DNA of 64,000 nucleotides from Desulfomonilia bacterium (lineage in GTDB: Bacteria > Desulfobacterota > Desulfomonilia > UBA1062): positions 64,001 to 128,000 of the forward strand of contig JBEKDT010000014.1 in assembly GCA_050014195.1 (NCBI GenBank), given 5' to 3'. Under the pieces are notes generated by a model. That model had not been told where the DNA came from and ran no database searches. It saw nothing but the letters and a program-made list of their open reading frames with translations. Made by a program: the position numbers and the translations under genes. Positions 1 through 64,000 of this stretch are shown piece by piece (within the stretch, counting starts at the first letter, position 1; each line of letters starts with the position of its first letter).

Positions 1-1086
1 CTCCTGGTAGGCGTGATCCGGATTTGTCCAGTACGGGAGGGGTCCTTCATTCATGCCGATACGCCATTCGTCGCCCATCATCCCAATCCCGTGCTCAAAG
101 CCGGGAAGCATATACTCGGCAAAACCCTTGTCTTCGGCAAAGGCCATGGCCTCTTCTGCAATACTGAGAGGAGAGACACCGGCCTTGTAGGTCTTCAAGA
201 CGAGTGAAACGATGCTGATAAAGTTATCTGCATGCCACCTCTGGCGTTTGGTTTCATGCCCGATGATGTAATTATGGGCATGGTCCCCCAGGGCCAGCTT
301 GTACATGGCATGGATGTCCACCATGAGAGGATCGCCCCTTTTCAGTTTTCGGGTGGTTGCCGGGGTACAGGCGCATCCGGCCAAGCCGCTGCGATATCCG
401 CTTGCGATCTCGTTTCCCCCGGTGAATGACCACTCCCAGACACTGCCCGCTTTGCGCATGGCAAGGGCTGCGATCCCGGCGATTTCCGTCTCGGTCATGC
501 CTTTCCAACCACCACCGGAAATGGCTTCCTTGACTGCCTTGTGTCCTTCGTCCACTATACGGGAAGCCTTTCTGAACCGATTGATGGTCCCCTGGTCCTT
601 GATGAGCGAGAGCCTGTCCACGATGTGATGGGCATTTATAAGTTCAGAGCCCGACAGGGCGTCACGGAAGGATTCATATTCGTAATGCGTCAGGTTCCCT
701 TCCGCAAGGTAGTTGGACATGCCCGATTCATAGCCGATCCTGCCCTTCTTGCCCTTCAGGAGATCCTTGATGAAATCCGAGATGATGGTGATCTGGTCCA
801 TACCTCCCATGGGTGCGTAGCCCAGCACATGGTCCTCATCCAACCAGGATTCATCAGCGATCCTTGCGGCATCGATGACAAATGAGAAGACGGTAGGCAG
901 ACCCTCGGCAGGTATCACTACATAGCTTCTCCATGGGCAGAATGCATCCGACACCCAGGAAAGCGTTCTCAGCCGCGAGCCCAGATAGATGTCGATCTTC
1001 TCTTCGGCCATTTGCTTTTGTATGCGGGATACCCTTCCAGGGAAGTCGATATAATAAAGATCAGTAGGGTCGAGTACATAGGGCAT
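1..1086 (-). CDS. Xaa-Pro peptidase / M24 metallopeptidase family protein (C-terminus runs off the window; missing from the ORF track)
   Basis: Manual translation from ATG at 1086 (AAGGAGG RBS upstream) is open to base 1: MPYVLDPTDLYYIDFPGRVSRIQKQM...GMTETEIAG...LMVDIHAMYKLALGDHAHNY...GFEHGIG, matching the M24 metal-ligand pattern. Confidence 0.8.
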   Translation of the reverse strand, partial: MPYVLDPTDLYYIDFPGRVSRIQKQMAEEKIDIYLGSRLRTLSWVSDAFCPWRSYVVIPAEGLPTVFSFVIDAARIADESWLDEDHVLGYAPMGGMDQITIISDFIKDLLKGKKGRIGYESGMSNYLAEGNLTHYEYESFRDALSGSELINAHHIVDRLSLIKDQGTINRFRKASRIVDEGHKAVKEAISGGGWKGMTETEIAGIAALAMRKAGSVWEWSFTGGNEIASGYRSGLAGCACTPATTRKLKRGDPLMVDIHAMYKLALGDHAHNYIIGHETKRQRWHADNFISIVSLVLKTYKAGVSPLSIAEEAMAFAEDKGFAEYMLPGFEHGIGMMGDEWRIGMNEGPLPYWTNPDHAYQE

Positions 1087-1101
1087 TGGGGCGCCTCCTT
1101 T

Positions 1102-1503
1102 TCAGTACTGGGTGGGAATAGACCCCAGGACCTTGTTTATCCTGTCTGCGAGGGATGCAAGCTTGAGGGCCTTGACCATACTCCCTTTGAGTTTCAGCTT
1201 GCCGCTCATGAGAGCCCGCTGTGACGAGATTTTTCCCTGTGTGAGATTGGCAAACAGATCGTACGGCCCTGTGACCCTGAAATCGGCCTCCGGCGGCTCG
1301 CTGTCACCCACAAGGACCTTTGTGAATTTCCCGTTATCCATCTTGAAGTAGAGGAACTTGTCTTTCCCTCCGGGGCAGTCAAGGTACACATATGCCACCG
1401 ATGAGGTGAGATGTTTCATCTTCTCGGGGGTAATTTCCGTATTGAGTCTTTTTTCAACCTCATCCCGCCACTGACTGCTCAGATAAGTTACTTTATTCTC
1501 CAT
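1102..1503 (-). CDS. SCP2 sterol-binding domain protein
   Basis: C-terminal ADFRVTG...ALMSGKLKLKGSMVKALKL is typical of SCP2. Confidence 0.85.
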   Translation of the reverse strand: MENKVTYLSSQWRDEVEKRLNTEITPEKMKHLTSSVAYVYLDCPGGKDKFLYFKMDNGKFTKVLVGDSEPPEADFRVTGPYDLFANLTQGKISSQRALMSGKLKLKGSMVKALKLASLADRINKVLGSIPTQY

Positions 1504-1660
1504 GGCTATCCTCCTTTCTTGTATGTTCGGGTAAAGGTTAGAAGTGAAAAACCGATGATAAGTGATGAATAAATGAACAATAAATTCATATATTCATTAT
1601 ATAGCAAACCCGATTGATGTCAACAATGAAAGAACATATGGATCGCAAAAGCCATCGACT

Positions 1661-2605
1661 CTACTCAGGGGAAACTGGCCTCATGTGCTCCTTGATAAAG
1701 GCGACATAATCCTTCGTAGCCTCTTTAGGCCTCTCCAACATGGGCATATGGCCGCAGTCGGGCATGATAACGGTCTTTGCGTTCGGCAGGTAACGCTCCA
1801 GGACCTGTACCGTGGAGACGTGGGTGATCCTGTCATCGGCACCCCAGAGTATCAGCACAGGCAATCTCAGGTCAGGCAGCAGGGTAATCGCGTCCTTGTA
1901 ACTTGCATGGATATCGCTCCACATCTTCTGTTTGAAAGGACCATCTGCTACGGCCCTTCTTGCAAGCACCGAGCGCATCGGCCAGGGAAGGAAGGGTTCC
2001 TTGTAAAAGCCGTATTTCATGAGTTCGGCAAATGCATCAGACGTAGTGGGAATGAGAATGTTCTGCCCCTTCTCGATGGCCATCGTGAGGTCACTGGGCA
2101 CCGGTGAGGCGATGCCTGCGGTATCGAAGAGGCCGAGGGTAATCACCCGGTCGGGATTCTTTGCGGTATAAAGCATGCCTACCCATCCACCCATAGAGTT
2201 GCCCGCAAGATGGAAACGGTTCAGCTTGAGGGCATCTACGGCATCGGCGAACCCTTTTGCAATGAAGTCTATGGAGTAGGTCTTCTCATTGTCCTTGAAA
2301 CTCTCTCCATGCCCCGGCAGATCGAAGGCTATGATACGGTATTCTTTCGGTATATATCGTACAAAGCGATCCCAACCGTCTTTGTTTGCCCCGAATCCGT
2401 GGAGGAGGACAATGGTATCGCCGCTGCCCTGTCTCTCAAGGTATGCGATCTTTTGACCCGCTGTTGTTATAGAGGCTTCTTGAAGCCCGGAGATAATACG
2501 CTCTAGAGAGATCGCCAACTCATATATCGACTCCTGGGTGGAAGTGCAGTTGGTAAGAAAGAATAAAAGAAGGAGTGTGAACAGGACATGTGCGAATTTT
2601 TTCAT
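1661..2605 (-). CDS. alpha/beta hydrolase (lipase/esterase), probable lipoprotein
   Basis: HGFG oxyanion motif, GNSMGG nucleophile elbow, WGADD Asp and CGHMP His; signal peptide ending LTNC; start taken at MKKF after AGAGGGGG. Confidence 0.9.
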   Translation of the reverse strand: MKKFAHVLFTLLLLFFLTNCTSTQESIYELAISLERIISGLQEASITTAGQKIAYLERQGSGDTIVLLHGFGANKDGWDRFVRYIPKEYRIIAFDLPGHGESFKDNEKTYSIDFIAKGFADAVDALKLNRFHLAGNSMGGWVGMLYTAKNPDRVITLGLFDTAGIASPVPSDLTMAIEKGQNILIPTTSDAFAELMKYGFYKEPFLPWPMRSVLARRAVADGPFKQKMWSDIHASYKDAITLLPDLRLPVLILWGADDRITHVSTVQVLERYLPNAKTVIMPDCGHMPMLERPKEATKDYVAFIKEHMRPVSPE

Positions 2606-2702
2606 AGAGCCCCCTCTTGTAAGAAGCACCATTTCACGCCCTGACGGCCTTTACGCGATCTAAAGGTATCCTCGAGGCATTGATCCTGTCAATGGTTTTC
2701 CA

Positions 2703-3212
2703 TCATGTGTGTATTGCTGTTTTTATAATCCTTGAGAAGATTGGGAGCAGGAGTGTCGCCAGTATCACACTGCCTCCGGCCTGGAGGAGGTTCGCAGGTA
2801 CCTCTGCCAATGCAGCCTTCTGGTCATACATGAAAACCTCGGTAACATAGTAACCAAGCACCATCCAAGCGGTTGAGACGATGAAGCACAGGATGATAAA
2901 AAGGGTTATCTTGGTTGTGTTGATCTTCAGATACTTTATGCTGAACCCCATGAGCGTTGCCTCAAGGCCCTTGATAAACAGTGTCCAGGGGGCCCACTGG
3001 TAGTACCCTCCGAAGATGTCTGCCAGTGCCGAACCGATGCCCCCGGCCATAAATCCGAGAGCCGGACCGAAAAAGATGCCGGAGAGAAGGACCATGCTGT
3101 CACCCAGGTTCATATATCCATTGGTCTGGGGAATAGGGACGCGGACGATCATGGTGGCCACAGCCACAAGGGCCATGAAGAGCGCCAGCAGGGCGAGTTC
3201 TTTTACGTTCAT
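2703..3212 (-). CDS. ECF transporter S component
   Basis: Hydrophobic 169 aa with IPQTNGYMNLGD, GIGSALAD and WAPWTLFIKG motifs. Confidence 0.85.
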   Translation of the reverse strand: MNVKELALLALFMALVAVATMIVRVPIPQTNGYMNLGDSMVLLSGIFFGPALGFMAGGIGSALADIFGGYYQWAPWTLFIKGLEATLMGFSIKYLKINTTKITLFIILCFIVSTAWMVLGYYVTEVFMYDQKAALAEVPANLLQAGGSVILATLLLPIFSRIIKTAIHT

Positions 3213-3246
3213 GGATCGCCTCCTTAATTTCTATAATAATTGATCA

Positions 3247-4644
3247 TCATGATTGCATATACACGAGTGCCCTTTTCAGCCGGGACAGAACCACGGATTT
3301 CCCCAGGGTGACAATAATCTCAAAGATGCCCGGGGATACGGTCTTACCGGTGAGTGCTACCCGCATAGGCTGAGCGATGGTCTTAAATTTGAGTTTGTAT
3401 GTGTCAAGTATGGTTTTTACCACCTCTTCGGTCTTGGCTTTGTCTGCAAGGTCCGTCTGCTCGAACTGTTCGACGAGTGCCTTAAATACAGGGGCAAGCT
3501 CATGGGTATAGAACTGTTTTTTGAGATCTTCGGCAGGCTCCACTTCATGGAAATAGAAGTTGCCGAAATCCAGCATATCTCTAAGAGTCTTGGTGCGCTC
3601 CCGGATATCAATGACCACGTTTTTGAGATAATCCCTGCCGGGAGGCGCATATCCGCTCTTGGTGGTGAATTCTTCGAGGAGAACGGCGAGTCTATCCGGG
3701 TCTCCGGTCTTGATGTAGTGGTGGTTGAGCCAGAGGAGCTTCTCCGGGTTGAATACGGCGGCCGCCCGTCCCACATCGTGGACATCGAAATACTCGATGA
3801 GCTCATGAAGGGTGAAGATCTCCTGGTCTCCATGCGACCATGAGAGTCTGACAAGGTAATTCACCAGGGCCTCCGGGAGGTATCCCATTTCCTGGTATGC
3901 CATGACGGAGGTGGCGCCGTGCCTCTTGGAAAGCTTGGTCTTGTCAGGCCCGAGGATCATGGGGACATGGGCGAAGAAAGGCAGCGCAAATCCCAGTGCT
4001 TCATAGATCTTCACCTGCCGGGGGGTGTTGTTCACATGGTCATCGCCCCTGATCACATGGGTCATGTTCATGGTGGCATCATCGATGACGACGGTGAGGT
4101 TGTAGGTGGGCATGTTGTCCGACCGAAGCAGGATGAGATCGTCCATCTCCGCATTGTCGACGCTGATCCTGCCCTTGATGAGGTCATCGAAAGAGGTGAC
4201 TCCCATATCGGGCATGAGGAAGCGGACAACCCTGCCCGGACCGGGACCAAGGCCTTTGCCCCTGCACGTGCCGTCATATTTCGGTTTTTTCCCTTCTGCC
4301 AGGGCCCGGCTGCGTTTCCTTTCCAGTTCATCCGGGGTGCACTCGCACCAGTAGGCCTTGCCTTCATCTAAGAGCTTTTGTAAGGAGGATTTGTAGATAT
4401 CGAGTCGCTGCGACTGGTAGAAGGGACCCTCATCCCAGTCGAGGCCGAGCCATTTCATGGATTCCAGGATCTGCCGGGTATTTTCATCGGTCGAGCGTTC
4501 GGCATCGGTGTCTTCTATCCTGAGTATGAACTTCCCGCCGGAATGCCTTGCATGGAGCCATGAGAACAGGGCTGTCCTGACGCCGCCGATATGGAGTTGA
4601 CCCGTAGGTGATGGAGCGAACCGCGTTCTTATCTTGTGGGACAT
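3247..4644 (-). CDS. gltX: glutamate--tRNA ligase
   Basis: RTRFAPSPTG, HIGG, LRIEDTD, KLSKR. Confidence 0.97.
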   Translation of the reverse strand: MSHKIRTRFAPSPTGQLHIGGVRTALFSWLHARHSGGKFILRIEDTDAERSTDENTRQILESMKWLGLDWDEGPFYQSQRLDIYKSSLQKLLDEGKAYWCECTPDELERKRSRALAEGKKPKYDGTCRGKGLGPGPGRVVRFLMPDMGVTSFDDLIKGRISVDNAEMDDLILLRSDNMPTYNLTVVIDDATMNMTHVIRGDDHVNNTPRQVKIYEALGFALPFFAHVPMILGPDKTKLSKRHGATSVMAYQEMGYLPEALVNYLVRLSWSHGDQEIFTLHELIEYFDVHDVGRAAAVFNPEKLLWLNHHYIKTGDPDRLAVLLEEFTTKSGYAPPGRDYLKNVVIDIRERTKTLRDMLDFGNFYFHEVEPAEDLKKQFYTHELAPVFKALVEQFEQTDLADKAKTEEVVKTILDTYKLKFKTIAQPMRVALTGKTVSPGIFEIIVTLGKSVVLSRLKRALVYMQS

Positions 4645-4645
4645 T

Positions 4646-6565
4646 TCAGCCTCGTACCTTTTTATAGATATAATTGAGCAGCCCGCCTTCTTTCAGGATC
4701 TCGCTTTCGCGCACGGAAAGATTCAGGGTGCAGTTCAATCGTTTGCCGGAATTGAGTGTGGATACTTCTATCGGTGAAATATTGTTAAGGGCGGCATGGA
4801 TGTTATTCACCGAGACCTTGCCACCCTGGTCGAGCTCTGAATATCCCTGTTCGTCTATCCGGATAGGCAGAATCCCGAAGTTGATAAGGTTTGATCTGTG
4901 GATCCTGGCAAATGACTTGGCGAATACGGCCTTCACGCCCAGGTACATGGGGGCAAGCGCTGCATGCTCCCGAGAAGAGCCCTGGCCGTAGTTCTCGCCT
5001 GAGAGTATACAGCCGCTCCCGGCAGTCTTTGCATGGTCGAAGAACTCCTTGTCGATGCTTAAGAATACATACCGCGAGATTGCCTCGATATTTGAGCGCA
5101 AGGGCAGGATCTTGGAGCCTGCCGGCATGATATCGTCGGTGGTGATGTTGTCTTTGAGCTTCAGGAGGACCGAAAGCGTGAGCGCATCCTCCATGGGACC
5201 CCTCTTCGGCAGGGGTCGGATGTTGGGCCCCCTGCGTATCTGCACGCCGGCGGGATTTTCTGCAGGTTTTATGATCATAGAGTCATCGATAAGGAATGAA
5301 TCCGGCAGTTTTATCTCGGGGTATGCACCCAACTCCCGCGGATCAGTGAAGCTCCCCTTCAGCGCACAGGCCGTGGCCGCTTCAGGCGATGCGAGGTAGA
5401 CTTCGGCATCAGCCGTACCGGAGCGGCCTTTGAAGTTGCGGTTGAACGTCCGTACCGATACAGCCCCCGTGGAGGGGGCCTGGCCCATGCCGATGCATGG
5501 GCCGCAGGCCGTCTCCAAGACCCTTGCACCGGCCGCGATGATGTCGGTAAGACAACCGTTTGCAGCGAGCATCTCTAGGACCTGCCGTGATCCGGGCGCA
5601 ATTGAAAGGCTCACATCCGGGTGTATCTTTTTGCCTTTGAGCACAGCAGCAACAGCCATGAGGTCTTTCAGCGATGAGTTCGTGCACGAGCCGATGAGCA
5701 CCTGATCGACCTTCCTGCCGGAAAGCTCCCTTATTGTCTTTATATTGTCGGGGCTATGCGGGCAGGCAGCAAGGGGTTCGAGTGTTGAAAGGTCGATCTC
5801 GATTGTTTCGTCGTAAGCTGCCCCTTCATCTGCAGAGAGTGGTATCCATGCCGCTTCGCGGCCCTGTGCCTTCAGGAATGCACGGGTAATCTCATCGCTG
5901 GGAAAGATGGATGTGGTTGCGCCCAGCTCCGCCCCCATGTTGGTGATGGTGGCACGCTCCGGGACGCTCAAGCCTTTCACGCCAGGGCCATAGTACTCAA
6001 AGATCCTGCCGACACCTCCCTTAACGGTGAGCCTGCGCAGGATCTCCAGGATGATGTCCTTGGCGCTCACCCAGGGCCGGAGGCCGGACTTCAGGAGCAC
6101 GCCTACAACCTTGGGCCCCGGGATATTGAAGGGCATGCCTGCCATCGCGGCTGCAACGTCCAAGCCGCCGGCTCCGATAGCCAGCATCCCGATGCCTCCT
6201 CCTGTGGGTGTATGGCTGTCGGAGCCGAGCAGGGTCTTGCCGGGGATTCCGAATCGTTCAAGGTGGACCTGATGGCAGATGCCGTTTCCCGGCCTGGAGA
6301 AGTATATTCCGTATTTGTTTGCAATGTCCTTTAGGAAGCGGTGGTCGTCGGCATTTTCAAACCCGGTCTGGAGGGTGTTATGGTCCACGTAGCTCACGGA
6401 GAGCTCGGCTTTAACACGGTCCAGCCCCATGGCCTCGAACTCCAGATAGGCCATGGTTCCGGTGGCATCCTGGGTCAGTGTCTGATCGATATGAAGGGCA
6501 TACTCTTCATCAGTTGCCGCCACGAGGTGGCTCTCGATGATCTTGGCGGTCAGGGTCCGGGCCAT
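4646..6565 (-). CDS. aconitate hydratase (short, about 640-aa type)
   Basis: QDATGT, GICHQV, GSDSHT, GSCTNS, CGPCIG, NRNF, GSSREHA. Confidence 0.9.
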   Translation of the reverse strand: MARTLTAKIIESHLVAATDEEYALHIDQTLTQDATGTMAYLEFEAMGLDRVKAELSVSYVDHNTLQTGFENADDHRFLKDIANKYGIYFSRPGNGICHQVHLERFGIPGKTLLGSDSHTPTGGGIGMLAIGAGGLDVAAAMAGMPFNIPGPKVVGVLLKSGLRPWVSAKDIILEILRRLTVKGGVGRIFEYYGPGVKGLSVPERATITNMGAELGATTSIFPSDEITRAFLKAQGREAAWIPLSADEGAAYDETIEIDLSTLEPLAACPHSPDNIKTIRELSGRKVDQVLIGSCTNSSLKDLMAVAAVLKGKKIHPDVSLSIAPGSRQVLEMLAANGCLTDIIAAGARVLETACGPCIGMGQAPSTGAVSVRTFNRNFKGRSGTADAEVYLASPEAATACALKGSFTDPRELGAYPEIKLPDSFLIDDSMIIKPAENPAGVQIRRGPNIRPLPKRGPMEDALTLSVLLKLKDNITTDDIMPAGSKILPLRSNIEAISRYVFLSIDKEFFDHAKTAGSGCILSGENYGQGSSREHAALAPMYLGVKAVFAKSFARIHRSNLINFGILPIRIDEQGYSELDQGGKVSVNNIHAALNNISPIEVSTLNSGKRLNCTLNLSVRESEILKEGGLLNYIYKKVRG

Positions 6566-6738
6566 GGTTTCTCCTTATGAAAATGTCCCTTCATCTCTAA
6601 TGGAAGAGGGGCTGCTCGTCAAGGATGTAGGTTGAAAAGAGCGAAGCCAACCCCACCTGAATAAAAAGCATGGCGTTGTGAATAATAACCTGAAATGCAT
6701 CAGCTGGTATCTTACCAAATGATGAAGTTGAAGATTAA

Positions 6739-6864
6739 GAGCTTATCCATAAATAACGTTTACTTTTCTGAAGCGGATTATGGCCGCAGCAAGGTGGGTT
6801 AGGGCCAGATAGCTATCCAGTGTCTTCTCATATCAAACGACACTAATTATTTGCGGATAAACAC
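6739..6864. mobile_element. possible MITE / IS remnant
   Basis: Imperfect 18-bp terminal inverted repeats (GAGCTTATCCATAAATAA vs GTGTTTATCCGCAAATAA, 14/18) flanked on both sides by TTAA. Confidence 0.4.
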
Positions 6865-7016
6865 TTAATATGGGCTCACCCTAGATCATAGACTGTAAAT
6901 AAATACTGCTTTATGGAAATATAGTTCCATTATTTTCTAAAAGTCACCCCGAGCTTCAACCTAATCTATCCATGCTGTATAGTATAATCTATTGTTATTA
7001 CTTGCTTATGTATGTT

Positions 7017-7032
7017 TGGAATGATATTTGCT
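7017..7032 (+). promoter_or_regulatory. putative sigma54 (-24/-12) promoter
   Basis: TGGAATGATATTTGCT = GG-N10-GC about 40 bp upstream of a PEP-CTERM gene. Confidence 0.55.
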
Positions 7033-7072
7033 GTATTTATGTAAATTTCATCATGGATAAACAACGTATGGG

Positions 7073-7861
7073 GTGTTTATGTTCGTGAAACAGGTTAATA
7101 AATTGGTAGCTTTTATGATTGTAACCATTGCCCTGGGATTGTTTTCTAGCCCGACACATGCAGCTCTGATCAGCATTGAACGATACAACCAATATTCACT
7201 TTCATTCGATAATTTTTCCAACTTTGCGAATGCAACGTCGCCCTGTAGCATCCTCCAGACGTGGGCTGGTAATAGTGGCGATTCTGTTAATGAGACTACA
7301 TTTTATGCCGCTAATTGCACCAGCACCAGCTGGACTGGCGACAGCAATATGGGTGTGTCCAATGTAGTAGTTACCTCCGGTCAAGTGTCAGCAAGAATCA
7401 CTGCTCTTACGGGTTTAAATGGTACTACGAACATATCCTTTGATCATCCTCTAGGCGTTTTCCCCGGGGGTGGTACCGGGGTGTCCGTGTCCAATGGTCA
7501 ATATATTCTTGAGGCAAATTATACATCCGGCGGTGGCGTCAACTATGGGGGAACCTATTTGTGGCAAATGGTCATCCCAGGTAACTGGTCTACAATAGGT
7601 ACTTCTTTAGGAGATCACGAATTGTTGGGTTTCAACAGCGCTTACTGGACTATTGACGATAATTTTACATATAACAGCGGCACTAACACCACAACATTTC
7701 TTGCCAACGCCAAAGGCGGTTACACCGGTCAAAATATCAACTTGGACTTCAATCTCTACGGCGGTCCTGCGGCTACGCCGGTTCCCGAACCTGCCACATT
7801 GATGCTCCTCGGCTCTGGTCTGTTAGGTTTAGCAGGGTTTAGAAAGAAGATGAAAAAGTAA
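7073..7861 (+). CDS. PEP-CTERM sorting domain protein
   Basis: Signal peptide, S/T/G/N-rich body, C-terminal PVPEPATLMLLGSGLLGLAGFRKKMKK. Confidence 0.93.
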   Translation: MFMFVKQVNKLVAFMIVTIALGLFSSPTHAALISIERYNQYSLSFDNFSNFANATSPCSILQTWAGNSGDSVNETTFYAANCTSTSWTGDSNMGVSNVVVTSGQVSARITALTGLNGTTNISFDHPLGVFPGGGTGVSVSNGQYILEANYTSGGGVNYGGTYLWQMVIPGNWSTIGTSLGDHELLGFNSAYWTIDDNFTYNSGTNTTTFLANAKGGYTGQNINLDFNLYGGPAATPVPEPATLMLLGSGLLGLAGFRKKMKK

Positions 7862-7882
7862 CGTTGCGGTTTTCATGATTGC

Positions 7883-7915
7883 AAAAGCAGGGTCAATTTC
7901 AGGCCCTGCTTTTTT
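7883..7915 (+). terminator. intrinsic terminator
   Basis: AAAAGCAGGG...CCCTGCTTTTTT hairpin plus T-run after the stop codon. Confidence 0.75.
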
Positions 7916-8099
7916 ATTTCTTGAAGGCTTTTTAAATGTTATTGAATATTTCTTTTGATAAATATCAATTGCCCACGAGCACAAGAGACGAACGGAATGA
8001 TTCAACTATGGATGGATGGGAGACTTGAAATTATGTATACTGTGCTCTGCACTGCCGTATCCGTTCAGGGCACATTTACTTCATGAAAGGGGATATACC

Positions 8100-9911
8100 A
8101 TGGCTGAAAAATTCATCTCTGGAAGAAATCTGAAGTTCCTGCTGTATGAGATGTTCGATGCGGAGTCGCTCCTTAGCTATCCCCGTTATGCCGACCACAG
8201 CCGCGAGGTCTTCGACATGGTCATGGATACAGCCATGAAGATGGGAAAGGACCTGTTCAAACCGGTCCTTTCCGAAATGGATAAGAACCCTCCTGAGTAT
8301 GTGGACGGAAAGGTGAAGGTTCATCCGGCAGTGAGAACCATCATGCAGGAATGCGGGAGCGGCGGGTGGATCGGCGCCACCTTCGACTATGAACATGGAG
8401 GCCAGCAGCTGCCCGAGATGGTAGGCATGATGATCCCCACGGCCATATTTGCAGCTGCCAATTATTCCGCATCCATCTACCACGGGCTGACCACCGGGGC
8501 TGCCTTTCTGATCGCATCGTTCTGCCCCAAGAAGATCCAGGACCTGTATCTGCCAAAAATGATGGCAGGACAGTGGCAGGGGACCATGGCCCTGACCGAG
8601 CCTCAGGCCGGCAGCTCGCTCACCGACATCACATGCGCCGCAGAGCCTACCGAGGAAGGCTACTATCTGATCAGAGGGCAGAAGATATTCATCTCAGCAG
8701 GGGACCACGACTCCGCTGATAATATCATCCACCTGGCCCTGGCGAGGGTAAAGGGCGCACCAGCGGGCATCAAGGGCATCTCGCTCTTCCTCATCCCAAA
8801 GATGCGGATCGGATCCGGCGGCGAACTCGTGTTCAACGACGTCAACTGCGCCGGCATCTATCATAAGCTCGGCTATAGGGGCGGCCCCATCACCCAGCTC
8901 GCCTTCGGCGAGAGCGGCGACTGCCGGGGGTGGCTCGTGGGCGAGGCAAACAGGGGCCTGTCCTACATGTTTCAGATGATGAACGGGGCGAGGATCGATG
9001 TGGGCTTGGGTGCGGCATGCATCTCTTCTGCCGCCTACTATGCATCGCTTGAGTATGCCAAGGAACGCCCCCAGGGTCGCAGGCTCTCGTCCAAAGATCC
9101 CCTTTCACCTCAGGTGTCCATCATCGAGCACCCCGACATCAGACGCATGCTCCTGTTCCAGAAGGCAGTGGTTGAGGGTTCCCTCTCGCTGCTCATGCAG
9201 TGCAGCTACTACCACGACATGGAAAAGGTCAGCGAGGGCGAGCAGAAGGAGGACTACAACCTGCTCCTAGAGCTGCTGACGCCTGTCGCCAAGACCTACC
9301 CTTCCGAGATGGGCATCCTTTCCTGTAGCCAGGGGCTCCAGATCCTGGGCGGGTACGGCTACTGCGATGAGTTCCCCCTGGAGCAGTATTACCGCGATGT
9401 AAGGATCCATCCCATCCACGAGGGTACTACCGGCATCCAGGGTATGGACCTTCTGGGCCGCAAGATGACTATGAAGAAGGGCCGGGCCGGCCTGCTCTAC
9501 TTGGCCGAGGTCCGTAAAACCATCCAGACGGCGCAGACAAATGGTGGACTGAAGACCTTTGCCCACGATTTGGAAAAGGCCCTCTCGCAACTCGAGGGGG
9601 TGACGGCGCATCTCATCGGCATTGCCATGAAGGGTGACCCGGAACTCTTCCTGGCCGATGCAACCCTGTACCTGGAACTTTTCGGCATCATCGCCATAGC
9701 CTGGCAGTGGCTCCTACAGGCCTTGACTGCGAACAAAGCACTCAAAAAGGGGAGTCTTCTGAGCGGTGATATGAATTTCTACACCGGCAAGATCTATGCA
9801 TGCCGCTATTTCTATGGCTATGAGCTTCCCAAGATCGAGGGGCTGGCAAGACGCCTCATGAACAGCGACGGCCTGACCGTGGAGATAAAGAACGAGTATT
9901 TCGAGGAATAA
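8100..9911 (+). CDS. acyl-CoA dehydrogenase (long, about 600-aa type)
   Basis: GTMALTEPQAGS, GQKIFIS, GIKGISLF, LGGYGY, IHEGTTGIQ; start set at MAEKF. Confidence 0.95.
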   Translation: MAEKFISGRNLKFLLYEMFDAESLLSYPRYADHSREVFDMVMDTAMKMGKDLFKPVLSEMDKNPPEYVDGKVKVHPAVRTIMQECGSGGWIGATFDYEHGGQQLPEMVGMMIPTAIFAAANYSASIYHGLTTGAAFLIASFCPKKIQDLYLPKMMAGQWQGTMALTEPQAGSSLTDITCAAEPTEEGYYLIRGQKIFISAGDHDSADNIIHLALARVKGAPAGIKGISLFLIPKMRIGSGGELVFNDVNCAGIYHKLGYRGGPITQLAFGESGDCRGWLVGEANRGLSYMFQMMNGARIDVGLGAACISSAAYYASLEYAKERPQGRRLSSKDPLSPQVSIIEHPDIRRMLLFQKAVVEGSLSLLMQCSYYHDMEKVSEGEQKEDYNLLLELLTPVAKTYPSEMGILSCSQGLQILGGYGYCDEFPLEQYYRDVRIHPIHEGTTGIQGMDLLGRKMTMKKGRAGLLYLAEVRKTIQTAQTNGGLKTFAHDLEKALSQLEGVTAHLIGIAMKGDPELFLADATLYLELFGIIAIAWQWLLQALTANKALKKGSLLSGDMNFYTGKIYACRYFYGYELPKIEGLARRLMNSDGLTVEIKNEYFEE

Positions 9912-10039
9912 ACGAATATCCAAAGGCCGGGGCCTTCAATACGAAAGGACTTTTATGTGCAGCCAACGTTCAAGCTACTGCGCCGCAGGCTGCTGAGTCC
10001 AAGGCTCGAAGAAAGCGCAAGCAGCTGCCAACTGATGCG

Positions 10040-11053
10040 TCATTTCCCGACTACCAGAACTGCGAAGCTGTCCTTGATCATTGTCGGGCGCTGCCTCGAT
10101 CCTTCCGCCGTTGACGCCTTTTGAGGAGAAAACTGTGCGGCGGGCAGATAGATATTGTGGGTCTTGAGATCAATCGCCATTGTACGAGATCCAGGTTGCG
10201 TAGTAACAGTCTCTCCTACCTCGAACCTGCCCGGAGAAGACTCCCATACCACGGTAAGGGTACCATCTCCATTAGAGCTGAACGCCAGTCCTGTTTTCGG
10301 ATCAAAACCGTTTCCGTCAACACCTTCGCCAATCGGTACGGTGGCAATTACTTTGCCGGTCTCCGTGTCCAGAATGGCCATGACCTTGTTGTGGCATCCC
10401 GAATAGACGCGGTGATGCTCCGCATCAAGACCCATTCCGGTGGGTTCCTCACCAGGCTTGAGTGAATACCTTTTTGTAGGCGCGAGTTTCCGGCTGTCTA
10501 TTTCCACTACCTCATTGGTGTCTTCCATATTTACATAGACCTTTCCTTTGCCGTCTGCCGCCGCAAATTCCGGTTTACCGCCAAGGGCAATCGTGCCGGC
10601 AACCTCCCCGGAAGCGGCTCCGAACACAGTGGCGTCCTTGCTGCGGCCATTGAAAGTGAATACTCGTTGAGAGGCAGGGTCGTAAAGGATGGCATCGGGA
10701 TTTTCTCCGGTTTTCACTCGACCGAGGACCTTCAGTGTTTTCAAGTCGAAAATGGTTGCCGTATTTGCCCTTCCATTACTGGTAAAGCCTCGGTTCAACT
10801 CCGATGCTATAGCGATTCCATGCACGCCCGGAGTGTCGGCAATATCGCCCACTACCTTATCTGTATCGATATCTACCACCATAACGTGAGTGGAGCGGGA
10901 AATGTACAGCCGCCTGGCTGCGCTATCTACCGTCAGGTCGTCCCAACCGCCTTCGCCGCCCAGTTGCAGCTTTTTAATTACGTGATACCCGGGGTCTGCA
11001 GCATATGAAATAGTACCGACCAGGAGACTGCAAAACAATAAGAATACTTTCAA
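10040..11053 (-). CDS. YncE/YVTN-family beta-propeller secreted protein
   Basis: Signal peptide; GGEGGWD, GVHGIA, GENPDAI, GGKPEF repeats. Confidence 0.85.
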   Translation of the reverse strand: MKVFLLFCSLLVGTISYAADPGYHVIKKLQLGGEGGWDDLTVDSAARRLYISRSTHVMVVDIDTDKVVGDIADTPGVHGIAIASELNRGFTSNGRANTATIFDLKTLKVLGRVKTGENPDAILYDPASQRVFTFNGRSKDATVFGAASGEVAGTIALGGKPEFAAADGKGKVYVNMEDTNEVVEIDSRKLAPTKRYSLKPGEEPTGMGLDAEHHRVYSGCHNKVMAILDTETGKVIATVPIGEGVDGNGFDPKTGLAFSSNGDGTLTVVWESSPGRFEVGETVTTQPGSRTMAIDLKTHNIYLPAAQFSPQKASTAEGSRQRPTMIKDSFAVLVVGK

Positions 11054-11297
11054 GATGTTACCGCCTTTAGCAGATTATTTGAGGTGCTCTTAACATATCA
11101 GTATGGGCAGAAAGTCGCAACCGCACGGCAATAGCCTTCTCTCAAGGTTTCAACCGGTAATTAAGAGCATTCTCATGTCGAGATTTCCGCTTCTGCTCAT
11201 ATTTAGCTCTCTTTTTACACTCCATCATTGAATGCATCCAGCACAACATCTATACGCTCATACTTCTACGCTGTGGCAGATAGTGGTAGATAGTAAA

Positions 11298-11537
11298 TTA
11301 TTTTTCTTTTTGAATAGCCTTCAACCTGAGTAGATCAATATCGGTCATCGGCTGGTACTTATTAATCATATCACCGAGCGCCTCATTTACGAGAAGAGAA
11401 AGCTCTTTCCCTGTTAAAGCTGAAAGAACCGTAAGGGCTTTCGTATACCGTTCATCGATATAGTAATTTCTCTTAATGATTTTGAAATTCTTATCACCAT
11501 TTATAAAATTAATCGGCTTTCTTCCTCTTTTTGCCAT
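11298..11537 (-). CDS. small hypothetical protein, possibly ribbon-helix-helix DNA-binding
   Basis: 79 aa, GAGG RBS; KRNYYIDE...ALTVLSALTGKELSLLVNEAL resembles a beta-alpha-alpha RHH pattern. Confidence 0.5.
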   Translation of the reverse strand: MAKRGRKPINFINGDKNFKIIKRNYYIDERYTKALTVLSALTGKELSLLVNEALGDMINKYQPMTDIDLLRLKAIQKEK

Positions 11538-11713
11538 TAAGTTATCCTCTCAATACAAACGTCAAATATTTCGATTTTAGTTTTCTCCTCAATTTTTTGT
11601 AGAGACGATTGAGAAAAGAAATAGTTTACTTGGATAGAAATATAATTTTCAAGACTTTGATATTAAGCAACATTGTTATTCTTAAAAACTCCCCATTATC
11701 TTTATGGGATAAA

Positions 11714-12760
11714 TTAAGATACCAAAATCAAGACGCGATTGAGGATAAACGATAGCAGATATGACAGTCCTGCCGATGCAGGTATGGTGATAAGCCATGT
11801 GAGCAGGATGTCTTTGGCAAGACCCCACCGGATTATACCCATACGCTGGGCTGCCCCGCCTCCAACAATGCCCGATGATGCAACGTGCGTGGTGCTTACC
11901 GGAAAACCGAAGACCGAGCAGAGGAATACGACCAGAGCTGTCGAGAACATGGCGCCGAATCCATGGATAGGTTTGATCTTGAAGAGCTTCATACCCATAG
12001 TTCTTATGATACGCTTGCCGCCGGACAGCATGCCCAGTGACAAGGCGAACGAGCAGGCAAGGATAACCCATGTCGGGACTACAAAGAGTCCACCGGGCCC
12101 CGGGGTATAGAGCATTGCCATGGCTGTAGGATCGTGACGGTAGAGGACGAGCAGGCTCAAGGTTATGAGCCCCATGGCCTTCTGGGCATCATTGGTCCCA
12201 TGAGAGATGGCAAGCATGGCTGCGGAGAAGATCTGGAGCCTCTTGAGAATGCTTGAGGCCACCACCGGATGCATATGCCGTAATAGGCGGAAGTTCAACC
12301 TGGTGAGATTAAAGGCGCTTATAAAGCCAAGCAGTGGCGAAATCAGAATCACACCGAATATAACAAGCACACTTTTCCACTCAATGGAATTAAGCCCTGA
12401 GGTCTGGAGTGCAGCACCCATAAGCCCCCCGATAACGGCATGGGATGAGGACGATGGCAGCCCGATGACCCAGGTGAGAATGTTCCAGGCGGTAGCGGCG
12501 GCGATGGCTGCAATGATACCCCCGATGGTCATGGCGTCGATGCTGACGATTCCCTGTCCGATTGTTTTTGCTACGGCCGTACCCAAAATAAGCGATCCGA
12601 AAAATACGAGCAGCGCAGTCATGATCAGGGCGTTTCGTATGTTCATTGACCTGGATGATACAATGGTTGTTACGATATTCGATGCGTCGTGAAATCCGTT
12701 GCTGAAGTTGAAGAACAAACCCAACGCAATTACAATATATGCCACGTGAATAATATCCAT
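11714..12760 (-). CDS. inorganic phosphate transporter (PiT family)
   Basis: NGFHDASN, GLPSSSSHA, HGTNDAQK, PVSTTH signatures. Confidence 0.95.
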   Translation of the reverse strand: MDIIHVAYIVIALGLFFNFSNGFHDASNIVTTIVSSRSMNIRNALIMTALLVFFGSLILGTAVAKTIGQGIVSIDAMTIGGIIAAIAAATAWNILTWVIGLPSSSSHAVIGGLMGAALQTSGLNSIEWKSVLVIFGVILISPLLGFISAFNLTRLNFRLLRHMHPVVASSILKRLQIFSAAMLAISHGTNDAQKAMGLITLSLLVLYRHDPTAMAMLYTPGPGGLFVVPTWVILACSFALSLGMLSGGKRIIRTMGMKLFKIKPIHGFGAMFSTALVVFLCSVFGFPVSTTHVASSGIVGGGAAQRMGIIRWGLAKDILLTWLITIPASAGLSYLLSFILNRVLILVS

Positions 12761-12909
12761 GCAGGCATGATAACCGAAAATAGCACGAGAATGCTACCCC
12801 TCAACACAGCGGTTCCCATGTATGATCGGGGATTTAAGAATAATGAGGGTTTACGCCGATAGTATGATTCGGATGATGAGATCTTTTGCGTACACAATCA
12901 GGAGACTAG

Positions 12910-14457
12910 ATGGCAGATAAACAGAGGATGGGCGAGGTTCTGGTGGAGTTGGGCCTCATCGATGAGCACAGGCTCAGGCATGCCCTCGATGTCTCTATAA
13001 AGGAAAGGGTGAAGCTGGGGGAGACACTTATCCGCCTTGGATATCTCAGTGAAGACCAGGTCCTTGATATTCTGAAAAACTTAACCGGTATCGTAACCCT
13101 GAACATGAGGGAATGGACTATAAAAAAGCATGTACAGGTAATGCTTGCCCCTGAGCGCATGAAGGAAATGAAAGTTATCCCTTTGGATGCAAATAACAAG
13201 AGGGCTACCGTGGCCTTAGCCGATCCTTTGAACTACGTCGCAGTCGAGAGCATCAAATTACTCATCAAGAGAGATGTTACCCCGGTGCTTGCCTCATCAG
13301 CACAGATAAATGACATCCTGAACCACCTCGATAATGTCGGATACGGCATAAAAAATCTTCAGCTTAACGAAGTCAGGCGCAGTGTAATGAGTATGACCTC
13401 TCTGGATGTGAACGCCTCGGCGGTACTCAAGCTCCTGGATGAACCAGGTTGTACGGGTCTCCATCTCTCAATAGGCGCAACGCCTGCCATACGGATGGGA
13501 GGTCATTTTAAACGGTGGAATCTCCCCATTATCACACAGATGGTTATGGAGAAGATCCTGAAGGAGATCTTATCAGAACATGATTTGGAGATTCTCAAGG
13601 ATAAGAAAGAGGTCGAATGCACGTATATTAAACCCGGGCATGGAAGATATCGCCTGAACATCTATCTCCAGAAAGGCGGGGAGGTCACCATCGCAGCGAA
13701 GAAGCTTGTGGAGGTGATCCCTTCTGCGGCATCGCTGGGCATTCCCTCGATGCTCACCTCTTTACTTGACAGACGCGGGCTTCTACTCGTAAGCAGCGCC
13801 AGGGGGCAGGGCAAGGATACGACCATAGCCGCCTTGATACATTATATAAACAGCACACAGAGCTGCAACATCATCACCCTTGAGGATCCCATCGAATATA
13901 TTCATCATCACAAACTCTCGAACGTGAATCAGCGGGAGATCGGCCATGACACCCATAAGGACTTGCAAGAGGTCTTTGAGAAGGTTATCAAGCTCGACCC
14001 TGATGTGCTTGTAATCACAAACCTTAAAGACGCATTCATGATGGATACCGCGGTGCTTGCAGCGCACAAGGGCATCCTTGTAATTGCAGGCATGAATGAG
14101 CTGGATGTCTTCAGCGCCATAGAGCAGTTTCTCTCTTCGCTTTCAAGTGATTACATGAGGGGACTTTTTTCGCGCTCCATCCTGGCTGCATTCTCCCAGA
14201 GACTTATGTTCTCGAAATTGTCCAGGAAGATGATTCTTGCCTGGGAAGGACTTCTGGCCACGCACAGGATACAAAAATACATCAGAGACGATAAGGTCTA
14301 TTACATCAAAGGCCAGGCACCTTCCTTGCGGGGAGAGTATTTCCCGGTCGAAGAAAGCATAGCTGAAGCCATCAAAAACAAACGGATCGATTATGAATCG
14401 GTGCAGGATGAACCATGGGTCCACCAAGATACCTTGAAGGTCCTTCTGGAGCCGTGA
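12910..14457 (+). CDS. MshEN/GSPII_N domain fused to a degenerate PilT/PilU-like ATPase
   Basis: N-terminal RMGEVLVELGLI...KLGETLIRLGYL; PilT core ITLEDPIEYIH...VNQREIG; degenerate Walker A and B. Confidence 0.8.
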   Translation: MADKQRMGEVLVELGLIDEHRLRHALDVSIKERVKLGETLIRLGYLSEDQVLDILKNLTGIVTLNMREWTIKKHVQVMLAPERMKEMKVIPLDANNKRATVALADPLNYVAVESIKLLIKRDVTPVLASSAQINDILNHLDNVGYGIKNLQLNEVRRSVMSMTSLDVNASAVLKLLDEPGCTGLHLSIGATPAIRMGGHFKRWNLPIITQMVMEKILKEILSEHDLEILKDKKEVECTYIKPGHGRYRLNIYLQKGGEVTIAAKKLVEVIPSAASLGIPSMLTSLLDRRGLLLVSSARGQGKDTTIAALIHYINSTQSCNIITLEDPIEYIHHHKLSNVNQREIGHDTHKDLQEVFEKVIKLDPDVLVITNLKDAFMMDTAVLAAHKGILVIAGMNELDVFSAIEQFLSSLSSDYMRGLFSRSILAAFSQRLMFSKLSRKMILAWEGLLATHRIQKYIRDDKVYYIKGQAPSLRGEYFPVEESIAEAIKNKRIDYESVQDEPWVHQDTLKVLLEP

Positions 14458-14608
14458 TACAAACAATGTTGCCTCTCGTTTTTTCATGAACGAGGAGTCA
14501 TTCAGTACAACTTTTTGCTTGCATAGACACTCCCGATAGTGTATTAAATGAATCATGATTCAGAATAATTATCTGAATTCATGAATAAAAAACTCTAAGG
14601 AGTGTGCG

Positions 14609-14977
14609 ATGAGCAGATTAATGACCTTGGTATTTGTTGCTATGATGACTTTAGCTGTATCCGGTATCGCATTTGCCGCTGATGCAGCACAGGCACAACC
14701 GATGTTTGTCGATTGGGCGAAAGTGATCTTTGTTGCTGCATCAATCATTGCAGCAGGTCTCTGCATGGGTATCGGTGCAACCGGAGCCGGTTCAGGAATG
14801 GGTGCTGCATTGGCGGGTGCAACCGAGGCAGTCGGCCGCAATCCTGATGCCCAGGGCAAGATCATGCTCACCCTCATGGTCGGTCTTGCTATGATCGAGT
14901 CCATCGCCATCTACGCACTGGTTATTTCGCTCATCATCCTGTACGCCAATCCGTTCAAGGCCGTTATTCTCGGATAG
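14609..14977 (+). CDS. atpE: F0F1 ATP synthase subunit c
   Basis: GAGSGMG glycine motif, RNP loop, MIESIAIY carboxylate helix; signal-like N-terminal extension. Confidence 0.93.
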   Translation: MSRLMTLVFVAMMTLAVSGIAFAADAAQAQPMFVDWAKVIFVAASIIAAGLCMGIGATGAGSGMGAALAGATEAVGRNPDAQGKIMLTLMVGLAMIESIAIYALVISLIILYANPFKAVILG

Positions 14978-15159
14978 CCTGTGTTAGGATTGATGATCCC
15001 TTTACATGAATACAGGCAAATACGACTTGACCCGTTATCTTTATGGTATTTTACGGGTCGTCTATGCCGGGGGGTCGGACGGCGTTCATTGTGTGAACCG
15101 TGAGGTTTTAAGTGTTATCGAAACGTGAATGGTTCGTATAACACGGTCAGGAGATTGAT

Positions 15160-16455
15160 ATGGAGCAGGAAGCAAAAAAGAATTTCAGCTTTGCCAGTAT
15201 TGCCATAAGTTTCTTTATTCTCATTGTGCTTCCCCTTACCATTACCGGCGTAATCATCAGCAAGGGTGTTATTAAGGTGGGTGAGGAGGCAACGCAGGCA
15301 AACTTGCGAATTCTCGACGACAATCAGAAGCTATCCATTGCGGGCAGGGCCCAGAATGTTGCTGATGCTGTAGCCCAGTTTCTCACGGATCGGGAAAAGG
15401 ATATCAGAATAGCTACCATCCTTCCAAGGGACGATCAGTCGTACACCACATTTTTAAAATCCAATACCAGGGGTGTGATAGAGTCTTCCAATGTCGGGAT
15501 CGTGAAGATCCCCGTACCGGTCTATCGGGAGATTGCATTCCTTGACAAAAGCGGTAAAGAGACCATAAAGGTCACGGTCGACGGCGTGGTACCCAAGGAC
15601 AAGCTTAAGGATATGTCCAGTCCTGTTACTGGTGAATTTGGTGCCGAGGATTATTTCCAGAAGGCTAAACAGCTCGCACCGGGAGAAATCTACCTGGGGC
15701 CGGTCGTTGGATCCCATGTCACCAAGCAGGAGTATGACTCTGGCAAACAGTTCAATGGAATCATCAGGATGGCAGCCCCTGTCTTTGATTCCACCGGGTT
15801 TGCAGGTGTGGTGGAGCTTGCCTTGGATTTCAGGCATATCATGGAGTTCACGGATCATATCGTGCCCACTGAACCGGGTATGGTCTTCACCAAGGTAAAC
15901 GCGGATGATACGAACTATACATTCCTCGTAGGACGTGACGGCTCGATTCTTGCTCATCCGGAACAGTACCTTATCAGTGGGCTTGGGCCGGACAAGAAAC
16001 CCGTACCCACGATTGATGATAAGAATTACAATGAATTGATAAAGACCGGGGGCGGCGGCATGAATGTCCTCAATATGGGCTTCATGGATGAAAACCTCCC
16101 CAAGATTCATGCACTGGCCGTTTCCGGAAAGTCCGGATCATTTACCTATACGGTCGACAACAAGAGAATCTTCATAGCATACTCACACATCCCTTATTAT
16201 GGTTCTGTTTACAGCAAACCCGAGGGATTCGGCTGGGTAGGCATGATGATCGATATCGACAAGTACCACAAGCTGAGCGAGGATAAGGTTAAGGATATTC
16301 AACAGAAGGTTGAGCGGTGGCAGAAATCGAGCATCGTTGTGGTGTTCGTATCGCTCATTCTGTTGTTCATCATTGCATTGATCCTTGCACGTGGTCTGTA
16401 CCGGTCAATACAGAAACGCGATGGCGCGGCGCCCCTTGGAGATGATGAGGATTAG
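15160..16455 (+). CDS. membrane protein with periplasmic Cache-like sensor domain and no output domain
   Basis: Two TM helices flanking YFQKAK...IRMAAPVFD...YTFLVGRDGSILAHP; only about 20 cytoplasmic residues after TM2. Confidence 0.75.
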   Translation: MEQEAKKNFSFASIAISFFILIVLPLTITGVIISKGVIKVGEEATQANLRILDDNQKLSIAGRAQNVADAVAQFLTDREKDIRIATILPRDDQSYTTFLKSNTRGVIESSNVGIVKIPVPVYREIAFLDKSGKETIKVTVDGVVPKDKLKDMSSPVTGEFGAEDYFQKAKQLAPGEIYLGPVVGSHVTKQEYDSGKQFNGIIRMAAPVFDSTGFAGVVELALDFRHIMEFTDHIVPTEPGMVFTKVNADDTNYTFLVGRDGSILAHPEQYLISGLGPDKKPVPTIDDKNYNELIKTGGGGMNVLNMGFMDENLPKIHALAVSGKSGSFTYTVDNKRIFIAYSHIPYYGSVYSKPEGFGWVGMMIDIDKYHKLSEDKVKDIQQKVERWQKSSIVVVFVSLILLFIIALILARGLYRSIQKRDGAAPLGDDED

Positions 16456-16487
16456 GCGCATATAGCAATTAACATGAGTAAGAGAGC

Positions 16488-16541
16488 AGTTGCAGGAGGC
16501 GATGCTTGGGTGTCATCATCAGTCTCCTGCAACTTTTTTTT
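16488..16541 (+). terminator. intrinsic terminator
   Basis: AGTTGCAGGAG...CTCCTGCAACT stem followed by a T-run. Confidence 0.65.
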
Positions 16542-16592
16542 CGGGTAAGGAATAAAGGCTAGCTCTTTTGAGTTAGGGATAATGGAGGGATT

Positions 16593-17444
16593 ATGTCAGC
16601 CAAGATACTGGAGAAACAACAGTTATCCGAAAGCGTGTTCAAAATGGTTCTCGAAGGCCCGAAGATCGCTAAGAAACGGAAGGCCGGACAGTTCGTGGTC
16701 TTAAGGATACACGAAGAGGGAGAGCGGGTTCCTCTGACCATAGCCGATGCAGACCCGACGAAGGGGACGGTGACGATCATCTTCCAGGTAGTCGGCAAGT
16801 CAACAGGCCTCCTTGCAGACCTCAATGAGGGCGATGTGCTCATGGATCTCGTAGGACCTCTGGGCAAACCCACCCACATCGAGAAGATAGGGACTGTTGC
16901 CTGTATCGGCGGAGGTGTGGGGATCGCACCTGTCTACCCCATCACCCAGGCCATGAGAAATGCAGGCAACCACATCATATCCATCATCGGAGCCCGCACC
17001 AAGGACCTGATCATCATGGAAGACGAGATGAAGGCGGTGTCCGATGAATTCATCGTAGCCACCGACGACGGTTCTTACGGGTACAAGGGCTTCGTCAGTC
17101 AGGCCCTGGAGGATAAATACCTCATGCCCGGCAAGAAGATCGACATGGTGGTAGCCATTGGTCCCGTCCCCATGATGAGGTCGGTCTGCGATACCACCAA
17201 GAAATATAATGTACCTACTGTGGTATCACTGAATTCCATCATGGTCGATGCTACGGGGATGTGCGGTGCGTGCCGGGTAAGTGTAGGCGGCAAGACACAG
17301 TTCGTATGTGTCGACGGCCCCGAGTTCAACGGCCATCAGGTGGATTTCCGGCAGCTCATAGACAGGCAGAGGATTTACCTGACCGAAGAGAAGGAATGCT
17401 ACGATCACTACTGCTCATGCAGACTAGGGAAGGGAGGCAGGTAA
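16593..17444 (+). CDS. nfnA: NfnA/SudB-like small subunit of electron-bifurcating transhydrogenase
   Basis: GERVPLTIAD, GPLG, GGGVG, DATGMCGACRV...CVDGPEF; directly upstream of an NfnB-like gene. Confidence 0.88.
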   Translation: MSAKILEKQQLSESVFKMVLEGPKIAKKRKAGQFVVLRIHEEGERVPLTIADADPTKGTVTIIFQVVGKSTGLLADLNEGDVLMDLVGPLGKPTHIEKIGTVACIGGGVGIAPVYPITQAMRNAGNHIISIIGARTKDLIIMEDEMKAVSDEFIVATDDGSYGYKGFVSQALEDKYLMPGKKIDMVVAIGPVPMMRSVCDTTKKYNVPTVVSLNSIMVDATGMCGACRVSVGGKTQFVCVDGPEFNGHQVDFRQLIDRQRIYLTEEKECYDHYCSCRLGKGGR

Positions 17445-17445
17445 C

Positions 17446-18852
17446 GTGGAAATGAAAGACAGACTCAAGATCCTCCGTCAGCCGATGCCGGAGCAGGACC
17501 CAAAGGTTCGTGCGCGCAACTTTGATGAGGTCCCGCTGGGTTATACCCCCGATTTAGCCAAGACAGAGTCGCTTAGGTGCATCCAGTGCAAGAATCCCTC
17601 ATGTGTTGAGGGCTGTCCCGTAGAAGTCGATATCCCCGGTTTCATCTCGCTCGTCATGGATGGGGATTTCATAGGTGCGGCGAAAAAGATCAAAGGTACA
17701 AATGCATTGCCCGCTGTATGCGGCAGGGTATGTCCCCAGGAAGCCCAGTGTGAAAGCAAGTGCGTACGCGGCAAGAAGGGCGAGCCGGTTGCCATCGGCA
17801 GGCTCGAACGGTTCGTAGCGGACTACGAGCGGGCTGCCGGAGAGGTATCCATCCCCGCAAAGGCGACCCCGACCGGCAAGAAGGTGGCTGTTGTCGGTTC
17901 CGGACCTTCAGGTCTCACTGTTGCCGGCGATCTGGTTCAGCTCGGCCATGAGGTCACCATTTTCGAGGCCTTGCACAAGGCAGGAGGAGTTCTTGTCTAC
18001 GGCATCCCCGAGTTCAGGCTCCCCAAGGCCATCGTCGCCGCTGAGGTGGATTACCTCCGGAAGCTGGGGGTCAAGATCGAAACCTCGAGTGTCATAGGCA
18101 AGGTCTCAACCGTAGATGAGCTTTTCGAAGAAGGATATGACGCAGTATATCTCGGCACCGGCGCAGGCCTTCCTACATTCATGAACATTCCGGGAGAGAA
18201 TCTAAACGGTGTCTACTCCGCCAATGAGTATCTCACACGCTCGAACCTTATGAAGGCATATAAATTCCCGGAATACGATACCCCGATCGTCAAGGGCAAG
18301 AACGTCGCAGTCGTCGGCGGCGGGAATGTTGCCATGGACTCTGCGCGCACCGCCATGAGACTCGGTGCGGACCACGTCTACCTCATCTACCGCCGTTCCA
18401 GGGCGGAAATGCCTGCCAGGATCGAGGAGATCCACCATGCAGAGGAAGAGGGTATCGAGCTGCATCTCCTGACCAACCCCATCCGCTATATCGGCAATGA
18501 CAAGGGTTGGGTTGTTGGTGTAGAATGCCTGAAGATGGAATTGGGCGAGCCCGATGAATCAGGGAGGCGCAGGCCTGTACCCATGAAGGGCAGCGAATTC
18601 GTTATCGATATCGACACTGCGGTAATCGCCATCGGTGCAGGTGCGAACCCCCTGGTCCAGAGTACCACACCGGGCCTTAAGACGAACAAGTGGAACTATA
18701 TCGTTGCCGATGAAGAGACTGGACAGACGTCCCGAGAAGGTGTATTTGCAGGCGGCGACATCGTGACCGGTGCGGCCACCGTCATCCTGGCTATGGGTGC
18801 CGGGAGGAAGGCTGCCAAAGCAATTCACCAGTATTTGATGTCAAAGAAATAA
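17446..18852 (+). CDS. nfnB: NfnB/SudA-like large subunit (GltD-like, NADPH)
   Basis: RCIQCKNPSCVEGCPV, CGRVCPQEAQCE, GSGPSG, GGGNVAMD, YRR, AGGDIVTGAATVILAMG. Confidence 0.88.
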   Translation: MEMKDRLKILRQPMPEQDPKVRARNFDEVPLGYTPDLAKTESLRCIQCKNPSCVEGCPVEVDIPGFISLVMDGDFIGAAKKIKGTNALPAVCGRVCPQEAQCESKCVRGKKGEPVAIGRLERFVADYERAAGEVSIPAKATPTGKKVAVVGSGPSGLTVAGDLVQLGHEVTIFEALHKAGGVLVYGIPEFRLPKAIVAAEVDYLRKLGVKIETSSVIGKVSTVDELFEEGYDAVYLGTGAGLPTFMNIPGENLNGVYSANEYLTRSNLMKAYKFPEYDTPIVKGKNVAVVGGGNVAMDSARTAMRLGADHVYLIYRRSRAEMPARIEEIHHAEEEGIELHLLTNPIRYIGNDKGWVVGVECLKMELGEPDESGRRRPVPMKGSEFVIDIDTAVIAIGAGANPLVQSTTPGLKTNKWNYIVADEETGQTSREGVFAGGDIVTGAATVILAMGAGRKAAKAIHQYLMSKK

Positions 18853-18875
18853 ATGGAGCGAGAGAGGAGAGGGGA

Positions 18876-19244
18876 ATGACCCTTGCGGAGGTAAAAAAGA
18901 TCCTCAATGCTGATGTGATCGTAGGTGAGGACAAGCTTGATATGGAGGTTGAACGGGGTTTTGCCGCAGACCTCATGAGCGATGTGCTCGCCTTTGCAAA
19001 AGAGGGATCAATGCTCCTCACCGGCCTCACAAACCCCTTGGTGGTGCGTACCGCCGATACGCTGGACCTCAAGGTGATCATCTTCGTGCGGGGGAAACGC
19101 CCGGCTCCCGATGCGATCAAACTGGCCCAAGAAAAGAATATTCCCCTGCTCGCCACCCGATACATCCTGTTCGAATCATGCGGGAGGCTCTTCGAGGCGG
19201 GCATGCGCGGATCAGTCCAGAAGGTGGGAGAGTCGCAGGATTAG
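18876..19244 (+). CDS. DRTGG-domain protein
   Basis: ADLMSDVL...LLTGLTN...IIFVRGK pattern. Confidence 0.8.
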   Translation: MTLAEVKKILNADVIVGEDKLDMEVERGFAADLMSDVLAFAKEGSMLLTGLTNPLVVRTADTLDLKVIIFVRGKRPAPDAIKLAQEKNIPLLATRYILFESCGRLFEAGMRGSVQKVGESQD

Positions 19245-19379
19245 CGCCTCTCCCACCATGTTTATCCATACTGTTTTCTTCTTGTTACCCTCATATCTTT
19301 TCGTTTGGTTTATATGTTGCTCTTTACAAATTCAAGTTTAAGTTGGTATAAGTCGATAGGGTAGAGAAGAGGGAACACT

Positions 19380-19688
19380 ATGGCAGGGCCGACTGATATT
19401 TCTACCATACTTTCCCAGACCGGGAGGATTGAGAAGATCAATCAGAATCCCTTTGTCCAGTCTGAGGTCGCGCGGCAGATCCTCACTGAAGAAGAAGCAA
19501 AGGCAAGGCTGCGCAAGAACAAAGAGGTGGCTGAGTCAAAGAAGGCCCAGGAGATATCCGTGCGTGACAAGACAAAAGGGGACCGTGGAAGAGAAAATCC
19601 GAAGGAAAAAACAGCCGAAGCACAGACAACCTCTGAAGAGGACGAAAACTCCAAAGACGAGAAACATATCATCGATGTGGTGGTGTAG
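19380..19688 (+). CDS. hypothetical protein
   Basis: RBS; charged 102-aa protein ending HIIDVVV; first gene of a tight 4-gene operon. Confidence 0.65.
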   Translation: MAGPTDISTILSQTGRIEKINQNPFVQSEVARQILTEEEAKARLRKNKEVAESKKAQEISVRDKTKGDRGRENPKEKTAEAQTTSEEDENSKDEKHIIDVVV

Positions 19689-19690
19689 CA

Positions 19691-20131
19691 TTGCTGCTTC
19701 CTGTTGCTGATCCCATACGGCTCCTCCTCATAGCCCAACTCGTTATCCAGGTAATCCTGATCGCGTTCGTGGTATTCCTCCTTGTTCTCGAAAAACGCAG
19801 AAGGGTGAGGCCTGAGGCACTTGATGAGCTTAAGGCGGTTGTGAGACAGACCAAGGATCTTTCGGATACCTTCCATGGCAATGTGCAGCAGCGGGTTGAC
19901 CTCCTCACCAGGGTCATGAGTGAGTTCGACAGTAAGATTAAGAATGCCGAGATCCTCATAAAGGCCTTGGAAGAGACTGCTGTCAAGGTAAAAAAGGCAA
20001 GGCAATTCAATGCATCGGATGTCCAAAAGCTTCACAGGGGCGGCTTTGAAGCCCTTGAGATCTCCCAGATCACAGGGGTTCCGGTTGGTGAGATTCAGCT
20101 CATGATCAAGGTCGGCAACCCACAGGGCTGA
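19691..20131 (+). CDS. membrane-anchored coiled-coil protein with C-terminal HTH-like tail (DUF2802-like)
   Basis: N-terminal TM, coiled coil, EISQITGVPVGEIQLM tail. Confidence 0.6.
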   Translation: MLLPVADPIRLLLIAQLVIQVILIAFVVFLLVLEKRRRVRPEALDELKAVVRQTKDLSDTFHGNVQQRVDLLTRVMSEFDSKIKNAEILIKALEETAVKVKKARQFNASDVQKLHRGGFEALEISQITGVPVGEIQLMIKVGNPQG

Positions 20132-20143
20132 ATGTAAGGGATC

Positions 20144-20917
20144 ATGCAAATAATTCCTGCCCAAGTCACTGTCGGCGACATCACTATCCAGGGTAAGATC
20201 CAGGTTCCTTCTCTCGCCATTGGACGGCTGGTCGTGGCAACCGTGCTTTCCAGCCCGAAGGACGGCCTTGTCCTGGTCTCCATGTTCGGCCAGCGTCTCT
20301 TGGTGGAGACAAACCTTGATCTCATGGAGGGTCAGATTCTGAACCTGAGGGTACAGGCTACAAATCCCAAGGTGGTCATGAAGCCGATCGAGTCATTACC
20401 TGAGACCAAGACCGCCCTCAAGCTGATGGATAGCCTTGTAGCGCAGATTGCCGAAAAATTCGGAGATTCGGAGGTCCAGAACTTCGATGCAAAAGAGATC
20501 CTCAAGAAGTTCTTATCCGAATCGCCCAAAGATATGACGACTCTGCAGGCTGCTCTGAAATTTGTTGAAACTTTCTCTCAGCTTCCGCCCAACACTATTG
20601 CTTACCTCCTGATCCCTTTTGTCGACGAGAACTCTCGAGGCAAGGCTCAGGTGACAATAGAAAGGAATGGCCAGGATTACCGGCTCCATTTCGATGTAGA
20701 GACCGATGCCTTGGGCCTCATAGAAAGTACAGTCCTCAGGACCAACAGCGGTATAGCAGTTGAGATCTCTTCCGGTTTAAAGGATGTTGTGGACTTATTG
20801 AAGACACATTTGAAAGAGCTCGCCCAGAACCTTGAACCCTACGGGGTGACGGGCATAGAGATCGTACAGAAGAAACCGCAGGAAGATCAACGATCAGGGG
20901 TGGATGTGGTGGTATGA
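20144..20917 (+). CDS. FliK-like hypothetical protein
   Basis: C-terminal DVETDALGLI resembles the FliK_C motif; overlaps the downstream FlhB-like gene. Confidence 0.5.
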   Translation: MQIIPAQVTVGDITIQGKIQVPSLAIGRLVVATVLSSPKDGLVLVSMFGQRLLVETNLDLMEGQILNLRVQATNPKVVMKPIESLPETKTALKLMDSLVAQIAEKFGDSEVQNFDAKEILKKFLSESPKDMTTLQAALKFVETFSQLPPNTIAYLLIPFVDENSRGKAQVTIERNGQDYRLHFDVETDALGLIESTVLRTNSGIAVEISSGLKDVVDLLKTHLKELAQNLEPYGVTGIEIVQKKPQEDQRSGVDVVV

Positions 20918-21204
20918 AGGACGAAAACAAAAGTATAAAAAAGGCCATTGCCTTGAAATACGAACGGGGAAAAGACCTGGCACCAAAGGTCAAGGCTAAG
21001 GGCAAGGGGGCCGTGGCTGATAAGATTCTTGCCCTGGCCAGGGAGCACGGGGTCCCCATTGAGAAGGATTCCGCATTGCTGGAAGCGCTCTACCGCCTTG
21101 ATATAAACGAAGAGATCCCCGAGGAGCTCTATCAGGTTGTGGCAGAGCTCCTTGCGTTCATCTATCGAATGAATGCCCTCAAGAAGGGCAGGGCCTCAGG
21201 ATAA
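20914..21204 (+). CDS. FlhB C-terminal-like protein (EscU/YscU/HrcU family)
   Basis: AIALKY...APKVKAKGKG...EEIPEELYQVVAELL. Confidence 0.9.
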   Translation: MKDENKSIKKAIALKYERGKDLAPKVKAKGKGAVADKILALAREHGVPIEKDSALLEALYRLDINEEIPEELYQVVAELLAFIYRMNALKKGRASG

Positions 21205-21256
21205 TAAATTCACAGTCCAACATTATTTCTGGTAATAATATTTCCAGAGGTTATCA

Positions 21257-21703
21257 GTGAGCAAAGTCTTATCTCATGGAATGATTATTCTTTTATTCTT
21301 TATTCCCGGATGCTGCAGCATTATTAATACGACCAAACAAAACATTGATGTAATCAGCATTCCACCTGGTGCATTGGTTACTGTAAATGGCGTTCAGAAA
21401 GGGGTCACTCCTATAACACTAGAATTGAAACGTAATGGGAATCATAAAATCTCATTAGCAATGGACGGATACCAACCATATGAAATTACTACAATGAGGG
21501 ACCCAAGCTTATGGATATTAGGGGACCTTCTGTTTTTTTTAAGTCTGCCTGTTATTGTCATCGATGCCTTTGATGGGGCAGTTTACAATATTGAACCAAC
21601 TATTATAAAAGCCCAATTACTCAAGATAGATGATGATATAGTGTTTTTAAAACAAGATAAAGAAACACTGGTTAAAGATAATAATTTTTCACGTAATGAA
21701 TAA
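21257..21703 (+). CDS. PEGA-domain lipoprotein
   Basis: SIPPGALVTVNG...GVTP motif; Cys after the signal peptide; AT-rich. Confidence 0.75.
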   Translation: MSKVLSHGMIILLFFIPGCCSIINTTKQNIDVISIPPGALVTVNGVQKGVTPITLELKRNGNHKISLAMDGYQPYEITTMRDPSLWILGDLLFFLSLPVIVIDAFDGAVYNIEPTIIKAQLLKIDDDIVFLKQDKETLVKDNNFSRNE

Positions 21704-21993
21704 ATCGCCTGCATGGCTCCAGTAATATCTTGTGAAAAGAGAAAGAATGTTTTATAGAATTTTGCCAAGGATACATAAGGACTTATGGATCAGAACCAAC
21801 AGTATATGACAAAAACTTATGCTATAAAATAATATCACATGTATCGGAGTTAATATTATTGGTCCCTTGCTTGGCCAGAACCATGAATTATAATAGTAGG
21901 AGTGTTTAATATATTTATATAAACAGAACTGTATACACATAATAAATGGGAAGTTCGGCGGTAAGCCTTAAAATAGTATAGTAAGGAGGGAAA

Positions 21994-22302
21994 ATGAGGA
22001 AAATGTTTATTCTTGTTGTTGTTGCAGTTTGTTTTATCATAACAGGCTGCGCAACTTCGATGCCTGTTGGTTGTCTTTACACAGAGTTGAAACTTCCCGT
22101 AGCAGCAACAGGAGAAGTTACAAAGAACAAGGTAGGTGTAGCTGAATGTACAAGCATCCTTGGCCTTGTGGCTACAGGAGATGCAAGTATTGAGGCAGCC
22201 ATGAAAAACGGTGGAATCACTAAAATCAGCCATGTAGATTGGGAAGCAAAGAATATCCTGGGGATTATTGGTACTTACAAGGTAGTAGTATACGGCCAAT
22301 AG
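21994..22302 (+). CDS. TRL-like family lipoprotein
   Basis: ITGC lipobox; GVAECTSILGLVATGDASIEAAMKNGGITKISHVD. Confidence 0.85.
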   Translation: MRKMFILVVVAVCFIITGCATSMPVGCLYTELKLPVAATGEVTKNKVGVAECTSILGLVATGDASIEAAMKNGGITKISHVDWEAKNILGIIGTYKVVVYGQ

Positions 22303-22328
22303 CATATCTGATCGGACCGTCGAATTTC

Positions 22329-22389
22329 CCCAATAAAGACTTCTGCGAAAACACATTGTTGATGTGTTTTCGCAGAAGTCTTTATTGGG
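22329..22389. repeat. perfect 28-bp inverted repeat with 5-nt loop
   Basis: CCCAATAAAGACTTCTGCGAAAACACAT-tgttg-ATGTGTTTTCGCAGAAGTCTTTATTGGG. Confidence 0.95.
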
Positions 22390-22729
22390 ACGTGAACAGT
22401 ATTTCACACAGGGAACGGTTACGGCCGTTCCCTGATCATGGTTTCTAATCTCCAAATCTCCCTTTCACAATCTTGAAGGCCTCGTCCGCCACCTCAAGAT
22501 TCTATACGCCTGAGAAGCGGCTTGTGGGGATCTCAGAGAATGATTACACCAACAAGACCATAGCGGATTTATACCACGCATCGAAACCCGGGACGGTTTT
22601 TGAAGGCCGGATTAAACTTATCCCCTACAAATATGGTGACGGTCCCACATATAATTATTTGCTGCAGTCAAACAGATTGCTGGTCCATTGTGTTGTTTTA
22701 CAACTTAACCCAATGATACATTGATGCTT

Positions 22730-23821
22730 CTATCTGAAGTGTATCACCATGATGTCATTGTCCCTCAGGATGAACTCCTTGCCCTCGATGAGGATAGCGC
22801 CGGCATCACGGGCGCCGTGGATCCCACCATATTTCTGAAAGTCATCGAGTGATATGACATCCGCCTTAATAAAACCCTGCTGGATGTCGGTATGGATAAG
22901 CCCTGCTGCTTCATAAGCAGTGCCGCCTTTCTTTAGGGTCCATGCCCGCAGCTCTTTGCCGACCGGGGTGTAGAAGGTTATGAGATCCAGCAGCTCATAG
23001 CAGGTGCCGATGAGTTCCTGGGTGCCGGATCGCTTGATGCCGACGGATTCCAAAAACTCTTTTCGCTCGGCATCATCGAGCTCCGATGCCTCCAGCTCGA
23101 ACTTTGAACAGACAGGGACGACCTTCTTGCCCTTTTTCTCTCCCCAGGCCTTCAGGTTATCAAGGTGGACCGATCCAATAGTCAGGTCATCCTCCCCGAC
23201 GTTCGCCACGATAATGTAGGGTTTGGCAGTGAGGAGCCCTAACGCCTTCATCTCACCCTGATCAAAGGGGATACCGGTGTCGATGATACAGGAACCCTTA
23301 GTGAGTGCGTCCTGGATGGCTTCCAGATGTTCAATCTCACCTGCAGCAATGTCCTTCTTGCCGAGTTTGAGGCCTTTTTTGAGGTTTTCCAGACGCTTCT
23401 GGACAAGGTCCAGGTCGGCCATGACCAGCTCTGTGAGGATGATCTCAATGTCGTTAACGGGATTGATGTCGGTGTAGACATGGCTGACGTTTGCATCCTG
23501 GAAGCACCTGACCACGTGGATAATGGCATCCACCCCCCTGATCTGGCCCAAGAACTGGTTTCCAAGACCTTCGCCCTTATAAGCCCCTTTGACGAGCCCT
23601 GCGATATCGAAAAGTTTTAATGTGGTAGGAGTTATCTTTTCCGGTTTAATGATCCGGGCAATTGTCTCAAGGTTCTCATCAGGCACATTTACAATCCCGA
23701 TGTTGGGGTCAATGGTGCAGAACGGATAGTTCTCCGCCGGTGCATTTGCCTTGGTGATGAGGTTGAAGAGGGTGGATTTGCCCGCATTAGGCAGTCCGAC
23801 AATGCCGCAGGTAAAGCTCAT
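22730..23821 (-). CDS. ychF: redox-regulated ATPase YchF
   Basis: GIVGLPNAGKSTLFN, NYPFCTIDPN, DIAGLVKGA, GEGLGNQFL, AAGLIHTD. Confidence 0.96.
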   Translation of the reverse strand: MSFTCGIVGLPNAGKSTLFNLITKANAPAENYPFCTIDPNIGIVNVPDENLETIARIIKPEKITPTTLKLFDIAGLVKGAYKGEGLGNQFLGQIRGVDAIIHVVRCFQDANVSHVYTDINPVNDIEIILTELVMADLDLVQKRLENLKKGLKLGKKDIAAGEIEHLEAIQDALTKGSCIIDTGIPFDQGEMKALGLLTAKPYIIVANVGEDDLTIGSVHLDNLKAWGEKKGKKVVPVCSKFELEASELDDAERKEFLESVGIKRSGTQELIGTCYELLDLITFYTPVGKELRAWTLKKGGTAYEAAGLIHTDIQQGFIKADVISLDDFQKYGGIHGARDAGAILIEGKEFILRDNDIMVIHFR

Positions 23822-23830
23822 ATCAATGCC

Positions 23831-24325
23831 TTAAAGCGCACGGTAATCTATTCGAGCCAGAAACGCCCCCAGCAGATCGCATATCATGGATGCGATGAGC
23901 ATATCATCCTTTGTGAATCCCCCGGCTGCCTTGTCGGCAAGGTTCAAAATGCCGAGAACCTTTTCCTTTTGCCTTATGAGGATGCACATGAACGACTTGG
24001 TGGAATACTTTTCTTTGTTCTGCAGCCCTATCTCCTCCTCGATATCTTTGATGATGAGTGAGCTGTTGCGGGCAAGGGCCAGGTTCATGATGCTGTCCCG
24101 CTGGGAGCCGACCGAGATGAAAGGGTCTTGCCCGATGTCGATGTGGTTATGGGCCTTGATTTCAAGATCCCCGGAGGAGGGGTTTCTCGTGAAGAGCGAG
24201 CAGTATTTGGCATCCAGTACCTTTGGCAGATGATTTACCACGGTGTCGAGTATAGTCGGCAGGTCTTCGGCTTCGTTGAGATATCTGGCCATTTCATAGA
24301 GTGTTTCCAGGTAGGGTCTCTCCAT
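23831..24325 (-). CDS. stand-alone GAF-domain protein
   Basis: SFMCILI...VLGILNLADK...FTKDD GAF pattern. Confidence 0.8.
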   Translation of the reverse strand: MERPYLETLYEMARYLNEAEDLPTILDTVVNHLPKVLDAKYCSLFTRNPSSGDLEIKAHNHIDIGQDPFISVGSQRDSIMNLALARNSSLIIKDIEEEIGLQNKEKYSTKSFMCILIRQKEKVLGILNLADKAAGGFTKDDMLIASMICDLLGAFLARIDYRAL

Positions 24326-24455
24326 AACTCACCTCCATATAAGTAACCTTCTTACCATATCGGCCTTAGGTGAGTCATGTGTGAATATTCATAAATTATG
24401 GTTCATCACAGTAAAGCATACTCGGATCATTGAAGAGCACACAAAAGGGATATTC

Positions 24456-24575
24456 CACCACGAAGGACACGAAGGAAAGAATCCTCTTGAAATCTCTGAC
24501 CGGGGGAAAGGAAGCCAACAACGTCCGTCCTGCAGTTCTTAGATTTTTTTCGTGCTCTTCGTGTCCTTCGTGGTG
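24456..24575. repeat. REP-like inverted repeat pair
   Basis: CACCACGAAGGACACGAAG (24456-24474) and its perfect reverse complement (24557-24575). Confidence 0.8.
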
Positions 24576-24830
24576 AGAACAATGGGCTGGGAAGAGGATG
24601 CAAACCATAAAAGTATGCTTCACAGAGAAGAACCTAAATTATTCTATGATAATGGTAGGACCGGATACATCGGTTTTATTGCCTGACGCATCCCTACATT
24701 AATGACCATAATGAGGTCTGAACAAAAAGAATAACAGATATTTGGTGTCTTGCAATTATTTTCCTCTACATCCCTGCTATTAGAGGCTTGACTTTGATAG
24801 GCAGCATAGATGTATAATCCTTAGGGGATA

Positions 24831-25061
24831 ATGGAAGGAGACTATCTTTTGGAGATACTCGAGATCCTTGAAGAAAAGATATACGAATTAGTCGAAACAG
24901 TGAATAGCCTGAAAAAAACAAATGAAGAATTGACTATTAAGCTCAAAGAAAAGGAGGAAGAGGCAAGAGGGTTAAAGCGGGAGATGGACAATCTCTTGGG
25001 AGAGAAAGAACAGGTCAAACAGAAGGTGGCACACCTGATCAAGTGCGTGGAAGTATTGTAA
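24831..25061 (+). CDS. ZapB-like coiled-coil cell division protein
   Basis: LEILEEKI heptads; directly upstream of zapA. Confidence 0.7.
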   Translation: MEGDYLLEILEILEEKIYELVETVNSLKKTNEELTIKLKEKEEEARGLKREMDNLLGEKEQVKQKVAHLIKCVEVL

Positions 25062-25065
25062 GATT

Positions 25066-25347
25066 TTGTACGACACAGTAACCATACAGATACTCGGGCA
25101 GGAATATAAGGTGAAGGCTGGGGGGGACACGAGCCACATTCAGTCATTGTCGAGATATATCAATGAGAAGGTGTTTGATGTTCAGCAAAGAGGCACTGCA
25201 GTGACGACAACGGAACTGGTGGCAATGGTCATGTTGCATATGGCCGATGATGTGGCAAAGACACGTCAGGAACTGGAGACAGTAAAACGTACGTTTACGG
25301 AAAAGATAGATCAGCTGATAGCACATATTGACAAGGCAACGAAATGA
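25066..25347 (+). CDS. zapA: cell division protein ZapA
   Basis: VTIQILGQEYKV...YINEKV...MLHMADD; conserved zapA-6S-ygfA-rny order. Confidence 0.85.
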   Translation: MYDTVTIQILGQEYKVKAGGDTSHIQSLSRYINEKVFDVQQRGTAVTTTELVAMVMLHMADDVAKTRQELETVKRTFTEKIDQLIAHIDKATK

Positions 25348-25361
25348 AGAAGATACGGCCA

Positions 25362-25590
25362 GCCCCGGCCCTGATGCAATACCTCCCGAGTCATCGAGGA
25401 TATGGGACATCGCCATGACTCATGTTGGGAAAAGGGTTTTGCGCTAAGAGGAAAACCTAACTTGTAAGCACATACGGCGAGCGAAGCAAGACCTCATAAG
25501 GTCTTCATACGATCCTGTGTCGGTATAGCCTCAATAGAGGTTTCCTTGCGAAATCTTAATCTTCCACACATCCCCTTCTTGAACCGGGGG
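25362..25590 (+). ncRNA. ssrS: probable 6S RNA (boundaries approximate)
   Basis: Non-coding gap between zapA and 5-FTHF cyclo-ligase, the conserved 6S position; closing stem CCCCGG/CCGGGG and internal pairing GAGGAAAACCT/AGGTTTCCTT. Confidence 0.65.
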
Positions 25591-25593
25591 AAT

Positions 25594-26148
25594 ATGCAGA
25601 GCAAGTCGGAAATACGCAAAGCAATGCTTGCGAGACGTCAAGCAATTGCCGAGGGTGAGCGGATACGCCACGAACAGGCGATTATTGAGCACATCCAGGC
25701 ACTGCCATGTTTTGCTAAAGCGGCCTCCATGGCTCTGTACATGCCCGTTAAGGGGGAGGTAAGCCTGCTTTCCCTGTGGCGACCTGGTGAAAGACTGATT
25801 CTCTTTCCAAAGGTATCGAATGAAATTCTCGTCTTTTCATCTGCCGTATCAAAAGAGGATTTTAGGCAGGGGGCTTACGGAATTCCTGAGCCCATCTCAA
25901 GCAGAAACATGGAAATAAGCGAGATCGATGTGATTTTTGTCCCGGGAATTGCCTTTGACCCGTACGGCCACCGGCTTGGGTACGGGAAAGGCTATTACGA
26001 CAGGCTGATCGGAAAGCATCCGGACGTAACCTTTATCGGTGTTTGTTCGGATGAATTCTGCATCGAAAGCCTGCCGGTTGACCCCTGGGATACACGAGTC
26101 GATTTCGTGGTATCCCAAGCCGGAATATATAAAAGTGAGGTGGAATGA
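25594..26148 (+). CDS. 5-formyltetrahydrofolate cyclo-ligase
   Basis: KSEIRK, YGIPEP, VPGIAFD...RLGYGKGYYDR, DPWD. Confidence 0.95.
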   Translation: MQSKSEIRKAMLARRQAIAEGERIRHEQAIIEHIQALPCFAKAASMALYMPVKGEVSLLSLWRPGERLILFPKVSNEILVFSSAVSKEDFRQGAYGIPEPISSRNMEISEIDVIFVPGIAFDPYGHRLGYGKGYYDRLIGKHPDVTFIGVCSDEFCIESLPVDPWDTRVDFVVSQAGIYKSEVE

Positions 26149-27698
26149 TGGAACTTGTATACATAATCATAGCACTGATTGCCGGTGCTGCAATCGGGTT
26201 CGTCGTGAACCTTTTTATCAAGGGCAAAGCCATCCATGATGCAAAAATAGAGTCTGCAGGCAGAATCGAAGATGCTGGAAAGAAGGCGGCAAACATTATC
26301 TCAGATTCACAGCTTGAGGCAAAGGAGATCATCTTCGCCGCCAAGACCCAGAGCGATGCAGAGGCCAAGGAACGCCTGAAAGAAGTATCAGCCATAGAAA
26401 AAAGGATCCACCAGCGCGAGGAGATGATCGATAACAAGCTCGTCCAGTTCGATAAGCGTGAACAGGAGATCAGAAAGAACGAACAGTCAATCACCGACAG
26501 GACAAAGTACCTTGATAACATGAAGGCCGAAGTTGAAACCCTTAGGGTCCAGCAGATTCAGAAACTTGAGCAGATCAGCGGCATGGACTCAAGGCAGGCC
26601 AAGGAGGAGCTCATACAATCGCTTGAGAGCGAGGCAAGGCATGAGGCGGCTAAGCTCTTAAAACAGATCCAGGACGAGGCCGAGGCGGAAGCGGACAAGC
26701 GTGCCAAGAGGATCCTGTCCACCGCCATCCAGCGATATTCCACCGATGTAGTGAGTGCCCGGACGGTCTCGGTAGTGAACCTGCCGAGCGAGGAGATGAA
26801 AGGCCGCATTATCGGCCGTGAAGGGCGCAATATCCGCTCCTTAGAGGCTGTTACCGGTGTGGACCTCATCATCGACGACACCCCTGACGCCGTGATTCTA
26901 TCCAGTTTCGACCCTATCAAGCGAGAGATCGCACGGCTCTCCCTGGAGACACTCGTAGTAGACGGCAGGATCCACCCATCACGCATTGAGGATGTGGTGG
27001 AGAAAGTCACCAAGGAGATCAATGACAATATCTGGGAGGCCGGGCAACAGGCCACCTTCGAACTCGGCCTGCACGGGATAAACCCAGAGCTTATCAAGCT
27101 GATTGGGAAACTCAAATATCGCACGAGCTTCTCCCAGAATGTGTACCAGCATTCCCTGGAGGTTTCACACCTCTGCGGCATCATCGCTGCGGAATTGGGT
27201 GTGAACCAGAAGACCGCCAAGCGAGTAGGTCTGTTGCACGACATTGGAAAGGCCGTGGACCACGAAGTGGAGGGCTCGCACGCCATCATAGGCGCTGATA
27301 TCGCGAAGCGTTATGGTGAGTCCACCAAGGTGGTGGAGGCCATAGCCTCCCACCATAATGAGGCGCAGGTGAATTCCGTTTACGCATTCCTTGTGCAGGC
27401 TGCCGACTCCCTCTCCGCGGCCAGGCCCGGCGCCAGACGGGAGATGCTGGAAAACTACATCAAGAGACTCACCGAGCTCGAGGGGATCGCATGCTCCTTT
27501 GAAGGGGTATCCAAGGCATTCGCCGTCCAGGCAGGGAGAGAGGTGCGCGTCATGGTGGATGTGGAGAAGATCAGCGATGAAGGTGCCGACCTGATCGCCC
27601 AGGACATTACCAAGGCCATCGAGGAAAAGCTTACCTATCCCGGCCAGATCCGGGTGGTAGTGATTCGCGAGAGCAGGGCGGTGCGTTTCGCCAAATAA
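26145..27698 (+). CDS. rny: ribonuclease Y
   Basis: TM plus coiled coil, KH motif KGRIIGREGRNIR, HD motif LLHDIGK, ARPGARRE. Confidence 0.97.
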   Translation: MMELVYIIIALIAGAAIGFVVNLFIKGKAIHDAKIESAGRIEDAGKKAANIISDSQLEAKEIIFAAKTQSDAEAKERLKEVSAIEKRIHQREEMIDNKLVQFDKREQEIRKNEQSITDRTKYLDNMKAEVETLRVQQIQKLEQISGMDSRQAKEELIQSLESEARHEAAKLLKQIQDEAEAEADKRAKRILSTAIQRYSTDVVSARTVSVVNLPSEEMKGRIIGREGRNIRSLEAVTGVDLIIDDTPDAVILSSFDPIKREIARLSLETLVVDGRIHPSRIEDVVEKVTKEINDNIWEAGQQATFELGLHGINPELIKLIGKLKYRTSFSQNVYQHSLEVSHLCGIIAAELGVNQKTAKRVGLLHDIGKAVDHEVEGSHAIIGADIAKRYGESTKVVEAIASHHNEAQVNSVYAFLVQAADSLSAARPGARREMLENYIKRLTELEGIACSFEGVSKAFAVQAGREVRVMVDVEKISDEGADLIAQDITKAIEEKLTYPGQIRVVVIRESRAVRFAK

Positions 27699-27841
27699 GA
27701 ATTTTATCGGGGATTTAAGTCTTGCTCGTGGGCAACGGTAAAGAGCCCGCCTGATCGAGTCCCTTGCGGTATAGGGAAGGAGGGCGGCCGTGAGCGGTTA
27801 AAAAAAGCAAGACCTGACCCGTTCAAGGAAAGGGGTATATC

Positions 27842-29029
27842 GTGTTAGAGCAACAACTGGCTGAACTCAAACGGGGCATCGTTGACATCGTTTCTGAAGA
27901 AGAGCTCATAACCAAGCTTAAGAAGGGCAGGCCGCTGAAGATCAAAGTGGGATTCGACCCGACTGCCCCGGATATACACCTGGGGCATACGGTCGTACTC
28001 CAGAAGATGCGGCAGTTCCAGGATGCCGGGCACGATGTGATCTGCCTCATCGGTGATTTTACCGGCATGATCGGCGACCCGAGCGGTAGGAGCAGCACAA
28101 GGCCGCCGCTCACCCGGCAGGAGGTCTTGGAAAATGCAAAGACCTACCAGGAACAGGTGAAGAAGATTCTCGACCCCAAGCGCACGATTATGAGGTTCAA
28201 CTCCGAATGGATGGATAATATGGTTGTTGCCGATTTCATCAAGCTCACCTCAGTTCAGACGGTTGCCAGGATGCTGGAGCGGGACGACTTCAAAAAGCGT
28301 TTTCAATCGCAGCACCCCATCAGCATCCACGAGTTTCTCTATCCCTTTGTCCAGGGCTATGATTCCGTGGCGTTAGAGGCCGATGTGGAGCTGGGCGGCA
28401 CCGACCAGGTCTTCAACCTGCTCATGGGCCGCGAGGTACAGAAGGCATACCACCAGGAGCCCCAGGTCATCATGACCCTGCCGCTGCTGGAAGGTACTGA
28501 CGGCGTCCAGAAGATGAGCAAGTCCTATAATAACTACATCGGAGTGGATGATGCCCCTTCCGACATGTATGGCAAGGTCATGTCCATCTCGGATGAGCTC
28601 ATGTGGAAGTATTATGAACTGCTCAGCTCAAGGACAATTCCGCAGATCGAAGGGATGAAGCAGGCTGTTGAAACGAGTACGCTGCATCCCATGGATGCCA
28701 AGATGAAGCTGGCTTATGAGATGGTTGAGCGGTTCCATGGCAGGGCCCATGCGGATGCAGCCAGGGATGGTTTTGTGAAGGTGTTCAAATCCCGCGAACT
28801 GCCTGAAGATATGCCTGTTCTCACCCTCAATATCGAAAGGCCGTGGATTTGTGCCGTTCTCAAGGAGGCAGGACTTGTGGCAGGAACCTCTGAGGCTAGG
28901 CGTATGATCTCCCAGGGGGCTGTCCAGATCAATGAAGAAAAGATCATTGATGGTGAGTATGTCCTCTCGAAGGGCAGCCATATCATCAAAGTGGGCAAGC
29001 GCAGATACGCTAGGGTGGAGATAGTCTAA
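27842..29029 (+). CDS. tyrS: tyrosine--tRNA ligase
   Basis: [24 protein letters not shown]-terminal S4 domain. Confidence 0.97.
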
Positions 29030-29094
29030 AGGGCCTGACCTGGATACCTCGATACGGGTATGGGGTCGGGGTGAGAGGTGATTGTCACACGGTG

Positions 29095-29643
29095 TTACTC
29101 GTCTTGGAGGATAACCTTTGACAAGTCTGGCCTGGCCCGAGGGAGGGTGATTTGTATTCGAGTCCCGGCAGGTCCGCTTGCAGGGTCGGCGTTTGATTCG
29201 ATGGTCAAATTGCCAGAATGTAATTTCACGGCCCCATAGGCGAACGGCAGCCCCAGGCCTGTCCCCTCACCAACGGGTTTTGTGGTGAAAAAGGGGGTGA
29301 AAAGCTTGTCCATATTCTCTCTCGAAATACCCCTGCCGGTATCTTGAATTATAATGACGACCTGGTCAACGCCACCTTGAACGCTTACAGCCAGTTCGCC
29401 TCCGTCCGGCATGGCCTCTATGGCATTGGTCTGAAGGTTCACCAGTGCCTTGAAGACCCGTTCTTCATCAATCCAAACCGAAGGGTCTGAAATATCCGTT
29501 GTCATTGATATTCGGATGTTATCCGGCTTTGGTAGGCTCCGGATGCTCTCTTCAGTCAGGGCGACGATATCCGTCTCCCTGCGTTTCAACCCCTGCAGGG
29601 CGGATTTTATATTTTCTTCATAATCAATGATATTCCTATCCAT
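29095..29643 (-). CDS. stand-alone histidine-kinase-like ATPase (HATPase_c) domain protein
   Basis: N box NLQTNAIEA, G1 DTGRGI, F box LFTPFFTTK, G2 GTGLGL; no HisKA or sensor domain. Confidence 0.8.
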   Translation of the reverse strand: MDRNIIDYEENIKSALQGLKRRETDIVALTEESIRSLPKPDNIRISMTTDISDPSVWIDEERVFKALVNLQTNAIEAMPDGGELAVSVQGGVDQVVIIIQDTGRGISRENMDKLFTPFFTTKPVGEGTGLGLPFAYGAVKLHSGNLTIESNADPASGPAGTRIQITLPRARPDLSKVILQDE

Positions 29644-30023
29644 GAGTCCTTCCTCAAGGATATCCTTTCAGAGTTAACCTTGCAACCATTAGCACATTTC
29701 TCTTCTCTATACCTTCCCATTGACTCCTTATGAATAAAGTACTATATATTTTTTGAACACACGAATACAACATAAGGCAGACAACATACGATTTTCCGTT
29801 TCCTATTTCAACAAACCAAGTCTGAGAGAGACAGATATAAGAAGAGGTTTGCCGATTTTCTCAATATTTTTCTTAAAGATCACATACATATTGCGTGGAT
29901 AAAGCTGAACGGTGAACCACCATTCAGTTTATTCTTGATGCCTAAGAGAATGCATGATAAGGAAATAGGCTCGAAAGAGTCACGACAATCAAAGAGACTT
30001 AATACGCGATAGGGGGGTTTACC

Positions 30024-30530
30024 GTGGCAGCGATTGATAGTACCCAGGCGAGTGCGGGGTTGGCGGAGTTCACCTCTGAGCAACTTGCGCAGGTTGACAA
30101 AATCATTGCAGATCACAAAGGAAAACCAGGTGCCCTGATCCCTGTTCTCGAGCAGGTTCAGGAAATAACCGGGTATCTACCCATGTCCATCCAGATGAGG
30201 GTGGCTGACGGTCTCAGCCTACCCGTAGCGAACGTGTTCGGTGTTGTCACGTTCTACTCCTTCTTCACCATGATCCCAAGAGGCAAGCATGTTATCCGCG
30301 TATGCCTCGGTACGGCTTGTTATGTGAGGGGCGGACAGAGGGTTTTGGACAGGGTGGGTGATATTCTCAAGATCGCCCCGGGCGAATGCACGGATGACAG
30401 GAACTTCTCCCTGGAGACGGTGCGTTGCCTCGGCGCATGCGGTCTTGCACCCGTGGTGGTTGTCGATGCCGACACCCATGGGCAGGTAAAACCGGCCAAA
30501 CTCGAGCAGACGCTCGCGAAGTATAACTAG
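30024..30530 (+). CDS. NuoE-like [2Fe-2S] subunit (HydC/HndA)
   Basis: VCLGTACYVRG...RCLGACGLAPV. Confidence 0.93.
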   Translation: MAAIDSTQASAGLAEFTSEQLAQVDKIIADHKGKPGALIPVLEQVQEITGYLPMSIQMRVADGLSLPVANVFGVVTFYSFFTMIPRGKHVIRVCLGTACYVRGGQRVLDRVGDILKIAPGECTDDRNFSLETVRCLGACGLAPVVVVDADTHGQVKPAKLEQTLAKYN

Positions 30531-30540
30531 AGGGGGCTCT

Positions 30541-30939
30541 ATGGCGAAGCTGACTATTGATGATCTGAAAAAGATAAAAGACAGGGTGGAGAAAGAGGAC
30601 CAGTTCAGGGCCGGTACGAAGCGCATCAAGCTCACCGTGCATATGGGCACCTGCGGTATCGCATCCGGCGCCAAGGAGATCCTTGACACCTTCATGAGCG
30701 AGATCAGTGAAAACAACGTTGGTGATATCCTTATCACCACCTCGGGTTGCATCGGCATCTGCAGCAGGGAGCCTTTGGCAACCCTCGAAGAGCAAGGCAA
30801 AGACGCAATCGTCTATGAATATCTAACCCCGAACAAGGCCAGGCAGATCTTCAAGCGCCATGTCATGAACGGCGAGGTGCAGAAGGATTTCGTCATGGCA
30901 CGGGGCACGGAACAAGACACGAAGGGGGTCCGTAAATGA
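30541..30939 (+). CDS. thioredoxin-like ferredoxin subunit (HydD/HndB)
   Basis: VHMGTCGIASGA...SGCIGICSREP. Confidence 0.88.
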   Translation: MAKLTIDDLKKIKDRVEKEDQFRAGTKRIKLTVHMGTCGIASGAKEILDTFMSEISENNVGDILITTSGCIGICSREPLATLEEQGKDAIVYEYLTPNKARQIFKRHVMNGEVQKDFVMARGTEQDTKGVRK

Positions 30940-33900
30940 AGGTTTTTCGAGCACATATACTTGTCTGCGGCGGTACAGGGTGCCATGCCACGGGCAGTGA
31001 AGATGTCCATAAAGCTATTGTCCAGGAGCTGGCTGCAAAGAATCTCTCAAACGAAGTAACCGTGGTGGAAACAGGCTGCAACGGGTTCTGCGCAGCAGGC
31101 CCCATCATGGTCATGTATCCGGAAGGAACGTTCTACCAGTATGTGAAGGCCCTTGACGTCCCCGAAATCATCGAGGAACACATCGTCAAAGGCAGGCCGG
31201 TCAAGAGGCTCATGTACAAGGAGCCCACCACCGAAACGCCCATCCCCCACATGCTGGACATCCCGTTCTTCGGCAAGCAGAAGCTCATTGTCCTGAAGAA
31301 CAGGGGTCTCATCGATGCCGAGAAGATCGATGAATACATTGCGCGCAACGGCTATATGGGCGCGGCCAAGGCCCTGACCGAGATGAGCAGGGAACAGGTC
31401 ATCGAAGAGGTAAAGAAATCCGGTCTTCGCGGCCGTGGGGGCGGAGGGTTCCCCACCGGTATGAAGTGGTCCTTTGCAAGCAAGGCAAAAAGCGATGTAA
31501 AATATATCCTCTGCAACGCCGACGAGGGCGACCCGGGCGCATTCATGGACAGATCCGTCCTTGAGGCCGACCCCCATGCCGTGCTTGAAGGCATGATCAT
31601 CGGCGGCTACTCCATCGGCGCCAACGAAGGCTACATTTACTGCCGTGCCGAGTACCCGCTCGCCATCAAACGGCTGACAATTGCCATCAACCAAGCCAGG
31701 GAATACGGGCTGCTCGGAGAAAACATCCTGGGCTCGGGCTACAGCCTGGACATCCATATCTACCAGGGCGCAGGAGCGTTCGTATGCGGCGAAGAGACGG
31801 CTCTCATGAACTCCATCGAGGGCAAGCGCGGCATGCCGCGCCCCCGCCCTCCGTTCCCTGCGAGCAAGGGCCTGTGGCAGAAGCCATCGGTCTTGAACAA
31901 CGTTGAGACCTTTGCAAACATCTCACAGATCATCCTCAATGGCGGCGAATGGTATGCCTCCATGGGTACCGAGCGCTCCAAGGGCACCAAGGTGTTCGCC
32001 CTGACCGGAGCAGTCAACAACGTCGGTCTGGTGGAAGTCCCCATGGGTACCTCCATCGGCGAGATCATCTTCGACATCGGCGGCGGTATCAGGAACGGCA
32101 AGCAGTACAAGGCCGCCCAGCTCGGCGGTCCGTCCGGCGGCTGTATACCGGCAGAGGCGCTCAACACCCCCACCGATTATGAAGAGATCATCAAGCTCGG
32201 CGCCATCATGGGCTCCGGCGGGTTGATCGTCATGGACGAGGACACCTGCATGGTGGACACGGCAAAGTTCTTCATGGAATTCTGCCAGGAAGAGTCCTGC
32301 GGCAAGTGCACCCCGTGCCGTGAAGGCACCAAGCGCATGCTTGAGATCCTCCAGCGGATCTGCCACGGCGAGGGCAAGGAAGGCGACATCGAGCTCCTGG
32401 AAGACCTGGCGGCAGTTATCAAAGACTCTGCCCTGTGCGGACTCGGCCAGACGGCGCCGAACCCGGTTCTGTCGACCATAAAATATTTCAGGCACGAGTA
32501 TGAAGCCCATATCTACGACAAGAAGTGTCCGGCAGTCGTCTGCTCGAAACTGTTCAAGTCCCCCTGTCAGCACGCATGCCCCATCGAGATGGACGTGCCC
32601 TCATACATGGCACTCGTCAGGGCAGGCAGATTGGCAGATGCATTCAAGGTCATGAAGCGGACCAACCCGTTCCCCGGTGTGTGCGGCAGGGTCTGCCCGC
32701 AGTTCTGCGCCAACAAGTGCCGCAGGGGCCAGCTCGATGAGCCCATGGCCATTGCATGGATCAAGCGCTATATCGCAGACAATGCCAAGAGACCAAAGAT
32801 AGACGCAGTCCCGGTAACAAGGAAAGAGAAGGTCGCGGTCATCGGAGCAGGGCCTGCAGGCCTTACTGCCGCACAGGATCTGTGCATGAGGGGATACAAG
32901 GTCACGGTGTTCGAGGAACTGCCCTTTGCCGGCGGCATGATGCGCTACGCCATCCCCGAGTACCGCATGCCGAGGGACATCATCGAGCAGGAAGTTGCTG
33001 ATATCCGCGCTCTCGGTGTTGATATAAAGACCAATACCAGGGTAGGCAAGGACATCAGCTTTGATCAGGTCCGAAAGGATTTCGACATAACCGTGATAAC
33101 AGTCGGTGCGCACAAGAGCACAAGGCTCAACATAGAGGGTGAAGAACTCTCGGGTGTCTGGGGAGCGGTGGAATTCCTCCGCGAGGTCAACCTGGGCAAA
33201 AAGGTGAACCTGGGTTCGAAGGTGGCTATCGTAGGCGGCGGCAACTCCGCCATCGACGCGGCCCGCACCGCCATCCGCCTCGGCGCAAAGGACGTCACCA
33301 TCCTCTACCGACGCGAGCGCAAAGACATGCCCGCATGGGAGAACGAGATTGTGGCAGCCGAACATGAAGGCGTCAAGATCATGTACCTGGTTGCCCCGAC
33401 CAAACTCATCGGCAAGGGCGACAAACTCGCCGGTGTCGAGTGCCAGCGCATGAAGCTGGGTGAGTTCGACCGTTCCGGCAGGCGCAAACCGACAGCTATT
33501 GCCGGCAGCGAGTTCGTGCTCTCTATAGACACCATAGTCCCGGCCATCTCCCAGAGCACCGATGCATCTTTCATCGCTGCAGGCTCGGATGTGAACCTGG
33601 ACAAGTGGGGCGGAATACAGGCCACAGGCAAGGCAAAGAACAAGACCACTGCAGACAACGTATTCATAGCAGGCGACGCGGCAAGCGGCCCGGCCACCGT
33701 GGTGGAGGCCATCGCCATGGGTCACAAGACGGCCGATGATGTCGACGGCTTTATCCGCGCCAAAAACAACGAACCTGCCTACAGGATACCGCCCGATGAA
33801 GTCATCGAGATCCCCTTCGAGGTGGATGAAGAGGTCATCGAGAGCCCAAAGGCCAAGATGCCCGAGCTCAAGAAGTCAGAGCGCATGATCAGCTTCAAAG

Positions 33901-33977
33901 AGGTGGAACTGGGTTATTCCAAGAAGACTGCCTACAAAGAGGCCTGCAGGTGCCTGCGCTGCGATGCAGAGCTCTAG
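30936..33977 (+). CDS. NuoF/HydB flavoprotein fused to a GltD/NfnB-like NAD(P)H oxidoreductase
   Basis: N-terminal [2Fe-2S] CGGTGC, GRGGGGFP, NADEGDPGAFMD, GGPSGG, CGKCTPCREG, CPAVVC; then CQHACP, CGRVCP, GAGPAG, GGGNSAID, YRR, EACRCLRCD. Confidence 0.92.
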   Translation: MKVFRAHILVCGGTGCHATGSEDVHKAIVQELAAKNLSNEVTVVETGCNGFCAAGPIMVMYPEGTFYQYVKALDVPEIIEEHIVKGRPVKRLMYKEPTTETPIPHMLDIPFFGKQKLIVLKNRGLIDAEKIDEYIARNGYMGAAKALTEMSREQVIEEVKKSGLRGRGGGGFPTGMKWSFASKAKSDVKYILCNADEGDPGAFMDRSVLEADPHAVLEGMIIGGYSIGANEGYIYCRAEYPLAIKRLTIAINQAREYGLLGENILGSGYSLDIHIYQGAGAFVCGEETALMNSIEGKRGMPRPRPPFPASKGLWQKPSVLNNVETFANISQIILNGGEWYASMGTERSKGTKVFALTGAVNNVGLVEVPMGTSIGEIIFDIGGGIRNGKQYKAAQLGGPSGGCIPAEALNTPTDYEEIIKLGAIMGSGGLIVMDEDTCMVDTAKFFMEFCQEESCGKCTPCREGTKRMLEILQRICHGEGKEGDIELLEDLAAVIKDSALCGLGQTAPNPVLSTIKYFRHEYEAHIYDKKCPAVVCSKLFKSPCQHACPIEMDVPSYMALVRAGRLADAFKVMKRTNPFPGVCGRVCPQFCANKCRRGQLDEPMAIAWIKRYIADNAKRPKIDAVPVTRKEKVAVIGAGPAGLTAAQDLCMRGYKVTVFEELPFAGGMMRYAIPEYRMPRDIIEQEVADIRALGVDIKTNTRVGKDISFDQVRKDFDITVITVGAHKSTRLNIEGEELSGVWGAVEFLREVNLGKKVNLGSKVAIVGGGNSAIDAARTAIRLGAKDVTILYRRERKDMPAWENEIVAAEHEGVKIMYLVAPTKLIGKGDKLAGVECQRMKLGEFDRSGRRKPTAIAGSEFVLSIDTIVPAISQSTDASFIAAGSDVNLDKWGGIQATGKAKNKTTADNVFIAGDAASGPATVVEAIAMGHKTADDVDGFIRAKNNEPAYRIPPDEVIEIPFEVDEEVIESPKAKMPELKKSERMISFKEVELGYSKKTAYKEACRCLRCDAEL

Positions 33978-34001
33978 GGTGAAACGACAGGAGAGACGGT
34001 A

Positions 34002-35768
34002 ATGGTTAATCTGACAATTGATAAGATAAAGGTTAGCGTGGAAGAGGGCAGCACCATTTTAGAGGCTGCCAAGACCGTGGGTATTCATATCCCCACGCTG
34101 TGTGCATGGACCGAAATAGGCCATACACCGGGCGCCTGCAGGGTTTGCCTGTGCGAGGTGGAAGGCCAGAGAAACCTGGTTGCTTCCTGCGTGTTCCCGG
34201 TGGCAGAAGGCATGATCGTGAAGAGCACCACCGAGCGCGTAAGACATGCCCGGAAGCTCAATGTCGAGCTGCTTCTGGCGAACCACCCTACGGATTGCAA
34301 CATCTGCATCCGTAACGGCAACTGCGAGCTTCAGAATGTAGCCGAAGCGGTGGGTCTGCGCAAAGTACGCTTCGAGTACCCGCAGGACAAGGAAAAAAAG
34401 CTCGACACGAGCAGCCCGGCCATTGTGCGCGATCCCAGCAAGTGCATCAAGTGCTACCGCTGCGTGACCGTGTGCGAAAGCATTCAGACCGCCAATGTCC
34501 TGCAGCCCTCATTCCGGGGCGACAAGGTATTCATCGGCCCGCCGTTCGACATGCCCCTGATCGAGACCAACTGCACCATGTGCGGCCAGTGCGTGGTTGC
34601 ATGCCCGGTGGGTGCGCTCTATGAAAAGGACGACACCGAGGCGGTCTGGGCCGCACTGCAGGACCCCACAAAACACGTGGTAGTCCAGGAAGCACCTGCC
34701 ATCCGCGCCGCGCTGGGTGAAGAGTTCGGCCTGCCCGTAGGCACGCTTGTGACCGGTAAGATGATCTCGGCGCTCAAGCGGCTGGGATTCGATAAGGTGT
34801 TCGATACAAACTTCACCGCCGACCTCACCATCATCGAGGAAGGCAATGAGCTGCTGCAGCGGGTGAAAGAGGGCGGCAAGCTGCCCATGATCACCTCCTG
34901 CTCACCAGGCTGGATCAAGTTCTGCGAGCACTTCTACCCGGACCTGCTCGACAACCTCTCCACCTGCAAATCCCCGCAGCAGATGCTGGGCGCATTGGCC
35001 AAGAGTTATTACGCAAAGGTGGCGGGCATAGACCCCAAGGATATCACGGTGGTCTCCATAATGCCCTGCACAGCCAAGAAGTTTGAGTGTGCCCGCGATG
35101 AGATGAACGACAGTGGTTACCAGGATGTCGACTATGTTCTCACCACCCGAGAGCTCGCACGCATGATCAAGCAGGCAGGCATCGACTTTATTAACCTGGC
35201 CGATGGCGACTATGACAACCCGCTGGGCGAGTACACCGGTGCAGGCACTATCTTCGGTGCAACAGGCGGCGTTATGGAAGCAGCCCTGAGGACAGTGTAT
35301 GCAGTGGTGACCGGCCAGAACCTCGAAGACCTCAACGTCACCCCGGTTCGCGGTCTTGAAGGCGTGAAAGAGGCTGCCGTGAACGTCGGTCCTCTGGGCG
35401 AGGTGAAGGTGGCCGTTGCCCACGGGCTCAGCAATGCCCGGAAGCTCATGGACAAGGTGCGCGAGGGCACTGCAAACTATGCGTTCATCGAGGTCATGTG
35501 CTGCCCAGGCGGTTGCATAGCAGGCGGAGGACAGCCCATCCCGCCCAGCAATGAGATCAGGATGAAGAGGGCGGCAGCCCTGTACCAGGACGACGGTGCA
35601 GTCCAGAAATTCCGCCAGTCCCATGAAAACCCATCCGTCAAGAGGATCTATGAGGTCTTCCTTGAGAAGCCTCTCGGGCACAAGTCACACGAGCTGCTCC
35701 ACACCCATTATGTGAAACGGGGAACAGACATGCCCCACAAGAAGCAGGGAGTGAAAAAATCAACTTAA
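34002..35768 (+). CDS. hydA: [FeFe]-hydrogenase catalytic subunit, group A
   Basis: H-cluster motifs TSCSPGW, MPCTAKKFE, EVMCCPGGCIAGGGQP; NuoG-like N-terminal Fe-S domains. Confidence 0.96.
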   Translation: MVNLTIDKIKVSVEEGSTILEAAKTVGIHIPTLCAWTEIGHTPGACRVCLCEVEGQRNLVASCVFPVAEGMIVKSTTERVRHARKLNVELLLANHPTDCNICIRNGNCELQNVAEAVGLRKVRFEYPQDKEKKLDTSSPAIVRDPSKCIKCYRCVTVCESIQTANVLQPSFRGDKVFIGPPFDMPLIETNCTMCGQCVVACPVGALYEKDDTEAVWAALQDPTKHVVVQEAPAIRAALGEEFGLPVGTLVTGKMISALKRLGFDKVFDTNFTADLTIIEEGNELLQRVKEGGKLPMITSCSPGWIKFCEHFYPDLLDNLSTCKSPQQMLGALAKSYYAKVAGIDPKDITVVSIMPCTAKKFECARDEMNDSGYQDVDYVLTTRELARMIKQAGIDFINLADGDYDNPLGEYTGAGTIFGATGGVMEAALRTVYAVVTGQNLEDLNVTPVRGLEGVKEAAVNVGPLGEVKVAVAHGLSNARKLMDKVREGTANYAFIEVMCCPGGCIAGGGQPIPPSNEIRMKRAAALYQDDGAVQKFRQSHENPSVKRIYEVFLEKPLGHKSHELLHTHYVKRGTDMPHKKQGVKKST

Positions 35769-35838
35769 GAAAGTAACCATCAAGCAACCTGCGAGGGAGG
35801 TCTTAAGGACTGACCTTGAGGGTATAAGAAGGACTCTC

Positions 35839-35879
35839 AAAAGGGCCTTTACCCTATCTCGCGGGTAAAGGCCCTTTTT
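35839..35879 (+). terminator. intrinsic terminator
   Basis: AAAAGGGCCTTTACCC-8nt-GGGTAAAGGCCCTTTTT. Confidence 0.85.
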
Positions 35880-35896
35880 CATGCAGGAGAATACAC

Positions 35897-36154
35897 ATGG
35901 AAGAAAAGTCGCGGAGAATCGGTGTGGTGAGTATTATCATCCATAAGAGAAAAGAGACAGCGATGAAGGTGAATGAAATATTGACCCAATACGGCGAGTG
36001 CATCATCGGCCGTATGGGTATTCCCTATGAACCGAAAGGAATCAACATCATTGCACTCATCATTCACGGCACCACCGACGATATCGGGGCCTTGACAGGC
36101 AAGCTCGGATCACTGCCGGAGGTTGAGGTCAAATCGGTCCTGACAAAGGCATGA
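35897..36154 (+). CDS. TM1266-family iron-only hydrogenase system putative regulator
   Basis: IIGRMGIPY...IGALTGKLGSL; upstream of hydG. Confidence 0.88.
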   Translation: MEEKSRRIGVVSIIIHKRKETAMKVNEILTQYGECIIGRMGIPYEPKGINIIALIIHGTTDDIGALTGKLGSLPEVEVKSVLTKA

Positions 36155-36164
36155 GGAGGAAACC

Positions 36165-37559
36165 ATGCAGGATTTCATCAACGATACACTCATACAAGAA
36201 ACGCTGGAGCATGCAAAGAACCCTACAAAAGACAGGGTGATGGAGATCATCAACAAGGCGCATGAGCTTCACGGGCTCTCCCCTGATGAGGTGGCGGGTC
36301 TGCTCCAAACCGAAGATCAGGACCTCATCGAAGAGATCTATACGACTGCGAGATCCATCAAGCGGAGCATCTACGGCAACCGTCTCGTGCTCTTCGCCCC
36401 GCTGTACATCTCCAACTACTGCTCAAACAACTGTCTCTACTGCGGCTTCCGGAGAGACAACAAGGAGCTGAAGCGCAGGGCGCTGACCATGGATGAGATC
36501 GCCGACGAGGTGAGGACGCTGGAGAGGGAAGGGCACAAGCGGCTGCTGATGCTCTGCGGTGAAAACCATAAGAAGAGTTCCATGGATTACTTCATCGAGG
36601 CCATCGAGACGGCATACGCCACGACCACCGAACATGGCGGGGAGATACGGCGCATCAACGTTGAGATCGCACCCCAGAGTGTGGAAGACTTCCAGAGGCT
36701 CAAGGCTGCCAAGATAGGGACTTACGTACTTTTCCAGGAAACGTATCATCATGCAACTTACAAAAAGATGCACCCGAGCGGTCCCAAGGCCGACTTCACC
36801 TGGAGGGTGACCGCTCAGGACAGGGCCATGGAGGGCGGTATCAATGATGTGGGTATCGGCGCGCTCTTCGGATTATATGATTACAAATATGAAGTGTTGG
36901 GACTGCTTCACCATGCCCTGCACCTTGAAGAGGTCTACGGCGTGGGACCTCACACCATTTCGATACCCAGGCTGGAGCCGGCCTTGAACGCACCTGCCGC
37001 CATCACACCGCCCATGCCCGTACCCGATGATGAATTCAAGAAAATGGTTGCCATCATCCGGCTTGCAGTCCCCTACACCGGCATGATCCTTTCCACGAGA
37101 GAGCGGCCCGAGCTCAGGAGCGAGGTGTTCGATCTGGGCATCTCCCAGATAAGCGCAGGCTCCCGCACCAATCCCGGCGGTTACAAGGAGGATGGACCCG
37201 ACGGGTTCAGGGCGGCCCAGTTCAACTTGGGCGACACCCGGACCCTTGATGAAGTGATCTACGACATCACCACCCACGGACACATCCCGAGTTTCTGCAC
37301 CGCCTGCTATCGGCTCGGAAGGGTGGGCGAGGACTTTATGGACCTGGCAAAGCCGGGGCTCATCCAGAAATTCTGCCGGACCAATGCCATTTTAACCTTC
37401 AAGGAATATCTCGAAGACTATGCGTCCGCACAGACGAAAGAAGCAGGGAAGAATCTTATCCATCAGCTCTTGAGGGAGACAGATGATGTAAAGGTGAAGG
37501 ATCTGCTGCAAGACCGCCTCGAAAAGATTGAACATGGACAGCATGACCTGTACATCTGA
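36165..37559 (+). CDS. hydG: [FeFe]-hydrogenase maturase HydG
   Basis: FAPLYISNYCSNNCLYC radical SAM motif, GPHTISIPR, C-terminal FCTACYR...C. Confidence 0.95.
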   Translation: MQDFINDTLIQETLEHAKNPTKDRVMEIINKAHELHGLSPDEVAGLLQTEDQDLIEEIYTTARSIKRSIYGNRLVLFAPLYISNYCSNNCLYCGFRRDNKELKRRALTMDEIADEVRTLEREGHKRLLMLCGENHKKSSMDYFIEAIETAYATTTEHGGEIRRINVEIAPQSVEDFQRLKAAKIGTYVLFQETYHHATYKKMHPSGPKADFTWRVTAQDRAMEGGINDVGIGALFGLYDYKYEVLGLLHHALHLEEVYGVGPHTISIPRLEPALNAPAAITPPMPVPDDEFKKMVAIIRLAVPYTGMILSTRERPELRSEVFDLGISQISAGSRTNPGGYKEDGPDGFRAAQFNLGDTRTLDEVIYDITTHGHIPSFCTACYRLGRVGEDFMDLAKPGLIQKFCRTNAILTFKEYLEDYASAQTKEAGKNLIHQLLRETDDVKVKDLLQDRLEKIEHGQHDLYI

Positions 37560-38598
37560 TACTGCTCAAGGAATGATCTTGAGGGCTGAGCACGGCCATG
37601 AGCTTAATCGTGGTAAGATCATAGAGCTCTTGTCATTGAATGACCCTGCGGACATGGATGTCCTCTTTCAGGCCGCAGACCGCGTCCGCAAGGAATATGT
37701 GGGCGATGAGATATTCTTAAGGGGCATCATCGAGTTCTCCAATTACTGCAGGAACAACTGCCTCTACTGCGGCCTGCGCAGTGACAATTTCGATACAGAG
37801 CGTTATCGCATGGATGATGATGAGATCCTTGGCCTTGCCAGGGCCATTGAGCGAAGGGAATGCGGCACGGTTGTCCTGCAGTCGGGTGAAGACCCGTACT
37901 ATACCAAAGATCGCATGTGCGGGATCATATCCCGGATCAAGGATGAGACTGCATTGACCGTAACCCTCTCGCTGGGGCAACGATCATATGAAGACCTTAA
38001 GGCCTTCAGGCAGGCCGGTGCCGAGCGCTACCTGCTCAGGCATGAAACGGCATCCCCAAAGCTGTATGCCTCCCTGTGCCCGGGCAGGACACTCGATGAA
38101 AGGATTCAGTGCCTGCGGTGGCTCAGAGAGTTTGATTATGAAGTGGGCTCGGGATGCATGGTTGGGCTGCCGGGCCAGACCGTGGAAGACCTTGCAGATG
38201 ACGTGCTCCTGATAAAAGAGCTTAATGCGGACATGATCGGCATCGGGCCTTTCATTCCCCATGAGCATACCCCTTTGAGAAAGCATCTCCCAGGGGATAC
38301 GCTCCAGGTGCTCAAGCTGCTGGCTGTGATCCGCCTGGTTACCAGGGACACCAACATCCCATCCACAACGGCACTCGGGGTACTGGATGCCCGGAGCAGA
38401 AAAAAGGCATTCCAGGCAGGTGCGAACATCTTCATGCCCGTATTCACGCCCCAGGATTATGCGGAGCGTTATGATCTCTACCCGGGCAAGGGCGATGTGA
38501 AGAAGGCCGACGGTGCGATCCTGGACTTCAAGGCCTTCTTCGACTCCATCGGAAGACCTATCGGAAAAGGTCCGGGGGGCAGGAGGAGTCATAGGTAG
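37528..38598 (+). CDS. hydE: [FeFe]-hydrogenase maturase HydE (start uncertain)
   Basis: RGIIEFSNYCRNNCLYCGLR, VLQSGED, YLLRHET, GIGPFIPH, YDLYPGK. Confidence 0.93.
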   Translation: MNMDSMTCTSDTAQGMILRAEHGHELNRGKIIELLSLNDPADMDVLFQAADRVRKEYVGDEIFLRGIIEFSNYCRNNCLYCGLRSDNFDTERYRMDDDEILGLARAIERRECGTVVLQSGEDPYYTKDRMCGIISRIKDETALTVTLSLGQRSYEDLKAFRQAGAERYLLRHETASPKLYASLCPGRTLDERIQCLRWLREFDYEVGSGCMVGLPGQTVEDLADDVLLIKELNADMIGIGPFIPHEHTPLRKHLPGDTLQVLKLLAVIRLVTRDTNIPSTTALGVLDARSRKKAFQAGANIFMPVFTPQDYAERYDLYPGKGDVKKADGAILDFKAFFDSIGRPIGKGPGGRRSHR

Positions 38599-38667
38599 GA
38601 GATAACTTCAGAACGATAAAGGAAAGATGAGTAAGATAGTCTCAAAAAATAAATGGTAGAATTTATG

Positions 38668-38710
38668 TCCCCTCGCCCCTCTTTGAGGGGAGAGGGACAG
38701 GGTGAGGGGT
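38668..38710. repeat. REP-like palindromic element
   Basis: TCCCCTCGCCCCTCTTTGAGGGGAGAGGGACAGGGTGAGGGG, the common CCCCTCACCC..CCCTCTCCC type, intergenic. Confidence 0.7.
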
Positions 38711-38750
38711 GCATTGAAACCCACTAAAGAACCAACAATTCATTCCAGAG

Positions 38751-40145
38751 GTGAGTGTGAGAAAAGAACACGATTCGCTTGGAAGCTTTGACATACCGGA
38801 CGATTGCCTCTACGGCGTGCATACCGCCAGGGCGCTTGAAAATTTCGGCGAGATCGGGGATAGGCACGACCCGCTCTTTGTGAAGGCCTACCTGCTGATC
38901 AAGAAGGCGGCGGTGCTTGCGAATGCAGAGCTTGGTTTCCTCGAAAAAGAAAAGGCCCATGCAATCATACGTGCTATCGATGAAATGCTCACCCGGGAAA
39001 GCCTCGAAGACATCGTGGTCAACCCCATAAGCGGCGGGGCAGGGACATCGCTCAATATGAACGTGAACGAGGTCATCGCCAACAGGGCCCTTGAGTCGGC
39101 CGGGAGAGAAAAGGGAGATTACGGGTATATCCACCCCATTGATCACGTGAACATGCACCAGTCCACCAATGACACATACCCCTCGGCGTGTAAGGTTGCG
39201 ATGCTCATGCATCTGGACAAGCTGGAAGATGCACTTATCAAGCTGCAGAAGGCACTCCAGGAAAAGGAGAGGGCCTTTACCGGAATCCTCAAACTGGGCC
39301 GCACCGAGCTCCAGGATGCATTGCCAATAACTGCGGGCATGCAGTTCGCCGCTTATGCCGAGGCCATAGCCAGAGACCGGTGGAGGATCTTCAAGGCACG
39401 CGAACGCATCAAGGTGCTCAACATAGGAGGTACAGCCATCGGCACAGGTTTCAATGCGCCCCAGAGATACATATTCCTGGTGATCGAGAAACTCAAGGAG
39501 CTCACAGGCCTTGCCATCAGCCGCTCCGAGAACATGGTGGATGCCACCCAGAATCTGGATGCCATCGTCGAGGTATCGGGCCTGGTCAAGACCTGTGCAG
39601 TGAACCTCATGAAGATATCCGAAGACCTGCGGCTCCTGTCATCGGGGCCTTCAGGGGGTATCGGCGAGGTGATCCTCCCTGCCCGGCAGGAGGGCTCATC
39701 CATCATGCCGGGCAAGGTCAACCCGGTCATGTGCGAGTTCGCCACACAGATCGGCCTTGTCATCTTAGCGTATGACAATACCATCGCACAGGCAGCGGCC
39801 CTGGGCAACCTGGAGCTGAACCAGTTTTTCCCGCTGGTTTCCTACCTTGTCCTGAAAAGTATGTCGCTCTTGAGGCTCGCCCTTATCAAGTTCGAGGACA
39901 AGGTCATCAAGGGATTGACCTTGAACAGGGAGAAGATCGATGCGAACCTGAATGATTCGGTAGCGATCCTGACCTATCTCTCCCAGTACATCGGGCACGA
40001 TGCAGCAGCGCGCATCTACCTGATAGTGAAAATCGACAAGAGGACATTGAAGCAGATCATACTGGACGAAAAAGTCATGACCGAACAGCAGTATGACGAG
40101 CTGGTCTCACCCGAGATGATCCGCATGATGGGGTATAAGAAATGA
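38751..40145 (+). CDS. aspA: aspartate ammonia-lyase
   Basis: GAGTSLNMNVNEV, QSTNDTYP, GRTELQDA, GSSIMPGKVNP. Confidence 0.88.
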   Translation: MSVRKEHDSLGSFDIPDDCLYGVHTARALENFGEIGDRHDPLFVKAYLLIKKAAVLANAELGFLEKEKAHAIIRAIDEMLTRESLEDIVVNPISGGAGTSLNMNVNEVIANRALESAGREKGDYGYIHPIDHVNMHQSTNDTYPSACKVAMLMHLDKLEDALIKLQKALQEKERAFTGILKLGRTELQDALPITAGMQFAAYAEAIARDRWRIFKARERIKVLNIGGTAIGTGFNAPQRYIFLVIEKLKELTGLAISRSENMVDATQNLDAIVEVSGLVKTCAVNLMKISEDLRLLSSGPSGGIGEVILPARQEGSSIMPGKVNPVMCEFATQIGLVILAYDNTIAQAAALGNLELNQFFPLVSYLVLKSMSLLRLALIKFEDKVIKGLTLNREKIDANLNDSVAILTYLSQYIGHDAAARIYLIVKIDKRTLKQIILDEKVMTEQQYDELVSPEMIRMMGYKK

Positions 40146-41362
40146 ACGCCACACCGATAGCCAACAGGCTGCACATAGGCATCTTCGGCAAGCGCAACGC
40201 AGGCAAATCATCTTTCATCAATGCGTTAACCGGTCAGAGCGTTTCCATCGTCTCGCCCGTAGCAGGCACCACCACCGATCCCGTAGGCAAGGCCATGGAG
40301 ATCCATGGTATTGGCCCTGTCTATATCTATGATACGGCTGGAATAGACGACACTGGCGATCTCGGAGAGATGCGGGTGGATCGTACCAAGGCCATCATGG
40401 GCAAGATCAACCTTGCCGTGGTGATAAGCACCTCTGCAGACTTTGACGAGGCCGACAAAGCCCTTCTGGACGAGCTCAAGGCGCGGGGAGCCAAATCTCT
40501 TCTTGTATTCAACAAGATAGACCTCTTTCCAATAGATGAGGGCGTTGCTGACAGCCTGAAGGTTGACAAGATCCCCTTTACCGCCGTGAGCTGTCTCACC
40601 GGAGAGAACATAGGCCAGGCACGCAATCGCATGGTGGAGATCGCAAAGACCCTTCAGGCCGAGCGATCAACAATAGTAGGCGACATCATCGACCACGGAG
40701 AGCTGGTGCTCCTGGTGGTGCCCATCGACCTGGGTGCGCCCAAGGGCAGGCTCATCCTGCCCCAGGTGCAGGTCATCAGGGATATACTGGACAACGACGC
40801 CGTGGCCATGGTGGTCAAGGAGCGCGAGATCGAATACATCCTGAGCAGCCTCAAGACCCCGCCGGGCCTTGTCATCTGCGATTCCCAGGTGGTCCTGAAG
40901 GTCTCGGGCGATCTGCCGCCGGGTACAAAGCTCACCACCTTTTCCATCCTGTTCTCCAGGCTCAAGGGCGATCTGGCCAAATTCGTCACAGGGGTCAAGG
41001 CCATCGATACGCTTCATGACGGCGACAAGGTGCTCATCTGCGAGGCATGCACCCACCACCCCCTGCCGGATGACATCGGCCGCGTCAAGATACCCAGGTG
41101 GGTAAAGATCTACACCGGCAAGGATATCACCTTTGACGTCCATGCCGGCCCTATCCTGGACAGGGACATCTCGGAATACCGGCTCATCATCCAGTGCGGC
41201 GGGTGCATGATAAACCGCAAGGAGATGCTCGGCAGGATCAGGGATGCGAATGATAAAAGCATTCCTATGACCAATTATGGGGTGGCCATCTCCTATGTGC
41301 ACGGGGTTCTTAGGAAGGCACTGTCGCCATTTCCGTATGAGCAAAGCCTATTGAATGACTGA
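40142..41362 (+). CDS. hydF: [FeFe]-hydrogenase maturation GTPase HydF
   Basis: GKRNAGKSS, GTTTDPV, APKGRLILPQ, EACTHH, QCGGCM, TNYG. Confidence 0.95.
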   Translation: MNATPIANRLHIGIFGKRNAGKSSFINALTGQSVSIVSPVAGTTTDPVGKAMEIHGIGPVYIYDTAGIDDTGDLGEMRVDRTKAIMGKINLAVVISTSADFDEADKALLDELKARGAKSLLVFNKIDLFPIDEGVADSLKVDKIPFTAVSCLTGENIGQARNRMVEIAKTLQAERSTIVGDIIDHGELVLLVVPIDLGAPKGRLILPQVQVIRDILDNDAVAMVVKEREIEYILSSLKTPPGLVICDSQVVLKVSGDLPPGTKLTTFSILFSRLKGDLAKFVTGVKAIDTLHDGDKVLICEACTHHPLPDDIGRVKIPRWVKIYTGKDITFDVHAGPILDRDISEYRLIIQCGGCMINRKEMLGRIRDANDKSIPMTNYGVAISYVHGVLRKALSPFPYEQSLLND

Positions 41363-41674
41363 TGGTACGAGTATCCGTATTGTTCATAAATCCGGTTCAA
41401 GCATAGTTTTCAGTTGAAAGAGCGTGATAAGGAAATGCTCCATTGCATAGATCTCATCTGAAGACCTGCAATAATCTAGTCCCTTAAAAATTAAACAGTT
41501 ATCGCAGTAATGTTCACTACAAGTATAGCGATGATTTTGAGTTATAATCTATGGTGAGAGTTATTCAAACCTGCCATTGGGTCTGGCACAATATCTACAT
41601 TTTGAGGAAAATAAAATAAGCGCTTATACTGTATGGATTATTCTTATGAATGGTTGTCAAGTTTAACCAATGAC

Positions 41675-41772
41675 TGTCGGTAAAGTTAACAATTAATCCA
41701 TAATGATATACTCTAATAAATTCAAAGAGATCATTATAGTTAAACAAAAATGACCTGTCGAATTATTTAACA
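41675..41772. promoter_or_regulatory. two TGT-N11-ACA enhancer-like boxes
   Basis: TGTCGGTAAAGTTAACA (41675-41691) and TGTCGAATTATTTAACA (41756-41772) upstream of a sigma54 promoter. Confidence 0.6.
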
Positions 41773-41882
41773 ACTTCTTCTCTGTAAATTGCTCCATGTC
41801 AAGAATTTAGCCGCAATACTGAGAGGCTAATAAATAGTGATTCTTAGTGGTTATGCAGTGAAAATACTTCCAAGGATACTTC

Positions 41883-41898
41883 TGGTATAATTCTTGCT
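41883..41898 (+). promoter_or_regulatory. putative sigma54 promoter
   Basis: TGGTATAATTCTTGCT = GG-N10-GC upstream of the second PEP-CTERM gene. Confidence 0.6.
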
Positions 41899-41998
41899 GA
41901 ATAGTTGCCACGATAACAAAAGTTCAGGATTTTTGTTCAATCTTGAATAAGGCTAGGCATTAATAGGTGAAAATCAAAATATCATGAGGAGGAGTAAA

Positions 41999-42679
41999 AT
42001 GAAAAAAATAGTTTTTTGTCTCGCATTTTTTCTTAGCATACTAGGGTTTCTGCTGACCACTGTCTCACCGGCGCGGGCGGACTTGATTACCTTGACGAGT
42101 AGTACAACAAGCACAACGGGAACCTCATTAGGAACAGCGGGAGTTGCTCCTGATTCCACACTGCAGAGCCTGCTTTTGAGTGGCAATATATCGGGCCTTA
42201 CCTTTACAGCCGTTACAGTAGACAATACTGGAACCTTTACGCCAGTTCCTTCATCGGCTCCAGCAGGCACAGAAGTTATTACTCTCCCCGGTGGGACCTC
42301 TGGAAATGGGTACAGCGGATTTTTCTTGGTCACCTTTACCCTGCCGACCGGCTTTAGTTCTGCATCTCTCTCAGGGGCGGGTAACGTTGATGATCAGGGG
42401 TATGTTTTTCTTAACGGGAATCTTATCAGTAGTAGCCTAGTCGAGTTTGGTGATACTACTTTTTCAGACAGCACCCAATCTGATTTTGTTGCTGGTATAA
42501 ACCAATTTGTGATTGCAGATAACAACTCTGGCGGGGGTCCAAGCGGGGCCGCATTCTATGCAAACATTTCATTTACTCCCGGTACCAACCCACCCCCCGT
42601 GCCCGAACCCTGCACCATCCTCCTACTCGGCTCAGGTCTGCTGGGATTTGCAGGACTAAGAAAGAAAATGAAAAAGTAA
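41999..42679 (+). CDS. PEP-CTERM sorting domain protein
   Basis: AGGAG RBS, signal peptide, S/T/G-rich body, PVPEPCTILLLGSGLLGFAGLRKKMKK. Confidence 0.93.
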   Translation: MKKIVFCLAFFLSILGFLLTTVSPARADLITLTSSTTSTTGTSLGTAGVAPDSTLQSLLLSGNISGLTFTAVTVDNTGTFTPVPSSAPAGTEVITLPGGTSGNGYSGFFLVTFTLPTGFSSASLSGAGNVDDQGYVFLNGNLISSSLVEFGDTTFSDSTQSDFVAGINQFVIADNNSGGGPSGAAFYANISFTPGTNPPPVPEPCTILLLGSGLLGFAGLRKKMKK

Positions 42680-42705
42680 CAACAGCTCATTGATTGTACT
42701 GATAG

Positions 42706-42735
42706 AGGCAGGGTGATTTATGGCCCTGCCTTTTT
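42706..42735 (+). terminator. intrinsic terminator
   Basis: AGGCAGGG...CCCTGCCTTTTT. Confidence 0.7.
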
Positions 42736-43308
42736 CATATATTGAACCATAGATAACTTCGGATAAATTAATGGCTCTCACTTAAAATCATCAACTATAG
42801 ATTATGCAAAAGGATTATCGGTTTTATAAGCATGGAAAAACTGTATAGTTCGTGCCAAGATCTTTGCTTTGTCCATATTGAATGTTTCTTCAGATAATAT
42901 CCGGTTGATCCGGACTGAAGGTTACGCGCCACCACCTGGATTCTTTCCTCCGTGCTTGTACTACCTTCCAAGAACATTACATTCAGAAGCATAGGTGGAC
43001 GAGGTATCTTATCCCGTTTCATGTAGGTTTCCCAATGCTTCTCACCCAAAACTCTGTGCTCACGATTAGAGAAAGTAGGCTTTATCCGGATGATCCTTAA
43101 ATCCTTACGATACACAATAGGTATTCCCTGATGAGATTGTTTGTGGTAGTGACCATAAACTGAGATTAAATATAAATGGTCATATAAGCTCAGAAAAGCA
43201 TAATAGATTATGAATGACCAAACCTACTCTATAAACCTGGAATCACCGAAGCCTTTTCTCTATTTTCCAGACTGCAAGCACTGATTTTCGTATGCCGGGG
43301 GGATATTA

Positions 43309-45996
43309 ATGGTAATGATTATTGATGGCAAGGAATGTACATTCACCCCGGGCCAGACGGTCTACGAGGTGGCCAGGGCAAACGGCATTCCCATCCCGGT
43401 CCTATGCCACCAGGAGCAGCTCAAACCCGTAGGGGCCTGCCGCGTCTGTGTCGTGGAGGTCCAGGGTGCCCGCTCACTGGTTGCTTCCTGCGCCATGCCT
43501 GCGGAGAAGGGCATGATCGTGACCACAAACTCCGAGCGGGTATTGGCCTCCCGCAAACTCACCGTGGAGCTGCTCCTCACCCAGGGGCATCACAACTGCC
43601 TGGTATGCGAGAGCAGCGGTGACTGTGTGCTCCAGAGCCTGGCCTACTCGCTGGGGATCGACACCCCGCGTTTCCCGGAATCCACTGAGTTCAAACCCCT
43701 GGAGCAGGCCAACGAGATGATCGTGCGCGACATGAACAAGTGCATCCTGTGCGGCTTGTGCGTGCGGGCATGCAATGAGATCCAGGTAAACCAGGTGCTC
43801 GACTTTTCAGGACGCGGCCCTACGGCAAGTGTAGGACCGGCCTTTGGCACGACCTATGAGGACTCGAACTGCGTGTTCTGCGGAGAGTGCGTCCGTCTCT
43901 GCCCTGTGGGTGCCATATTTGAGAAGCAGGGCCGTTTCAAGAGCAGGGCCGGCGAAACCCGGAAGGTGAGAACCACCTGCGGATACTGTGGTGTAGGCTG
44001 CCAGATGGAACTGGGCGTGAAGGACGGCAAGGTGGTCAAGGTGACCACCCCCAGATGGAATGCACCCGCACCCAACTATGGCAGCCTCTGCATCAAGGGC
44101 CGTTTCGGATATGACTTTCTTGACCATCCGGACAGGCTCACCAAACCCATGATCAGGGTAGACGGAGAACTCAAAGAGACAAGCTGGGATGTGGCCCTCG
44201 CATACATAGCCGACAAGCTAGGCACCATAAAAGAGAAAAACGGCCCGGATGCCGTTGCCGGTTTGGCATCGGCCCGGTGTACAAACGAAGAAAACTACCT
44301 CTTCCAGAAATTCCTGCGTGCAGTGATAGGCACCAACAATGTGGATCACTGCGCCCGGCTCTGACACAGCTCCACAGTGGCCGGTCTGGCCACTGCATTC
44401 GGCTCGGGCGCCATGACGAACTCCATTGCGGATATGGAAGAGTCGAAATGTTTTCTCATCACCGGGACCAACACGACGGAAAACCACCCGGTGATCTCCA
44501 CCTTCATCAAGCGGGCAGTGACCCAGCGCGGTGCCAAGTTGATCCTTGCAGACCCGAGGGGCATCGAGCTCTCCAAGTTTGCAACCGTGTGGCTCCGCCA
44601 GAAGCCGGGTACCGACATTGCCTGGATCAACGGTATGATGAATGTGATCATCGGCGAGGGGCTTCTGAACGAGGCCTTCATCGCCGAGCGTACCGAAAAC
44701 TTCGAGGCTGTCAAAGAGGCGGTTAAGAAGTATACCCCTGAGTATGTGGAGAAGATCACAGGTATCCCGGCAGAAGACCTGAAAAAGGCGGCACGACTCT
44801 ATGCCAAATCGCCTGATGCTTCCATTGTGTATGCCATGGGCATCACCCAGCACATCACCGGGACCGATAATGTGAAGTCGCTCGCCAACCTGGCCATGCT
44901 CACGGGCAACATCGGCAGGCCCGGCACCGGCGTGAATCCATTGCGCGGGCAGAACAACGTACAGGGTGCCTGTGATATGGCCTGCCTGCCCGGCAACCTG
45001 CCCGGGTATAAGCGGGTTGCCGAAGAAGCTGAGAGGAAGCCCTTCGAGGATGCCTGGGGTGTGAATCTGCCAAGCAAACCCGGCCTCACCGTGCCGTACA
45101 TCATTGAAGGGGCTGGCAAGGGCACCATCAAGGCGCTGTACGTAATGGGCGAGAATCCCATGATGTCCGATCCGGATACCGCCCATGTGGAAAAGGCATT
45201 GAAGAACCTCGACTTGCTCATCGTGCAGGACATCTTCCTCAACGAGACAGGCAAGCTCGCACATGTGGTGCTTCCGAGCTCCGCCTGGGCTGAGAAAGAA
45301 GGCAGCTTCACGAACACTGAACGGAGGGTCCAGCGGGTGCGTAAGGCCGTGGAAGCACCGGGAGAGGCAATGGATGACTGGAAGATCATCACCATGATCG
45401 CAAACAAGTGCGGTGCGAACTGGGTCTATGGGAGCGCCAGGGATATCATGGAGGAGCTTAGGAAGGTTACTGCATCATATGCAGGCATCACCTATGACCG
45501 TATCGAATGGACAGGCATCCAGTGGCCATGCCCCAATACCGACCATCCGGGTACGCCCATACTCCACACCCACGCCTTCACCCGGGGCAAGGGGCTCTTC
45601 AGTGTGTGCGAGCACATCCCGCCCGCCGAGCAGATCGATGCCGAATATCCCTTTGTCCTGACCACCGGAAGGATACTCTATCAGTACCATACTGCAACCA
45701 TGAGCCGCCGCTCCAAGGGGCTTGTATCCAGGACACCCAAGGCCTTTGTGGAGATCAACCGGGCAGATGCCGAGGAACTGGGCATCAAGAAGGGCGACAA
45801 GGTGGAGATTACCAGCCGCAGGGGCTCCATCGAGGCCCTGGCGGACGTCTCAAACAGATGCGATACAGGGGTTGTATTCATCCCGTTCCACTATGCAGAG
45901 GCGGCAGTAAACAAGCTCACCATCTCTGCCATCGACCCGGTGGCCAACATCCCTGAGTACAAGGTGTGCGCGGTGAAGCTCCTGAAGGTGGCATAG
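43309..45996 (+). CDS. fdhF: selenocysteine-containing formate dehydrogenase alpha subunit (895 aa with UGA read-through)
   Basis: Two ORF-track pieces are in frame across TGA 44362-44364 in DHCARL-U-HSSTVAGL; CGYCGVGC, PLRGQNNVQG, C-terminal molybdopterin-binding domain. Confidence 0.95.
44375..44395 (+). promoter_or_regulatory. bacterial SECIS element
   Basis: CAGTGGCC-GGTCT-GGCCACTG hairpin starting 11 nt after the in-frame UGA. Confidence 0.88.
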
Positions 45997-46002
45997 GTAT
46001 TC

Positions 46003-46042
46003 AAAAAAAAGGAGCGGTTCCGTTGGTTGGGAACCGCTCCTT
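46003..46042. terminator. terminator between convergent fdhF and OFA transporter genes
   Basis: AAGGAGCGGTTCC...GGAACCGCTCCTT stem with A8 on the left (T-run on the minus strand). Confidence 0.8.
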
Positions 46043-46066
46043 GTGTATCGACCAGGGAAGATGATC

Positions 46067-47548
46067 TTATGCGGCCTTGGGCGGTTTGATGAGCAGCACG
46101 GCAATGATGATGCCGATCACTGCCAGGCCGGCGGTCGGATAGAAGGCAAAGGTGAAGGACCCAAAAATATCCTTGGCCTTGCCCGATATCAACCCACCGA
46201 GGATGGCGCCGATGCCGTATGCAAAGAAGACCACGCCATAGTTTCTCGCATAGTTCCTGATGCCGAAGAACGTGGCCGTTGCAGTGGGTGCTATGGCAAG
46301 CCAACCGCCGAGGCAAAGCCAGAATCCCATGAATGCTATTGTGTAAAGGCCCTGGCTTCCTTCCTTTGCTTGAAGCATCATGATGGATGCGACAAGAATG
46401 AGAACCAGGTTCAGCACTGCTGCATTACGCGGGGTGATCTTGTCGGTGAGCGTTCCGAAGATCGGCCGGCCTATGGCATTGAATATGGCGAATATGCCGA
46501 CCAGAGAGGCGGCGGCAGCCTTGTCGATCTTGATGACCTCGGTGCCGACCGTGCTGGATATGCCGATGGCCATGAGTCCTGCCAGGCAGCCGATGATGTA
46601 GCAGAGGAAGAGTCCCCAGAAAGAACCTGTCTTTAGCATCTTGGAGACATCGAAATCCGCAGCAGACACTGATGAGGCTGCAGGGGCATAGCCTTCAGGC
46701 TTCCATCCGGCTACGGGGAATTTCAGCGGCAGTGACAGGATAACGATGATGAACAGGAAGGCAATGCCGAAGTACTTGAATGTGGTCGCAAGTCCGACGG
46801 ATGCGATGAGCACGTCTGCGATCTTCGCAGTGAGCAGTGCAGACCCGCCAAAGCCGGCAAGTGCAAGACCGACCGCCAAGCCCTTCTTATCAGGGAACCA
46901 GCGCGCGGCAACCGCTATCGGGCAGCCGTAGGCAAGCCCTACGCCGCCGCCTGCTATTACGCCGTAGGTAAGGGTCAGCATGCCGATACTCGTGGCAAAG
47001 CTGGAAAGGAACCAGCCGGCTCCGACGATGATACCTCCGATAATAGCCAGGTTCCTGGGGCCGAGCTTTTCCATGATCTGTCCGCCGAAGAACATGAGTA
47101 TGGAAAAGAAGGCGAGGAACCCCATGAACGGGAAGTTGCTCTGGAAGGAGGAAACCTTCTGGATCGACAGGAGCTTGTCGAGCTGATCAGGAGTAAGTGT
47201 CTTCAATGCGGTTGCGTATTCAGCAGCCTTGGTCGCATCTTTTTCCTTGTCGAGTTTGAAAAGTTCCATCAGCATGGCAGGATCAAGGGTCGCAAACTCG
47301 GCCTTGAGCTTTTCTGCCTGTTCCTTCTTGAGGGCGAACACCTTGCCCAGGAGATCATTCTTGAATTCCTTGATCTCGGGAACGACCTGCAGCGCAGTGG
47401 TCTTATTGAAATAGAGCTCCACCGGCTTCTTGAACACACTGTAAGAATAGACACTACCGAGGCAGAGATTGATGATCAGGCCCAGGATAACAAAAAGCCA
47501 TCTCCCGGAATTGGCCTTCATGCCAAAAACATTAACATTGTCAGTCAT
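46067..47548 (-). CDS. OFA (oxalate/formate antiporter)-family MFS transporter
   Basis: NLCLGSVYSYSVF, GGVGLAY...WFPDKKGLAVG...GFGGSA, NAIGR, NYGVVF; start set at MTDNV after GGAGGGGG. Confidence 0.88.
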   Translation of the reverse strand: MTDNVNVFGMKANSGRWLFVILGLIINLCLGSVYSYSVFKKPVELYFNKTTALQVVPEIKEFKNDLLGKVFALKKEQAEKLKAEFATLDPAMLMELFKLDKEKDATKAAEYATALKTLTPDQLDKLLSIQKVSSFQSNFPFMGFLAFFSILMFFGGQIMEKLGPRNLAIIGGIIVGAGWFLSSFATSIGMLTLTYGVIAGGGVGLAYGCPIAVAARWFPDKKGLAVGLALAGFGGSALLTAKIADVLIASVGLATTFKYFGIAFLFIIVILSLPLKFPVAGWKPEGYAPAASSVSAADFDVSKMLKTGSFWGLFLCYIIGCLAGLMAIGISSTVGTEVIKIDKAAAASLVGIFAIFNAIGRPIFGTLTDKITPRNAAVLNLVLILVASIMMLQAKEGSQGLYTIAFMGFWLCLGGWLAIAPTATATFFGIRNYARNYGVVFFAYGIGAILGGLISGKAKDIFGSFTFAFYPTAGLAVIGIIIAVLLIKPPKAA

Positions 47549-47820
47549 TGGAAACCCCCCTCCCATCCTTTTGAAATTAGGTGCAATAGCTCGCGTATAT
47601 ACTGATATCAAGCAAATCTGTCAATTGAATAGTGATTCATTATTGCAAAACCATTACCCGCTTATTACTCCGGACACGGTTGCAACGACAAGAATCAAAG
47701 GCAGATAATTCAACAGGTGGGAACACCATCAACCCATCTTACAGTATACAGAAAATCGAATATATATGCAATATTATAAACTATTATTCTATAATCCTAA
47801 AAAAAATTGGGAGGGGCGTT

Positions 47821-48420
47821 ATGTCGAACAATCTTGCAAACCCGGCACCACTCGGCCTCATGGGCTTTGGTATGACAACGGTACTGCTGAATCTTCACAA
47901 TGCCGGGATCTTCGGTATGTGTGCCGGGATCCTGGCAATGGGCATTTTCTATGGGGGATTGGCCCAGGTGATTGCCGGGATCATGGAATTCAAGAAGGGC
48001 AACACCTTCGGCACCACGGCCTTTTCCTCATATGGGTTTTTCTGGCTTACCCTCGTATTTCTTGTTTATTTCAATAAGCAGTTCGGCATCGCTGAAAACA
48101 CCGAGGTGTTCATGTCCTGGTATTTGTTCCTCTGGGGGCTCTTCACCTTCTTCATGTGGATCGGCACTTGGAAGGCCAACAGGGGCCTTCAGGTAGTATT
48201 CCTTTCTCTCACCGTCCTCTTCTGGATGTTGGCTGCACGGGATGGCTTCGGGTGGAAAGGTTCCTGGGCGATTATCGCCGGGTATGAGGGGATCTTCTGC
48301 GGGGCTTCCGCCATCTACTGCGCCATGGCCCAGGTATTAAATGAGAGCTACGGAGGGTCGTTCTGCCGCTGGGTGACAAGAAATAACCGCCTTCTGAACA
48401 CATATTCGGCTGCACTCTGA
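47821..48420 (+). CDS. satP: SatP/GPR1/FUN34/YaaH acetate transporter with an apparent C-terminal frameshift
   Basis: ANPAPLGLMGFGMTT, GNTFGTTAFSSYGFFW; start ATG 47821 after GGAGG. Confidence 0.9.
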   Translation: MSNNLANPAPLGLMGFGMTTVLLNLHNAGIFGMCAGILAMGIFYGGLAQVIAGIMEFKKGNTFGTTAFSSYGFFWLTLVFLVYFNKQFGIAENTEVFMSWYLFLWGLFTFFMWIGTWKANRGLQVVFLSLTVLFWMLAARDGFGWKGSWAIIAGYEGIFCGASAIYCAMAQVLNESYGGSFCRWVTRNNRLLNTYSAAL

Positions 48421-48773
48421 GATCCTTTGCCTCGCCTGGTATGACATCGTGATTCCGTCATCCTTCGATGCGGTGAAGGATCTCTCTTTATATAAATCAC
48501 CATCCTGGAACAGAGGAAAAAACATCCGCCCCTCCTTGTTTTTTCATGGACAAACCCCATAAGAATACCTGTATGCACCGGAAAAGAGATTCAAAAATCC
48601 CTCGGCCTATCAGGAATGATTATTATTTAACCCTTTTCATTTTGGGGATTCTGGTATATGTTTTATCAAGCCATTACCGGACATAAGGTCTGATCGTCTT
48701 GGATGTATGGGATGAGACGCCTATGGACCGGGAGAGGAACACAAGTTCTTAAGTACTGCGAGAGGGGTGTTCG

Positions 48774-50435
48774 ATGAGCAAGGTGAAGTTACGGATCAAC
48801 GGAATAGATGTGGAAACGGAGCTGGGTAAGACGATCCTCGAGGCGGCCCAGGGCCTCGGGATATTCATACCGACGCTGTGCCACCATGAGGCCTTGATCC
48901 CCAGGGGGGCCTGCCGCATGTGTATCGTGGAAGACAAGGGGAGGCTGAAGGCCGCCTGCACCATGCCGGCGGAAAACGGCATGGATATCATCACGGATTC
49001 GCCCAGGATACAGCATATTCGAGAGACCACCATTCAGATGATCTTCACGAGCAGGAACCACTACTGCATGTACTGCGAGGTGAGCGGCGACTGCGAACTG
49101 CAGGATCTCGGCTACAAGCTGGGCATGGATCACTTCAACTTCGCCACCTATGAGAATCGCTACCCTGTGGATACAACCCACCCCTATATCATCTTCGAGC
49201 ACAACAGGTGCATCCTGTGCGGCCGGTGCGTCAGGGCATGCACCGATCTGACCGGGCATTACGTGCTTACCGAACGGAGCAGGGGGGTGAAGACCTTGAT
49301 CGTTGCCGATATCGAAAGCCCCCTGGGAAGGTCGAGCTGCGTCTCATGCGGCGCCTGCGTGCAGGTCTGCCCCACAGGGGCGCTGATAGAGAAGAGGGCG
49401 GCATATCAGAGGAACCGGGAGAAGAACGAGCAGATCAAGACGGTCTGCGACATGTGCCCGGTGGGCTGCGGGATCGAGATTCACAAGAACCCCGGTACGA
49501 ACTCAGTGATAAAGATCCACGGCGACTGGCATGCAGGGCCCACCAACGGCCTCCTGTGCAAAAACGGCCGATACCTCTCTCTCTATGAGGAGCATCAGGT
49601 GATTTCTTCCCCACGAATGCGCCGGGGTACTTCAATGAAAGAGATAAAGGCAGGCGATTTGGAGGGTGTGATCAAGGAAAAGATCAACGGCGCTGCAGCC
49701 TATGTGGACGGTTCCCTCTCTAATGAGGAACTCTCTCAGATCAAGGACCTCTTTGGCGAAAAGGTATACTCGCTGAGGCCCGTGAATGCCCCGATACCCT
49801 CAACGGCGCGCATCGAGGATCTGAACACCGCAGGTACCATCGTTGTCTTCCGGCTTGACCTGGATGCACAGTACGGTGCCTTGGGCTCCTTGATCAAGAG
49901 AAGGGTGGCGACGAACGAGGCTGGTCTCATCCTGGTAGATGCTTCGGAAAATACCTTCTCGAAGTTGCCGGCAAAACGCCTGGGTTCATTCGAGTTCCTT
50001 GCAGACATAAAGGGGCTGACCGGAACCAATGACTACCTGCTGGTCTACCAGGACCTCGAAGACAAGGAAAGAGCTGCCTTGAGTTCGCAGCAGGGCATGA
50101 GATTTCTCTGGCTCCCGCCCGAGACCAATACTTTTGGCCTGGCCAAGCTCGGCATCGAACATGCCGCACCAAAGGGCAAGGCGCTCTTCTTCTTCGGTAA
50201 AGATATCCCCGAGGTCGCCATCGAGGACGGGACTTTCGTAGCCTGTTTCAGCCCGCACGAGAACCGCCTGACCCGGCGGGCCGACCTTGTGGTGCCCATC
50301 AGGGACGGTTTCGAGAGGGAAGGGACCTTTTACAATCTTGAAGGAGAGATCGTCAGGCGGGTACCGGTTCTTACGCCCGGACCGGATAGGATCGATCTCA
50401 AAGAACTGCTCGTAAGAATGCTGCCAAAGGGGTGA
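48774..50435 (+). CDS. HoxU/NuoG-like Fe-S subunit with a degenerate molybdopterin-oxidoreductase C-terminus
   Basis: PTLC...GACRMC, HYCMYCEVSGDCELQ, CILCGRCVRAC, CVSCGACVQVCP, CDMCPVGC; ends ADLVVP...EREGTFYNLEG. Confidence 0.8.
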   Translation: MSKVKLRINGIDVETELGKTILEAAQGLGIFIPTLCHHEALIPRGACRMCIVEDKGRLKAACTMPAENGMDIITDSPRIQHIRETTIQMIFTSRNHYCMYCEVSGDCELQDLGYKLGMDHFNFATYENRYPVDTTHPYIIFEHNRCILCGRCVRACTDLTGHYVLTERSRGVKTLIVADIESPLGRSSCVSCGACVQVCPTGALIEKRAAYQRNREKNEQIKTVCDMCPVGCGIEIHKNPGTNSVIKIHGDWHAGPTNGLLCKNGRYLSLYEEHQVISSPRMRRGTSMKEIKAGDLEGVIKEKINGAAAYVDGSLSNEELSQIKDLFGEKVYSLRPVNAPIPSTARIEDLNTAGTIVVFRLDLDAQYGALGSLIKRRVATNEAGLILVDASENTFSKLPAKRLGSFEFLADIKGLTGTNDYLLVYQDLEDKERAALSSQQGMRFLWLPPETNTFGLAKLGIEHAAPKGKALFFFGKDIPEVAIEDGTFVACFSPHENRLTRRADLVVPIRDGFEREGTFYNLEGEIVRRVPVLTPGPDRIDLKELLVRMLPKG

Positions 50436-50438
50436 GAC

Positions 50439-50981
50439 ATGAAGACGATTACAATGGCTTCCACATGGTGTGAGGGGTGCTCGGGCTGCCATATGTCGTT
50501 CCTGGATATGGACGAGCGTCTGGTGGAGCTCATCGGTAAGGGACTCGTCCTGACCGCGACCCCCATTACCGACCTGAAGATACCCCCCATGGGAACCGAT
50601 CTCGGCATCATCGAGGGCGCTGTGGCGACGGACCACCACATGGAAGATGTCAAGGAGCTCCGGCACCGGTGCAAGATGATCGTGGCCCTGGGAGACTGCG
50701 CCGTGTTCGGCGGGATCAATACCATGAGAAACTACTTTACGGTCGACGAGCTCCTCCATCGCGGATATGTCACGACCGAAAGCACGGTGAACGGCACGCC
50801 GCCTACGTCGAACGAACTGGGCAAGCTGTTGCCCAAGGTGCTCTCCGTGCATGAGGTCGTCAAGGTCGATTTTTTCATACCCGGGTGCCCGCCCCCTGCA
50901 AACGTTATCTACCATGTCTTGAACGAGCTTGTCGAAGGCAGGGTCCCCAGGCTTACCCAAGATCTTTTGTATTACGACTAG
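50439..50981 (+). CDS. hoxY: [NiFe]-hydrogenase small subunit, HoxY-like
   Basis: GCSGCHMSFLDMDE, EGAV, GDCAVFGG, PGCPP; short, no distal clusters. Confidence 0.88.
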   Translation: MKTITMASTWCEGCSGCHMSFLDMDERLVELIGKGLVLTATPITDLKIPPMGTDLGIIEGAVATDHHMEDVKELRHRCKMIVALGDCAVFGGINTMRNYFTVDELLHRGYVTTESTVNGTPPTSNELGKLLPKVLSVHEVVKVDFFIPGCPPPANVIYHVLNELVEGRVPRLTQDLLYYD

Positions 50982-50991
50982 AGGTGCTGCC

Positions 50992-52416
50992 ATGTCAAAG
51001 AAGATAACCATATCGCCGGTCACGAGGATAGAAGGACACGCCAAGGTCACCGTATACCTGAACGATGAAGGACAGGTGGACCGCACCTATTTCCACGTGG
51101 ATCAGTTCAGGGGGTTCGAGAAGTTCTCCGAAGGGAGGTACTTCCCGGAGATGCCCGTCATAACGCCGCGCATCTGCGGGATCTGCCCCATCAGCCACCA
51201 CCTGGGCGCAGCCAAGGCCTGCGACGAGATCCTGGACGTCAAGATACCCCGTCCTGCAAAGCTCCTGAGGGAACTCATCCATATGGGCCAGGTCATCCAG
51301 TCCCATGCCATGCACTTCTTCGAGCTGGCAGGGCCCGACATCATCCTCGGGTGGGACTCGGACCCGGCTCTGCGTAATGTCGTGGGCCTGGTCAAGGCCA
51401 ACCCCGAACTCGCGCTCAAGGCGGTGCGCCTGAGAAAATACGGACAGACCATCATAGAAGAGGTTGCAGGCCGGAGGATCCACCCCACCTTTGCCATCCC
51501 GGGGGGCGTGAACAACGGCTTATCAGTGGAGAAACGGGACAGGCTGCTCAAGGGCATCGATGACTACATATCGCACATCCAGGAAGGGGTTTCCATCATC
51601 CGTGATTTCATCATGTCCCACAAGGAGGAAAGCGATACCTTTGCCTCGTTCCCCTCCGGATACATGGGACTGGTCGGTAAAGACGGTGCCCTGGAGCTCT
51701 ATGACGGCGCCGTCAGGATGATGGACAAGGACGGACACGTCATCGATGAGTTCCCCGGCAAGTACTATCTGAGCCATATCGGCGAGATGGTGGATGACTG
51801 GACCTACCTCAAGCTCCCCTTCTTCAAACCCCTGGGCGACAAGGAAGGGTTCTACCGGGTGGGGCCGCTGGGTCGCCTCAATGTGGCTGAGAAGATCAGC
51901 ACCCCCAAGGCCCATGAGGAGTTCAAGCGGTTTAAGGCCATGAATGGCGGCAAACCCGTGGAGAGCTCGTTCTACTACCATTATGCGCGGCTCATCGAGG
52001 CCGTCTATGCCTTGGAACGGGCCCGGCAGATCCTGGAAGACCCGGACATCCTCTCCACCGACCTTCTGCATGAAGGACCGGTGCGCTGCGGAGAGGGGGT
52101 CGGCATCATCGAGGCCCCCAGGGGCACCCTGATACACCACTACTGGGTCAATGATGACGGCCAGATCACCAAGGCCAACCTCATCGTTGCATCGGGCCAC
52201 AACAACTGGGCCATGAGCAAGGCAGTGGATTGTATTGCGCGGGGCTACATCAAGGGCAATGACGTCCCCGAGGGCGTCCTGAACAGGATCGAGGGGGCCA
52301 TCAGGTGCTACGATCCCTGTCTGTCCTGCTCCACCCATGCAATCGGCAAGATGCCCATGGTGGTGGAGCTCTATGATCATGCAGGGAATCTCGTTGACGC
52401 CCGGAAGCGATCATAA
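50992..52416 (+). CDS. hoxH: [NiFe]-hydrogenase large subunit, HoxH-like (group 3d-like)
   Basis: TRIEGHAK, RICGICP, EAPRGTLIHHY, YDPCLSCSTH plus a cleavable C-terminal tail. Confidence 0.92.
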   Translation: MSKKITISPVTRIEGHAKVTVYLNDEGQVDRTYFHVDQFRGFEKFSEGRYFPEMPVITPRICGICPISHHLGAAKACDEILDVKIPRPAKLLRELIHMGQVIQSHAMHFFELAGPDIILGWDSDPALRNVVGLVKANPELALKAVRLRKYGQTIIEEVAGRRIHPTFAIPGGVNNGLSVEKRDRLLKGIDDYISHIQEGVSIIRDFIMSHKEESDTFASFPSGYMGLVGKDGALELYDGAVRMMDKDGHVIDEFPGKYYLSHIGEMVDDWTYLKLPFFKPLGDKEGFYRVGPLGRLNVAEKISTPKAHEEFKRFKAMNGGKPVESSFYYHYARLIEAVYALERARQILEDPDILSTDLLHEGPVRCGEGVGIIEAPRGTLIHHYWVNDDGQITKANLIVASGHNNWAMSKAVDCIARGYIKGNDVPEGVLNRIEGAIRCYDPCLSCSTHAIGKMPMVVELYDHAGNLVDARKRS

Positions 52417-52855
52417 GAAAAGGCTGGTTGTAGGCGTCGGCAACGAATATCGCAGGGACGACGGGATCGGGATACGCCTTGCCGAGCGTGCATCGCTGCC
52501 GGGTGCCGATGTGCTGACAGTAAGCGGCATATACCCGGAGTTGGCAGAAACACTCAGCGAATATGACATGGTCGTGTTCGTGGACGCGGCCGTTGAAGGA
52601 GACCCTGTCAAACTCAGCAGGATCTTCCCTGAAGAATCGAGTCTGCCCCTGTTCCACCAGATCACCTGCGGGGGTATCCTTGCACTGACCGAGGTGCTCT
52701 ACCATACCTGCCCCGAGGCCTGGCTCCTTGCCATAAGAGGCTATGACTTCGAGCACGGGGAAGGGCTATCGGAAAAGGCCCAGGAAAATCTTTCACAGGC
52801 CCTTAAGAGTCTGGAGGGATTATTAGCCATCCTCATGTCAAGAAAAAATGATTGA
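52394..52855 (+). CDS. hydrogenase maturation protease (start approximate)
   Basis: VVGVGNEYRRDDGIG, PELAE, VFVDA. Confidence 0.9.
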   Translation: MTPGSDHKKRLVVGVGNEYRRDDGIGIRLAERASLPGADVLTVSGIYPELAETLSEYDMVVFVDAAVEGDPVKLSRIFPEESSLPLFHQITCGGILALTEVLYHTCPEAWLLAIRGYDFEHGEGLSEKAQENLSQALKSLEGLLAILMSRKND

Positions 52856-52951
52856 GGCATCACGTTTCAGTGCATAATTCTGCATACCTACAATTTTGCG
52901 GTTTTCCAGCTTGACTGGACTTCTAGAAATTTCTATCATTTGACCGTTACA

Positions 52952-53003
52952 AAGGGATGGAGTTCCCCTGACAAACGCCCGGGCCGGGCTGATAACTCCT
53001 ACC
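52952..53003 (+). ncRNA. fluoride (crcB-motif) riboswitch
   Basis: AGGGATGGAGTTCCCCT...AAACGCCC...GGGCTGATAACTCCTAC fits the GATGGAGT...GCTGATGACTCCTAC consensus; about 60 nt upstream of the ATG. Confidence 0.88.
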
Positions 53004-53344
53004 ACGCGGCGGTAGAGTTGAAGCTGTGCGTCCGCATCATGGCCCAGGAGGTGTTTGTCTCATGACTTTCCACAGCATATTATTTGAAAGAACTGAAGAT
53101 AGCACAAAAAAAGAATCGCTTGAAGCGCCCGCCTTTTTTGTTGATTTGAATCTTGATCAGGTTATCGACACCATCACGGCCGGCAGGAAGGAATATAATT
53201 TAAAGCCGTTTTTTTACACTTCCCTGTCCGATATCGACACGATCAAGTATCGTCATGAAATAATGCAGGATCTGGAAAATAAAACGGAAGTATGTACTTT
53301 ACGCAATAATTGCTCTTTCATCCCCAATGCCTCCATCTGGTGCC

Positions 53345-53494
53345 TTACTTACTTTGGCCCTTTGATGGTTTTTTCTTTTTCAATGATTCCTTGACTGCGT
53401 CCTGCCAATCGCCATCAATTTTAAGTAATTTAGGTTTTGGACCAGGGGCCGTAATTTTGGCTCTACGCCTCTTTGTATGACAGATATCACTCAT
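53345..53494 (-). CDS. 49-aa basic passenger protein (below ORF-track cutoff)
   Basis: AAGGGAG RBS; [49 protein letters not shown]. Confidence 0.55.
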
Positions 53495-53672
53495 GCCGTA
53501 TGTTCTCCCTTATGTAACTGCTGGCATAATTACTATTGACAGTTACGGCAAAGGTTATTAAGCAGAAGACAACCATGATGGCATTTCTTATGGATCGGAT
53601 GGAATTTCCTTGTATTTCAATATCAATGGTGATACAGTAACGACAGGTCAAATAAATGGGAGGTGATGATTT

Positions 53673-54086
53673 ATGAGTTTCGAGATTTTCTCTCGCAAAG
53701 CAACATATCGTGGAGTCCCGTCTGTAACGTTTACGAAGACAGGCCGAATGGCATTTAATAAGGCCGCAACTGCTATCTTTGAAAAGAATGCAGTGGAGAA
53801 CGTCCTCCTGCTGTGGGATAAAGACAAACGACTTATTGGGGTGCGGCCCATAACTAAGAAGGATAACCGGGCTTATTTTGTGAGCGCTGGGACTAGAAAA
53901 AACGGGTGTGGATTCACAGCAATGACTTTTGTTAAGTACATTGGACTTGATATTTCGAGTTCTAGGGCTTTTCCTACCCGTTGGGATGAGCTGGAAGAAA
54001 TGTTTTTGATTGAAGTGCCGGAAGAATATCTTAATAAGGATGGTGTCCCATCGAAGGGAAAAAAGAAACCAACTGAGGGAGCCTAA
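53673..54086 (+). CDS. hypothetical passenger protein (137 aa)
   Basis: GGAGGTG RBS; globular-looking sequence inside the IS; no family recognised with confidence. Confidence 0.75.
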   Translation: MSFEIFSRKATYRGVPSVTFTKTGRMAFNKAATAIFEKNAVENVLLLWDKDKRLIGVRPITKKDNRAYFVSAGTRKNGCGFTAMTFVKYIGLDISSSRAFPTRWDELEEMFLIEVPEEYLNKDGVPSKGKKKPTEGA

Positions 54087-54161
54087 AAAATGTCTGCTGT
54101 AAAGACAGAAACCCCCTGATGCTGTAACATCAGGGGGCACATCAAAGAAAGGAGGAACGAC

Positions 54162-54251
54162 ATGTGCTGTAGGGTTCATCGTTCCACCAAGAGGATTGTG
54201 GTTACAATCCGTTTAAAATGGATTGAAATCACAATTGTCTTTCCTCCATAG
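54162..54251 (+). CDS. 29-aa mini-ORF
   Basis: AAAGGAGG RBS 6 nt before ATG; MCCRVHRSTKRIVVTIRLKWIEITIVFPP; flanked by perfect 10-bp hairpins. Confidence 0.55.
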   Translation: MCCRVHRSTKRIVVTIRLKWIEITIVFPP

Positions 54252-54314
54252 GGCCTAACGGCTCTTTGGGGAAGCATGCCGGAGAGCACTGCGCTCTCCG
54301 GCCTTTAACTACAA

Positions 54315-54413
54315 GCGGGCGTGGCGGAATTGGAAGACGCGCTGGCCTTGGATGCCAGTGGGTGCCTTGCTTAAGGGATAACACCCGTGCGGGATCGAAG
54401 CCCGTCGCCCGCA
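54315..54413 (+). tRNA. atypical tRNA-like gene: Leu-type class II body with TGG (Pro) anticodon
   Basis: Acceptor GCGGGCG/CGCCCGC plus A73; D-arm GCG-GAATTGGAAGA-CGC; anticodon arm CTGGC-CTTGGAT-GCCAG; 30-nt variable arm; T-arm GCGGG-ATCGAAG-CCCGT; no encoded CCA. Confidence 0.8.
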
Positions 54414-54459
54414 TCTTTATATATAAAGATAGCATCGTTTTATCATTTTGTCAAAAATT

Positions 54460-55446
54460 TCATATAACCTTTAAAGATGTATCTTTTGGAGACTTATACA
54501 TCAACCGTTTTCCCTCAGCTGAATGTATGGCTCTGATTACACGATCACCATCATTCAATGTACGATTATTCCAAATAAAGTCAAATTGCCAGAGATAACG
54601 ATGAAGATGTTCATGGCTGACATTATGGTAGATTCCAACTATCCCACGTTTTACAACTGCGAAGGATGATTCGGCTGTATTGGTATGAACATCTCCACGA
54701 ACATATTCATGCGTGGAATGACATACTTTATCATGACCGCCCATAAAGAAGGAACCAATTCCTCTGTATGCTTTATAATCATCTGTGATAATACGTGATC
54801 TAACATCTACTTCTTGTTTTATGGCTGAATGTAATGTTTCTCCTGTAACGTCTGCTACGACACGACGTCTAATATGACCATTTCTTTCGACGGCTGCAAA
54901 TACAGGAGTTTTGCTTGTCCCGCGACCTCGTTTATGTATCTTCCCATCTCCATAACGAGGCTTACCACCTATATAGGTTTCATCACATTCGACTATTCCA
55001 TTAAGTTTTTCTGTATTAGAATCTGGTGCCATTGCATAACGGATTCTATTCATCAGAAACAATGCCGACTTGTAACTAATCTGACAATGTCGCTTAATTT
55101 CCAATGCTGCTACACCTTTCTTTGAGGTTGAGGCTCTCCAAAATGCATAACACCAATGGCGAAGATCAATCCGCGATTCTTGATATACTGTTCCAATTCT
55201 GACAGTATATTGATTGTTACAATCCCGACAACGCCACAAAAAACGCTTATTCCGCATCCCAGTTTTAGAATCACTCATTTTGTATACTTGTGTACTTCCA
55301 CAATGAACACAGGTCGGCTTATCTCCCCATCTCTGCTTTTCAAAGAACTCAACGGCTGCTAGTTCATCGCAACAAGCTAATGGCATATCTTCAATAATGT
55401 CAGATTTTGCTAAATTCGAATGGTCGATTTTTTTATTTTTCTTCAT
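54460..55446 (-). CDS. IS1595-family DDE transposase
   Basis: Zn ribbon CVHCGS...CRDC, SKKGVAALEI HTH region, VECDETYIGG, ITDD, HTNTAES, YHNVS...HLHRYL; frame intact. Confidence 0.95.
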   Translation of the reverse strand: MKKNKKIDHSNLAKSDIIEDMPLACCDELAAVEFFEKQRWGDKPTCVHCGSTQVYKMSDSKTGMRNKRFLWRCRDCNNQYTVRIGTVYQESRIDLRHWCYAFWRASTSKKGVAALEIKRHCQISYKSALFLMNRIRYAMAPDSNTEKLNGIVECDETYIGGKPRYGDGKIHKRGRGTSKTPVFAAVERNGHIRRRVVADVTGETLHSAIKQEVDVRSRIITDDYKAYRGIGSFFMGGHDKVCHSTHEYVRGDVHTNTAESSFAVVKRGIVGIYHNVSHEHLHRYLWQFDFIWNNRTLNDGDRVIRAIHSAEGKRLMYKSPKDTSLKVI

Positions 55447-55454
55447 ATATTAAT

Positions 55455-55482
55455 ATTATACTTAACGCAAAGCATTTGTCAA
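55455..55482 (-). promoter_or_regulatory. sigma70 promoter of the transposase
   Basis: TTGACA-N16-TATAAT; ATG only 8 nt past the -10 box, no RBS. Confidence 0.75.
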
Positions 55483-56845
55483 GGGGCAAATGATATTTTT
55501 TAGCGTTTGCGTAAAGTACATACTTCCGAAATAAAATTCTCTTTGAGAATATAAAAACATTTGCACAAGAAATGCGCGCAATGCGACAGCATCTTGCCCT
55601 GGTGGAAGAGCTTCACTACAAATACCACAAGGAAGGATGGTTTTTAGAAACAATAGATATTTATTGTGAAGCCGTTCATCGCCTGGTACACGAGTTAACC
55701 CTTGCAGATTTAAAATCGCGCGGCTTTTTAGCCTTCCGGGAGTATATAACGAACTATGCCAGATCCGACCATTTTATGTCCCTTTTAGCTGAAACGAAAA
55801 AGCTTAAAGCCGATTTATCCGCCGTAAAGTATTGCCTGCTCATAAAGGATAACAGCATCAAGGTTTGCACATATGAATCCGGAATTGATTACAGTGCAGA
55901 TGTGGAGCAGACATTCGAGAGATTCAAACAGGGAGCGGTGAAAGATTACCGGGTCAAATTTTCCACCGGGCCTGAAATGAACCATGTTGAAGAGAGAATA
56001 CTGGATCAGGTAGCCCGATTGTATCCCAATATATTTTTAAGTCTCGATGATTATTACGCGAGGAACGGCAATTTTCCAGATGAAACGATAGCCGTTTTCG
56101 ACCGGGAGATACAATTTTACATCGCCTATCTGGAGCATATCGCACAATTCAAGCGAGTGGGATTAAAATTTTGTTATCCGAAAATTTCTACCCAGTACAA
56201 GGAAGTGTATGATTATGAAGGATTTGATTTAGCACTGGCCAATAAACTCATGAGTGAGAACTCATCCATTGTCTGCAATGATTTCTACCTGAAAGACAAG
56301 GAACGCATATTTGTAATATCCGGTCCGAATCAGGGAGGGAAAACAACCTTCGCCCGCACCTTCGGACAGTTGCATTATCTGGCTACCATAGGTTGTCTCG
56401 TCCCAGGCAGAGAAGCACAACTCTTTTTGTTCGACAGGCTCTTTACCCATTTTGAAAAGGAGGAACACATCGAGAATCTCCGTGGTAAACTGCAGGATGA
56501 CCTCGTCAGAATCCACAAGATTCTCAATCAGGCCACATCAAACAGTATTATCATAATGAATGAAATTTTCACTTCCACAACACTAAAAGACGCTATTCTC
56601 CTGGGTAAGAGGATAATGGAAAAAATAATACAATTGGATTTGCTGTGCGTTTGCGTGACATTTATAGATGAACTGGCTTCTTTAAGTGAAAAAACCGTAA
56701 GCATGGTCAGCACGGTAGTTCCCGAAAATCCGACATTGCGAACATATAAAATAGTAAGAAGGCCTGCCGACGGACTTTCATACGCGATATCAATCGCCGA
56801 AAAGTATCGACTTACCTACGATTGTTTGAAGGAGCGGATAAAATC

Positions 56846-58417
56846 ATGAAGGCTTTCCTCATGTATAAGGATCGTGATTTTGATCTCCAGCAGGAGTTGC
56901 CATGGAATGAACAAGCATTGACACAAGACCTGGAATTAAACACACTGTTTTCTGCCATGGCCCTCGGCAACACATTTTTGTTTGAAGTGGCAAAGAACGC
57001 TGTTTTGACCGGTTTCCATAATGATCCGGACACAATACGATATCGCCAAGATATTCTAAAAGATTGTCTGAAGAACTCTTCCATTGTGAGGGATATCTAC
57101 GACATTGCTGTGGAAGCAATCGAAAGCAAGAGAAAACATTGGTATGGCATATTCAGACATGATTCTCCCACCTCGATACTGCATACTTCATTAGAAAAAA
57201 TGCAGACATTTGTGGGCCTGCTTAAAAAAATAAAGAATATTGCTGATGAACACGCCGATAAATTCGAGTCGGAAGGCTTTAGGGCGTTCTTCGCGATGTT
57301 CGAAAAAGAACTTGGCGATGAATATTTTGCAGGCGTTCAACATCATCTAAGGGCGCTCAAATTCCGCAAAGGAGTTTTGATCAGTGCTGAATTGGGAACA
57401 GGCAACAAAGGTACCAATTACATACTTCATGAAACACACGAAAAAAAGCAGAGTTGGATGGAGTGGATCTTTGCCGGAATACAGAGTTGGATGGAGCAGA
57501 TCTTTGCCAAAAAAACGACCGGTTACACCTTTTATATCAGTGAACGTGATGAAAGCGGCTTCAGGGCCTTGGCAGGATTAAGAGACAGGGGGATCAACCA
57601 CGCAGCCAATGCTCTCGCCCAATCTGGTGATCATGTTCTTAATTTCTTTATCATGTTGCGGACCGAATTGGCTTTTTACGTTGGTTGTCTGAATTTACAC
57701 GGGCACCTTGCCAAAAAAGGGGAGCCCATATCTTTCCCTCTGCCCGCGGCTCCCGGCGAACGCAGACATTCTTTTCATGGATTATACGATGTCTGTCTGG
57801 CTTTAAACCTGGAACAAAGGATTGTGGGCAACGATGTGAATGCCGACAATAAAAACCTCGTGATAATCACAGGCGCCAACCAGGGCGGCAAATCAACTTT
57901 TTTGCGAAGCATAGGTTTATCCCAATTGATGATGCAATGCGGCATGTTTGTGCCGGCTGAGTCTTTCTGTTCCAATGTCTGTGACGGTATTTTCACACAC
58001 TACAAAAGGAAAGAAGACGTTACCATGAATAGCGGGAAACTTGATGAAGAACTCGGTAGAATGAGCGCTATCGTAGACAACATAACGGCAAATCCCATGA
58101 TACTGTTAAATGAATCATTTGCCGCGACAAACGAAAGAGAAGGCTCGGAGATTTCAAGGCAGATAATGTGTGCATTATTGGAAAGGCACATCAAGATTTT
58201 CTTCGTTACTCATGTATATACATTTGCGCATGGTTTTTATGACAAAAAAATGGAAAACGCCATTTTCTTGCGGGCTGAAAGGCAAAGCGACGGAGGACGA
58301 ACTTTTAAAGTAATTGAAGGCGAACCATTGCAAACCAGCTATGGCGAAGATTTGTATAACGGGATATTCGAAACCGACGCAAGCACTAAGGTGCGGGAGG
58401 CGCTGGACAGTGAATGA
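56846..58417 (+). CDS. second MutS-related ATPase (domain V type)
   Basis: ATGA overlap with upstream gene; [40 protein letters not shown]. Confidence 0.9.
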
Positions 58418-58604
58418 GGAAAGGTATCTTTTTATTCAGTTCATTTAATCGTCCAATATACTTTTTCAAATACTGTCCGGTATACGAGTGTTCGACGTGC
58501 ACGATTTGGTCAGGGCTGCCCTTGGCAACAAGAAAGCCACCTTGATCTCCACCCTCGGGACCAAGATCAATAATATGATCTGCGGACCTGATGATATCCA
58601 TCAT
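58386..58604 (-). pseudogene. uvrA C-terminal fragment
   Basis: [22 protein letters not shown]...GSPDQI...SYTGQYLKK is the UvrA C-terminus; the rest of the gene is absent. Confidence 0.85.
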
Positions 58605-58648
58605 CTAAGTCGGCATGATAATGACTCCTCAGGTTTGGGTACTATTCG

Positions 58649-59938
58649 TTATTTCTTCACGCTGTACAGAACGTCCTTACCCCTGAATACTGCACTTTCC
58701 CCTAATTCTTCTTCGATGCGCACGAGCTGGTTGTATTTGGCAAGGCGCTCGCTCCGGGAGGTTGACCCTGATTTGATTTGTCCGGTACAGAGACCGACTG
58801 CAAGGTCGGCAAGCCATGGGTCCTCGGTCTCACCCGAGCGATGGGATATGACCGTGGTGAACCCGGCCCTCTTGGCGGTTTCAATAGTTTGCATTGTCTC
58901 AGTGATCGTTCCTATCTGGTTTACCTTGATGAGTATGGAGTTGGCACAACCCTCCTCAATGCCGCGTTTCAGGTACTTCATATTGGTTACGAAGATGTCG
59001 TCGCCCACGATCTGTACTTTATTGCCAAGGCGTTTCATGAGGAGTTGCCAACCGTTCCAGTCATTTTCCGCGAGGCCGTCTTCTATGGAAACGATAGGGT
59101 ACTTCTTGACCAGCTCCTCATAAAAGTCGATCATCTCTTCAGAAGTCCTCTCGGGATCTTTTTCAGAGGCCAGGATGTATTTGCCGTCCTTATAGAACGA
59201 GCTTGCTGCAGGATCGATGGCAATTGCTATATCCTTACCCGGTTTATAGCCTGCCTTGCTGATGGCTTCCACGATGAGATCAAAGGGCTGGGTGTTATTC
59301 TTCAGATTCGGGGCGAAGCCACCCTCATCACCTACCCCTGTGCTGTAGTCATTTTTCTGGAGGATATCCCGCAGGGCATGGAACGTCTCGGCTGCGTAGC
59401 GCAGGGCTTCTCTGAAATTCGGTGCGCCGATGGGTGTGACCATGAACTCCTGGAGGTCTACATTGTTGTCTGCGTGCTTGCCCCCGTTGATGATGTTCAT
59501 CTGCGGAACCGGAAGCTCCCGGGCAAGGGCGCCGCCCAGATATCGATAGAGAGGGACACCAATGAAATTAGCAGCTGCCCTGGCTGAGGCTATGGAAACA
59601 CCTGTTGTGAGGTTGGCGCCGAGAACGGACTTGTTTTCCGTTCCGTCCAGTTCGATAAGCATGGAGTCAATGCCCGCCAGGTCCAGCACATCCATGCCGA
59701 CAAGCTTGGGTGTCACGATCTTGGTCACGTTCTCCACAGCCTTGAGTACGCCTTTGCCCCGGTATCTCTTCTTATCTTCGTCCCTCAGCTCTACGGCCTC
59801 GCTTTCCCCCTTTGATGCACCAGAAGGAACCGATGCCCTACCCATTTCACCTGTTGAAAGGTGAATGTCTATCTCAATGGTCGGATTACCCCGTGAATCT
59901 AAAATTTCCCTTGCAGCGACAGTAACAATCTTACTCAT
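58649..59938 (-). CDS. eno: enolase
   Basis: [54 protein letters not shown]. Confidence 0.98.
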
Positions 59939-60003
59939 ATAATCCCCCTCGGTTCTCTTTGATTGTAAATCTCATACTCCATAGTCTGATGGTGGTCGTC
60001 TCG

Positions 60004-60465
60004 TCATTCAACCTTGCTGAAATCGGTCTTGAGGAGGAGCCTCATGGCATCCCGCATCTGCTCTTTTTGCCTGAGAAGGGCCAGGTCTTGGGGAGATTCC
60101 TGGAATTTTTCCAATGCATGGAAAAAGCGATCGAGGATATCGTCCTTGTAGGTCGGAATCAAAAAGATATGGGTGTGGGGTATCCGCCGCCCACGGGCAT
60201 ACATAAAGATAAAATCCGATGAGAAAGCCTTCATCATCTTGTTGGCAATTGTTCTTGCCGCTTTGAATACGTTCTCGGTCTCTTCCACGGTCATCTCATG
60301 CCACCAGGTCACATGCCTCTTGGGGATGACCAGGCAGTGGCCTCTGGTATAAGGATGTATGTCAAGTATGCATATGGAGGTATCATCTTCGTAGACCGGA
60401 TATGCCAATTCCTTTCCGGCAACGATATCGCAGAATATGCACGGTGCCTTATCCTCTTGAGTCAT
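60004..60465 (-). CDS. HIT-family protein with incomplete histidine triad
   Basis: CIFCDIV, LDIHP...GHCLVIPKRH, IPHTHIFLIP. Confidence 0.88.
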   Translation of the reverse strand: MTQEDKAPCIFCDIVAGKELAYPVYEDDTSICILDIHPYTRGHCLVIPKRHVTWWHEMTVEETENVFKAARTIANKMMKAFSSDFIFMYARGRRIPHTHIFLIPTYKDDILDRFFHALEKFQESPQDLALLRQKEQMRDAMRLLLKTDFSKVE

Positions 60466-60674
60466 AGTGCCTCCTTTTTAGCGTAAGCTGGAAAGCATAA
60501 GCGACGGCTCTACGGTAAAATGTGAAATATCATTCATGTAACGAGGCCGCCTTTGAGCGTGCCCTTGCATGCATTGAACGAATGAGGACTGTGTTCTTGA
60601 AGGGAATTGTATAATGCCAGAAGCCGGATGACTTTTAAGGGCAAGCGCCATACATTCTCCTTCAGATTTCTCTG

Positions 60675-60721
60675 ACAGGAGTCATCAGCCTACCCGGCGG
60701 TTATGGGGGACTCCATCCCTG
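60675..60721 (-). ncRNA. fluoride (crcB-motif) riboswitch
   Basis: Minus strand AGGGATGGAGTCCCCCATAACCGCCGGGTAGGCTGATGACTCCTGT, upstream of HIT and eno. Confidence 0.9.
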
Positions 60722-60866
60722 ATCTTCGTTAAATGTGTACTGTATTAAGGGTAAAGCTGTCAATCACGAGCTGGAACATTCCATTAACCTCTCCAGCCGG
60801 AAATATCATTACCCTTGAGCACGTTTTATACTCTCGCCTTACAGGTTTCTTCATTCATCAGTACAC

Positions 60867-61859
60867 CTATGGTTCAGCACATGCGGCAGCAACACGATGT
60901 GCAAGCACCATTATTGTTTCTGCGGCACCAAGGCCGGAGATCCCGGGAAATCCTTCATACTCCATTTTCTTCGAGTCCAGGATAATGCCGTGGACCTCAA
61001 AGTCGGCATACATGCCTATCATATAGGCCGACACACGAGAGGCCATATCATCGCAATCGGGACCTGCCTCCTGTATATCCACTGCGGCCGCACGCACGAG
61101 GCGGCCTCCTCCCCGGGTCTGGCGGACATATGCACCAATTATTGGATGTGCGAACATGACAGCATCTGGTTCCGACAGAGCCATGCAAAGATTTGCCCGC
61201 TCAAAGTCCAGGACCGCCACACCTTCTTCGACCGTGGAAGCCGGATACACAACAGGAGGTGAGTTGTTCGGTCTGTGAACGGCCGTTGATCGCGACACCC
61301 TCAACCACCCGGGTTCATGTGTGAACTCCACATCTGTGTGCAGGTATGCCTCACTTCCACAAAGACCTTCCTGCAACTCATCTTTTCTGCACAACACCAC
61401 GATATCCCATTTCTGCCCCCGAAGCTGCGAGGCCAGCTTAGCAATCCTTGAAAACATTTCAACGAAGCCGTCTGGAATTCGACCTCCTACAATGGCCATC
61501 GTATACATTCCTCTTCGGAGCAGCACCGACGCGAGCCTGCCGAGTCCGTCCGCAAACCGGGCCTCACATGCAGGGCTGCCGGGAAGGGCAAAATCCCCTA
61601 ATCCCCGAGCAATCCAGACAGCTGCGGTACAAGGATCAAAAGTTTTAATCTTCAAGGCAAGGGCTGTTCCCCAGATAAGGCCGGTCAGTGCGGCGGCGCC
61701 CGCAGCCGGATCGGCTACGTGCAAATCATTGGCGAGTTCATCAACATTAATACCAAAGCTGTTCGCAAAGTCCACGACCGCCTGCCAAGACTCGAAATGA
61801 GATTCCTGTATAATCCCCTTGATGCGGGAGGGATTGTCCAGCTTGTGAACAGCCGGCAT
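60867..61859 (-). CDS. hypothetical protein (330 aa)
   Basis: Long ORF 11 bp downstream of the antiporter with GAGGTG RBS; no family recognised. Confidence 0.65.
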   Translation of the reverse strand: MPAVHKLDNPSRIKGIIQESHFESWQAVVDFANSFGINVDELANDLHVADPAAGAAALTGLIWGTALALKIKTFDPCTAAVWIARGLGDFALPGSPACEARFADGLGRLASVLLRRGMYTMAIVGGRIPDGFVEMFSRIAKLASQLRGQKWDIVVLCRKDELQEGLCGSEAYLHTDVEFTHEPGWLRVSRSTAVHRPNNSPPVVYPASTVEEGVAVLDFERANLCMALSEPDAVMFAHPIIGAYVRQTRGGGRLVRAAAVDIQEAGPDCDDMASRVSAYMIGMYADFEVHGIILDSKKMEYEGFPGISGLGAAETIMVLAHRVAAACAEP

Positions 61860-61870
61860 GGATCAGCACC

Positions 61871-63070
61871 TCACTCGTTCCCCGGGCCTTCTTCCACCTC
61901 TTCTGCTGTGGGTTCGGGCGTGCCCGGCAGCAGTGAATACGGGATGAATGCCAGGTTGGCGATCATGGTGGGGATGACTGCGCTTGCGATGACACCGGCA
62001 ACGAGAAAAGAATACTGCGCACGGGTAACAATTCCATGTGAGAATCCATAAAGTGCCGATATGGTCCCGAAGGTGAGCCCGGTGGACATCATCAGGGTAT
62101 AGTACCATCGTTCATCGATATTTCTGCGGAACAGTCCTATCACCGGGTAGAGTCCGAAGATCTTGCTTGCCACTTTCCCGGCCAGGAGTACAAGAAATAT
62201 CATGGGCGCCGTCGCTATGGCGGGCAGGGAAACAAGCGATCCTGCCCGAAGGAAATAGAACGGTGTCAGGAACCCGATACACAGGGTGCGCATTCTCCGA
62301 ACCCACAGGTCATCCCTGGCAGCGAATTCCGCCAGCACTATCCCTGCAATATACGCCGGGAGGACAGCTTCGCTGCCCGACCAGATCGCCAGCGCCCCGA
62401 GGCCGAACAGAACGAACAGTATCCACTTGGCCCTGATGGCGGCTGTCCGGTGTCCGTATTTCCGTGTGATGCGCTTGGATATAAACGGAAGCACTGCCAT
62501 CGCGGCAGCTGTTCCAGCGATAAAGATGATGGTCTTGTAGGAAAAAGGGGCAAAGAGCAGCCCCAGGACAATCACGGTCCCGAGGTCGTTGACGAAACAG
62601 GCCCCGAGGATGCCCTTGCCGAACTCGGTCCGGTTGAAGCCGGTCTCGAGCATGACTGCATAAACCACGGCCATTGACGTGGTCGAGAGCGCCACTCCTG
62701 CAAGAAGGCTTGCAGAAGGTGTCCATCCCAGCGCATAGCGTGCGAGTGCGGCACACCCCAGGAAAGGCGCGGTAAATCCGATAAGACCGATCACGGTCAC
62801 CTCTTTCCATTTTGTGCGGATGACCGCGGGTTCCAGCTCGGCCCCGGCCAGGAAGGTCAGGAGCACCGCCCCGGTGGATGCGAGGAAACGGAGCCATTCC
62901 GTGTCAGCGCCGATGATCCCGTGCCCCAGGAAATACTCGCAGGCCGCTCCAGCGGCCATGCCCACGCAGATCTCCACCAGGGCCATGGAGATTCTCAGGT
63001 AGTAGGCGATAATCGTTGCCAATACTGCAAGGCCGACCCACAAGGCCGCGATAGTGAAGGGTAGTTCCAT
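61871..63070 (-). CDS. cation:proton antiporter (CPA/Na+-H+ exchanger family)
   Basis: Highly hydrophobic; LTFLAGAE, ALSTTSMAVV, FVNDLG, PFYF. Confidence 0.9.
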   Translation of the reverse strand: MELPFTIAALWVGLAVLATIIAYYLRISMALVEICVGMAAGAACEYFLGHGIIGADTEWLRFLASTGAVLLTFLAGAELEPAVIRTKWKEVTVIGLIGFTAPFLGCAALARYALGWTPSASLLAGVALSTTSMAVVYAVMLETGFNRTEFGKGILGACFVNDLGTVIVLGLLFAPFSYKTIIFIAGTAAAMAVLPFISKRITRKYGHRTAAIRAKWILFVLFGLGALAIWSGSEAVLPAYIAGIVLAEFAARDDLWVRRMRTLCIGFLTPFYFLRAGSLVSLPAIATAPMIFLVLLAGKVASKIFGLYPVIGLFRRNIDERWYYTLMMSTGLTFGTISALYGFSHGIVTRAQYSFLVAGVIASAVIPTMIANLAFIPYSLLPGTPEPTAEEVEEGPGNE

Positions 63071-63117
63071 TGAATCCTCCGTCTTGATGTTTTTCGCCTA
63101 TGTGCCGGCAAGGGTGT

Positions 63118-64000
63118 TCAAGCATCGATTACATACCCCTGAAGTTCTGAAATAAGATCATGAAGCTCATGGGTCTTTCCCTGGCTTTTTGACAACAGGG
63201 CATCGATGGTGGAGAGCTCATCCCTGATATAGCTTTCCGTCTGCTTGCGCATCCCGTCGATGGCCTTGTTGATCCGGGTCTCCCACTGGGTAATAAGCCG
63301 GGAGATGTTCACCTCCGTCGCCCATGAAATCTCTTTGAGAAAATGTTGTTCAAAAAACCTCCTGAAAATAAACATAGGGATGAGGAACCAGAGAAGATCG
63401 AATTTGAAATCAAAGGTGTAGAGAACCCCGATGTCGGGATTATCAGGCTCTGTCACTTCGATCTTCCAGTCCGTCTCCGCAAGCCTTATCCCCAGCACCT
63501 TGTCAATATTGTCATTGAGCATCATCCTGAAGGTTTCAAGGTAGCGGGTGAGGCTGTTATGCGCCTTGTTCAGGGTGCCGGAGAAGTGTCTGTTTTCCGC
63601 CCTGGAGATATGCCGTATCTCTTCTTCCATGTTTTCGGCCACCCATGCTTCATACATTCTGGTCAGCTTCCACAGGTTTCCTTTCCAGGAAGGCATCTCT
63701 CCGGACAGCTTGGCTTTGAGCTTCTCTGTGAGGGGATTATTAAATTTTTCAAGATGATTCGTCAGGAGCCCCCGGGTCTGCTTCTGGCATTCTCTTGTAA
63801 TGACGCCGATCTCTTCCCTGATCTGATCATAACCGACCTTTTCATTCAGGATCTGAGAGTGGAGCGCCTCACGGTCCTGATCGGCCTCAACAGAAGTCTT
63901 CATGGCGATATTGAGATAGGAAAGACAACTTCCGAGCAGTGACTGGGTCTTGTAGTTCAGTATGCGATGAAACTCCTGATCCCGGTTCATGGACAGGCCG
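63118..64000 (-). CDS. C-terminal helical part of a large protein, possibly dynamin-like GTPase (N-terminus outside window)
   Basis: Open frame reaching the window edge; coiled-coil with short hydrophobic LLWFLIPM segment; the GTPase domain is not visible. Confidence 0.5.
   Translation of the reverse strand, partial: GLSMNRDQEFHRILNYKTQSLLGSCLSYLNIAMKTSVEADQDREALHSQILNEKVGYDQIREEIGVITRECQKQTRGLLTNHLEKFNNPLTEKLKAKLSGEMPSWKGNLWKLTRMYEAWVAENMEEEIRHISRAENRHFSGTLNKAHNSLTRYLETFRMMLNDNIDKVLGIRLAETDWKIEVTEPDNPDIGVLYTFDFKFDLLWFLIPMFIFRRFFEQHFLKEISWATEVNISRLITQWETRINKAIDGMRKQTESYIRDELSTIDALLSKSQGKTHELHDLISELQGYVIDA

Follow-up and report, generated by a model that had tools for sequence, protein, structure and literature searches.

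Why should a tRNA gene with a proline anticodon lie directly behind a hairpin, a mini-ORF that closes on two proline codons, and a second hairpin? This arrangement is found in the window, a stretch of 64,000 nucleotides from a Desulfomonilia bacterium, and an earlier note on it read mini-ORF and tRNA as one coupled module, either a stalling sensor that controls expression of the tRNA or a toxin and antidote pair. Both hairpins, the ribosome-binding site, the 29-codon ORF and the 12-nt spacing to the tRNA are present as described there. We can state with high confidence that this cassette is a passenger module of an intact IS1595-family transposon and that its tRNA is a member of a conserved family. 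To our knowledge, few natural tRNAs combine a body of one identity with an anticodon of another, and what they are for is mostly obscure, as is the case for allo-tRNAs, nev-tRNAs and tRNA-ProX.

The transposon and its tRNA

The element and its surroundings are laid out as follows:
53026-53284, + strand: 5′ part of a MutS-like gene split by the IS (remainder at 55537-56849)
53277-53284, unstranded: target-site duplication AAATAAAA, left copy, with the same 8 bp at the right side
53285-55528, unstranded: complete IS1595-family transposon with passenger genes, 2,244 bp, with 22-nt perfect inverted repeats and an 8-bp direct repeat
53285-53306, + strand: left terminal inverted repeat CGGAAGTATGTACTTTACGCAA, 100% complementary to the right repeat
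53345-53494, - strand: p49, a small Lys-rich protein, core gene of the IS subgroup (tblastn homologues in 22 related loci)
53673-54086, + strand: p137, a passenger protein with an MraZ/AbrB-like double-barrel fold and a Lys-rich tail (predicted model)
54087-54314, + strand: structured leader between p137 and tRNA, 228 nt (z = -9.55)
54315-54413, + strand: class II Leu-type tRNA with anticodon UGG (Rfam 47.3 bits; family model R1 88.5 bits)
54460-55446, - strand: intact IS1595-family transposase, 328 aa (PF12762 3e-36, PF12760 3e-11, NF033547 1.2e-51)
55507-55528, - strand: right terminal inverted repeat, pairing over 22/22 nt with the left repeat
55529-55536, unstranded: target-site duplication AAATAAAA, right copy, with the same 8 bp at the left side

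Inverted repeats and an 8-bp duplication, the length expected for the IS1595 family (ISfinder), thus bound the element. In silico removal of the IS together with one copy of the duplication restores a MutS-like frame of 523 codons with no internal stop, and the GC content is 0.41 within the IS as against 0.55 and 0.46 in the flanks. Reading inwards from the left inverted repeat, the order is p49, p137, structured leader, tRNA, transposase on the opposite strand and the second inverted repeat; the IS is a single copy in its genome. The transposase combines an ISXO2/IS1595-type DDE domain (PF12762 125 bits, cut-off 27; NF033547 175.6 bits, cut-off 75) with an N-terminal zinc ribbon. Passenger-carrying elements of the IS1595 family are known as transporter IS among the ISfinder subgroups, and ours shares with them the Zn-ribbon and DDE transposase, the short inverted repeats, the 8-bp duplication and the passenger genes inside the repeats. 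A fluoride riboswitch (52944-53008) lies upstream of the split MutS-like gene.

Traces of the same termini occur elsewhere. A 22-mer identical to the left repeat bounds a 2,278-bp IS in locus L108 and is present in L140 too, and the right inverted repeat recurs in peat metagenome contigs with several different flanks. The reads of four peat sequencing runs contained no exact empty-site joint, and the short joints between inverted repeats are too small to interpret. In 60 relatives, a DNA search hit nothing beyond the 5′ halves of canonical tRNA-Leu genes, a single p137 homologue and weak fragments of transposases, and the plasmid and phage collections held no match to the element.

The tRNA scores well above the Rfam gathering score of 29 (RF00005), and ARAGORN fails to call it. 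Its anticodon loop, CUUGGAU, yields the anticodon UGG; it has A73, a G1-C72 pair, A37 and the T-loop AUCGAAG with A54, and CCA is not encoded. The variable region measures 30 nt, and its arm is unusually long and carries a 27-nt insertion. Over D arm and anticodon stem, in the 5′ half, the tRNA shares 88% identity with the host tRNA-Leu(UAG), and family model R1 assigns 76-82 bits to the five host tRNA-Leu genes and at most 45.5 bits to all other host tRNAs. Long variable arm, A73, A14 and a Leu-type D arm make up a tRNA-Leu body, but the anticodon is neither NAG nor YAA, so that by anticodon the molecule is no tRNA-Leu isoacceptor. With tRNA-Pro it shares the NGG anticodon and A73, but not the class I body, C1-G72 and G37 that characterise all three host tRNA-Pro genes; a host tRNA-Pro(UGG) is present. 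Body and anticodon are mismatched, and the earlier note, although correct on anticodon and position, had missed the class II Leu-type body, the variable-arm insertion and the enclosing IS.

Could this simply be a decaying pseudogene, a captured tRNA-Leu(UAG) that acquired A35G and its variable-arm insertion by chance and has no function? UAG and UGG differ by a single base, and the rejection by ARAGORN, A54 in the T loop and the absence of an encoded CCA are the marks one would look for; CCA is, however, also missing from 6/52 host tRNA genes, the host has three PolyA_pol-family genes, and the element is intact. At least eight phyla have related tRNAs within related IS1595 elements. A pattern scan gave 35 full cloverleaves with UGG, two of them dubious (L040 and L091), and 22 of the 35 share their locus with an IS1595 transposase; in L108, L109, L124, L132 and L134 the tRNA is bracketed by inverted repeats and target duplications. 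In an alignment of 32 family tRNAs 96.5% of cells pair, and double changes occur in 23/25 pairs, a result matched by none of 500 shuffles. This compensatory covariation, the conservation of the anticodon across linked transposases that are merely 31-76% identical and the matching codons in the transposase described below leave the pseudogene reading with next to no probability. The tRNA family is under structural selection and travels inside an IS1595 subgroup. Two classes of hits in the pattern scan were set aside: half-tRNA repeats in Oscillospiraceae, and tRNA-Leu genes of Phenylobacterium, Stappia, Eremiobacterota and others in which an intron-like insert follows CUU in the anticodon loop.

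The preference for proline codons also holds in an anticodon-unbiased sample of 160 transposase loci. In 24 of these a class II tRNA lies within 2 kb of the transposase; 16 have UGG, three AGG and five another anticodon, so that 19/24 read Pro codons, and Leu-type bodies with a Leu anticodon amount to zero in this sample. The non-Pro anticodons UUA, GGA, GUC and UGC occur on the same body type, and in L139 UGG sits on a Ser-type body. Across the family the acceptor end is G1-C72 in 28/32 tRNAs and position 37 is A in 22/32; C1-G72 is found in three of the 32, each of which has G37, and some members carry C33.

Leader, mini-ORF and passenger proteins

The region that raised the question contains the following features:
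54112-54137, unstranded: hairpin 1, CCCCCTGATG/CATCAGGGGG, with arms at 54112-54121 and 54128-54137 and a 6-nt loop
54148-55, + strand: ribosome-binding site AAAGGAGG, its GGAGG 6 nt upstream of the start codon ATG (54162)
54162-54251, + strand: mini-ORF of 29 codons with a strong ribosome-binding site, peptide MCCRVHRSTKRIVVTIRLKWIEITIVFPP, ending CCT CCA TAG
54278-54302, + strand: hairpin 2, GCCGGAGAGC/GCTCTCCGGC, 12 nt upstream of the tRNA, followed by CTTTAACTACAA with no clear U tract
54426-54454, - strand: antisense promoter-like site, TTGACA, 17 nt, TATCTT, with TG (10/12 matches), pointing into the tRNA

The leader is strongly structured, with a predicted fold of -106.3 kcal/mol compared to -61.2 +/- 4.7 for 200 shuffles, none of which was as good, and the analogous leader of L109 reaches z = -8.0. 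No plus-strand promoter-like site was found within the 228 nt, and p137, leader and tRNA probably form one transcript. At E values up to 10 Rfam returned nothing credible in the leader; the top match, a RAGATH-1 hammerhead, reaches 20 bits where the gathering score is 56. Hairpin 1 lacks a U tract on the plus strand; on the minus strand it has an intrinsic-terminator score, with a 12-pair stem followed by TTCTGTCTTT. Together with the antisense promoter-like site, this minus-strand terminator (54138-54111) could delimit an antisense transcript of some 300 nt.

The mini-ORF has some of the traits of a stalling sensor or small toxin that would regulate the downstream tRNA or be counterbalanced by it. 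Its ribosome-binding site is strong, ideally spaced and paired with downstream sequence in the predicted fold; its only prolines are the last two codons, both readable by the tRNA, and the final one, CCA, is the very codon that UGG reads. The three closest p137-family loci (the window, L109 and L297) each place a small Shine-Dalgarno-led ORF between the p137-family gene and the tRNA. Their peptides are, however, unrelated and without common sequence, only that of the window ends in Pro-Pro, and the ORF of L297 looks like a leftover gene start, since its ribosome-binding site and ATGAG closely resemble the start of the window p137. The peptide search that the earlier note had proposed came back empty, neither peptide nor leader DNA being matched in about 270 related loci. 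A Shine-Dalgarno-led ORF ending Pro-Pro-stop was found in 1/42 IS-linked tRNA loci, that of the window itself, and 20/42 have no such upstream ORF of at least 12 codons within 260 nt. As hairpin 2 is without a U tract, no attenuator is evident either. The combination of a conserved small ORF, regulatory codons and alternative structures that distinguishes leader-peptide sensors is thus not seen here, and we regard a sensor or toxin role of the mini-ORF as highly improbable. The hairpins and mini-ORF would instead be lineage-specific leader parts, with hairpin 1 possibly doubling as a minus-strand terminator. What survives of the proposed coupled module is that the tRNA belongs to a mobile element and is linked to Pro codons in cis; the partner favoured by the comparisons is the transposase gene and not the mini-ORF.

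The two passenger proteins are less easily placed. Homologues of p49 usually lie just downstream of the transposase gene (22 loci). For p137 there are 43 homologue clusters, all hypothetical where named. Its AlphaFold2 model (mean pLDDT 78.7) most closely matches MraZ (1n0e; Z 6.3, 89 residues aligned, rmsd 3.6), with B3 domains next. Neither p137 nor p49 nor the mini-ORF had an above-threshold hit in Pfam, NCBIfam, PHROGs, PADLOC or PDB sequences, and viral contigs contained no p137 relatives. No known toxin or antitoxin family is matched in the module.

These observations bear on the proposal that the tRNA is mainly selfish or toxic cargo, causing proteome-wide Pro-to-Leu mistranslation held in check by p137 or an antisense RNA, in an addiction or stress module to which the transposase codons have merely adapted. 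The AbrB/MraZ fold is typical of antitoxins, and that predicted for p137 is of this kind; in some p137 homologues the C terminus is a C2H2 zinc finger that weakly matches an RNA-binding type; and the tRNA lies between an antisense promoter-like site and a terminator. In 4/8 loci examined a p137-family gene directly precedes an identity-mismatched tRNA, and four different tRNA types are involved. Allo-tRNAs likewise occur near toxin-antitoxin systems, and the main text of Mukai et al. (PMC5389517) reports that 2/6 tested variants killed E. coli. On the other hand, p137 is absent from most tRNA-bearing elements, matching only L109 among about 270 loci, and PADLOC recognises neither p137 nor p49. 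Toxicity alone would explain an avoidance of CCA, but neither the site-specific retention of cognate codons nor their co-variation with the anticodon, and we consider this explanation unlikely.

Transposase codons and the anticodon

The codons in question lie in the transposase gene:
55455-55482, - strand: transposase promoter-like site, TTGACA, 16 nt, TATAAT (12/12 matches), just inside the right inverted repeat
55381-55383, - strand: signature CCA codon, P22 (alignment column 284; CCA in 16/17 UGG-linked transposases with Pro there)
55024-55026, - strand: signature CCA codon, P141, in the linker (columns 487 and 491; CCA accounts for 6/8 and 16/17 prolines in UGG-linked transposases)
54487-54489, - strand: signature CCA codon, P320, in the C-terminal Y-K-S-P motif (column 824; CCA accounts for 24/24 prolines in UGG-linked transposases)

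P22, P141 and P320 are the only CCA codons of the window transposase and fall exactly on the signature sites. CCA makes up 0.29 of the Pro codons in UGG-linked transposases compared to 0.15 in tRNA-less ones (p = 9e-7); in the seven other four-fold boxes the A-ending codon is unchanged in six cases, with a slight difference for GGA (p = 0.015). In the unbiased subset the CCA excess is restricted to the three signature regions, and CCA occupies the C-terminal site in 9/15 linked versus 1/74 tRNA-less transposases (Fisher 7e-8), at columns that were chosen after inspection of the data and between groups that are phylogenetically non-independent. At least two signature CCA codons are present in 31/35 linked and 4/74 tRNA-less transposases. 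An independent-pairs test, which comprised nine pairs, gave 5.3 in the same direction and 0.1 in the opposite one (median p 0.06). Homologues of p49 show no site-specific CCA.

The codon changes along with the anticodon. In both AGG elements, L190 and L240, CCT occupies two signature sites, the C-terminal one included, and occurs nowhere else in the transposase gene. L260, the element with anticodon UUA, has TAA in the C-terminal signature position, followed by V-H-S and a second TAA; its transposase has no internal stop. The co-variation of codon and anticodon that the earlier note had proposed to test at the end of the mini-ORF is therefore seen in the transposase, as CCA/UGG, CCT/AGG and TAA/UUA. 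The match is not universal, as CCA is absent from the C-terminal site in 9/33 linked transposases with a residue at that column, and the GUC, UGC and GGA elements have no matching codon there. Taken together, the signature codons make a functional link between tRNA and transposase gene likely.

The conserved prolines of the same proteins behave in the opposite manner. At four conserved Pro columns CCA or CCT is depleted in linked transposases, with 9/97 as against 62/233 in the others (p = 4e-4), and CCG or CCC is used instead; nothing comparable is seen at the conserved columns for Ala, Gly, Val and Thr. The window transposase nevertheless keeps CCT at two conserved prolines, P163 and P181. 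This depletion is one argument against a more conservative explanation, namely that ProRS charges the tRNA with proline and that it serves as a decoder for rare CCA and CCU codons at gate positions of the transposase, with no recoding involved, much as bldA controls rare TTA codons: a proline donor would predict either an enrichment or no depletion. In its favour, CCA is rare in the host (0.12 of Pro codons), a lone CCT is found at the same C-terminal site in many tRNA-less relatives, and the three family tRNAs with C1-G72 and G37 have the corresponding tRNA-Pro features. The window tRNA itself carries G35, G36 and A73, which are ProRS determinants (PMC9976931, in part), so that it may accept Pro, either exclusively or in addition to Leu. 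The prevalence of G1-C72 and A37 and the Leu-type D arm point the other way, as do the UUA, GGA, GUC and UGC anticodons on the same body, the Ser-type body that bears UGG in L139 and the stop codon at the signature site of the UUA element. We judge purely prolyl decoding to be a rather doubtful alternative.

Which amino acid the signature codons would then specify can be approached through the aligned relatives. Where CCA is absent from the C-terminal site a Leu codon often takes its place (L218, L239, L169 and L065), and Leu is the commonest residue there in tRNA-less relatives (21/74). Since the residues at signature sites in these relatives are mixed (Leu, Pro, Ser, Thr and others), leucine is not proven; the chances that leucine is the residue inserted stand about even. 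Pro at strongly conserved Leu columns was seen in none of 38 linked and none of 74 tRNA-less transposases, a test that is too narrow for self-recoding because the signature sites are variable positions. By eye, no extended complementarity is evident between the anticodon loop and the surroundings of the signature codons.

A possible recoding switch and known systems

On balance we favour, on sequence evidence, the reading that the element's own tRNA decodes the signature codons of its transposase, probably as leucine, by way of a private recoding. Because LeuRS ignores the anticodon, we infer that the host LeuRS would charge the tRNA; leucine identity rests on A73 and A14 with the anticodon arm dispensable for charging, and E. 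coli ProRS needs G72, according to the sections of PMC9976931 that concern these enzymes. The charged tRNA would compete with host tRNA-Pro, or with a release factor, at the signature codons and set the ratio of two transposase isoforms, a leucine-containing one being made beside the proline form. Such a switch would tie the properties of the transposase to the expression of the element's own tRNA, and would amount to a translational control of transposition comparable to programmed frameshifting but achieved through sense-codon recoding. That the whole IS1595 subgroup constitutes a private code switch, with a leucine-charged or otherwise non-proline tRNA, the pairs CCA/UGG, CCU/AGG and UAA/UUA and two transposase isoforms, we put forward only tentatively, as somewhat short of probable. 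If true, this would be the first transposon-borne sense-codon recoding system, a new mode of transposition control and a natural source of compact orthogonal decoding parts.

Phages with recoded stop codons encode suppressor tRNAs that decode special in-frame codons in their own genes, and the UUA/TAA element L260 is the closest parallel to them. The family described here differs in that the carrier is a transposon of about 2-4 kb, that the codon decoded is in most cases CCA or CCU, a sense codon, and that no more than two or three sites in one gene are concerned.

Among tRNAs with mismatched identity are the allo-tRNAs and irregular tRNAs of soil Acidobacteria, for which Mukai et al. (2017, PMC5389517, main text) suggest missense or nonsense suppression or a role outside translation. 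They resemble the present family in being bacterial, in the mismatch of anticodon and identity, in their long variable arms and in their origin from soil and peat sequences, beside transposon-related genes and toxin-antitoxin systems. They differ in an 8/4 or 9/3 acceptor/T-stem geometry and serine identity; the tRNAs of this family are Leu-type with A73 and have a 7/5 geometry, all 12 pairs of which are backed by covariation. The main text of that paper uses ‘transpos’ twice, on a pseudogene overlapping a transposon-related ORF, and holds no UGG anticodon, no IS1595 link and no matching codons in a neighbouring gene.

The nev-tRNAs of nematodes are likewise class II, derived from tRNA-Leu and furnished with non-Leu anticodons (Hamashima et al. 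2012, PMC3333845). They are charged with leucine only and decode the mismatched codon as Leu in vitro; in the part of that report drawn on here they are eukaryotic and chromosomal, with Gly and Ile anticodons, lie off mobile elements and have no known dedicated target codons. The tRNA-ProX/ProRSx pairs of Streptomyces and Kitasatospora (PMC11415595, in part) are also natural bacterial tRNAs for deliberate mistranslation involving proline, and their non-U33 loop feature recalls the C33 of some members of our family. The direction is opposite, a Pro body with Ala, Asn or Thr anticodons, and a dedicated synthetase is co-encoded, whereas this IS has none.

In our literature search neither a tRNA kept as cargo throughout an IS subgroup nor matching transposase codons turned up, and none of the papers found dealt with tRNAs carried by IS1595 elements or with bacterial tRNAs that combine a Leu-type body and a Pro anticodon (PMC5389517 being covered by its main text). 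Such genes are currently missed by tRNA finders and IS annotation alike, as the failure of ARAGORN on the window tRNA illustrates. What is missing for allo-tRNAs, nev-tRNAs and tRNA-ProX is a candidate target, and here the same small element encodes both the odd tRNA and a gene whose codons follow its anticodon. The purpose of mismatched tRNAs thereby becomes directly testable, with one tRNA, three codons and one transposition assay.

The mobile element and its leader

The whole cassette is carried by an IS1595-family transposon of 2,244 bp (53285-55528), a mobile element with the following parts.

Features of the element
53285-53306 and 55507-55528: perfect 22-nt inverted repeats, flanked by the direct repeat AAATAAAA
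Minus strand: intact IS1595-family transposase of 328 aa, encoded by the element
Minus strand: p49, a small passenger protein
Plus strand: p137, a second passenger protein, followed by the leader and then the tRNA
54087-54314, plus strand: leader of 228 nt, with the mini-ORF at 54162-54251
54315-54413, plus strand: tRNA

In silico excision of the element together with one repeat copy restores a MutS-like frame of 523 codons. The element has a higher AT content than the DNA on either side and is present as a single copy in the 4.2-Mb host genome; it also turns up in many metagenome assemblies from peat and wetland. The tRNA and transposase genes are convergent, with 46 nt between the tRNA 3' end and the transposase stop; p49 is one of the core proteins of this IS subgroup. 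Two fluoride riboswitches (44.5 and 45.2 bits) also occur in the window, one at 52944-53008 (plus strand) upstream of the MutS-like gene split by the IS and the other at 60669-60729 (minus strand), and a second MutS-like paralogue is found downstream at 56822-58417. An ARAGORN 'tRNA-???' with a two-base anticodon at 29124-29215 (plus strand) is probably a false call; Rfam gives no tRNA there at gathering score.

The earlier note had read the mini-ORF and the tRNA as a coupled module, and its description holds in every part: the two perfect 10-bp hairpins, the ribosome-binding site AAAGGAGG, the 29-codon ORF with CCT CCA TAG at its end and, downstream, the tRNA are present where it placed them. 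The leader, from the upstream gene to the tRNA, is far above shuffled sequence in structure (z = -9.55). Conservation of the mini-ORF was not borne out: neither leader nor peptide has a match in about 270 loci, and among 42 loci a Pro-Pro-stop ending on a Shine–Dalgarno-led upstream ORF is confined to the window, 20 of the 42 having no such ORF. A similar layout exists at two further loci that have a close homologue of p137, namely L109 (hairpin, Shine–Dalgarno-led 50-codon ORF and UGG tRNA; leader z = -8.0) and L297, in a genome belonging to the same genus as the host (Shine–Dalgarno-led short ORF and class I tRNA with anticodon CGA); the small-ORF peptides of the three loci are mutually unrelated. 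p137, leader and tRNA probably form one co-transcript, because no promoter-like site was found on the plus strand of the leader. Hairpin 1 has a terminator score on the minus strand only. On that strand (54111-54454) the tRNA and mini-ORF are bracketed by an intrinsic-terminator-like hairpin and by a promoter-like site directed antisense into the tRNA (54454-54426; TTGACA, 17 nt, TATCTT, with TG), and this pair could give rise to an antisense RNA of about 300 nt.

Identity and distribution of the tRNA

The tRNA is matched by the Rfam tRNA model at 47.3 bits (gathering score 29) and is not called by ARAGORN; its anticodon loop, CUUGGAU, gives the anticodon UGG, and its variable arm has an insertion of 27 nt. 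The host tRNA set is normal and includes tRNA-Pro UGG, GGG and CGG and five tRNA-Leu genes. With its class II body the element tRNA is not Pro-like: it shares 88% identity with host tRNA-Leu(UAG) in the D arm and anticodon stem, and the covariance model of the tRNA family scores the five host tRNA-Leu genes at 76-82 bits and all other host tRNAs at 45.5 bits or below. Its residues include A73, G1-C72 and A37. According to PMC9976931, LeuRS identity resides in A73 and A14 and is independent of the anticodon arm, and the determinants of E. coli ProRS are G35, G36, A73 and G72; set against the residues of the tRNA, these rules make leucine a likelier charge than proline. CCA is not encoded, as is also the case for 6 of 52 host tRNA genes, and the host genome has three PolyA_pol-family genes.

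A pattern combining a Leu-type D arm with a UGG loop matched 105 stretches in one-genome-per-species contigs and seven in viral contigs; many were set aside as tRNA-Leu genes with intron-like inserts or as half-tRNA repeats, and 35 are full cloverleaves, two of them dubious. An IS1595 transposase with 31-76% identity to that of the window occurs in the same locus for 22 of the 35, in Acidobacteriota, Planctomycetota, Verrucomicrobiota, Chloroflexota, Gemmatimonadota, Actinomycetota, Pseudomonadota and Krumholzibacteriota. Inverted repeats and target duplications enclose the tRNA in L108, L109, L124, L132 and L134, the L108 inverted repeat being identical to the window's. Across an alignment of 32 tRNAs, 96.5% of cells are paired and both sides have changed at 23 of the 25 pairs, a level reached by 0 of 500 shuffles; its G-U pairs show that the functional strand of the family is the tRNA strand. 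Several IS-linked tRNAs (L141, L229, L238, L218 and one on host contig C20) have C33 instead of the near-universal U33, akin to the A33 of tRNA-ProX (PMC11415595). Clostridia MAGs, including Oscillospiraceae and Ruminococcus (L035, L047, L055, L064, L079, L083, L090), hold arrays of tRNA-Leu 5' halves, at most five copies per few kb, in which each half ends in TTTGGGCAG and gives way to unrelated sequence; not being full tRNAs, they were rejected as family members.

For a sample unbiased by anticodon, 160 loci were chosen by transposase similarity alone and then searched with the family model for class II tRNAs of at least 50 bits within 2 kb of the transposase. Such a tRNA is present in 24 loci (16 UGG, three AGG, and one each of UGC, GUC, GAG on a Ser-type body, GGA and UUA), and none of the 24 has a Leu anticodon on a Leu-type body. 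L139 (2906-3315), whose transposase is 70% identical to the window's, carries two Ser-type class II tRNAs (G73), one with UGG and the other with GAG and C33. On the transposase tree tRNA carriage is clustered, and the window falls in a well-supported clade with tRNAs in 20 of its 26 rows. The tRNA has no fixed place among the elements: in some it lies just past the transposase stop in convergent orientation, in others upstream in the same orientation, and in others again beyond p49.

The homologues of p137 form 43 clusters, none meaningfully named; its modelled fold is nearest to MraZ and B3 domains, and in some homologues the C-terminal part is a C2H2 zinc finger. An identity-mismatched tRNA lies 3' of a p137-family gene in four of the eight loci that were examined (two with UGG, one with CGA and one with UAU on a Ser-type body), and p137 may regulate or bind such tRNAs. 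The UAU case (L300, 2572-2674) is a 103-nt tRNA with a 33-nt variable arm, scored by Rfam at 55.5 bits and missed by ARAGORN, downstream of two tandem p137-family genes. Outside the window, host contig C20 (3200-5635) contains a second odd tRNA (class I, 74 nt, C33, anticodon CGA), flanked on one side by a 281-aa ORF and on the other by a different transposase (Zn-ribbon/HTH, IS1-like in looks), with a small Lys/Gly-rich protein upstream; L297 (1120-2400) has the same tRNA type after its p137 homologue, beside a similar transposase.

Signature codons in the transposase gene

CCA makes up 0.29 of proline codons in transposase genes linked to a UGG tRNA versus 0.15 at equal GC3 in relatives without a tRNA (p = 9e-7); of the A-ending codons in the seven other four-fold boxes only GGA shifts, and that slightly (p = 0.015), the other six staying the same. 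The excess is concentrated at three alignment sites.

Signature sites in UGG-linked transposases
N-terminal site: motif E-[LI]-P-x-A-C, CCA for 16 of 17 prolines
Linker site: motif E-P-[LMV], CCA for 16 of 17 prolines
C-terminal site: motif Y-[RK]-[ED]-P-V, CCA for 24 of 24 prolines

The window transposase has exactly three CCA codons (P22, P141 and P320), all at signature sites. At least two signature CCA codons are found in 31 of 35 linked genes versus 4 of 74 tRNA-less ones. Within the unbiased subset, CCA occupies the C-terminal site in 9 of 15 linked versus 1 of 74 tRNA-less genes (Fisher 7e-8), and CCA counts outside the three regions are equal (1.27 vs 1.19). Independent-pair contrasts point the same way but number only nine (median p 0.06).

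Co-variation of codons with the anticodon, which the earlier note proposed to look for in the terminal codons of the mini-ORF, is seen in the transposase gene, CCT accompanying AGG and TAA accompanying UUA. The AGG elements L190 and L240, sisters on the transposase tree, have their only CCT codons at the linker and C-terminal sites, and in the UUA element L260 the C-terminal signature position itself is a TAA, after which come V-H-S and a second TAA.

CCA or CCT accounts for 9 of 97 linked cases at four conserved proline columns versus 62 of 233 tRNA-less ones (p = 4e-4), a depletion without parallel in linked genes at conserved Ala, Gly, Val and Thr columns. Such depletion would be expected if the element tRNA inserts a residue other than proline. 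Linked genes without CCA at the C-terminal site often have a Leu codon instead, and the residue found most often at this site in tRNA-less relatives is likewise Leu. Counter-evidence comes from the window transposase, which retains CCT at two conserved prolines, and from the GUC, UGC and GGA elements, which have no matching codon at the C-terminal site. Furthermore, many tRNA-less IS1595 transposase genes (L158, L167, L195, L223, L235, L246 and others) have their sole CCT at the C-terminal signature position, which may be a relic or reflect dependence on a tRNA encoded elsewhere.

Comparison with known systems

The suppressor tRNAs of recoded phages are one of the nearest known systems. The others are allo-tRNAs (PMC5389517), nev-tRNAs (PMC3333845) and tRNA-ProX (PMC11415595). 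None of the four is known to join a transposon-borne sense-codon tRNA with matching transposase codons, and no report of this pairing was found in the published literature, supplements aside. What appears to be new here is the combination itself, a sense-codon tRNA carried by a transposon together with cognate codons in the transposase gene of the same element; that the tRNA decodes these codons is a proposal.

Follow-up and report, generated by a model that had tools for sequence, protein, structure and literature searches.

An IS1595-family element carries a conserved tRNA-shaped gene of leucine ancestry with a UGG anticodon

Introduction

Why would an insertion sequence (IS) carry an intact tRNA-shaped gene whose body and anticodon point to different amino acids? 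To our knowledge, mismatched allo-tRNAs or irregular tRNAs have been known since 2017 and have no established function, the only hint being that some lie near transposon or toxin-antitoxin genes. The question is raised here by a 99-nt gene with a tRNA-Leu-type body and a proline anticodon at 54315-54413 (plus strand) of a 64,000-nt stretch of a Desulfomonilia bacterium genome (GCA_050014195.1, contig JBEKDT010000014.1, positions 64,001-128,000, forward strand). We refer to this whole stretch as the window, and all coordinates are those of the window. We describe the anatomy, ancestry, mobility and conservation of this gene, the synteny of the cassette that contains it, and the promoter and terminator motifs around it. 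Based on its Rfam match, homologues, pairing and signs of selection, we conclude that 54315-54413 holds a genuine tRNA-shaped gene, intact and under selection, which descends from tRNA-Leu and has the anticodon UGG, and which an IS1595 element carries inside its ends.

Results

The tRNA-like gene lies inside a recently inserted IS1595-family element

The gene sits within a 2,244-bp IS that is present as a single copy in the host genome. The element is bounded by 22-nt terminal inverted repeats at 53285-53306 and 55507-55528 that are 100% complementary to each other, and these repeats are flanked by 8-bp copies of the target-site duplication, AAATAAAA at 53277-53284 and, after the right inverted repeat, AAATAAAA at 55529-55536, both read directly. 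An identical terminal 22-mer bounds related elements at four other loci (L014, L013, L016 and L028); the L014 element has the same cassette within the same inverted repeats. The element's 328-amino-acid transposase, encoded on the minus strand at 54460-55446, matched DDE_Tnp_IS1595 (3e-36) and an N-terminal Zn_ribbon_IS1595 (3e-11) in Pfam and transpos_IS1595 in NCBIfam (1.2e-51, 175.6 bits against a cut-off of 75). The DDE domain and zinc ribbon, together with the terminal inverted repeats and the 8-bp duplication, place the element in the IS1595 family. A motif scan placed a perfect TTGACA-16-TATAAT promoter (12/12 matches) for the transposase at 55455-55482 on the minus strand.

The IS splits a MutS-like host gene, whose 5' part (53026-53284, plus strand) lies downstream of a fluoride riboswitch at 52944-53008. 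When one copy of the duplication is removed, the frame, as counted by hand, continues in register into a MutS_V open reading frame (ORF) at 55572-56849. The insertion into this gene is recent.

The gene forms a complete cloverleaf with a UGG anticodon

The Rfam tRNA model (RF00005, gathering score 29 bits) matched 54315-54413 on the plus strand from end to end, covering model positions 1-71 of 71, with a score of 47.3 bits (E 5.7e-07 for the whole window). The alignment consists of a 7-bp acceptor stem, a 3- to 4-bp D stem, a 5-bp anticodon stem and a 5-bp T stem, with a 27- to 30-nt insert in the variable region that corresponds to a 30-nt variable arm of two stems. The anticodon is UGG (T35 G36 G37 along the gene; 54349-54351) within the loop CUUGGAU, the T loop is AUCGAAG, the discriminator is A (A73), and CCA is not encoded (the bases after 54413 are TCTTTA). 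The original prediction, which was made from the letters of the window, had described a complete 99-nt cloverleaf with paired stems inside an IS1595 element, as well as its TGG anticodon, long variable arm, T loop, A73 and missing CCA, and every one of these details is borne out by the Rfam alignment and the boundaries and transposase of the element.

When introns were allowed, the ARAGORN call on the identical metagenome copies L011/L012 was tRNA-Pro(tgg) with a 15-nt "intron"; under default settings, ARAGORN did not report the window gene. The minimum free energy fold of the single sequence (-47 kcal/mol, z -2.13) differs from the cloverleaf.

The body derives from a leucine tRNA

When 54315-54413 was searched with BLAST against the host genome, it matched itself, tRNA-Leu(UAG) (88%, positions 1-49) and tRNA-Leu(CAG) (80%, positions 8-51); no tRNA-Pro matched. 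The host encodes 52 tRNA genes according to ARAGORN. Since these already include 5 Leu and 3 Pro tRNAs, one of the latter with the anticodon UGG, the window gene is supernumerary. Its D arm differs by one base from that of host tRNA-Leu(UAG), and a G-U precedes its T stem, as in all five host Leu genes. The anticodon loop CUUGGGA, found in three of the five UGG-type sequences in our sample, is that of host tRNA-Pro(UGG) and is one A35-to-G change away from the loop CUUAGGA of host tRNA-Leu(UAG).

Leucyl-tRNA synthetase (LeuRS) recognizes A73, a D-loop and tertiary set that includes the placement of G18G19 and A15-U48, and a type-II variable arm, and it largely ignores the anticodon. In the window gene the D arm is of the Leu type, the variable arm is long and the discriminator is A73, and of these LeuRS features A73 and the D loop are invariant across the UGG group; an anticodon for leucine codons (NAG/NAA) is absent, with UGG present in 5/5. 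The elements used by bacterial-type prolyl-tRNA synthetase (ProRS) are G35, G36, A73, G72 within C1-G72, a short variable loop and G37. The window gene has G1-C72 and its 30-nt variable arm instead, while at position 37 the window gene carries A, three homologues carry G and one carries U. The host ProRS is of the bacterial type (tRNA_edit insert, 583-amino-acid frame, no ProRS-C_1), so C72 argues against charging by this enzyme. The Leu-like body that had been predicted is thus upheld, as host tRNA-Leu genes are its only host BLAST relatives, its D arm is one base off, and A73 is invariant. The accompanying claim that bacterial Pro features are absent stands for C1-G72 and the short variable loop, whereas G37, which the window gene lacks, is present in three of its homologues. 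The host genome also contains three genes of the PolyA_pol/CCA type.

The UGG-type genes are conserved in sequence and pairing

The UGG group comprises five distinct sequences, all of which are metagenomic except for the window gene. Their pairwise identity is 81-86%, compared to 34-49% at third codon positions of the adjacent transposase genes and genes for the cassette protein described below. Invariant columns (68/99) include U8, A14, G18, G19, U33, the anticodon, G53, C56, C61 and A73. In the cloverleaf alignment, 97.1% of 140 pair cells are paired, in contrast to 37.9-49.2% when the partners are slid; four unpaired plus-strand cells look like C-A by eye. Within the variable arm, the outer stem is invariant and the inner stem covaries, with an A-rich bulge. 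The least conserved part is the T loop, which is non-canonical in four of the five sequences (A54 in the window, A54/U58 in L014, and C55 in L018 and L020). Rfam scores of the homologues were 44.4-49.9 bits, with L014 falling below the gathering score, while a covariance model gave 116.8 bits for the plus strand versus 14.6 bits for the minus strand.

The 5' halves of all five genes are nearly identical to one another, which indicates one element lineage rather than repeated capture. Taken together, the identity relative to neutral sites, the maintained pairing and the invariant UGG exclude simple decay, as the prediction had argued from the intact stems. A degenerate 24-nt pattern yielded no matches to UGG-type copies in viral contigs, and in 121 other genomes of the host class only those genomes' own tRNA-Leu 5' halves were matched.

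The element also encodes a conserved protein family without a name

Upstream of the tRNA-like gene, the element encodes a 137-amino-acid protein (P0001; 53673-54086, plus strand) with 43 homologues in our sample and 1285 clusters at E<=0.001 in a library of 1.84 billion proteins. P0001 matched no family in Pfam (even at E<=5), NCBIfam or PADLOC and nothing by PDB sequence profile, and its ESM Atlas matches were "hypothetical protein" clusters, some of them phage-rich. Its AlphaFold model (pLDDT 77) is a predicted two-repeat beta-barrel. Although Foldseek returned nothing for this model at E<=0.001, VIA-align gave weak matches to MraZ (1n0e; Z 6.0, rmsd 3.3 over 87 residues) and to plant B3 domains (Z 4.2-4.5), and P0001 may bind nucleic acid. 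Two homologues have a zinc finger of the C2H2 type at the C terminus. On plasmids, more distant homologues (15 records with 28-35% identity) have an Abi-family gene or "putative T/A toxin" in their neighborhood, which was uninformative about P0001. MqsA-like antitoxin genes are carried in the related elements L030, L039 and L040. Among 400 other genomes of the host phylum, P0001 had five weak matches (21-30% identity).

Divergent from the P0001 gene is a small basic ORF of 49 amino acids (53345-53494, minus strand), which tblastn detected at the same place in L013/L014 (63%), L020 (67%), L028 (79% over 28 amino acids), L016 and L018. It matched no family in NCBIfam or PADLOC.

Related cassettes carry other mismatched tRNAs

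In the conserved cassette, a gene of the P0001 family is followed by a structured leader that contains a mini-ORF and by an odd tRNA, and these are accompanied by a transposase of the IS1595 family or an IS1-like one. Of the distinct related loci, 36 extend 400 nt or more downstream of the P0001 homologue, and at least 22 of these 36 have a tRNA-like gene on the same strand within ~650 nt of that homologue, a lower bound that includes the 8/4 tRNA-like sequences of L038 and L044, identified by eye only. A sensitive Rfam scan of 16 tRNA-less loci revealed no new tRNA at the cassette position. Since 14/36 loci have the protein and leader and no recognizable tRNA, the tRNA is dispensable for the cassette. 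Metagenome-assembled genome (MAG) records place the cassette in Terriglobia, Thermodesulfovibrionales and one MAG labelled delta-proteobacterium.

The anticodons of the relatives (UAU, GCU, ACU, CGA, UGC and GAC) are mostly at odds with their tRNA bodies. Seryl-tRNA synthetase is not known to accept short type-I bodies, and by this rule the short type-I relatives with GCU or ACU cannot be tRNA-Ser. Acceptor stems of 8 bp are found in L035, L045, L038, L044, L033, L019 and L025, and five relatives encode CCA on the plus strand. The six UAU-type genes exhibit compensatory changes in 14/20 pairs with UAU invariant, and five of the six have the C55 T loop in common with L018 and L020 of the UGG group.

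Recoding of the element's own genes by these tRNAs was considered and rejected, as across the P0001 proteins and transposases the other groups encode Pro where UGG-type loci have CCN codons (for example, P35, P30, P29 and P35 of about 37 sequences). Likewise, ATA codons in UAU-type loci fall at V/L/I positions and AGY codons in GCU-type loci at S/T positions; the sole opposite column was CCA versus Leu in 4/5 others. The element's own genes thus use CCA/CCG at conserved prolines, and nothing in these sequences suggests either avoidance or use of Pro-to-Leu reading.

The leader contains a candidate mini-ORF and faces a convergent promoter

Between P0001 and the tRNA-like gene, a terminator scan found a 12-bp hairpin at 54111-54138 which, on the minus strand, has the form of an intrinsic terminator, its T-rich tail lying at 54101-54110. 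In the UGG group, this hairpin is conserved and exhibits compensatory changes, and its T-rich tract is on the minus strand only (5/5 loci, by eye). A candidate leader mini-ORF of 29 codons plus a stop follows at 54162-54251 (plus strand), with GGAGG at 54151-54155, 6 nt before the ATG. It ends in CCT CCA TAG (Pro-Pro-stop), 63 nt upstream of the tRNA-like gene. Its reading frame and start, as well as its Shine-Dalgarno sequence and CCT CCA TAG ending, are kept in 5/5 UGG-group loci with synonymous third-position changes. The region overlaps hairpins conserved in the consensus fold, and it may be a coding sequence or purely an RNA structure. Homologous mini-ORFs of 35-40 codons are also present in tRNA-less relatives. 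Finally, a 10-bp GC-rich hairpin without a T-run, conserved in 5/5, lies at 54278-54302 (plus strand), 12 nt upstream of the tRNA-like gene. Rfam assigned no family at threshold to the leader, its two sub-threshold rows being at chance level, and the leader helices contain 14 G-U versus 10 A-C, a count compatible with either strand.

Downstream of the tRNA-like gene, a sigma-70-type promoter (TTGACA-17-TATCTT, TG-extended; 54426-54454, minus strand) points antisense into it, with 12 nt separating the end of its -10 element from the 3' end of the tRNA. TTGACA-17/18-TAnnnT is found at the same place in 5/5 UGG-group loci and in L033, L021 and L060, so that the promoter was recognized in 8/19 tRNA-bearing loci scanned; L025 is a ninth by eye only. 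In the alignment of UGG-group loci, TTTGTCAA at this promoter is invariant; the spacer that holds the promoter is otherwise variable (50-67% identity).

The Pro-Pro-stop ending of the mini-ORF echoes an idea in the original prediction, which had mentioned poly-Pro stalling. A rule by which the mini-ORF holds the codon read by the adjoining tRNA was tried and rejected. The codon and tRNA agree in the UGG group (all 5/5 mini-ORFs have CCA as their final sense codon), in the three related UAU loci L031, L049 and L057 (ATA) and in L035 (GTC after PPP), whereas L039, L033, L045, L060, L025, L021 and L023 do not fit. Because poly-Pro mini-ORFs also occur beside UAU and GAC tRNAs, there is no general codon-anticodon rule.

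Discussion

From these features, we infer how the gene may be transcribed, processed, charged, decoded, toxic to its host and controlled by antisense RNA. Our best guess, which we put forward tentatively and with low confidence, is that it encodes a leucine-charged, dosage-restrained missense tRNA that serves as a functional passenger gene of the IS. The gene descends from a tRNA-Leu(UAG)-type gene through an A35-to-G change that created UGG and the addition of a hairpin of ~16 nt to the variable arm. It travels behind P0001 and the leader with its mini-ORF, third in a unit that many IS1595 and IS1-like elements have in common, and its RNA would be co-transcribed with both. Host tRNA-processing enzymes would excise the RNA, and one host nucleotidyltransferase would add CCA. 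LeuRS, which largely ignores the anticodon, would charge the UGG tRNA with leucine, and as a missense tRNA the charged RNA could then place Leu where CCA/CCG codons call for Pro. Since such missense reading is proposed to be harmful, the tRNA level may be kept low by the conserved convergent promoter, whose antisense RNA would start a few bases past the tRNA 3' end; P0001 may add control as a regulator. The odd tRNA would then be a dosage-controlled effector that serves the element through addiction-like or stress-linked mistranslation, rather than a housekeeping tRNA.

The non-canonical T loop in four of the five UGG-type genes, the element's own CCA/CCG codons at conserved prolines and the inactivity of UAU-type relatives argue against a strong or constitutive Pro-to-Leu decoder. 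In the portions of the earlier work available to us, some of the irregular allo-tRNAs cause E. coli to read non-cognate codons as Ser or Ala, whereas UAU-type relatives made into amber suppressors gave no suppression, two being lethal, and the authors proposed a non-translational role for UAU-type tRNAs (Mukai 2017, PMC5389517). Other partial sources describe dedicated bacterial mistranslating tRNAs that are toxic in E. coli (Schuntermann 2023, PMC10404621) and hairpin-tagged variable arms that can remain translationally active (Mukai 2020).

As a guess, we consider it about equally likely that the product is a non-decoding tRNA-shaped RNA, a possible decoy or bait for an anticodon nuclease, toxin or modification enzyme, or the RNA partner of P0001, with the anticodon loop and variable arm as binding surfaces. 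The degenerate T loop, including the C55 form common to most UAU-type relatives, fits such a role, as does the variable arm, which resembles a selected handle with its invariant outer stem, covarying inner stem and A-rich bulge; so do the lack of any shielding of the element's genes from Pro-to-Leu reading, the MqsA-like antitoxin genes in three related elements and the zinc finger on two P0001 homologues. However, the window's element encodes no partner nuclease or toxin, the P0001 fold assignment is weak (Z 6.0) and its binding is hypothetical, several relatives encode CCA, and the invariant A73, D loop, G18, G19, C56 and G53-C61 would be superfluous for a bare anticodon-loop decoy. In an unlikely alternative, the product would be a minus-strand RNA of ~315 nt, running from the convergent promoter (54454-54426) to the terminator (54138-54101), antisense to the tRNA, leader and mini-ORF, that regulates the P0001 operon or transposition, the tRNA shape being mainly ancestry. 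The preservation of TTGACA-17/18-TAnnnT in a variable spacer in 5/5 UGG-type loci, the T-rich tract on the minus strand only (5/5 by eye) and the four C-A cells (by eye), which would be G-U on that strand, are consistent with this reading. Taken by itself, the convergent promoter could just as well indicate that the minus-strand RNA is the product. Nevertheless, positions that are unpaired and meaningful on the plus strand only (U8, A14, G18, G19, U33, C56 and A73) are invariant, G-U pairs of the cloverleaf stems would break on the minus strand, the covariance model gives the minus strand 14.6 bits versus 116.8 bits for the plus strand, the relatives' CCA lies on the plus strand, and the promoter was recognized in just 8/19 loci.

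We regard it as quite unlikely that the gene is an extra proline tRNA that ProRS charges through G35, G36 and A73 despite the Leu body and that supplies more tRNA-Pro(UGG), for example when Pro-rich IS proteins or the Pro-Pro-stop mini-ORF are translated, and causes no mistranslation. The three anticodon loops identical to that of host tRNA-Pro(UGG), including G37, the A73 common to the Leu and Pro identity sets, the CCT CCA TAG ending in 5/5 and the use of CCA/CCG for the element's conserved prolines would all suit this purpose; yet a bacterial-type ProRS requires G72 and would meet G1-C72 here, a tRNA-Pro(UGG) gene is already present in the host, the bodies of the cassette's other tRNAs cannot match their anticodons, and poly-Pro mini-ORFs also adjoin UAU and GAC tRNAs. 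Very unlikely, in our view, is a captured host tRNA-Leu that hitch-hikes or decays, or that serves only to insulate convergent genes or to signal RNase P/Z processing between them. While its absence from 14/36 related loci, its position between convergent transcription units, its degenerate T loop and its unencoded CCA could be read in this way, capture is difficult to reconcile with 81-86% identity against 34-49% at neutral sites, with invariant anticodon and tertiary-interaction bases, with a UAU anticodon kept through compensatory stem turnover, with a body/anticodon mismatch that is systematic across the family, unlike random capture, and with 5' halves that mark a single element lineage.

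A bolder extension of the missense reading, which we consider doubtful, is that IS1595 and IS1-like elements spread a three-part "tRNA weapon," in which a mis-wired tRNA, here charged with Leu and reading Pro codons, would act as an RNA toxin or stress switch through missense decoding across the proteome, P0001 (as a DNA-binding protein) and the convergent antisense RNA as antidote and throttle, and the mini-ORF, whose Pro-Pro-stop ending includes the CCA codon read by the tRNA, as a ribosome-borne sensor of tRNA activity. If true, addiction or regulatory modules would gain a new class whose toxin is a tRNA, and mistranslation would have a natural means of passing from one phylum to another. 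Should the gene decode, no Pro-to-Leu mistranslator would have been found on a transposon before it; should it not, an IS would be using a tRNA-shaped regulatory or decoy RNA together with a large uncharacterized protein family (1285 clusters). In either case, the locus gives the hint of a link to transposon and toxin-antitoxin genes a defined genetic frame, namely a bounded IS and a cassette that recurs in IS1595 and IS1-like elements, and it makes the function of irregular tRNAs directly testable on a 2.2-kb fragment.

Elements of the IS1595 family with passenger genes reportedly exist ("transporter IS"). The window's element resembles these in its DDE_Tnp_IS1595 domain and zinc ribbon, short inverted repeats, 8-bp duplication and extra genes inside its ends, and it differs in its passengers, which are a gene for a mismatched tRNA, a leader and a protein family that has no name. 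Searching the literature in full text yielded no paper linking IS1595 with tRNA-like genes, and a literature search found none joining missense suppressors with transposable elements; among the matches listed, the titles and abstracts on IS1595 passenger genes left tRNA unmentioned, and none of those on mistranslation was relevant.

According to the parts of the sources at hand, the allo-tRNAs and irregular tRNAs of Acidobacteria and soil and sediment metagenomes are likewise supernumerary, with long variable arms and identity elements that do not match the anticodon (PMC5389517; reviewed by Krahn et al. 2020, PMC7609411), and are often linked to transposon-related genes and toxin-antitoxin loci, UAU being their commonest anticodon (PMC5389517). 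The window gene shares with them the mismatch, here between a Leu body and a Pro anticodon, and the location inside an IS. The C55 T arm of the UAU group, GGTCCGAATCC, also occurs in a UAU entry of the supplementary table of Mukai 2017 (PMC5389517), and some cassette relatives have the 8/4 geometry or 8-bp acceptor stems described for published allo-tRNAs. The window gene itself lacks the 8/4 or 9/3 acceptor branch, having a 7/5 geometry in which position 8 cannot pair with the base that precedes the 3' acceptor strand, and it further differs from the allo-tRNAs described in these excerpts in its Leu-type rather than Ser-type body, A73, UGG and 30-nt two-stem variable arm. In the available part of the supplementary file of Mukai 2017, "UGG" and the window's anticodon-arm 10-mer each occur 0 times, and the available text passages, Figure 4A aside, say nothing of the 137-amino-acid family or the IS1595/IS1 boundaries, nor of a leader mini-ORF or an antisense promoter (PMC5389517).

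The tRNA-ProX/ProRSx pairs of Streptomyces and Kitasatospora likewise have a dual identity; as described in the accessible sections of that study, tRNA-ProX has a Pro body with an Asn, Thr or Ala anticodon, is encoded beside a special ProRS isoform, mistranslates sense codons and is toxic in E. coli (PMC10404621). The window gene combines a Leu body with a Pro anticodon, has no synthetase gene, lies inside an IS and is a putative mistranslator. Anticodon-mutant tRNA-Leu, -Ser and -Ala missense variants, such as those in the human population, similarly arise by one substitution (here UAG to UGG) in a tRNA whose synthetase ignores the anticodon, but they are, in the portion of the source at hand, sporadic housekeeping alleles (PMC11415595), whereas the window gene belongs to a conserved, structurally elaborated mobile lineage under purifying selection. 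We regard the window gene as a new form of mismatched tRNA, namely a canonical 7/5 tRNA-Leu derivative that is one mutation from a normal anticodon and under strong purifying selection.

A Leu-type tRNA-like gene with a proline anticodon

The 99-nt cloverleaf predicted at 54315-54413(+) read as described and was matched end to end by the Rfam tRNA model (all 99 bases; 47.3 bits against a gathering score of 29; E = 5.7e-07 for the whole window). In the Rfam alignment, the acceptor stem has 7 bp, the D arm is Leu-type, and the anticodon stem of 5 bp closes the loop CUUGGAU (UGG at 54349-54351); the variable region has a long insert, the T stem (5 bp, loop AUCGAAG) begins with a G-U pair, and the discriminator is A. 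Since TCTTTA directly follows its 3' end, CCA is not encoded, also as predicted. The MFE fold of the single sequence differs from the cloverleaf, and ARAGORN did not report the gene under default settings. With introns allowed, ARAGORN called the identical copies in two fetched loci (L011 and L012) tRNA-Pro(tgg) with a 15-nt "intron." A separate ARAGORN "tRNA-???" with a two-base anticodon (29124-29215(+)), which Rfam did not report at the gathering score, is probably a false positive.

In the host genome (29 contigs, 4.2 Mb), BLAST placed the 99-nt sequence at three sites, one being the gene itself; the other two were tRNA-Leu(UAG) (88% identical over positions 1 to 49) and tRNA-Leu(CAG) (80% over positions 8 to 51), which agrees with the Leu-type body described originally. 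The D arm is one base away from that of host Leu-UAG, whose anticodon loop (CUUAGGA) differs by a single A35-to-G change from the CUUGGGA of three homologs; the window copy additionally differs at two sites, positions 37 and 38. The variable arm is a Leu arm plus an extra hairpin of ~16 nt. The gene is supernumerary in the host, in which ARAGORN found 52 tRNA genes, with five Leu and three Pro isoacceptors, Pro-UGG among them. CCA is encoded in seven of the eight host Leu and Pro genes.

The gene lies within an IS1595 element, as claimed, given the perfect 22-nt inverted repeats (53285-53306 and 55507-55528), the target duplication AAATAAAA flanking each of them, and the IS1595 transposase gene (54460-55446(-)), which has its own perfect promoter, TTGACA-16-TATAAT. 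Also inside the repeats are a conserved small basic ORF (53345-53494(-)), the gene for the 137-aa protein P0001 (53673-54086(+)), a 228-nt structured spacer between the P0001 and tRNA-like genes, and a 46-nt spacer before the transposase gene. The element is present as a single copy in the host and was not found with this query when 121 further genomes from the same class were searched; only their own tRNA-Leu genes matched. It interrupts a MutS-like gene downstream of a fluoride riboswitch (52944-53008(+)). Once one duplication copy is removed, the interrupted frame joins, without a shift, the MutS_V ORF at 55572-56849, which is followed by another at 56822-58417; the insertion is clean and probably recent, and it probably inactivated the first riboswitch-controlled gene. 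A second fluoride riboswitch (60669-60729(-)) precedes an enolase gene (58649-59938(-)); the two riboswitches scored 44.5 and 45.2 bits in Rfam.

Conservation of the UGG-type genes

Using P0001 as an anchor, we fetched 45 metagenome and 5 MAG loci and sought UGG-type homologs by BLAST and with a covariance model derived from the hits. A 99-nt gene with 81 to 85% identity to the window gene occupies the same place in L014, L018, L020, and L028. The five distinct sequences agree fully in 68 of 99 columns, including those of U8, A14, G18, G19, U33, the anticodon triplet, G53, C56, C61, and A73. The stems are paired in 97.1% of 140 pair cells, compared to 37.9 to 49.2% with slid partners, and the inner stem of the variable arm shows changes on both sides in two of its pairs. 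The T loop is the least conserved part (AUCGAAG, AUCAUAC, UCCGAAU, UCCAAAU, and UUCAAGU). The strongest point is the neutral-site comparison: the tRNA-like genes are 81 to 86% identical, whereas third codon positions of P0001 and the transposase are 34 to 49% identical in the same sequence pairs. Simple decay is therefore excluded, as the intact stems had suggested.

A cassette with diverse tRNA-like genes

Our census covered 36 distinct loci in which the P0001 homolog is followed by 400 nt or more; it left out six duplicates (L011, L012, L040, L051, L052, and L056) and nine loci that were too short (L013, L015, L016, L017, L027, L029, L036, L037, and L054). A same-strand tRNA-like gene lies within ~650 nt of the P0001 homolog in 22 of these loci: the five with a Leu-type UGG body; seven with a short type-I body and GCU, ACU, CGA, or UGC (L019, L021, L022, L023, L025, L026, and L060); six with a long-arm UAU body (L031, L033, L039, L045, L049, and L057); one 8/4 body with GAC (L035); two 8/4 bodies with UGC, recognized by eye only (L038 and L044); and one irregular gene (L024). 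No tRNA was recognized in the other 14 (L030, L032, L034, L041, L042, L043, L046, L047, L048, L050, L053, L055, L058, and L059). In the six UAU genes, the loop sequence UUAUA is invariant despite compensatory changes in 14 of 20 predicted pairs, and this anticodon is therefore under selection through stem turnover. By synthetase rules, most cassette bodies cannot match their own anticodons: a short type-I body is incompatible with tRNA-Ser, and a long-arm body with G73 looks Ser-like rather than Ile-like.

Downstream of the cassette lies a transposase gene, of the IS1595 type in 9 distinct loci and of an IS1-like DDE type in 13, and the cassette is wholly enclosed by inverted repeats in L014, L040, L048, L049, L057, and L058, the L014 repeat being the same 22-mer as in the window. 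L014 carries as extra cargo a DUF3800 gene preceded by a DUF3800-VI RNA motif (L014:4084-4924; Rfam, 65.8 bits); DUF3800-like ORFs also occur in L031 and L057. An ordinary tRNA-Leu(CAG) lies just upstream of the cassette in the MAG locus L060 (3354-3440), with 87 of 87 printed bases equal to the host gene, and ordinary tRNA genes also adjoin the cassette in L050 to L052 (Asp), L034, and L020. The cassette elements may have a preference for sites close to tRNA genes.

P0001 has 43 homologs in a 90%-clustered collection and 1285 clusters at E ≤ 0.001 in a 50%-clustered library, with no matching family in Pfam, NCBIfam, or PADLOC. Its predicted structure (pLDDT 77) is a two-repeat beta-barrel, with MraZ and plant B3 DNA-binding domains as weak best matches, and two homologs have an added C2H2 finger; the model and fingers would fit a nucleic acid-binding regulator. 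Distant homologs (~35% identity) are carried by actinobacterial plasmids (L061:2501-2917 and L062:2501-2944); one is annotated "putative plasmid addiction protein" and adjoins a "putative T/A toxin," and an Abi-family gene lies upstream of the other. In L059, a Terriglobia MAG, an Acido-Lenti-1 RNA motif (2120-2165; 42.3 bits against a gathering score of 37) lies ~1.9 kb upstream of the P0001 homolog.

The leader contains a conserved candidate mini-ORF

Alignment of the five UGG loci revealed a chain of conserved hairpins upstream of the tRNA-like gene and a 29-codon mini-ORF (54162-54251) with GGAGG 6 nt before its ATG. Frame, start, and stop are kept in all five, third-position changes are synonymous, and each ends in CCT CCA TAG; the CCUCC in these final codons can pair with the Shine-Dalgarno sequence. 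The stretch at 54162-54251 may be a translated mini-ORF or RNA structure only. Since tRNA-less relatives have longer homologous mini-ORFs after P0001, ending E-P-(P/S/L)-stop, and those of other subgroups contain R-P-P-P, the leader or mini-ORF predates the tRNA and is of wider occurrence. The mini-ORFs of the UGG group have CCA, to which the anticodon UGG corresponds, as their last sense codon; because such a match does not hold across the other subgroups, we treat it as unexplained.

The L025 mini-ORF, ~45 to 70 nt past the P0001-homolog stop, consists only of ATG AGA AGA TAA, preceded by a strong Shine-Dalgarno sequence, and resembles the tRNA-sequestering minigenes CreT and lambda bar; mini-ORFs of several other subgroups begin M-(I-M)-R. 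In tRNA-less L042, L043, L046, L047, L048, L050, L053, L055, and L058, a 35- to 40-codon mini-ORF with a hydrophobic N terminus lies 150 to 260 nt after the P0001 homolog. Its last part is a GAGCCTYCATAGGCTC motif within a hairpin, after which comes TAGTATA...CTGTCAA; the mini-ORF could encode a small peptide or represent a structured RNA.

Possible functions

Recoding of the element's own genes was rejected, as their CCN codons fall at conserved Pro positions and not where relatives have Leu; analogous tests for ATA and AGY codons were negative.

We tentatively favor a Leu-charged, throttled missense tRNA. As the gene has no plus-strand promoter immediately upstream, it is probably cotranscribed with P0001, and three PolyA_pol-family genes in the host could allow CCA addition. 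A tRNA-shaped RNA that does not decode is nearly as likely. An additional, Pro-charged tRNA would fit the UGG anticodon but is quite improbable: host ProRS has a tRNA_edit insert in a 583-aa frame and no ProRS-C_1 and is therefore of the bacterial type, which needs G72, and the tRNA-like RNA lacks G72. A passive relic or processing signal is very unlikely given the excess identity over third codon positions.

A convergent, TG-extended promoter (54454-54426(-); TTGACA-17-TATCTT) points into the tRNA-like gene, with 12 nt between its -10 element and the gene's 3' end. The arrangement (TTGACA, 17 to 18 nt, TAnnnT, 12 to 15 nt from the tRNA end) is kept in all five UGG loci in an otherwise poorly conserved spacer and recurs in L033, L021, and L060. 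Together with a hairpin (54111-54138) followed by a T-rich tract on the minus strand only, it makes an antisense RNA of ~315 nt plausible, which would throttle the tRNA in the favored reading; we consider it unlikely that the antisense RNA is itself the functional product. G-U versus A-C counts in the leader helices (14 versus 10) give no strand, but for the tRNA part, invariant tertiary bases, G-U pairs, and covariance-model scores (116.8 bits on the plus versus 14.6 bits on the minus strand) favor the plus strand.

Relation to known irregular tRNAs

Our literature search returned nothing on IS1595 together with tRNA-like genes, and the terms "transpos," "mobile genetic," and "allo-tRNA" are absent from the text of a 2024 review of tRNAs in mistranslation. 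According to Mukai et al. 2017 (PMC5389517), allo-tRNAs have 8/4 and 9/3 structures and anticodons for 35 codons, UAU being the commonest, and some function in translation in E. coli, an account restated in a 2020 review (Krahn et al., PMC7609411). The Mukai 2017 supplementary file contains neither "UGG" nor the window anticodon-arm motif; a UAU entry in that file shares the C55 T arm with the cassette's UAU group. Dedicated mistranslating tRNAs with a Pro body have been demonstrated (Schuntermann 2023, PMC10404621). MqsA-like antitoxin genes beside the P0001-tRNA cassette (L030:5416-5961, L039:3121-3624, and L040:5312-5815) recall the association between allo-tRNAs and toxin-antitoxin loci reported in the literature. 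The tRNA-like gene is a new, Leu-derived UGG member, with canonical geometry, of the transposon-linked irregular tRNAs, and one for which the cassette and control elements are now defined.
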